Positions 1-64,000 of a stretch of 64,000 bases of DNA are shown one piece after another. The stretch spans positions 124,001 to 188,000 of the forward strand of contig JALDTO010000155.1 of the NCBI GenBank assembly GCA_023515725.1, in the 5' to 3' direction. The first letter of the stretch is position 1. Every line of letters starts with the position of its first letter. This DNA comes from Amoeboaphelidium protococcarum X5 (Eukaryota > Fungi > Aphelidiomycota). A program made the position numbers and the translations under genes. Below the pieces are notes generated by a model. That model saw only the letters and a program-made list of their open reading frames with translations. It was not told the DNA's origin and ran no database searches.

Positions 1-603
1 AGCGTTAAAGCAACGTTTAGACTTTAATGTAATATGAGGCATCAACCATCTTCTAAGACATCCCGTGAACGCTCTCAAAGATCCGACGCGTCAAGACTTG
101 ATGACTGCTGTCCCTGAGCTGTTTCATGCGAAATTCTTGTTATAAACACTAGGATAGTACATGCTCTCAACTCGGACAGAGAAGCAGATTTTGCGCAATC
201 GCCCTACGATTATCCTCGCAGTCTATTGATTGCATTTAAACTTTGACAAATCTCAACATTCAAATTTGATTGAGCAAAGTTTTCGATTATGACCATTGTC
301 ATTAAATCCTATCAATGATCATCTAAGCTTGTATTTACCGTATTTTTACTCTAGTATTAAAATCGTCAAATGTTCCACACATTTCCCAAAACCTTTTAAT
401 CTCTTGCCGTAACGTTGTGTGACCCCTTGTGTGTCCTGATTGGTGTCACTAAATGAAAGCTCTGTAACACTAATGCAACTTTATACTTGAACGCTCTGCA
501 CAATAGATGTATGTTATCTGTATAGACAAATTGAAGTTTATTGTTTATTGTATTATATTATTGAAGCGGTTATTATATTTGCAGCCATTCTTATTGATTA
601 TTA

Positions 604-2220
604 ATGATGCGTATGGGTAAAAAACTTTTGTTACTCTGCTTTTACTCTGCAATGGTATAAGCAGAATAGAAACTGGAAAATGATGCGCCAATTAAGTGCC
701 GCCTGAGATCTGTTTCATCTATCAGCACATCATGTACCACTATTAGTGGGACTCCTCTGACTGTGAAAGTATTGTCTACAAGCTGTTCATCTGCTACTGT
801 CCATCGCACTAAACCTCCGGTGGTCGTGTCAACTCCTTGCTCAAGCTCTACGCTCACCACGGCCACTACTGGACATGTCACCACTACTTTGTCAGTGACA
901 CGTACAACCATAGCGATCTCTGCTCCCCAGAGTAAAACCTCACTTGTATCTACACCATGCACCACCTGTCAAAATTTGTCATCCTCCACCACTCGGTAAA
1001 CCTCTACTAGATTCCAAGTATAAAGCACGTCGTCTCCTTTTACTTCTCGCTTCACTTCAACATCGTCTACCTAAAAGTGCTCATCTTGCACATCCAGTCG
1101 TAGTTAGACTCGCTCCATGACATCCTCTACTACGTCATCTATTATAACAACTACTGCGATACCATCGAGATCATCTACAATGTCCTCTACTGTAACAACC
1201 ACTGCGACATCTTCTAAGTATAGTACACCAACTCCTGGTCCTCCACCTCCTAGCGAAAGACCTCCTAGTCCTACACCGCCTGGCCCTCCACCACCAAGCG
1301 AAAGGCCGCCTAGTGAAAGACCTCCTAGCGAAAGACCACCAAGCGAAAGACCTCCTAGCGAAAGACCGCCGAGTGAAAGACCTCCTGGTCCTTCACCTCC
1401 TAGCGAAAGACCACCAAGCAACAGTCCACCAACTGAACCTCCTTCTAGAGACCGCCCACCTAGTCCGCCGACATCGCCCCCTATCAGGCCTCCAAGTCCA
1501 CCGCAACCGCCTGCACCTGAAGCTCCTCCTCCCACAGATGGTTCCGAACCTCCTCTTCCTCCCCCTGGTACCCCTCCTCCTTTTCGTCCTAGTGCTTCAA
1601 AACCTCCTTCGAGTCCAAATCGTCCTAAGCGTCGTGATGCACCGCACCGCAAAGGGAATGGCAGTCCTCTTATATTTGATATAAACCGGGATGGAGTTGT
1701 GTCTGCTTAAAAAAATACCGGTATTTCTAAGGATCCTTTAAACCCTGATAAGCGGGATGGAGGTGCTGTGGATGGTGATAAAATGCTTGCAATGTCCGAC
1801 TTAAATGGCAATAATGTGGTGGACATATAAGAAGTGTTTGGCGACCATACTCTAAGCCCGTTTAGTAAGGAAGCGTACCACGCGGCCAATGGATTTGACG
1901 CGTTATACATGCTTGCTCTGGAGATGCAATCCATCCCATAATGTCAATTCTAGTTAGTAAAGAAGGACCATAACAGTGTTCTGGTATCTTTAATTTTTAT
2001 GAGAAAGTGTCTAAATCTGCATAATGTTCAGCTTGGCTTTATTAGTGACACTAACATCAGTAATCTAGAAGAACTGGGTGATGTTGATCAAGTTGATGTG
2101 ACTGATTATGTCAATACTCCGCATGATGTAAGAAATGGCGTTCTTCATGGATAGAAAGGATCTTTCTACTCCTAAGATGGTACTCAATTGAAAGTTGATG
2201 ATGTATGGTTCAGGAAATGA
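604..2220 (+). CDS. Secreted Ser/Thr-rich, Pro-rich protein with C-terminal FrpC self-processing-module-like Ca-binding domain (paralog 1, 538 aa)
   Basis: One frame from ATG 604 to TGA 2220 when TAR=Gln. Signal-peptide-like MMRMGKKLLLLCFYSAMVQA, KCRLR motif, S/T/C-rich region, PPSER repeats, then SPLIFDINRDG...DLNGNNVVD.EVFGDHT...ANGFDAL...LEELG...QKGSF..DG...DVWF. Confidence 0.85.
1291..1380 (+). repeat. Coding minisatellite, six 15-nt units encoding PPSER
   Basis: Degenerate units such as cctcctagcgaaaga and ccaccaagcgaaaga in tandem. Confidence 0.9.
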
Positions 2221-3109
2221 GACACATGAAATTTTGTCAATATATGAAATGACGTTCTATCTAAATCTTTTGCGTTTAGGCTTACTTTTGCATATTCGCC
2301 GCGTATTCTTCACTTTCTAGTTGAGGTTCGGAGAACATCTAAGTGGTTGCCAGCCAGTACTAATTGTTGAGGTAAACGGTAAAAGACACACTTTGATCAG
2401 CTGATATTTCTTCCTCTTTAGAATTTTTATTTTGATACAATCTGTTCGCAATTTCTTGCAGACAGCGTTTAGTTTTGGACGCAATTTAATCATTATCCAG
2501 ATCTGCTTTTCTGAAAGTGATCATGCTTTTTTGATTTGCCTACTTACTTAGATTATGATAAGAATCAATCTTCTAAGACATCCCGTGAACGCTCTCAAAG
2601 ATCCGACGCGTCAAGACTTGATGACTGCAGTCCCTTAGCTGTTTCATGCGAAATTCATGTTATAAACACTAGGATAGTACATGCTCTCAACTCCGACAGA
2701 CAAGCAGATTTTGCGCCATCGCCCTACGATTATCCTCGCAGTCTATTGATTGCATTTAAACTTTGACAGATCTCAACATTAAAATTTGATTGAGCAAAGT
2801 TTTTGATCACGTCCATTGTCATTAAATCGTATCAATGATCATCTAACCATTTTTCGCTGTATTTTTACAGTAGCATTTCCATCGCTTATTGCTCCACATA
2901 ATTCTTAATATCTTGTAACCTCTTGGCGTAACACTGTGTTGCACCTTGTGCGGCCTGATTGGTGTCACAAACTAATGATTGGAAACACAATTGCAACTTT
3001 ATTAAACGTGCCTCACAAATAAGGTGTCTTTTCAGTTCTACATCAGTAAAATTTTTAATTTATTGTAGTATAAACGCTATCATTATCTTTGCAGCCATTC
3101 TCAGTATTA

Positions 3110-4723
3110 ATGCTTATGGGTCTAAAAAATATTTTATTGCTCTGCTTTAGTGCGACTTTGGTATTATCCGAGTTGAAATCTCCAACTGACGTCCCTGTAA
3201 AATGCCGTCTGCGATCAGTTGCATCAACCAGTACACCGTGCTCTAGTATGGTTTCTCTTACGGTCAAGTCAGTGTCAACAAGCTGTTCATCTACTTCTTC
3301 CAGTCACATTACTGCTCCCCCAGTTTTATCAACACCATGTCAATCGTCTAGTATTACTGTACCTACGACTGGATATCCTACCACTGCGACTTTTACGCGT
3401 CCATTTGGTATGACCTCCTCTTATCAAGGCTCGTCTAAATCCACTCCCTGTTCCACAAGCTAAAAGTTGACATCTACCATCACTACTCTAAAAACCTCTA
3501 CTAAGTCCTTGTCTTTACCTCTGAGTACCCCGTCGTCTATTACTACTTATGTCACTCAAAGCACATCTGCCACTGTGTGCTCAGATTGCTCGAACAGTCG
3601 GGGTTCGACATCCACCACAACTTTTATAACGTCTTTGACTGTAATGACGACTACATCTTCCTCTAAATAGTTGTATAGCAGTCCAACTCCTGATGCTCCA
3701 ATGACTCGCCCTCCACTTACACCGCCTCCTTAAATTCCTCCATCGTCTGGTCCTCCGAAAACTCCTCGTCCTCCAAGTGAGAGACCACCTAGCAATAGGC
3801 CTCCAAGTGAGGGACCACCTAGCAATAGGCCTCCAAGTGAGGGACCACCTAGCAATAGGCCTCCAAGTGAAGATAGACCGCCGAGAGAACCTCCATCTAG
3901 GAATAGGCCTCCAAGTGGCGACAGGCCACCGACTGACCCTCCGTCGAGAAACGGACCGCCTGGTCCACCACCTCCTCCGGAAACTCCTCCACCAACGCGT
4001 CCTCCTCCGCCACCGCCCGCACCTGAAAGCCCTCCTCCGCCAGTTAGTTTCCCTGCACCAAGACCTCTTCCGGGTACTCCCAAACCACCTTCTCCACAAC
4101 CTCTACCTGTGAAAAGAAAATCAAAGTCAAATGGCAGAGGCAGAGGAGGTGGATGTGGAAGTGAGAGTCCACTTGTATTTGATATGAATAGGGATGGAGT
4201 TGTTTCTGCCTCGAAAAACACTGGTATCTCAACGGATCCCTCAAATCCAAATTAACAAGATGGAGGTGCCGTAGGTGGCGATAAAATGCTTGCAATGTCC
4301 GATTTAAATGGCAATGGTGTGGTGGACATTCAAGAAGTGTTTGGTGATCATACGCTGAGTCCATTTACTAAGAAGCCATATCACGCAGCTAATGGTTTTG
4401 ACGCATTATACATGCTGGCTTTGGAAATGCAATCTATTCCAAAATGTAAATTCTAGTTAGTAAAGAAGGACCATAACAGTGTTCTGGTATCTTTAATTTT
4501 TATGAGAAAGTGTCTAAATCTGCATAATGTTCAGCTTGGCTTTATTAGTGACACTAACATCAGTAATCTAGAAGAACTGGGTGATGTTGATCAAGTTGAT
4601 GTGACTGATTATGTCAATACTCCGCATGATGTAAGAAATGGCGTTCTTCATGGATAGAAAGGATCTTTCTACTCCTAAGATGGTACTCAATTGAAAGTTG
4701 ATGATGTATGGTTCAGGAAATGA
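3110..4723 (+). CDS. Secreted S/T/P-rich protein with FrpC-SPM-like C-terminal domain (paralog 2, 537 aa)
   Basis: ATG 3110 to TGA 4723 in one frame with TAR=Gln. MLMGLKNILLLCFSATLVLS leader, KCRLR, ESPLVFDMNRDG...DVWFRK. Confidence 0.85.
3770..3870 (+). repeat. Coding minisatellite, three 30-nt units encoding PPSE(G/R)PPSNR
   Basis: cctccaagtgagggaccacctagcaatagg repeated almost perfectly three times, plus a partial unit. Confidence 0.9.
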
Positions 4724-5210
4724 GACGCATGAAATTTTGTAAATATATAAATTATTTCAATGATATCAAACTAACTTTTGTGACTTGCACGGCTTCCAAT
4801 ATATAGACGTCAATTTGATGATAAGCATTATTAAATTTAGCCAAGAACGCATGAGCTAACAATAGACAACCCCTATCTTACGACAAGGAGCATTTAAGCA
4901 GACCCGTTGGCCATCTTGAAGGTAAAGCTTAGTATGTGATTTAGGTTATAAGACTTAAAATCTGATCAATGAATGACTACCAATTGAAGCCTTATTTATT
5001 AACCGGTCCAAACGCAATTTGCAATATTCTCAACCACTAGTTACTTAACGCGTCCCTCCACCTCTAAACTAACTTTATCTGATCAACAGGGGAGTTGTTT
5101 CACCATTCTGTTCATTGTTACAGAAGTGTACAGCGCATTGCCGAGATATCACAATGTCTCAGCATATTTCGGAATAGGATTAACAACGTAAAGATTAGCT
5201 TGGGCAACCC

Positions 5211-7333
5211 ATGCCTATAATTAATGAGTCCATAAATGGTATTAATTTTTACTCTACTATAGTGTTGAAGTTTAAATCTCTTTTGTTTAAACTGTCCATT
5301 CATGTATTGTAGATGCTGAAGGAGAATAAGTGAAACAAGAGCTGGACCAGGCATTGCATTAGTTTTACAGTACATCTCAAGGAACACTCCCCTCGTTGTA
5401 TCCTAGAAATGATAGACTGCCAAGATATGGTGCATAAAATATAAATGGCCAGGCTTAGTTGCCCAAATCGCCGAGACGTTTGCAGGTGCCGGCAGTCGCT
5501 GGTTCAGTTAATGAAAGTCGTCGCAGCTCGGCTGCATCGCAAACGCCGCAGTATCCCTCCAAGCTCTCTGGGGATTAGGCTGTAATTAAATCTCATTTAT
5601 CATAAGGCAATCTCTAGCAGTAAGCCAATAAAGCCGAGGAATAGTAGTAGATTATCGATTGGAGAGGTGATATAGTTGTAGATGCCTCCCACGTCGATCC
5701 GTATCTGCAGGCGGTTGCTTCGATTTCATTCAACGTGAACGTGTTTGTTTTTGAATTCCTGTCTCATCTTCTGCTGCCGCTGACATTTATATTTAATATT
5801 TGGACAGTTAAAGGCAGACTATATTTGGCCAATAGATCTTTATTGTCCCATAAAGATCCGGGATTCTGGATATAATGGATATCAATGGCATCGCTGATTT
5901 ATATTCATGTACTGTATTTTGCAATTAGACCAAAAGATTTTTATCTTGTGGAATTGATGCTTTGTAACGTGCTCTGGTTAATAAGATTCGCCGTTATATC
6001 AACAAAGTATGCGTACGTCTCCAGCGTGGAATACAAAGAGATGTCACTCAATGTGGAAACTGCTATGCAAAAGAGTGAACGCCAAGTAATTACTGGGTGG
6101 AGGTCTCCAAGCTCACATCTGATTGAGACTTAGATTTTGCTGGCATCTGTCCGTTAAAGAGTCGATTTGACTTAATTTTCTTTTATCATTCTTCAAGAAG
6201 ATGGTTCCTCTATTCCCACTGATGGTGATGTCAAATTTAATTAGATTAGGGATAAACCAAAGCTCGTGGTTGAAAAGTCAGCCTTGTTGGATGCTGAAGA
6301 TAAGTAAGAAGCTTAGGATAGCAAAGCACATTAGCAGGGCTAGTAATTGAAGTAAATTAGTGCTTATGATTTGGCGAAGAATCTTATTTCTGCTTCAAAT
6401 AAAATAAAAATTAATGGCTACTTGATTTTGACGTTAACTTTGATCCATTGCCTGCTGCCGATGGTGGGGCGAGCTGTATAAGGGTAGATTTGGTGTTGGG
6501 ATTATACACCTGAAGCATATGTGGGCCTCTCTCTGTACGTGTTGATTAATCTGTTCATGGTTAGTGCTAATATAAACTTTATTTTGATTGCAGTTTTGGA
6601 TATGCATCGCAGACTCTATCTGGCTGAAAGCTTGAACTTGATCCTATAAGATGGTTATGTTTAGATGGCGCGGCCAAAGTAGACTGATGAGTATCCTGTA
6701 AAACATCAGAGTGAAGATAAAGACTAACAATATTCAGAAGACTATCTTAGACTGGATATGAATAGACCAGAAAATATTCTCGCATGGTGGTATCTTAGAT
6801 TGGTATTGTAGGATTATGGTATGCAGTACTATAAGCGTATCAACGTATACTCTGGAGTATTTCTGCTCTACTTTCTTGCATTGATTGTCATTATTATATT
6901 CGGAGCGCTAACTGGCAGAAGTGTCGACTACACGATTGTCACTTTGGCTATATATAATGTGATGCTTTACGCAATAGTTCTAGCTCAAGTTCTATTCTAT
7001 GGATAGAATGTGAACCATTTGCGCCAAATTCATGCGGCTTCCGTTATTGGAAAATTAATTAATCTGTAGACTATAATTGCTTCATATTCTAGTAAACTTA
7101 ATCACTTACGTAATGAAATTGCAAAGAAGACTACATAGTTGGCCCCTCTGCCAGAATACTTTCAAAGGAGTGCTGAGATATTGCAAATTGTCTCTATGGC
7201 CATCCAGTTTAACAATGAGAATTTCACAGTGAAGATTTTAGGATTCAAGGCAACTAGTGATTTAATACAAGCAACTTTAGCTTTGGCAGCTTCTGGGCTC
7301 GTTGCTGCAGCGTAGATTGTATTCAAGTTTTGA
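5211..7333 (+). CDS. Multi-pass membrane protein, PHTF-like / 7TM ion-channel (GRL) superfamily candidate; intron 5239-5312
   Basis: Frame open 5313-7333 with TAR=Gln, joined to ATG 5211 by a GT..TGTAG intron. Motifs LLPMVGR, FILIAVLDMHRRLYLA, ENILAWWYLRLVL, KLINLQ and VKILGFKAT..LIQATLALAASG recall the PHTF C-terminal half (from memory). Confidence 0.6.
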
Positions 7334-7775
7334 TGGCTATTACTTACTTAATTGCGTGATGTTTGATAGAGAGAGTGGTATTGTAAGCGGATGATTCTTG
7401 TAAAATTACTCCATGAAAAGTGAACATGCTGTTATAACTCTGACATTGCGACAAAAAGTCGACATTTTCGCCACGTTATCTGATTTCACAGATACAGGTA
7501 CGCGTGAAGTATTTTGTAGAATCGCATCAGACGAAATAGTTGTATTGATATCTGTTGAAATCGACAACGTGCCACGTACTGGAATCAATCTCTTGTTACA
7601 CATCTCAGCACTTAAAAAGACAGTGAGATTGAAAAGCGATGCGGGCGTTATACAGCTTACAATTATAGTGTACTTAATTGTTAGGCACTGCGATTTAAAT
7701 ATAAGCTAAACCGGAAACTAGCGAAGTTATTAAGACATTAATTTAAATAGCCGCGATGATAATTACGCTTTTATA

Positions 7776-9254
7776 TCACTACATCTTCTTATTCATTTTA
7801 CTACTACTAGATATGGACAAATCTACCCTGCCATAGACTATAGAGAGTAGAAATACCAAAAAGAAGGACGCAGACAGCACCAAAGGCTTTCTCAAGTAAT
7901 TACTCTTGTCGAACGTGTACGACACTTGAAAGTTTTGCTCATGGCCATCACACAAATCAGTCATGTGCAAGTAAATAGTCGGTCTACCAACAGTGTCTAC
8001 AAAGGTAAACGTTTTTGACTCCCACTACTTGTTAACTTTGAACGGAAGAACAACCTGATAGTCAGTAGCACCTTCAGGCAACACAATCTTCACAGTCACA
8101 TTGTTATAGGCGGCATTCTCAATACCTTTAATGAATGGAGCCTAGAACACAAATCTATCCTCAGCGTCATCGACTTCCTTAACAAAATCTTCCAGGGGCG
8201 CATTATATCCCTGCATCCAAGTGTATAACCATCCACCATACAATGGGTATCTTGGTCTCAAGTCCAAAGAGGATGGCTTAGAACTATATCCAGGAGATGG
8301 TTTGAATGTGGAGGTGGACACATTACCCACATCATCCTTATAGTAGACATCACGAGCTTGCGCAGGCAGATCTATGTGGACCTAATTAACAACTGCCGTC
8401 TAATGCAACTACATTTAGTTAAGAGCATAATCTATACGGCTAAATTGGCCTTTCAACTTTGCACCATCATGTCTAATATAGTACCACTCCTCTACAGCCA
8501 GATTACCACCCCAATGACTGATCCAGAATTCACGAACCAGATTAGTGACAGTAACGAATGGTGAGTTATTGACAAAGTGCACCGAGATTGGCTTCCAACT
8601 GTCACCACTCTCCGCAACTTCATCGTAAGGACCATAAGTGATCGCTTTACCAGATTTGACACCTCCCTCAGTGAATGAGTCGATCGCAGATGATGCCAAC
8701 ATAATCTTCACCTTCTACTTGAGTGTCTTGTACTTTGACGGCATCAGAGCATTACCGTACCATACCACCTTCTGCTTATCGTTCTACTCAATCTCGTGCG
8801 GCATTGGCACCATACCATGTGTATACACGATATCCACCACAATTACAGGCTCTTTGGATTTTTCATTATTAACAACGCTATTTAAATTGACTTTGTAATG
8901 CAACTAGCGTCTACTACCAAGATCTTCTTCAGAGTCAAACGAGACTGGTAGAGCAACTTTACTTCCCTTGTCCTTTGCACTAATGAACGAGACGGTGACA
9001 TTCTCATGCTGCATTGGCAATAATTCCGCAGTTATAATGTAGTTAACGTCTTGCTTAGACTTCGCCTCGGAATCAGACACTTTGAGAGCAATAGCACGAC
9101 GCTCCTTAACTAGTGCAGTGGAAAGATCTACGCTTCGATGAACATTGACATTCTAAATAGAAATGGTATTGACAACGCTCTTAGTCACGCCTAAACCAAA
9201 CATGCAGAGCACGGCCACTATCGCCAAGAGATTAAACTTAACTGAGCGAATCAT
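7776..9254 (-). CDS. OST1: Oligosaccharyltransferase subunit alpha / ribophorin I
   Basis: Signal peptide; ISHWGGNLAVEEWY, YYKDDVGNVSTS, LRPRYPLYGGW, VLPEGA and YLRKPL followed by a TM helix; 492 aa ending at TGA. Confidence 0.93.
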
Positions 9255-9893
9255 CCCTGATTTACTATAGGCCCACTATAACTAACAACTTTCTGCTGTC
9301 GCGGCTGTGTAGTTGAAGCGAAGCGAAAGACTTTCACTATGTCGTCGACGACTTGACGTTACTGCGTAGAACAGGCCAGCGGTGACGTCGCGCGTTTTCT
9401 TTCAACGTTTCTCGTTTGAAACGACCTGGAGGGAAGTCAATTAATGTGTCAAGTCTCAGTCTTGAACTATCCTGGCCATTTGATATAAGATGATCTCATC
9501 ATTTGCAGAGATATTACCATTATATTTTCTCTTTCTTGTCTTTTAAATCACCCCTTAATATAAAGTGATAGCCACGCTTCTCATCGGTTGAAGTATATGG
9601 ACGTTTCGATCGGGCGAATCCAAAGTCAAATAGATCCTTGACGGGAATGCATAGCAACGGGGACCATATCAACATTTAAACATCAAAGTTAGAGAGTGCG
9701 TTCCATCCGCACCTTTATTATAGCAACTGTAGAAAATATCCTTTATACAGTCTTGTCTGGAGGTTTTTATTTGGCTTCAAGCGGAGATTTTGATAATCAT
9801 TTTATAGAACTGTAACCTGGATTTTATCTGGAGTCTCATTTGGTAAATTCATATACTATCGCATCACTGAAGATAAAACAAAATCAAACAACA

Positions 9894-11288
9894 ATGGGCA
9901 ATTTTTGTTGTGGGGAACCTATAGATTATAACGGTGAAGGTGACTCTATACTTTTAGGCTTTGTCACTCTAACATTTATACATCTTACTCAAACTATAAG
10001 TGTAGTTGATCTGAGACACTTTGAGCTTCTTAGATCAGTGGGCAAGGGAGCGTTTGGTAAAGTGCGGATAGTGTAGAAGAAGAATGATAAGAAGATTTAC
10101 GCTCTCAAGTACATTAACAAGATGAAATGTATAAAGATGAAGGCTGTTAACAATGTCATACAAGAGAGAAGACTTCTTGAGGATATTGAGTATCCGTTCG
10201 TGGTTAATCTTCGCTATGCGTTTCAGGATGATGAGAATCTGTTTATGGTGCTTGATCTGATGTTGGGCGGCGATTTGCGATTTCATCTTGACCGTGCCGG
10301 ATCTATGAAGGAGGAGGTGGTGCGCTTCTTTGTTGCAGAGGTGGGCCTGGGTATCAATCATTTGCACAGTAAGCGTATCGTGCACAGAGATATTAAGCCG
10401 GATAATGTGTTGCTAGATGAATTGGGCCATTGTCATTTGACTGATTTCAACATTGCTGTGAGGTATAATGAGAATACAATGCTCAAATCTGTGGCTGGCA
10501 GTATGGCTTATATGGCACCTGAAGTTGTGGGTAAGAAGGGCTATTTCGCTAGTCCAGATTGGTGGTCCCTGGGTGTGGTGATGTATGAATTGCTGTTTGG
10601 AAAGCGACCTTTCCGGGGCAAGTCTAATGATGCTCTGACACACGCCATCCTTCATGATGTTGTGCAATTCCCAAACAATGCAGAGGCTAATGTGGGTAAG
10701 GAGTGTCTGGACTTATTGAAATCACTACTAGATCGTGATATTGACAAGAGGATTGGTCATGGGGAAGAGAACTTTAGATTATTTAAGCAGCATCCATTCT
10801 TTAACAAGGAGATCAACGGCCACGGGCCAATAGATTGGGATCTGATGGAGTAGAAAAAGTTTAAACCACCGTATGTACCAGATTCAAAGAGAGCAAATTT
10901 TGATGCCAGTCATGAGTTAGAAGAGCTACTTCTGGAAGAGAATCCACTCCGAGTTAAGAAAAGATCCAATGTGAAAGATTACAGTAAAATGCCAGGTGGT
11001 GAGACTGGTGAGATTGCTACTCAGCTGCAAATCATGGAGAAGAAGTTTACTGTATTTGATTACTAAAAGAAGGGTCTCTTGATGTCACCGGATAACTCGA
11101 TGGCTAAGAAGAGTAATACGTCACTGGTGAAATAGAAGGTCGAGTCTGCTTAGAATGCCGTGACTAACAGTTTAAAGCAGAATGGTAAGAACAGTTAGGA
11201 TAATGTATCGATGCACGATCTCGCTAATTTTGACAAGCCTCAATCAACTCCAGCTACTATAGACCGCACGGGGCAGCATTTGGAATGA
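9894..11288 (+). CDS. STK32: YANK/STK32-family AGC-like Ser/Thr kinase; probable intron 9940-10005
   Basis: MGNFCC myristoylation/palmitoylation-type start; GKGAFGKV, YALKYINK, LRYAFQDDE, HRDIKPDN, HLTDFNIA, NFDASHELEELLLEENPL. Confidence 0.9.
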
Positions 11289-12746
11289 ACAGATGGTAGT
11301 CGAAATTGACAGGAGACTTTAATGCTTGCGCATCCCGCCACTTTTCTCAATATACGCAAGTGTACAATTTTCGACGAGAAGTTAATTATTGACGCTATAG
11401 ATGTAATTGCTATGTACAATCTTCTCTTATTTTTAAAATTTCACTCTACCGAGAGTACCAACCGATCCTGACACGACACGACTGTACTGACACGACCTGA
11501 CGAAAACACTAAGCTGAAACAATGAGAAAAGTCATGACGGAAAACTAACATTACTTAATTAACTTAGATCTTTCAATTTTCATTGCAAATGTCTTGTGCA
11601 GAGTGAAATATGAAACTATTGAATTCTTTTGCATTGAATAGAACAACTAGTGGTAGAATCAACATGCAACCCTTGTAAAGAGAATCTGCTGATCGATCAT
11701 CAACCACTTTTACGAAGGCGTTTATAATTAGCGTAATAGCTACGCCGCATACCCTTGTACCATTTGGTCGAATTTCGATCTTCTTTCAGCATGCACCGGG
11801 GCTAGTGGCAACCGGAGAGATTGCATCTCTAGCGCTTCAGCCTTCAAATACTGGCTGATTGTAGACGATTGATAAAATCACTAAAGTTGCCGTCTTTCAT
11901 AGGTAAATTACGGCCATACTGTAACTGTCTCAAAGGGCCTAATGCAGAAGATGTAGACGCTATGTTCACTCATAATTCACGCTAATCCCATCAATATTTC
12001 TTAAATATTTCGTAGAAGAGAAATAGCGTGCCAGATTTAGGCAACTTATACCAACCATGACTCATTTATAATCACCAACACGTCACGAACACGTAAGCAT
12101 TGTTTTTGCCAATCCGACTTGTCTCGTGGAAGTTTTCACGATTCCTGCATTGAGGACAACCATAATAAGCTGTTTTGCCATTTCAATAAAGGTACAAGAT
12201 ACCATATTAAAAGTCACTGATATACTGTACAGTATGTTAAAGATGAAAAGGGGTGTCAGTGATTTGAAATTGAATGGGGAGCCTTTAAGAATCTTACATC
12301 AATCCGGTATTGATCTTCCACTGATCTAATCAGTCAAGAATTTTAAGCTATTTAGAATTTACATCGTTGAAGGATGTCGATTTCATCAAACTTTAGAATC
12401 CAAATAGTTCTATATCGCGGGCACTAAGTATTATTTCTAGTTGTTTACCGTGAAACTACCTACCATCGATCCGTTCTTAAACCAAGGCGCCTTCCTTCAA
12501 GCTCTTCTTTCCTGCCCTTACAATTAATATCGTGCGAAAGCTCAGGCCAGTTCTTTCAGTCCGTGTGAGAACGCCATATTCTCTCGCTCTCTCCCCCTCG
12601 TCTTCTTCTCTTGTCTTCTTGAAGCATTGTAAATCGTCATCTTTAAATCTGATATAGAACGGTCTTTCGAGCAGAGTATATTAGACAAATTTAGAGTCAT
12701 TTTTAACTAGAGCACAGTTTATTTAAAGTGGTAAAGAAAAATAAAT

Positions 12747-42429: not shown

Positions 42430-43595
42430 TCACTTTATCATGTTGGCAGTACGTACAACGCCTTTACCAACTTTTTCTTTATTATTCCAAGCAGCTTTAC
42501 CCGCAGCTTTGGCTTGATCAGACTGCGCTACTTTGATCAACGTTTCCTTGTTGTCGTACGCAGCTTTCATTGCCATCTGGCCTTGTTTAGAGCCGGCAAT
42601 CTTTTGAGCGGCAGCTGCAGTCTCCTAGCCATCTTTTGAGGTGGCATACTTGAACATTTCCATTTGGGATGGTGGCGCGTTATTATCACTCTGCTTAGGA
42701 GTGGCCGCAACTTTAGAATTCTATTAATTTTGCTATTTCGGTGCGTTTTTGTCAGTGGAAGAGACAGGCCTACTGCTACAAAGAGTTGGCGATGCAATTG
42801 CTGCACTTAAGACAAATGAACGAGCCCATTGCAGTTGATTAGGGGGCAACTTTTCCGGGACCGGGACTTTATCATTAACTAGACGCGCAATGATGTGCAT
42901 GGCAATGATAAATTCACCGGGCTTTAAAGCGTTAGCAGAGGATGATTAATTCTAATCATACACCAGTTGCCAGACTTTAGCCAAACTGTCTTTGCCTGCG
43001 CCAGATGTGGACCAAAGTTGCTTCACTGTACTAGCTTCCACTAATCCGCAGTTATCTGGATCGTGTTTTCTAAATATCTTCACGTAAGAGTTGAATCTAT
43101 CAGCCGGAATGAAGTCTGGTGCAGATACAGTGATACTACCGCCTTGACTAGGCAGAGATGCATTAGATGAATTGTTAGAGCGTAGTGGGATAGGTGGAGC
43201 GGGTGCCTTTTGCTTCTTACTCGCGGTGACTTATTAAGCACTTTATTGTTGCTACTATACAGAGTAGGAATCAACATCCACATCGGCAATCTTTGGTCTT
43301 GGCTTTACAGGAGGCGGTGTATCAACTTGCTACTACTTTGGTGGTTGATCTTCATCTTTAAGCTGTACATGCGTGCTGGGAATCAAGCCGCGCTACTGAG
43401 TGTTTATTAAAGTGGCGACTAACCACCCATCTTCACTAGATTATTACACTACATATAACTAAAATATTAATAAGATGATTGTATAACGCGAAATGCAAAT
43501 GTTTATATCTTACCATCGCAAAATTGATCATTGGTCTGGAATGACAATTCATCCTAATCTTCAGCGTCGCATGGGTGAATTGCTACAGCTCTCAT
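42430..43595 (-). CDS. SH3 - Pro/Gln-rich - EH domain protein; intron 43449-43513
   Basis: SH3 AVAIHPCDAEDQDELSF...EDGWL...RGLIPSTHV; EH YVKIFRKHDPDNCG...LAKVWQL...EFIIAMHII...VPEKLPP. Confidence 0.8.
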
Positions 43596-43754
43596 TACTT
43601 ATAAACTTTTTAACGCCTCTTAATTCGATTATTTTTTACTAAATTTGCTATTGAAAAAATCAAGATTGTCTTGATTTAATTAAGCATTAGATATTTTCAA
43701 GAAATTTGAGATAAATTTAGACCATTGAGCAAGTGATTGATTAGAGAGTTGATT

Positions 43755-44666
43755 ATGCTCAATTGGAGGCACATGATTCAGGCTACAGCTTTGCGTCGAA
43801 AGATTTCAGTGAAAGATCATTATGCGGGTGAATTCAGTTTGTAAAAACTTTTAAGCAAGATTGAACAAGTATCCTCTGGCTAAGACAGTATTGTAACAGA
43901 TGACATTGATAGCTTGCATGTTGGTGGATCTGAAGCTACATTGCGGCTGGTCAAGTTGGCGCAAATACAAAATGGGTCCAAAGTTCTTGATTTAGGATGC
44001 GGTCTGGGAGGTACAAGTAGAATGCTGGCGTCCTAATTAAAATGTAGCGTTCTTGGCGTGGATTTCTCTGAAGCATTCATCGATGGCGCTCAACAAATAG
44101 CTCAATTACATTTAGCTAAATAACAAAACTTTGAACTATTAGATTGGAGGCAGCATAGTAGTGGCGTACCTGCCTCTGGTGGTCAACTCTATTACGAAAT
44201 TGGAGATATTAGCGCGACATAAAGAATAGATGGAGAGTTTGACGTTGTTTGGATATGTCATGCGTTGATGCACTGCCGCAACGTTTAATCGTTAATGGAG
44301 AGTTTGCATAGTAAGCTGAAGACTGGCGGTAGAGCGGTAATCTACGACATTTTCAAGTCTCAGACATTCGATGATGCTGATATGCGTGTTCCTCTGCCAT
44401 TTACCTCTGATCGATCCCAAGTCTCTTTACGCACTTTATAATAGTTTCAAGAGTATCTAGATGGTAAGTTCAAGGTGAGTTAAATTGAAGATTGGTCATC
44501 ATTCGGCCTTTAATGGATGGAGAGGACTCGTTCGCATGTGCCTTTAATATCACCAAAGCTAGTATTGGGTGGAGATTCGGCCAAGATGAAGAGCATGAAT
44601 ATGAGACACCATTTATCATAAGGAGACTTTATATTGATGACAATTGTCTTAAATAAGCAAGAGTGA
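43755..44666 (+). CDS. Class I SAM-dependent methyltransferase (sarcosine/dimethylglycine MTase-like, bacterial-type)
   Basis: DSLHVGGSEATLRL, VLDLGCGLGG, VLGVDFS, FDVVW, LKTGGRAVIYD. Confidence 0.8.
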
Positions 44667-45136
44667 AAATGATGAGTGTATTATTTTATTATTAAGACGC
44701 ATTTATTTCTTGCGTTTGTCCAGTAGGTATCACTGTATATAGATTGGTTCTCCCGTTTATTGTCTCATGTGTGTATAATCTGCTTAGTAAGTACAAGCTA
44801 TATTAGCACACGCGTCGATCAAGTATCAACAGCTGACTCTCTGGGGGCTTAGATGATCAACATTGTTTCAAGTGAGCCGCCTCTCTAATCATTGACATCT
44901 CGAAGAGGCAAGTATCTGCAGTATATACGCGCGCCTCTTATGAGCATTGATTTCTTCCACTTAACGTGTTAATATATAATTCATCTTATTAACATATATT
45001 TATCTTCTTGTACTTCTGTTGGTGTCTCTGTTGACTCTTAGTCTTTTCATATAGCTTCCCGTCTTGTTCATATTGTGTATATAGTTTGTCCTATACTTAA
45101 ATTTTCGTGTTAGCAAACTTTCATGCAAATAACGCA

Positions 45137-45209
45137 AGGCTTATAGCGCAGTTGGTAGCGCGCTCGCTTAGCGTGCGAGAGGTCTCGGGTTCAATTCCTG
45201 ATGAGTCCA
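45137..45209 (+). tRNA. tRNA-Ala (anticodon AGC)
   Basis: 73-nt cloverleaf: G3:U70 pair, D arm tagcgcagttggtagcgc, anticodon stem ctcgc/gcgag with loop ttAGCgt, T loop ttcaatt, downstream T-run terminator. Confidence 0.9.
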
Positions 45210-45554
45210 TTGCTTTTTATCATTACAGTTTAAAAAGTATCGCGTTCTTTTTAACCTTCAAGCAGCCATCTCCACTATCTGCCGTAATCAGTTTTGACGC
45301 ACCAATACTGAATCGGTCCAAAAAAACAAGCGTTTAAATGAATCTAGTGTCCAAAAACTCAGACTAATCGATCAGTCTTAGAGGCACCGATTTAAAAATT
45401 TCTGTATCCAGACATGTAACCGCAAGATAACGTTAATAAATCGCTTTTTGCATCAGACCGTTCTTTGAAACGTTACGCGGCTTAAAATGCATTTCATCGT
45501 TGTTTTAGCTCTTTGTTCTGTCCAAGTCAACGCCTTCGTGTAAAACTGCTCAAC

Positions 45555-46793
45555 ATGTCTGAAGTTTTATTTTACGAGTATAGTAGAGAGACGATTATCA
45601 TATCAATCAGTTTTCTGAGCATTTATTTACTAGTGTTTAGTGTATTGTATCGATTAAAATCAAGGTTGCATTGGGCATCTTAATTCCGACTACTTCGATA
45701 TGTTGTAGCCTTCAACTTGACTGTTGCCGCATGTTCCCTTCTTCTTGTCCCGTCATCCATAATTGCCAAGTATATTATTCTGAACTTTAGTACTATATCC
45801 TGGATTACGTGGCTAGACTCTTCACTCATGATATCTATATGGAACGTTGTGTACTGGACATAGCTATTTAGTATCATTGTTCTGACACCATTTTCCTATT
45901 TTCACTTGGAGTCCGTGTCCACAGGTCGGCAGAAATATCTGGAAGCTGGTAGAGTAACTCTGATGCTATGGCTATTGATTTATATTGCCGTCACTATATT
46001 GAGATTATTGTTGAGGGAATCATAGATGCAGACAATTGACTTTATCCACATTATGACAATGTTTGGCTCACTCTGCTACTTTCTGTACCTTGTTCCCAAA
46101 AGTTTTGCACATATTCTGCGATGACTATCTGCCAATGTGTATCAGAATGTATCCATACAGTATGAGTATATTACCGAGAGTTAAACGCGTCTATCTGTAC
46201 TTAATGCATTGCTCACGTTGATACTCATTGTCATAAGTGTTCTCATGGTCTGTTAGTTGTGCTTAAACTCTGTGTATGGACTGTTTTCAATGCTGCAAGT
46301 ATTGTACAGATCTGTATTTGCATCGTAGAAGGGACGAAATGTTTTGCTCTATTAATATGAAGATCTGCGGGCAAAGTAGATAGAGTCCATACTTACTAGC
46401 ACTAGTTCCTATTTGGGAATGTTTGGTGTCTTTATGGAATTTGTATTCTCCGTCTCACTATCAGCAGTGACAATCTCCAGTTGGATTATCGCGTCTTTAG
46501 ATAGTCAAGCAGCTGTCGCATCATCATCATCATTAAAGTGGTCTTCATAATTGGGAGGCCTAGTTAATTCATTTCTCATCCTCTTGGTATGCGCTGCTCT
46601 CCCAGTGGCCATTCGGGTGCTCGATATCAGCTCTCTTAGTTTACTTGGAACTCTGGGAATGTTGTATGATGAATACAATAATCAAGGGGAATATCCTATC
46701 TACAGCCTCATCTTCAAACTCATCCTCCTCCTACTTTCATGGCGAAAGTTTATAAAGTTTACTCTAAATATAAATGAAGTTGAATTTTAATGA
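45555..46793 (+). CDS. LMBR1/LIMR-family membrane protein
   Basis: SRETII..SFLSIY, SLLLVPSSII, WITWLDSSLMISIWN, LTPFSYFHLES and ALPVAIRVLDIS..SLLG match LMBR1-like motifs. Confidence 0.75.
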
Positions 46794-46947
46794 ATCTTGT
46801 GATGTTCCGTTGTAATAACACCCTGGGCGATAGTCTTAGGTGTTCTACTGTATGTTTAAACTCCTTCTCTTTTTACCGTGTATTCTCTATTGAGTAAAAA
46901 GTTACAAGTATTGTAAATCTATCAAGATACCAGTCATAAGAAAATTG

Positions 46948-48392
46948 ATGTAGAATATGGTGCAGATTGCTCCAAAGTTTGATAAAACGCGTATTTAATA
47001 AATAAACTTGATAAGTGCGTCTATAAAGGAGATTAAAGACGCGTTTACTCCAGTTGCTGTGGATGTCGCTGGTATAGTCACGCCCGTTAATAAGGTACAA
47101 GTCGTGTTAAAATCGCTGTCTTCAAAGTAGCTGACATTGAATATTAAGGGCGTCTAGTCTGTGCAGGTTTACGATGAATAGAATAAACTGATACTGCTCA
47201 AAGAGGGAATTAGATCTATACCAAAAGAGGAGTAGTTGGAATCATCACTGTAATGGCTCAGTGACGCGCAGATAGAAAATTCACCATTAAAGTTTGATTT
47301 TGAGCATTTCAACGCTCAGGATTTAATTAATTGCTTTGTGTAAACTCACTCTCAAGATGACAGTTTGTAGTTTGGTTGTTCATATGAACACGTTGGTCAT
47401 ATTGCTCATCTGAACCTGGGCGACGATTCACCTCTGCATCGATATAGATTTGTTATTGGCGCAATTCTGCTTGAAAAGACTCCTAATGCTAGTCTGATTG
47501 TGAGAAAGGTTGGTAAAATTGAAAGTACATTCAGAACATTTGATATGGAGGTGTTGGCTGCCTCCAATCCAAATGATATTTTCTTTGATTGTTTGGTGTC
47601 TGAAAATAACTGCCGTTCAAGTTTGATTATAGACGCGTATATTGGAACTCTCGTCTGGGCCATGAACACGAGCGATTGACAAAGCTTATTCATAGCGGCG
47701 ATAAGTCATCTACAGTGCTTGACGTGTTCTGCGGTGTTGGTCCCTTCTCTATTCCCCTGACTAAGTTGAAGCATCGCGTCTATGCTAATGACTTGAACCC
47801 AGATTCTATACACTGGCTGAAATAGAATGCAACTTTGAATAAGCTTAAATTTGATGAAGAATTAATTGTTGAAGGTGATTCATAATAGAAAAGTCCTGAA
47901 ACCGCTTCAAGTAGTGGGTTGCGAAAGTCTGCATCTTTATTGAGTATCTCTAATGAAGATGGACGACATTTCATGCGGCGATATCTTCCTAAACTATTAG
48001 CTGATGGTAGTAACAATAATGCTATACATATGATTATGAATTTACCAGCTATAGCGATAGAGTTCTTGGATGTTATTGGTGAATTTTACCGCAATAATGG
48101 TCGATAGATGCCTAATGTGACCGTTCATTGTCATTGCTTCACCAAAAATGTTACTAATGCCAGGGAAGATATCATTGGCCGAATGGAGAAATCTCTCAGT
48201 CTGCCGCGTTCCCTTTTTGACATTTAGCTGCTCCATCATGTTCGAACTGTAGCTCCTAATAAAGATATGTTTTGCGTCTCGTTTAAGCTAAAGTCTGGCG
48301 AAGATGACTGTTCTCAAGTGAAGGTGAAGCGCGTATCTGATGAGTAGTTGGTGGACGATAAAGTAAAAGTTGTAAAACTTGATGAAAACTGA
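46948..48392 (+). CDS. TRM5: tRNA (guanine-37-N1) methyltransferase Trm5, interrupted by a 1-nt frameshift near 47616
   Basis: HVGHIAHLNL and FRTFDMEVLA in one frame; FDYRRVYWNSRL, DVFCGVGPF, ANDLNP and MNLP in the -1 frame. Confidence 0.85.
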
Positions 48393-48454
48393 TCATCGTA
48401 CTATAGAACTTTAAATTGCATCTAGTATTATATCCAAGTTTCATCAATCATAAT

Positions 48455-51010
48455 TCATAAAAATATCTTCTCGTACTTAGCGATCCATGACTCGAGAATG
48501 GTGGATGCAATGATGACCGACATTAGTCCACTCTTCTGATTCTAATTCACTCCAGCTCTCTTGAGACTATACTCATTGCAAAATAGACTTGGGCCAAATA
48601 TGCGTGCTATAGTGCGTTTATTCATCCGTTTACTTCCTTCCCTGATGTGCACAGACTGATAGGCAATCATGTGCACGAAAAAGCCAACAATAAACTTGAG
48701 CGTGTTAAACTCTGGAGGAGACGTCACTTGAGGATCATTTAGGAGCGTTTTAACTTTTCTGATCACGGTACTCGAATCTTGCTGTGAAGAGTGAACAGCA
48801 TTCAATTGCTATAGCAGTTTCGGTTTGATGACACACAAATGCGTTTTGTGACACCAAAGTCTCAACAACGCTGCAGCATCGGTTGGCTCTTACAGGTCGC
48901 GAACGCTGATTTAACCAGTCTATTCGTAGTGATAGAACCACTTCTCGATGTCGCTTTTATTGCCTTAAACTTTAAAAAGACCATCAACACTCAGCCGCTC
49001 TTCTTTAATAAGGAAGTTGACGCACACCATAACTAGACGTGGAACATAATCAGTATTAACCCGGAATATTTAACTTGTCCAATTCAGTCTTGGATCCCTG
49101 GTGTCAGGCGGGGAGTTGCTTTTGGCGAGATCAAATAACACAGCTCTATGTTTCTTTGACGTGCTTTCGTTATCCTATGGGAGCATAAACTGACTCGATT
49201 GATCGCATTGAATAAAATCACCAGATGCTTTCTTGCGCGAAGCCAACAGATTAATCTGCATTTTCCGACGAAGGTCAGAAGATTCTTGAACCACTTTACG
49301 CTGAGGTGTAGACGTTACAAAATCAGACATTGTGTCATCAGCATCTCTAAAACTCTAAATCTTCTTTTGCTAAATCTCTTATAAAAGTGAGAGTTCCTCT
49401 CTACCTCCGTTATCCCAGCGATTACGCATTGAAACTTATAAGATGGATTTCTTACGACCCGATGGAGCACCAACTTCTGACTAGACTTCCGTGACAACTA
49501 GATTGCTTGCCGTTTAAAAGTCACTCAGTGTATCTGCCGGCTCCTAATTATCATCATCATGATGCAGAAATTTCTCAATTGACAAACAGCTACGTGGATT
49601 CCATACTCTGCCGAAATTACCATCTTCATCTTCGCAGTACCACCATAACCCGTGCTGAGACTTGCTGGAATCGTTCTGACGCGGCACATTCTGATCATTA
49701 CCCCACTCCAAAACGTAAAGATAATCACCAATTTAAAACTTCAGCTCGTCTGAATATAGCGCGTCAACGGTGCCAGTTAACTTGCTACTGATTTGATGAG
49801 GCTTCTTGGCTCTAACAATAGCTAGTCTGGGAGCAGCGATACTATCGGCACAGCTCATCTCATCATCCATCATTTCAGATTCTTGAGGAATATCAAGATC
49901 AGATGAGCATGGAGTAGGAGATCCATATTATAGAGTAATGTCGAAAGCAGACTCGGGAGTTTTTGCAATGGGACTCGCGGTCGCTTCAATAAGTTATTGC
50001 AGTAGAATAGACTAACATTAGTGAACAGCTCTCTTATAACCATCCACCATGGTAGACTTGTCCTTCTTCAGACTTTCAACTAGAATAAAAGCGTACTCTG
50101 CAGTCAGAATCAATTCGCCAAAAGGCAGCTTATCATTCGATATCTCATCTACCGTTATACTCAGATCCTTATCAAAGTCATTGAGGATTGTTTCATGCTG
50201 TATTAGCAAATCCTCAATCTAGAGTTTCAATTATTAGGCAGTAAAAAGCTCACCCGACGCAAGTGACAAACTAGATTATGCCAATTCAACCAGACTAGGC
50301 ACGGTCTCTCTTTCGAATTACTTTATCATTTTATGACAGGAATCTATGCGATCCTACAGGGCGGAGGTGACTGTCAATTCAACATTACAAGCATCCTCAA
50401 GAGAATTCCATTTGGCTACAGACTCTCGCGGAGATGTGGCACTAGAGTAGGCCTACTCTGCAAATAGTGTCTACAACTCTTTCCTCTCCACTTTAAACCA
50501 GGTAGCTATGGACGGAGCACATTGTTATAACTGTGCATAATCTACGTCTTTTAATTTCAGCAAAATTTTCGATCGTCGAGTCAATTCTTCTTGTTTGAAT
50601 TCCAACGCGTGATGGATTGTCCGCATTATTGATTTGTACGCAGCATTAGATGCCTTGACATACTCATTCAAAGACTTTAAATCTTTTTTCAGTAGATCCA
50701 CGTCTCTCTGTTATAATTGCATTTCTATTTAATCTATTTGATGAGTTATTTATTATTGCTAGAATAAAATCAATCGGATAGAAGTAGTTGCTCTACTAAT
50801 TATGTAGCATTCACTCAGCGCCAGCAACAAATCACGTTCCAAATCGACGCGTCTTGGTGATGGCGAGTTTTGATTGGACAATAACATATCTTACAATCGC
50901 TTATGTGATGTAGTGTAGCATTAACAATTGATGTAACCACATGCAAATGTAAATTGATGACTTTGATGATATTATGATGCAGGAAACGAATTTTAATGAA
51001 ATTCACGCAT
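48455..51010 (-). CDS. Coiled-coil (BAR-like) plus C-terminal RhoGAP-like domain protein
   Basis: VPRLVMVCVNFL...DGLFKVQG, TLKFIVGFF and MNKRTIARIFGPSLF; helical N-terminal half. Confidence 0.7.
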
Positions 51011-51527
51011 TTTTATATTAAACAAAGATCAATTTATTTACAGAGTCTTATTACGAACGTTTACCGGAGTTGAAATATGTATACGGTCGAGCGCGGGTAC
51101 TTCATTATCAACTATATTGTACTAACAATGGTTTAACAATATAAGGTGAAGGTTCAAACAAAGAAAGTGTGGCGTATGAGACTCCTCTCGAGCGATCTGA
51201 GTGTGTGTGTGAAAAAGGCTCAAACGCTGAAACACAAACAAAGAAACAAACGCGCGCGATCACTCACACCGAAACACACGGCACGGGGTAAGTTTTGCAA
51301 AATGACGACGAGGAGGCGCCATTTCCTATTTCTCTCTCTCTCTCCTCATTTCATTCATTTTACTTACACACTCGGCAAAGAGTTACTGAAGTTGAATTAG
51401 ATCTGGTCGGCACTTTTACCTGTCATCAGATCTGTCATCATCATAGTCTTATTATTACTCCTGCAGTCGATAGATTTTAGAATTAATACAATACCTATTA
51501 ATATAGAGGTGTGTGTACCTATTTGTG

Positions 51528-53831
51528 ATGGAAGACACTACGGCTTTAAAGAATCAGGATGAAAAAATTGTTAGGATGCAGAGAATTATAGAGAGAGAGT
51601 TTGATTATGAGTTGTTGATCCAGAAGAGACATATCAGGTAGATCGAGGCGGAAATTAGTAGAGGTGAATTGATTCTGTAGACCCTTGGTGAGCTGTTGCG
51701 TAAGAGCTGTCGATAATCACCTCATATCAATTCACCGTTACTCATTAAGTAGCATCTTGAATTGGAATATAGTTTCAGAGCTGACTAGGCACATGGTATC
51801 AATAGTTAGTCTTGTGGTAGAGAAGATGGCCTGTTTCTTCGTAGTCACTCATCATCCTCCAAAGTTGGTAGATCTGCAGTGGGCGAAAGTTCGTTTACTT
51901 TTGATTCATCTTCATTAAGCAGTTTTAATGCCGTGGAAGTAACGCCTAGACCATTGTAGTAATAATAATAATAGTAATACAAGAGAAGACCTGGAAGACC
52001 GCGGTTACATGCAGTCAAGTCTCGCATCATAAAGCTCAAGTTGCCCAATGTAGTAGCATCATCGTCTGAAGTTATCAGGCCAAAGTTGGTTATTAAATTG
52101 AACAAAAATTCACTGGAGAATCATCATATTTAGCGGTAGAATTCTATTCTCAACGATCTTCATGACCAAGTTAAATCTATTGCCATCGACAGCCACTCAC
52201 AAATTAATGAGGATAACCGGATGGATGTTGATGAAGATCATTAGTCTGATGAACTATCCGTGGTGAGTTCCATTGATGTGTAGTCTGGTGGAAGTTCTCC
52301 TAGAATCACGTCGATCAATATAAGTGGTACTAATCAAGATATAAATGCGATGGATGAAGTGGCTCTGTTCAGTAAATCCAGCATGTACTTGAATAAAGTG
52401 CTATTGTTGGAGTGCACTGCGCGCAAGGTGGATGAAGTGTTTAAACTTTTGATCACATTTACTGAACATGGTTGTACAGACTAGCAATAATCTTCTCTCA
52501 TGGCCATAATATAGTCTATCAGCATCCGATTATTCTGTGATGGCAATTAGAAAGATGTTGTTTATCTCTCAAAATAGCCACTGAAGGTTGTGGTGGAGAC
52601 TGCTCAAGATTTCACGGCGCGTACTCGTATTCAGTTCAAGTCGATCGACGGTAAAGAGTGTGGTAAACCTTTTGAATTTATTTAGAATTTCATGGTGTCT
52701 TCTGTAGAGGATTGTGATTAGGAGAAGCTTATCAACTTGGTGCATCAGAGATTTGTCGTTAATTTGTCCAGAGATTTGCATATTCCTTAGTCTATGATCT
52801 ATTAAAATGGTGAACAACATCAAGATTTGGTCATCCCGTCTGTAAGTCTTCTCACTCAAATGTCCTCTAGCATTAGTAATCACTCGGAAACTGTGCTTAG
52901 TAGTGATGCTGCTGAAGATTAGTTTGATGTTAATGTTCCAGTGGCTATTGGATCTTTCTAGAGCAGACGCCAGGTTGATGAGGCTGTTTATTGTATATAT
53001 TGCGGTATCAGATTCACCTCAACTGCTGAGCTAGATGGCTAATCGAGGTGTTTTAGCCACTAGAGCATGTGCAAAATGCGACCTCTTAACAAGAAGTGGA
53101 AAGTGCGCAATAAACTCATCAGTCTTTCTACTCCACAGCTCATATATTAGACATTTGATGAAGTGCAAAATTACTGTTAGACTGAAGATTACGAAGCACC
53201 GAACATGAAAGCGTTATACCCTCTTCTGAACAAGTTTTTATCCAATCCGCTGGAGTCTCAGTGCTCTTATCTATTAGATTAGTCAACTCCTGGTTCATCA
53301 TAAAGTGGTGGAAATGTAAATTCTGGTCAAGATATATGGAATGTGCTGTCAGAAGCGAGTAATGTATTCCCATTGCAACTTTAGCTCTCAGGCAAAGATT
53401 CTCGCGCCATTGTGGACGGCTATAATTACATGAGACCAGATACATTGACTCTATTCACTTCCGCAGTCAAGATGTTTCTGAAAAAGATGGTGGATGATGC
53501 CGTTCTGCTCATTGAAGAGGAAATTAATGAAGATCCGGATGAGGTCGCACAGACTCTGGATGATGGTGCTGCAGATTAACGTCTAATCACTCCTTTCCTG
53601 ATCTACAGAGTGCTGCTGTGGAAAAAGGATGAAGAGTATGATTTCCTGCTCAATTCATACATGGAAAGTTTCGGTGGCTCTTCTTTCACATCTGTTCTTT
53701 AGTAATAATAATAATAATCATAATAGTAGTAGCAATCTACTTTACTTGAGCTCTAATCTCGATAAGGTCTACCTAGAGGAAGTTCGTTTGACAATATGAA
53801 GGACTTGGAAATGGATCATCCTATTCTTTGA
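51528..53831 (+). CDS. YEATS2/Ahc1-like chromatin protein with AT-hook
   Basis: N-terminal IIEREFDYELLIQKRHIRQIE coil; KRRPGRPR AT-hook; C-terminal histone-fold-like AVKMFLKKMV...ITPFLIY...YDFLLNSYM. Confidence 0.6.
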
Positions 53832-54107
53832 CATTGCTGCCTTTTTATGGTAATTGTGAATAGTGATGCGCCGTGACTTAAAAATTGTTAATATATTGAA
53901 TACTTTATACTTGATTATTTACTATTGTTATATTTGTGAGGTATTGATGAGCTTCAATTCTGCACCAAGTGCCACTCACAATGTGCTGGTATGAATTCGA
54001 ATTGCTATTTTTAACTTCTTTGTCCTGCCTAATACATCAACTTAATTTCTTTCAATAATCATAGTAGTATAAGAGAAATACAATCCTTATCCGAGATATA
54101 TAATACA

Positions 54108-55589
54108 ATGGTGATATCGCGCAAGGTAAAAGTGTGGTGCGGATATAGCATGATGTTGCTTCTAGGACAATCTATGTCGTAATCCGTTACAACCACCACT
54201 TCCTTGTTGCCAACCGGAGAAACTAAAAACATATTGGACGATGTATTTTCTCCTGCCAACACAATAATTATTGCAATCGCTGGGTCTGCAGTTGGAGCAT
54301 TGATTATAGGTGTGATCGTATTCTGTCTAATACGAAATCGTAGACGCAGATAGCGTTAATCTTCGTCTGATTTGAAATAATCACCACTGTAACAATAGAA
54401 ACGGTTGAAATCAGCTGGTTCATCCTAGTAGAAGTCTAAGTCTAATAAGTAAAGCGCATCCCCGCAAGTAGTCGTTGATAAGAGCGCAAATCGTGCCGAG
54501 AATGCGACACTGTAGTAATAGACCAAGTAACAAGATGTCGGATTCGAGGGGACCGTGTATGACGCTACTATTGTGCAGACAGTAACTGCTGGTACAATGT
54601 ACAATGCTGATGCAGAAGCACCGCTGAATATTCCGGGATTCTTATAGATTGACATCACCAAGGATGTGGATAAATCGTAAGTGATTGCACAAGGTGGATT
54701 CGGTGAGGTGTACGAAGGTCTCCTGCTGAGTGAGAATATTCGTGCACGATTTCCACGTATTAACCGCATCGCAATAAAGTTAATCAAGCCGCCGTAGAGC
54801 ATATCAGAGGAGGAGAATAGAATTGTGTTTGACCAGGAGGTGGCGTTGATGTGGCACTTTGATGGTCATCCTAATTTCATTCAGCTGATTGGATATTCTC
54901 ATTAACCTCTAGTCACTGTGACAAAGCTGTATGAATTTGGAAGTCTAGCCAATTTGATATATGGTAAAAAGTCAATTCCCAACATGAAGTACAATTTCTA
55001 TTTAGTGCTTAAGCTCGGTGAAGATATTGCGTCAGCTTTGTTTGAATTGCACACTCGTAAAATTGCTCACAACGACGTGAAGCCGGATAACGTGTTGATT
55101 GACTTTGATTATCTTCAGTAGCCAGTTGGTGTGATTTGTGATTTCAGTATCTCATCGGTGCACAGTGAAGAATTGCTTGGAGTTAAAGCGTTCAGAAAAT
55201 CTCAGTTAGAAGGTGCGTCTATTCATTATTGTCCTCCGGAGCTTTTGATGGAAGTTAGAAATGATCCGTTGGAGAAGGTGGAGAAGATTCCTCTCGCAGT
55301 AGATGTTTACGCATTTGGTCTTCTACTCTTTGAAATGGCAACTCGTAAACATCCTTGGCACAAGATGCCTCAAGGAGAGATTATCAATGCAGTGTGTGCC
55401 GGCAAGAGACCGCATATTCCTGCACAGATAGTAGAAATGGCTGCCAAAAATCCACAGACTAGTTTCATGCTGGAATTGATCTCTCGTTGTTGGAATCAAG
55501 ATCCCGCTCAACGTCCTTCTATTGCGGAAATCAAAGGCAAGTTGATGAGTATAAACAATTCATTATAGTCTCGTAAAGGACAAGATTGA
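54108..55589 (+). CDS. Single-TM receptor-like kinase (TKL-like, non-RD); start uncertain
   Basis: TM IIIAIAGSAVGALIIGVIVFCLI followed by RNRRRR; IPGFLQID; GGFGEVY, AIK, HNDVKPDN, DFS, DVYAFG, CW..DP..RP. Confidence 0.85.
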
Positions 55590-55803
55590 ATACTTAATAA
55601 ACTCACGTGATTAAAATTAGTGTTTTTCGTTATATATAGTATTTCAACACTAGAACGAACTTAACACCGTAAAAGATCCAGCAAATAAACGCGTTCAGGA
55701 GTAGGCCATCACATTAATGCAATCGACAATCAGAATTTTCCCACGCTCCTAGTTACTAAAAGTAAAACATAGCTAAATAGAATAAGAAGCTCGATTTAGC
55801 GCG

Positions 55804-56478
55804 ATGTATTATCATAAAGTTATCCTCTTTAGTGTACTTCTTTTGGCAATTACTGATAATGTCTAGTCACTGCCAAGGAAGACTTGTGCTTTGGTTGGAT
55901 CCATTCTAGATTCAGAGTTTGACGATGATTACTGCAATGATGATCGGCGCTTTAATGAATTTTATGGCATTGAAGAACAGGCAGACGATGAACTAAATTA
56001 TAAATGGGGAAATACAGCTTTAAAAGGCGGCAATATTATTGATTCTGCTGATTTGGCGCCTGGATACTCCGATCTTCCCACAAATGAATCTAATCCTGGG
56101 ACTCTGAGTGATCCAAGAACCAGCAATAAATAAATCCAAGCAAGTTCGTTTAAACGCGACGCTGCACTTCACTAATACCATGAAACTGTGCCATCTGTAG
56201 AGTAAGATAGAGAAAGTCTGATAAGGCAGCTAGAATTGCTTGAGTAATCCATCAAAGATCTTGAGGATAAGATTCAATTCACAAAAATGCGTATTAGAGA
56301 TCGCTGGCACTCCAAAGTATAGTCAATAATCTATCATTAAAAACATAATATTCCGTTCACAAAAGAGTACATGTACGATTCGACTCTACTAGATGAAGAA
56401 CTGTAGGAGCTTAAATAAGAATTGGATTATACGCGGTCAAAGCTAAAAGCATTGTCTCTACATAGTCTCCGGAGTTGA
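55804..56478 (+). CDS. Orphan secreted protein with C-terminal coiled coil (224 aa)
   Basis: Signal peptide MYYHKVILFSVLLLAITDNVQS; acidic N-region; KR dibasic site; heptad-like segments. Confidence 0.6.
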
Positions 56479-56786
56479 GCTTCCACTGGCGGTGCTATTC
56501 TATAGGCCTTGAATTCAAAGATGTAACAAGTGAATGAAATACAATTGATAGATTTGAATTCTCCCATCATTGCACAAGATTCAGCACTGCTTTAATTAAA
56601 GACACTTAAATCACGCAGGCAATTTATTTACTTTGTCAAACATTAGAATAGAAGAGCTATTCTTAGCCTATTTTATGATTATGGAATCAGATCTGGTCCG
56701 GAAATCAAACAATAAAGTCATCGGCCAAGAGTCTAAACGTTTTTGTACACATCTTCAAATAGATAATAAATCCAATTGTGTGAAGA

Positions 56787-59285
56787 ATGTCAGGATCATA
56801 AGTACCGCCTAGTTGTTACGTTGGCCCAAATATCACTGGCATTGTTATTTCGGCCGGCTATGAGTGCAGCGCTGGCTTCTTCTGTCCAAACACAACTGAA
56901 ACAGAGGCGTAATCACTCCCGCAAGTCTGTCCTCCTGATTTTAAATGTTAATTGTTGAGACTCGCCAACACTCCATGTAAGCCATAGGGTGAGTATGAGC
57001 CAATTGTGTGTATGCCTGGCAATTATTGTCCTGATTTTAGTACTATGCTACCGTGTCCATCTGGTTCATTTTGTCTAACCGGTTCAGTTAAGCCGCTTCA
57101 ATGTCCTCCTCTGTCCAGTTGCCCCGCTGGTGCCAAGAAGGTATTATTTTATGGTGGATTGATCTTTTGCGTAATCGTGGATGTCGCTCTGGCTTTCTTG
57201 TACTTCTTGCTCATAATGCACCGCCGCAAGCTGTTGAAGATGAACGAAATCTCTTCACAGTTTGATGAAGTTGATCTAAAGACGCCCGATGCTGCGCCGG
57301 AATCCGCGGAAGTTGTTGAAGACGCCAAAGATACAAAAGCTGATATATCGCCAGAGTTGATAGCTGGTTACTCTAAGGCTTTTGGTAAACTATTTAAAGA
57401 TGACAAGACTGGTCTGCATTTGGATTTTGAGTTTTAAAATCTTGGACTTGTGCTTCCCAATGGTAAATAAATCCTGAATTGTGTCAGTGGTTAGATCAAG
57501 AGTAAGAAGTTGACTGCTATTATGGGCGCGAGTGGAGCGGGTAAGACTACGTTTATGAATGTGCTTATGGGGAAGGTTTAGCGTACGTATGGGCAATTGC
57601 TCATTAATGGCAAGTAATTGGAGATTCATGAATTCAAGAAAATTGTCGGCTACGTGCCTTAAAATGATATTATGATTCAGGAGATGACTGTGAGGGAGAC
57701 TATTAGATATAGTGCTGGAGTGCGATTACCATCTACTTGGTCTAATTCTGAAATTGACCAGTATGTGGATGCTGTGATTGAGACTTTGGGATTGAGTCAT
57801 GTGTAGCATTCTTTCATTGGAGATGAGACTACGCGTGGTATCAGTAATGGTCAGAGGAAGAGAGTTAATATTGGTATGGAGCTGGCCGCTTCTCCTTTGG
57901 CTATTTTCGCTGACGAACCAACATCTGGGCTTGATAGTACTGCCGCGCTAAAGGTCGCTAATCTTCTGAAGAGTATCGCCCAGATTGGTGTCACTGTTGT
58001 CGCTGTGCTTCATCAGCCGAGATACGAAATCTTTCAGTAGTTTGATGAGATTCTCCTCATTGCAGGTGGTGGTAGAACTGTCTACATTGGTCCATAAGTT
58101 GAAGTGGTTGAGTATTTTAAATCCCATGGCTTTGTATTTGACGACAAATAGAATCCTGCCGACGTGTTGATGGATATCATTTCTGGTAAAGGGGTCAATA
58201 CAGTGGAAACTCTTACTGTAGATGATTTAGTCGAAAAATGGAAACAGCATGAGATTGCATCCGGGAAGGTAGTGGATGCTGTATAAAATCAAACTAATGC
58301 TCGGCCGTTGAAATCCTTCAAGTTGAAGAACAACTCAGTGTGGCCATGTTTACCCACTGGGTCTTTGGTGCGTAGTAACAGAGGCGTACCATCAGAGTCT
58401 ATGGCGATGTTGGATTAATTATCATCAGTACGTAGTTCTGCGGGATGGTTTTAGTAGGCCTTACTTGCGCACAATCGCTCACTAATTCAGTTTAGCAGGA
58501 AGGTTAGTTCGATGATCTTGGAGATTGGCGTCTGTATACTGGCCGGTGGTCTAATGGGCTTATCCGTAATGGGTGCAGATGGTGAAATGTTTCGCGGCAT
58601 CTATGTGAGCCCGTACACTCTTATAAGTCCTGCACCATTAGTTTGGATTATCCCACTGCTTGGACTTTTGGTATCAATGGCTGTCGGTCTATCTGGAGCA
58701 CCGGCTGCCGTAAAGATTTTTGGTGAAGAGAAGGTTGTGTATTGGAGAGAAGCTGCAGCTGGACATTCAAGATCGGCATACTATGTTGGCAAATCCATAA
58801 GTGCCTTGTACCGATTTGCTGTCACTTCGCTGCATTTTACAGCGGTGTTTTATTTTCTGGCCAGTCCATTGAATTCATTTGCCAATATGTATGGCATCAT
58901 TGTAGTTCTGTACTATTGCGTATACGGGTTTAGCGCTATAGTTTCCATGTTGGTTTAGAGAGAGAACGCGTCATTGCTAGCAGTGGTGGCGTGTCTCTTT
59001 GCTGCAGTCTTCAATTACTTTGGTCCAACTAAAGAGAAAGCGGTTTAATGGGGCATCAATTTCATTTGGGAGATATCTTATGCTAAATGGGCGTCGGAGG
59101 CTCTATTTGACGGCGAAGTCTCCAATTTCGGAAATGTCTACCAAGTAGAATTGGCAGCGTCATTGTACGGCTACACTTTGAATCGGTTCACATTTGATCT
59201 CTGTATGGCCTTGCTGATAGGAAGTGTCTTTCGCGTTATAGCGTATGTGCTGATGATTGTGATGAACAGGGATAAGCAGAAATGA
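56787..59285 (+). CDS. ABCG half-transporter with Cys-rich N-terminal extension (ABCG24/28-like architecture)
   Basis: C.AGFFCP, C.PGNYCP and CPSGSFC repeats, TM helix, Walker A GASGAGKT, GYVPQND, ISNGQRKRV, ADEPTSGLDS, LHQPR, C-terminal TM domain with YWRE. Confidence 0.9.
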
Positions 59286-59377
59286 AAGTACATACTGTAT
59301 GATTCTTCACAAAATTATTTAATTTATTGCAAGAGTATCATTTCTGTTCACGCTATTAAACGAAGAAGCGCGCGTTC

Positions 59378-59665
59378 TCAGTAAACCAGCTGCTCGGACA
59401 ATCCATCGTAAACTGGCTCATTCGGATCAACCGGCCATTTACAACCACAGGCTTCAACACAGCTCTGTCCACCGCCAGCAGTCAGACACAGATCACGGCA
59501 CTGCTTGAAGCACAACTTGCGGGCCTCCATGCCAGATGATTATACACTCAGAGCGGAACACACTACACAATGTCATAACAAATAATTAAATTCATCCAGA
59601 TGCACTTTGTAACGCGACTTACCGGAAGCAATAATAAGAGCAATAAACAGGATTATAGATTGCAT
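59378..59665 (-). CDS. Small secreted cysteine-rich protein (75 aa); intron 59563-59622
   Basis: MQSIILFIALIIASVCSA followed by CFKQCRDLC...CVEACGC; a GTAAGT..TGTAG intron keeps the frame. Confidence 0.75.
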
Positions 59666-59913
59666 TTTTATCAATTTAAGTTTTAGATTTGATTAATATA
59701 ATCTTTCTATTGACTGTGAGAAAATAAGAAAGAGTGAACGCAAAAGTCGAAGCGGCGACGTACGCCTCGTTAACATTACAAATCATCTACATGCGCGACT
59801 GGGATAACTCATCATCATCATGGTTCGCAATCCTTGGTAGACATTGTAAAAAATGTGAAGGAGAAAGAGACCTAATCATCCTAAAACTTTATTCTCATTT
59901 ATAAATAAAAGAA

Positions 59914-61584
59914 TCAAAATAGAGTTTTATTAGCAGAGTAGAGAGGATCCCTATCCTGAGATATTGACATGCTCTCGCGATACTTCTTCAATGCTGAGCC
60001 AATTACATGGGACTGCGGATGTAAAAGCTCATCAAGCGCGTCAATTATAATATCTGCAGTCGGTCTTGCAAATACTTCATGATCCCAACACTATTTCGTA
60101 AGATCAATCAGTAGTTGAAGCGACTGTCTAGTACTTGCCTGACTCAATACCTTCTCATCAAACTCTGGACGTCCACCAGTCACCACTCTCTTCTCAATCT
60201 CCTCTCTGAACTTCATCTTTCTCCACGCCTTCTTACGATTGATCATCTCATACATTGTCACTGCTAGAGAGTAGATATCAGAAGCTTTCAGTGCCGCGAT
60301 TGTGTTGATTATCGCTGACTGTTCCCTTTGGCTCATCGTCTCATCAATCTCCTCGTGTGTTCTACCCTTCTTGAGTCGAATAAATGTCTCTGGACTTGCA
60401 TATGGTGCACTAGCACCCTGGATCTTAACCACCTTGAATGCGCGAACAATATTCAAGTGTTTGGCTGAGATAATCTATGATATACCAAAATCGGTAACTA
60501 CAGCTCGGAATCTGCATTTTTACTTTGTATCACCACCTCCTTAACTCACCATAGACTCCCTTCGATCCTCATCAACAGCTGGCATATACTCAATGAGAAC
60601 ATTGTCCGGCTTGATATCATTATGCACAATATCAGCCTGATGCATAGCTTTAAGAGCAGACGCGATATCGCGTGTCAGATGAGCAATTAAATCTGGAGTC
60701 CACATAATCTCTTGACCCTTCTGTTTTGACGATTTATCTCCTTGGTCTAGCTCAGCACTCTTCCTGATTGCATTATCATTATTGGCATTGTTGTCGTTTT
60801 TATTATTGCTAGCTTAAGATGTGGCAGGCTTGAAGATGCAAGTTGCAAGTGAGCCAAGTTCGTAGTACTTCATCACGATCACCATCGGACTCAGACAGTA
60901 TCCATACAGACGAGCAGCGTTTGGACAATTCCGAAAGTACCACATCATTGACACCTCCTGACAAAAGGCGGCGACAACTTCATCTGGCACTGGCTTACCC
61001 GGCTTAGTTATCAATTCCTTGACTATGGCTAATTTAGCAGGTTTACTGGCTTTCATGTCACCCTCCTTGACCAGTGCCTCATTCTACAACTCGGCGAGAT
61101 ATACTATACCGGCTCCACCTTTGGTTAGTTGCTTCTACAGTACGTAGTCATTGCTAGGATCAACCTATAAGAACCCGGGTAGGGAGAATTCTTTATCATC
61201 AGGAATCAGAGTGGCCAGAACACTAGAGATCATGGACATCTCAATTGATGTCGCAGCTGCATTAGTTGTTGATCTGGCGTCATTGATTCTCTACTGATGG
61301 CGAGCATTCAATCCCACCGCCTGTCCTTTGCCCTTCTTCATCTTCTAGCCGTCATCATGAAGCCAGATCTCAGGGACAAATAGTCCAAGCAGCCACTCGG
61401 GTAGAAAAGATGAAGGCTAATATCTCTATTAGAGGTAGGCGAAGCACATTAACAATAATTCAAGTGCAATACTGGCACCAATTACTCCAATCCAAGTCAA
61501 CACTGCTGCGTTCGCTTAACCATTACCCGATCGAGTTGTGCCATTGTTCACAATGTCTTCCACTATAGTTGTATTGTTTGACAT
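59914..61584 (-). CDS. Single-TM receptor-like kinase (TKL-like, non-RD), same family as 54108-55589
   Basis: N-terminal TM; LPGFLQVD; GGAGIVY, FCQEVSMMW, HNDIKPDN, DFG, GASAPYASPE, DIYSL, CW....RP. Confidence 0.85.
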
Positions 61585-61842
61585 TATTTAACTTGTACTT
61601 AGAATTGATTGTTTTACAATGAATACAGTCGCCTTAGTCGGTGATTATGATGATGCTTATCCAGATGTTGGAAATATAATCTAAGTTGAAACAATCCCCA
61701 AATAGAGCAGCTTGACAACGGCTGTTCACGCACCTCGATAACATTAGTGGTAGATCCGGCTTTTAATAAAATACAAAAAATGAATGTATCAAGACAAAAT
61801 GCGAACAGTGTAAGTAAAATGATTATACAGTTGATTGTGAAA

Positions 61843-62778
61843 TCACATAGTCTTGAGCTCGCTCTGCGATGCTGCATTGTCTAACGCCAGTAAAGATCCA
61901 CAACCTTCCAATATACATAGCGAACCGATGGCGAACAGTGCAATGAAATTAACAACCTCCTTCTTATTCTCAAACTGGCCATACACTGCGACATTACTGA
62001 GCACGCTTAAAGAAACAAAAGTGGCATACAGGACTGGTTAGAACCGAGAAACCCGTACATGAGTAAGAGCATACTGTCGAGACAGTTCTTGAGAGATGGC
62101 CAACGCGATAATTAATGCAATCGCGATTCCAGCAAGATAATGCTTATCCGGTATTAACGCGCTTTCACTATCAGCGAAAGACGATTATTATTATGATGAT
62201 GATGAGTGTTGCAAAACGATAGTAAGCGCTTTACTGCAGAGGAGGCCGCTCGTGCCAAACAGCGCAGTTGTCGTGACACAATTGGTAATGTCGCGCAATC
62301 TAAGCCTATATAGTCTATATGCTTATATCAAAGCCACAATAACAAACAGTGCCAGAATTTGTATGAATCTCCCACCAGACAGAAGATCCTCTAATGTTTC
62401 AACTTATTAACTGGGAACTCCCAACATTATGGAAAGCACGCCAAATGCAATCCAAACATAAGCGTAGATGGCACCAGTTTCCAACTTTTCATTCAGCATT
62501 CTATCGGCAGAAATAGCATTTACCACCACATTAATAATACCAAGCGGTGTAACAAGTGCTGGCTAACAGTAGGAGATTGCAACGTAGCTGCCAATAACTT
62601 CACCAACATAATTAAGTCCCAGTCCGCTCAACCAGAATTTATTACTGAACCGCGATTGCTACTATTTAAGACTCTCTACCTGCAGAATGCCATATTTCTA
62701 CAAAGTTTACGCCATTCCAGTTAAAGCGTTCCCCAAGACGGCGGCTAAGAGCCCGATCACGGTCTTTGGAAATCCCAT
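61843..62778 (-). CDS. NIPA-family Mg2+ transporter
   Basis: LQKYG, FWLSGLGL..VGE, PALVTPLG..NVVVNAI...LNEKL, QPVLYATF; multiple TM helices. Confidence 0.82.
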
Positions 62779-63106
62779 ATTTCAGCAATCTAGAATTTAA
62801 TAAGAGCGGTATATTTAGAAGTAATTCAGTTGAGGAAATTCAGTATTAAGTCTTATTTATTCTCGAAGTAGCTTCAGAAAATGTCAGCTAAAGCGCCCGC
62901 AGATTGAAACAATCGCCCTCTCACTTCAATTGATATATTTTCACAACAGACAGTCGAATTACTGAAGTGTCTCGCGCGCATTTCTTTCGTCAAAACTTTG
63001 TCAGTTCTTCTTCATCTTCACCATTGCGTTGAATCTCAGTTGCCTTTACTTAGACTTTGGACTATAAGATAGTAAATATACCCCGTGGAAGATAAAATTT
63101 GTCGAT

Positions 63107-64000
63107 ATGTTTAGCTTTGGATAGCCATAATAGTAATAATAATAGCCATAGTAATAAACAAGTGGATTTGGTGCATTTTCCTTTGGAACTGCTAATAATC
63201 CTCCGCAATCGTAGTAATAGTAATAGTAATAGCCTTAGTAGTAGACTAATTTATTCTCTGGATTTGGCACTGGCTAGCAGTAGAACTAGAATTATTAGCA
63301 GCAGTAGTAGTAACAATAATAGTAGACGAAGCCTTTGATTAACAGGTACACCAAATTTAATGATCTGCCGTAAGAAGTACAAATCCAATTAGAGTAGATC
63401 AATAAAGTGGTGAATTAGAACAAGCATGACAGTATGAAAGTCTCTACTAGCGAGGTGAGCAAGTAATTGGAAAGATTGAAGGTGAGATATGTGAATGAAT
63501 CGGTGACGAATTCTCTGCTTAGAATGTCATAAACTATTGATGGGTAACTGGACATTGTGAAGGGTCAAATACGCAGCGAATAGCAGCGATTGGCAGAGAC
63601 AGCTGAGATTTCTAATAGAATGCTGGACAGTATACAATAATCGTTATAGTAATCTTCTTAGAATGGATTTGGTAGAAGTGGAACTCATTATGCCGATGTT
63701 ATTCACGAGTATTATATGCGCTTTATTCAGAATGCCAGATAGCAGTTTAATTCTTATAAGCTAGCTTTACAGGATATGAAATTGCAAGTTGATTAGTTGA
63801 TGGTGTCATAGGATGGATTTCGCAATGCTAATGGTTCTCTGCAGTCTGTGACGACAACTCCTGAATGTGTCACTTCGATTCTGCAGTAGAATTATAATTC
63901 TCTATTGCGTCTATCTGCTCAGGCCTCTACTACTCATTAGCAATTGATGTAGTACGCTAACTAGTGGTAAGATTATCAGAAGAATGTCAACTCTTCCTCA
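63107..64000 (+). CDS. FG nucleoporin Nup49/Nup58-like (runs off the window end)
   Basis: MFSFG, GFGAFSFG and FSGFG repeats with poly-Gln; YTKFNDLPQEVQ.QLEQI motif; coiled coils follow. Confidence 0.75.

Follow-up and report, generated by a model that had tools for sequence, protein, structure and literature searches.

Amoeboaphelidium protococcarum, a parasitoid of green algae, carries a family of at least 27 gene copies under purifying selection whose products end in a domain belonging to the fold family (PF26745) of the bacterial self-processing module (SPM). The domain is clearly of bacterial origin and is a new eukaryotic Ser/Cys–Pro form of a known bacterial module; it is a member of the SPM fold that lacks a defining feature of the clip-and-link reaction, the Asp before the invariant Pro. 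To our knowledge, the SPM fold has so far been described in bacterial RTX proteins only. The original prediction knew of no described eukaryotic example, and our literature search likewise turned up no publication describing either a eukaryotic SPM or a Ser–Pro SPM. As the best explanation of the whole, held tentatively and at close to but below an even chance, we propose secreted stalk proteins with a bacterial SPM-type domain and a constrained Ser/Cys–Pro junction.

Four genes of the window and their paralogues in the genome

The window, by which we mean the whole stretch of 64,000 nucleotides analyzed here, contains throughout its length long TGA-bounded open reading frames (ORFs) with many in-frame TAA and TAG codons, and the code in which TAR codons specify Gln therefore applies. 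Within it, four genes had been predicted to share a signal peptide, a Ser/Thr-rich and Pro-rich stalk and a C-terminal domain. All four ORFs were found, two on the plus and two on the minus strand, each with 8–12 in-frame TAA/TAG codons and closed by TGA, and the shared architecture was seen in all four translations:

604..2220, plus strand: gene 1, 538 amino acids in code 6, with 12 in-frame TAA/TAG codons and a TGA stop
694–708, plus strand: KCRLR motif of gene 1, in translation
1245..1412, plus strand: stalk repeat of gene 1, a 15-nt tandem repeat of about 11 copies coding a PPSER-type Pro-rich stalk
1663..1668, plus strand: Ser–Pro junction of gene 1, aligning with FrpC Asp414–Pro415
1666..2217, plus strand: SPM-like domain of gene 1 (copy L016), 184 amino acids
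3110..4723, plus strand: gene 2, 537 amino acids, with the architecture of gene 1
3200–3214, plus strand: KCRLR motif of gene 2, in translation
3770..3942, plus strand: stalk repeats of gene 2, tandem repeats of 30, 48 and 60 nt in the Pro-rich stalk
4166..4720, plus strand: SPM-like domain of gene 2 (copy L009) with the Ser–Pro junction at 4166–4171
16135..17481, minus strand: gene 3, 448 amino acids, identical to database protein P0298 and without KCRLR
16138..16692, minus strand: SPM-like domain of gene 3 (copy L012), including the Ser–Pro junction at 16687–16692
37969..39435, minus strand: gene 4, 488 amino acids, a divergent paralogue
39328–39342, minus strand: KCRLR motif of gene 4, in translation
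37972..38508, minus strand: SPM-like domain of gene 4 (178 amino acids), including the Ser–Pro junction at 38503–38508

The N-termini of the four proteins are hydrophobic and signal-like, with signal peptides called by eye and by a simple hydrophobicity rule. The stalks, mucin/extensin-like as predicted, consist of 34–38% Ser and Thr and 13–24% Pro and would probably be O-glycosylated, and the C-terminal domains of 178–184 amino acids end 0–2 residues short of the stop. KCRLR was confirmed in genes 1, 2 and 4, the corresponding place in gene 3 reading IKWLQ. A basic cluster said to stand ahead of the domain is present in genes 1–3 but missing from gene 4. The domain motifs quoted in the prediction are present throughout, with the small variants RNGFVAL, IEPLG and FGNFT in gene 4. 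The domains of genes 1–3 are 89–97% identical to each other and 53–55% identical to that of gene 4, and the N-terminal parts of the four proteins are more diverged, at 36–62% identity.

The domain is coded at 27 places in the genome (23.6 Mb, 346 contigs), with E values from 1e-126 to 2e-44; one copy outside the window sits 8 kb upstream of it, and a mirrored gene set is found at 843–897 kb of the same contig. The ORFs of all 27 copies have signal-like N-termini, directly followed by KCR[LQ]R in 23 of them. The domains contain two to six TAR codons in every copy except that of gene 4, which has none, and their GC content of 0.417 equals that of the genome. Relative to the bacterial domains that are likewise C-terminal, the aphelid ones have gained two conserved cysteines.

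The family members are native, functional genes. That their closest relatives are bacterial might suggest contaminating bacterial DNA or decaying pseudogenes, an explanation to which we assign next to no probability. It is countered by the in-frame TAA/TAG codons read as Gln within the domains, by the TGA stops of genes 1–4 and by a paralogue dN/dS of 0.03–0.20. Furthermore, signal peptides and stalks of eukaryotic type are present, the copies sit on large, eukaryotic contigs of up to megabase scale, and related proteins are annotated by NCBI in two A. protococcarum assemblies. Near-identical proteins (P0001, P0002, P0004 and P0005) carry the NCBI name hypothetical protein [Amoeboaphelidium protococcarum], as in KAI3650632.1 and KAI3637404.1.

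Membership in the SPM fold family and bacterial origin

Because genes 1–3 contain in-frame TAA/TAG codons, we used the stop-free C-terminal segment of gene 4 as the query for all searches and for the structure model. A phmmer search against 177,635 PDB sequences gave a match to 6sjw_A with an E value of 2.3e-8, running end to end (query 66–241, chain 1–166) and beginning exactly at the Pro equivalent to FrpC P415, a similarity well outside what chance would give, and a 23-sequence profile, A1, matched the FrpC SPM with an E value of 2.2e-8. The AlphaFold2 model built on the A1 alignment reached a mean pLDDT of 94.9, with 179 residues at 90 or above. Searched against the PDB with Foldseek, the model had significant matches to 6sjx and 6sjw alone (E values 1.5e-7 and 4.4e-7, TM 0.56–0.59), the next match having an E value of 0.49. 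VIA-align placed it on 6sjw with a Z score of 14.1 (rmsd 2.9 Å over 139 residues) and on the precursor 6sjx with a Z score of 12.4, the next chain scoring 2.2. Since the SPM fold was described as new, with no relatives in the PDB (PMC7078468), the structural match is specific.

In precomputed annotation, gene 3 and further A. protococcarum proteins carry the Pfam SPM family, PF26745.1, and 29 of the 30 matches from a feature search of the ESM Atlas were clusters with PF26745 on all members. Our Pfam and NCBIfam scans, made with models that did not include PF26745, gave only sub-threshold EF-hand matches in the domain. The predicted homology to the SPM of FrpC and RTX proteins is thus upheld by sequence, profile and fold, and the FrpC motifs given in the prediction agree with the sequence of the PDB chain. 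The SPMs compared are those of FrpC and FrpA of Neisseria meningitidis and of Actinobacillus ApxIVA (6sjw/6sjx). Common to the FrpC SPM and the aphelid domain are the Pro–Leu start, the DxNxDG of calcium site I, site II of the form DxNGNGxIDxxE-FGD/N, the NGF-AL helix, LE-LG and a C-terminal strand QxG...DG...D-x-W/L that carries the equivalent of D579.

The surroundings of the domain are different. While the SPM of FrpC is internal and followed by RTX repeats, that of the aphelids is at the extreme C-terminus, the proteins stopping 0–11 residues past it, and while FrpC is a type I secretion substrate, the aphelid domain is borne by a secretory protein of a eukaryote, equipped with a signal peptide. 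The Pfam and NCBIfam scans found no HemolysinCabind or RTX match in the aphelid segments, and the traits of RTX proteins, GGxGxD nonapeptide repeats and a C-terminal type I secretion signal, are not seen in the aphelid proteins, whose N-termini are signal-like.

The bacterial relatives were collected by searching 1.84 billion cluster representatives exhaustively with HMMER; 264 proteins had E values of 1e-3 or below. Next after the aphelid proteins came approximately 100 proteins (E 1e-38 to 1e-14, 40–51% identical) that have the domain likewise at the extreme C-terminus, whereas long RTX-type proteins with an internal SPM ranked lower, at 1e-11 and weaker. HMM scores separate the two groups sharply, the C-terminal type scoring above 100 bits and the RTX type 40–70 bits. 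One relative of the C-terminal type lies on a 699-kb scaffold amid ordinary bacterial genes. A scan of GTDB with one genome per species gave 59 loci, nearly all of them in Melainabacteria, Gastranaerophilales, Caenarcanum and "Cyanobacteriota" metagenome-assembled genomes (MAGs). Of the 51 loci with a complete domain, which were used in the tree, 36 are labeled Melainabacteria or Cyanobacteriota MAGs, and the others are labeled Muribaculaceae, Gammaproteobacteria or Desulfobacteraceae or have no label. The best structural neighbor in the ESM Atlas is also a Melainabacteria cluster (TM 0.91, rmsd 1.5 Å over 183 residues).

In maximum-likelihood trees of the aphelid and bacterial homologs, rooted on the RTX-type group, every eukaryotic sequence falls in one clade (SH-aLRT 98–99), on a long stem and within the bacterial C-terminal subfamily. 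The nesting of one eukaryotic clade in a bacterial subfamily gives good support to a single old transfer of the domain from bacteria into the aphelid lineage. The immediate sister of the eukaryotic clade is a single sequence, P0039 (support 92), whose contig is bacterial-looking, and deeper nodes have support of 84–87%; as the deep nodes have only 84–92% support, the donor is placed no finer than the C-terminal SPM subfamily, which is mostly Melainabacteria. The domain had been called a horizontally acquired RTX-associated module: its acquisition from bacteria is supported by the searches and trees, but its nearest relatives are not RTX toxins. A broad distribution across opisthokonts, which would have spoken for vertical descent, was not seen among the matches: the search of 1.84 billion representatives returned no named fungus, animal or other eukaryote beyond aphelids, an outcome that counts against wide vertical inheritance across that group and fits a single old transfer.

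The eukaryotic clade includes ten representatives from outside Amoeboaphelidium, found in metagenomes and SRA assemblies. The contig of one of them, P0047, also carries an intron-split RPC2 gene and ribosomal protein L7/L30, and this RPC2 forms a clade with those of Paraphelidium tribonemae and A. protococcarum (support 100/100) that is sister to Fungi. Another, P0026, comes from the same run and adjoins IFT80 and IFT122 genes, and P0104 adjoins a Brr6-like gene. The ORF of P0026 extends over 673 codons with zero stops, and the source organism thus uses the standard code. Its product has a signal peptide, four KCRPR motifs, an S/T-rich stalk, poly-Pro and the domain. With the same architecture in a second aphelid, both the transfer and the architecture as a whole are therefore older than the divergence of at least two aphelid lineages. 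The family, which has grown to at least 27 copies in the A. protococcarum genome, cleanly illustrates how surface-protein machinery of bacteria can be transferred and put to new use in an organism closely related to fungi.

The junction residue and the calcium sites

The original prediction had read the aphelid proteins as clip-and-link proteins of the FrpC type, in which the Asp–Pro bond is cut via an aspartic anhydride and an Asp–Lys isopeptide is formed. Such a reaction needs the Asp of the Asp–Pro pair, and neither Ser nor Cys is able to form an aspartic anhydride. Position −1, directly ahead of the invariant Pro, is occupied in the aphelid copies by Ser in 21 of 27 and by Cys in 6 of 27, and by Asp in none. 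In FrpC, which is cut between Asp414 and Pro415, the anhydride arises by attack of the Asp side chain on the carbonyl of the same residue (PMC7078468), and the D414A mutant has lost both cleavage and coupling (PMC7846742). Given that the Asp is absent from every copy and that D414A is inactive, FrpC-type clip-and-link is not supported for the aphelid domain. The fold, the motif order and the invariant Pro are those of FrpC, and Asp–Pro occurs in some bacterial C-terminal relatives (see below), but against the uniform absence of the catalytic residue we regard this reading as very improbable.

The −1 position is nevertheless constrained. Among the 154 family members in which it is aligned, it is S in 116, D in 23, C in 11, T in 2 and A in 2, the two Ala belonging to divergent eukaryotic relatives, and G, N and E do not occur among the 154; +1 is Pro in 152 of 155 members, whereas positions −2 to −4 are freely variable. 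The restriction to S, D, C and T in nearly all relatives suggests that the junction does more than mark where the domain starts. All four of these residues have a nucleophilic side chain. The tree demands at least 11 switches between Ser and Asp at −1, and Ser–Pro and Asp–Pro paralogues coexist in single MAGs, for example, those of L041 and L033. In the bacterial C-terminal relatives, Ser–Pro is found in 61 of 87 and Asp–Pro in 24 of 87, or about a quarter, a ratio that belongs to a sample of the sequences most like the aphelid query and is not to be extrapolated to the whole SPM family. Within the retrieved sample, Ser/Cys–Pro is the majority form in bacteria also.

The −1 codons of the 27 aphelid copies are AGY in 11, TCN in 10 and TGY in 6. 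The use of both serine codon families together with connecting Cys codons is a pattern classically noted at nucleophilic serines. The Cys codons bridge AGY and TCN by single substitutions.

The calcium-binding sites of FrpC are retained in part. Site I (FrpC D419, D421, D423 and G424) is kept as D-x-N-x-D-G and site II as a good EF-hand-like loop, DxNGNG..D..E, while sites III and IV are unrecognisable in the alignments of the aphelid and C-terminal subfamily. The equivalent of D579 is near-invariant (DDVWF) and that of D478 is D or N (FGD/FGN); in FrpC, these two residues are ligands of a transient fifth Ca2+ at the cleavage site. The stacking pair W451–W519, which stabilises the FrpC fold, is not kept, the positions aligning to Ala and to residues of a Leu/Cys region. 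Pro is at +1 in all 27 aphelid copies, and in FrpC the mutant P415A is cleavage-incompetent (PMC7078468). With the invariant Pro, sites I and II and the D579 equivalent kept, the aphelid domain should fold on Ca2+; with sites III and IV and the Trp pair not kept in the subfamily, its behavior may differ from that of FrpC.

Candidate mechanisms and related systems

The mechanism that we favor, giving it somewhat less than an even chance, is autoprocessing by the junction Ser or Cys. Ca2+-driven folding would strain the junction, and an N-to-O or N-to-S acyl shift with the −1 side chain as the nucleophile would follow. The ester or thioester so formed could be hydrolysed, releasing the 20-kDa domain, or be passed to another nucleophile, attaching the stalk. 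This would account for the residues accepted at −1; on the other hand, S, D and T at this position could have a structural cause, as an Asx/ST–Pro turn or a Ca ligand, and two eukaryotic relatives have Ala there.

The autoprocessing mechanism ranks just above an alternative in which the domain is a non-cleaving, Ca2+-stabilised globular knob that tops the stalk and binds a partner such as the parasite cyst wall, the host algal wall or another protein, the −1 Ser or Cys being structural. The catalytic Asp missing from 27 of 27 copies, the loss of two of the four FrpC calcium sites and of the Trp pair, and the relatives with Ala would all suit such a knob, as would the strong purifying selection over the whole domain, which is expected of a binding surface, and the placing of the −1 Ser by the model within the confidently folded part. 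However, a merely non-cleaving junction should accept G, N, A and E, yet S, D, C or T is found in 152 of 154 members. The repeated switching between S and D is similarly difficult to reconcile with a structural role, and Cys is ill suited both to ligating Ca and to forming turns.

A broader form of the autoprocessing idea, which we consider unlikely though worth stating, is that Ser/Cys–Pro SPMs constitute an unrecognised class of Ca2+-triggered autoprocessing domains acting through the −1 hydroxyl or thiol, and that aphelids may use one to release glycosylated stalk proteins or to link them by ester or amide bonds to the cyst wall or the host alga. Still less probable is that the domain is cut free by a protease of the kexin/furin type acting at dibasic sites a short way upstream. 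KR, RR or KK occurs in the 25 or so residues ahead of the junction in approximately 15 of the 27 copies, genes 1–3 included, but such pairs are missing from gene 4 and from the entire L020–L027 subgroup, basic or Gly-rich linkers are common without cleavage, and the conservation at −1 would be left unexplained.

Among known systems, the C-terminal SPM-like domains of Melainabacteria (Gastranaerophilales, Caenarcanum and others) are the most similar, in sequence identity, C-terminal placement, structure and Ser–Pro as the commonest junction. They differ in that most of the proteins lack a signal peptide and have N-rich repeats of the GNGNN type instead of S/T/Pro stalks, in the Asp–Pro junction of a quarter of them, in an extra DxDxDG-like loop at the place taken by DPSNP in the aphelids, and in lacking the two additional conserved cysteines of the aphelid domains. 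The GDPH vWD domains of mucins (MUC2, FCGBP) are likewise found in mucin-type proteins, cleave themselves at an X–Pro bond and may yield a reactive end for cross-linking, but their fold is unrelated and their chemistry is that of Asp–Pro, making the likeness an analogy only. In Hint domains of Hedgehog and inteins, SEA, GPS and Nup98, whose folds are also unrelated, a Ser, Cys or Thr at the junction is the nucleophile and the ester or thioester can be hydrolysed or transferred, whereas for the SPM-like domain it is residue conservation, and that only, which points to acyl-shift chemistry.

The constrained Ser–Pro majority of the retrieved set would mean either a function other than clip-and-link or a second self-processing chemistry, and SPM chemistry is already in use as a protein-ligation tool (NeissLock). 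Roles in cyst-wall assembly or in adhesion to a host alga, as the original prediction proposed, would be conceivable. Calcium, adhesion and secreted proteins go unmentioned in a dual RNA-seq paper on A. protococcarum, and we know of almost nothing molecular on the cyst, adhesion or penetration biology of aphelids, for which the proteins of this family are candidate molecules.

Junction residues of the bacterial relatives

[quoted passage not shown] While FrpC has Asp-Pro, a Ser-Pro junction was found in 61 of the 87 C-terminal type relatives and in 31 of the 34 of RTX type. Both kinds occur within single MAGs, e.g., Ser-Pro in L041 and Asp-Pro in L033. No paper on Ser-Pro SPMs was found in a literature search.

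Cysteines and N-terminal motifs of the eukaryotic proteins

The aphelid domains (L001–L027, including 37972–38508 on the reverse strand of the window) carry two conserved cysteines absent from the bacterial relatives; in L022–L027 the conserved cysteines number three, versus two in the others. In the second eukaryotic subclade the paired cysteines sit elsewhere, in MLAMCD and C[DN]LGF, and the eukaryotic cysteines probably reflect disulfides gained independently for the secretory pathway.

The environmental protein P0026 (L089:612–2633), from an aphelid-like eukaryote with the standard code, shares the architecture of the Amoeboaphelidium proteins. Behind its signal peptide stand four tandem [IVM]KCRP[RL] motifs, paralleling the single KCRLR found in 23/27 Amoeboaphelidium copies; the motif could be a disulfide or convertase site.

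Genomic context

Copies of the family form two arrays on contig C155 of the A. protococcarum genome (G000):

115475–162538, SPM family array 1
843195–896899, SPM family array 2

Matching pairs between them are 88–97% identical, and the arrangement resembles the outcome of one large duplication, either segmental or homoeologous. One further copy (L014) lies 8 kb upstream of the window start.

Opposite the Pro-rich repeats in the window run two long ORFs with a high content of Gly, Leu and Arg:

1104–1652, reverse strand, antisense ORF
3581–4221, reverse strand, antisense ORF

Neither is a gene; both are by-products of the CCN-rich repeat.

On the environmental aphelid contig L029 (81–5333), RPC2 adjoins a ribosomal protein L7/L30 gene and was called as at least five separate pieces, presumably because of introns; it may help in placing the source aphelid.
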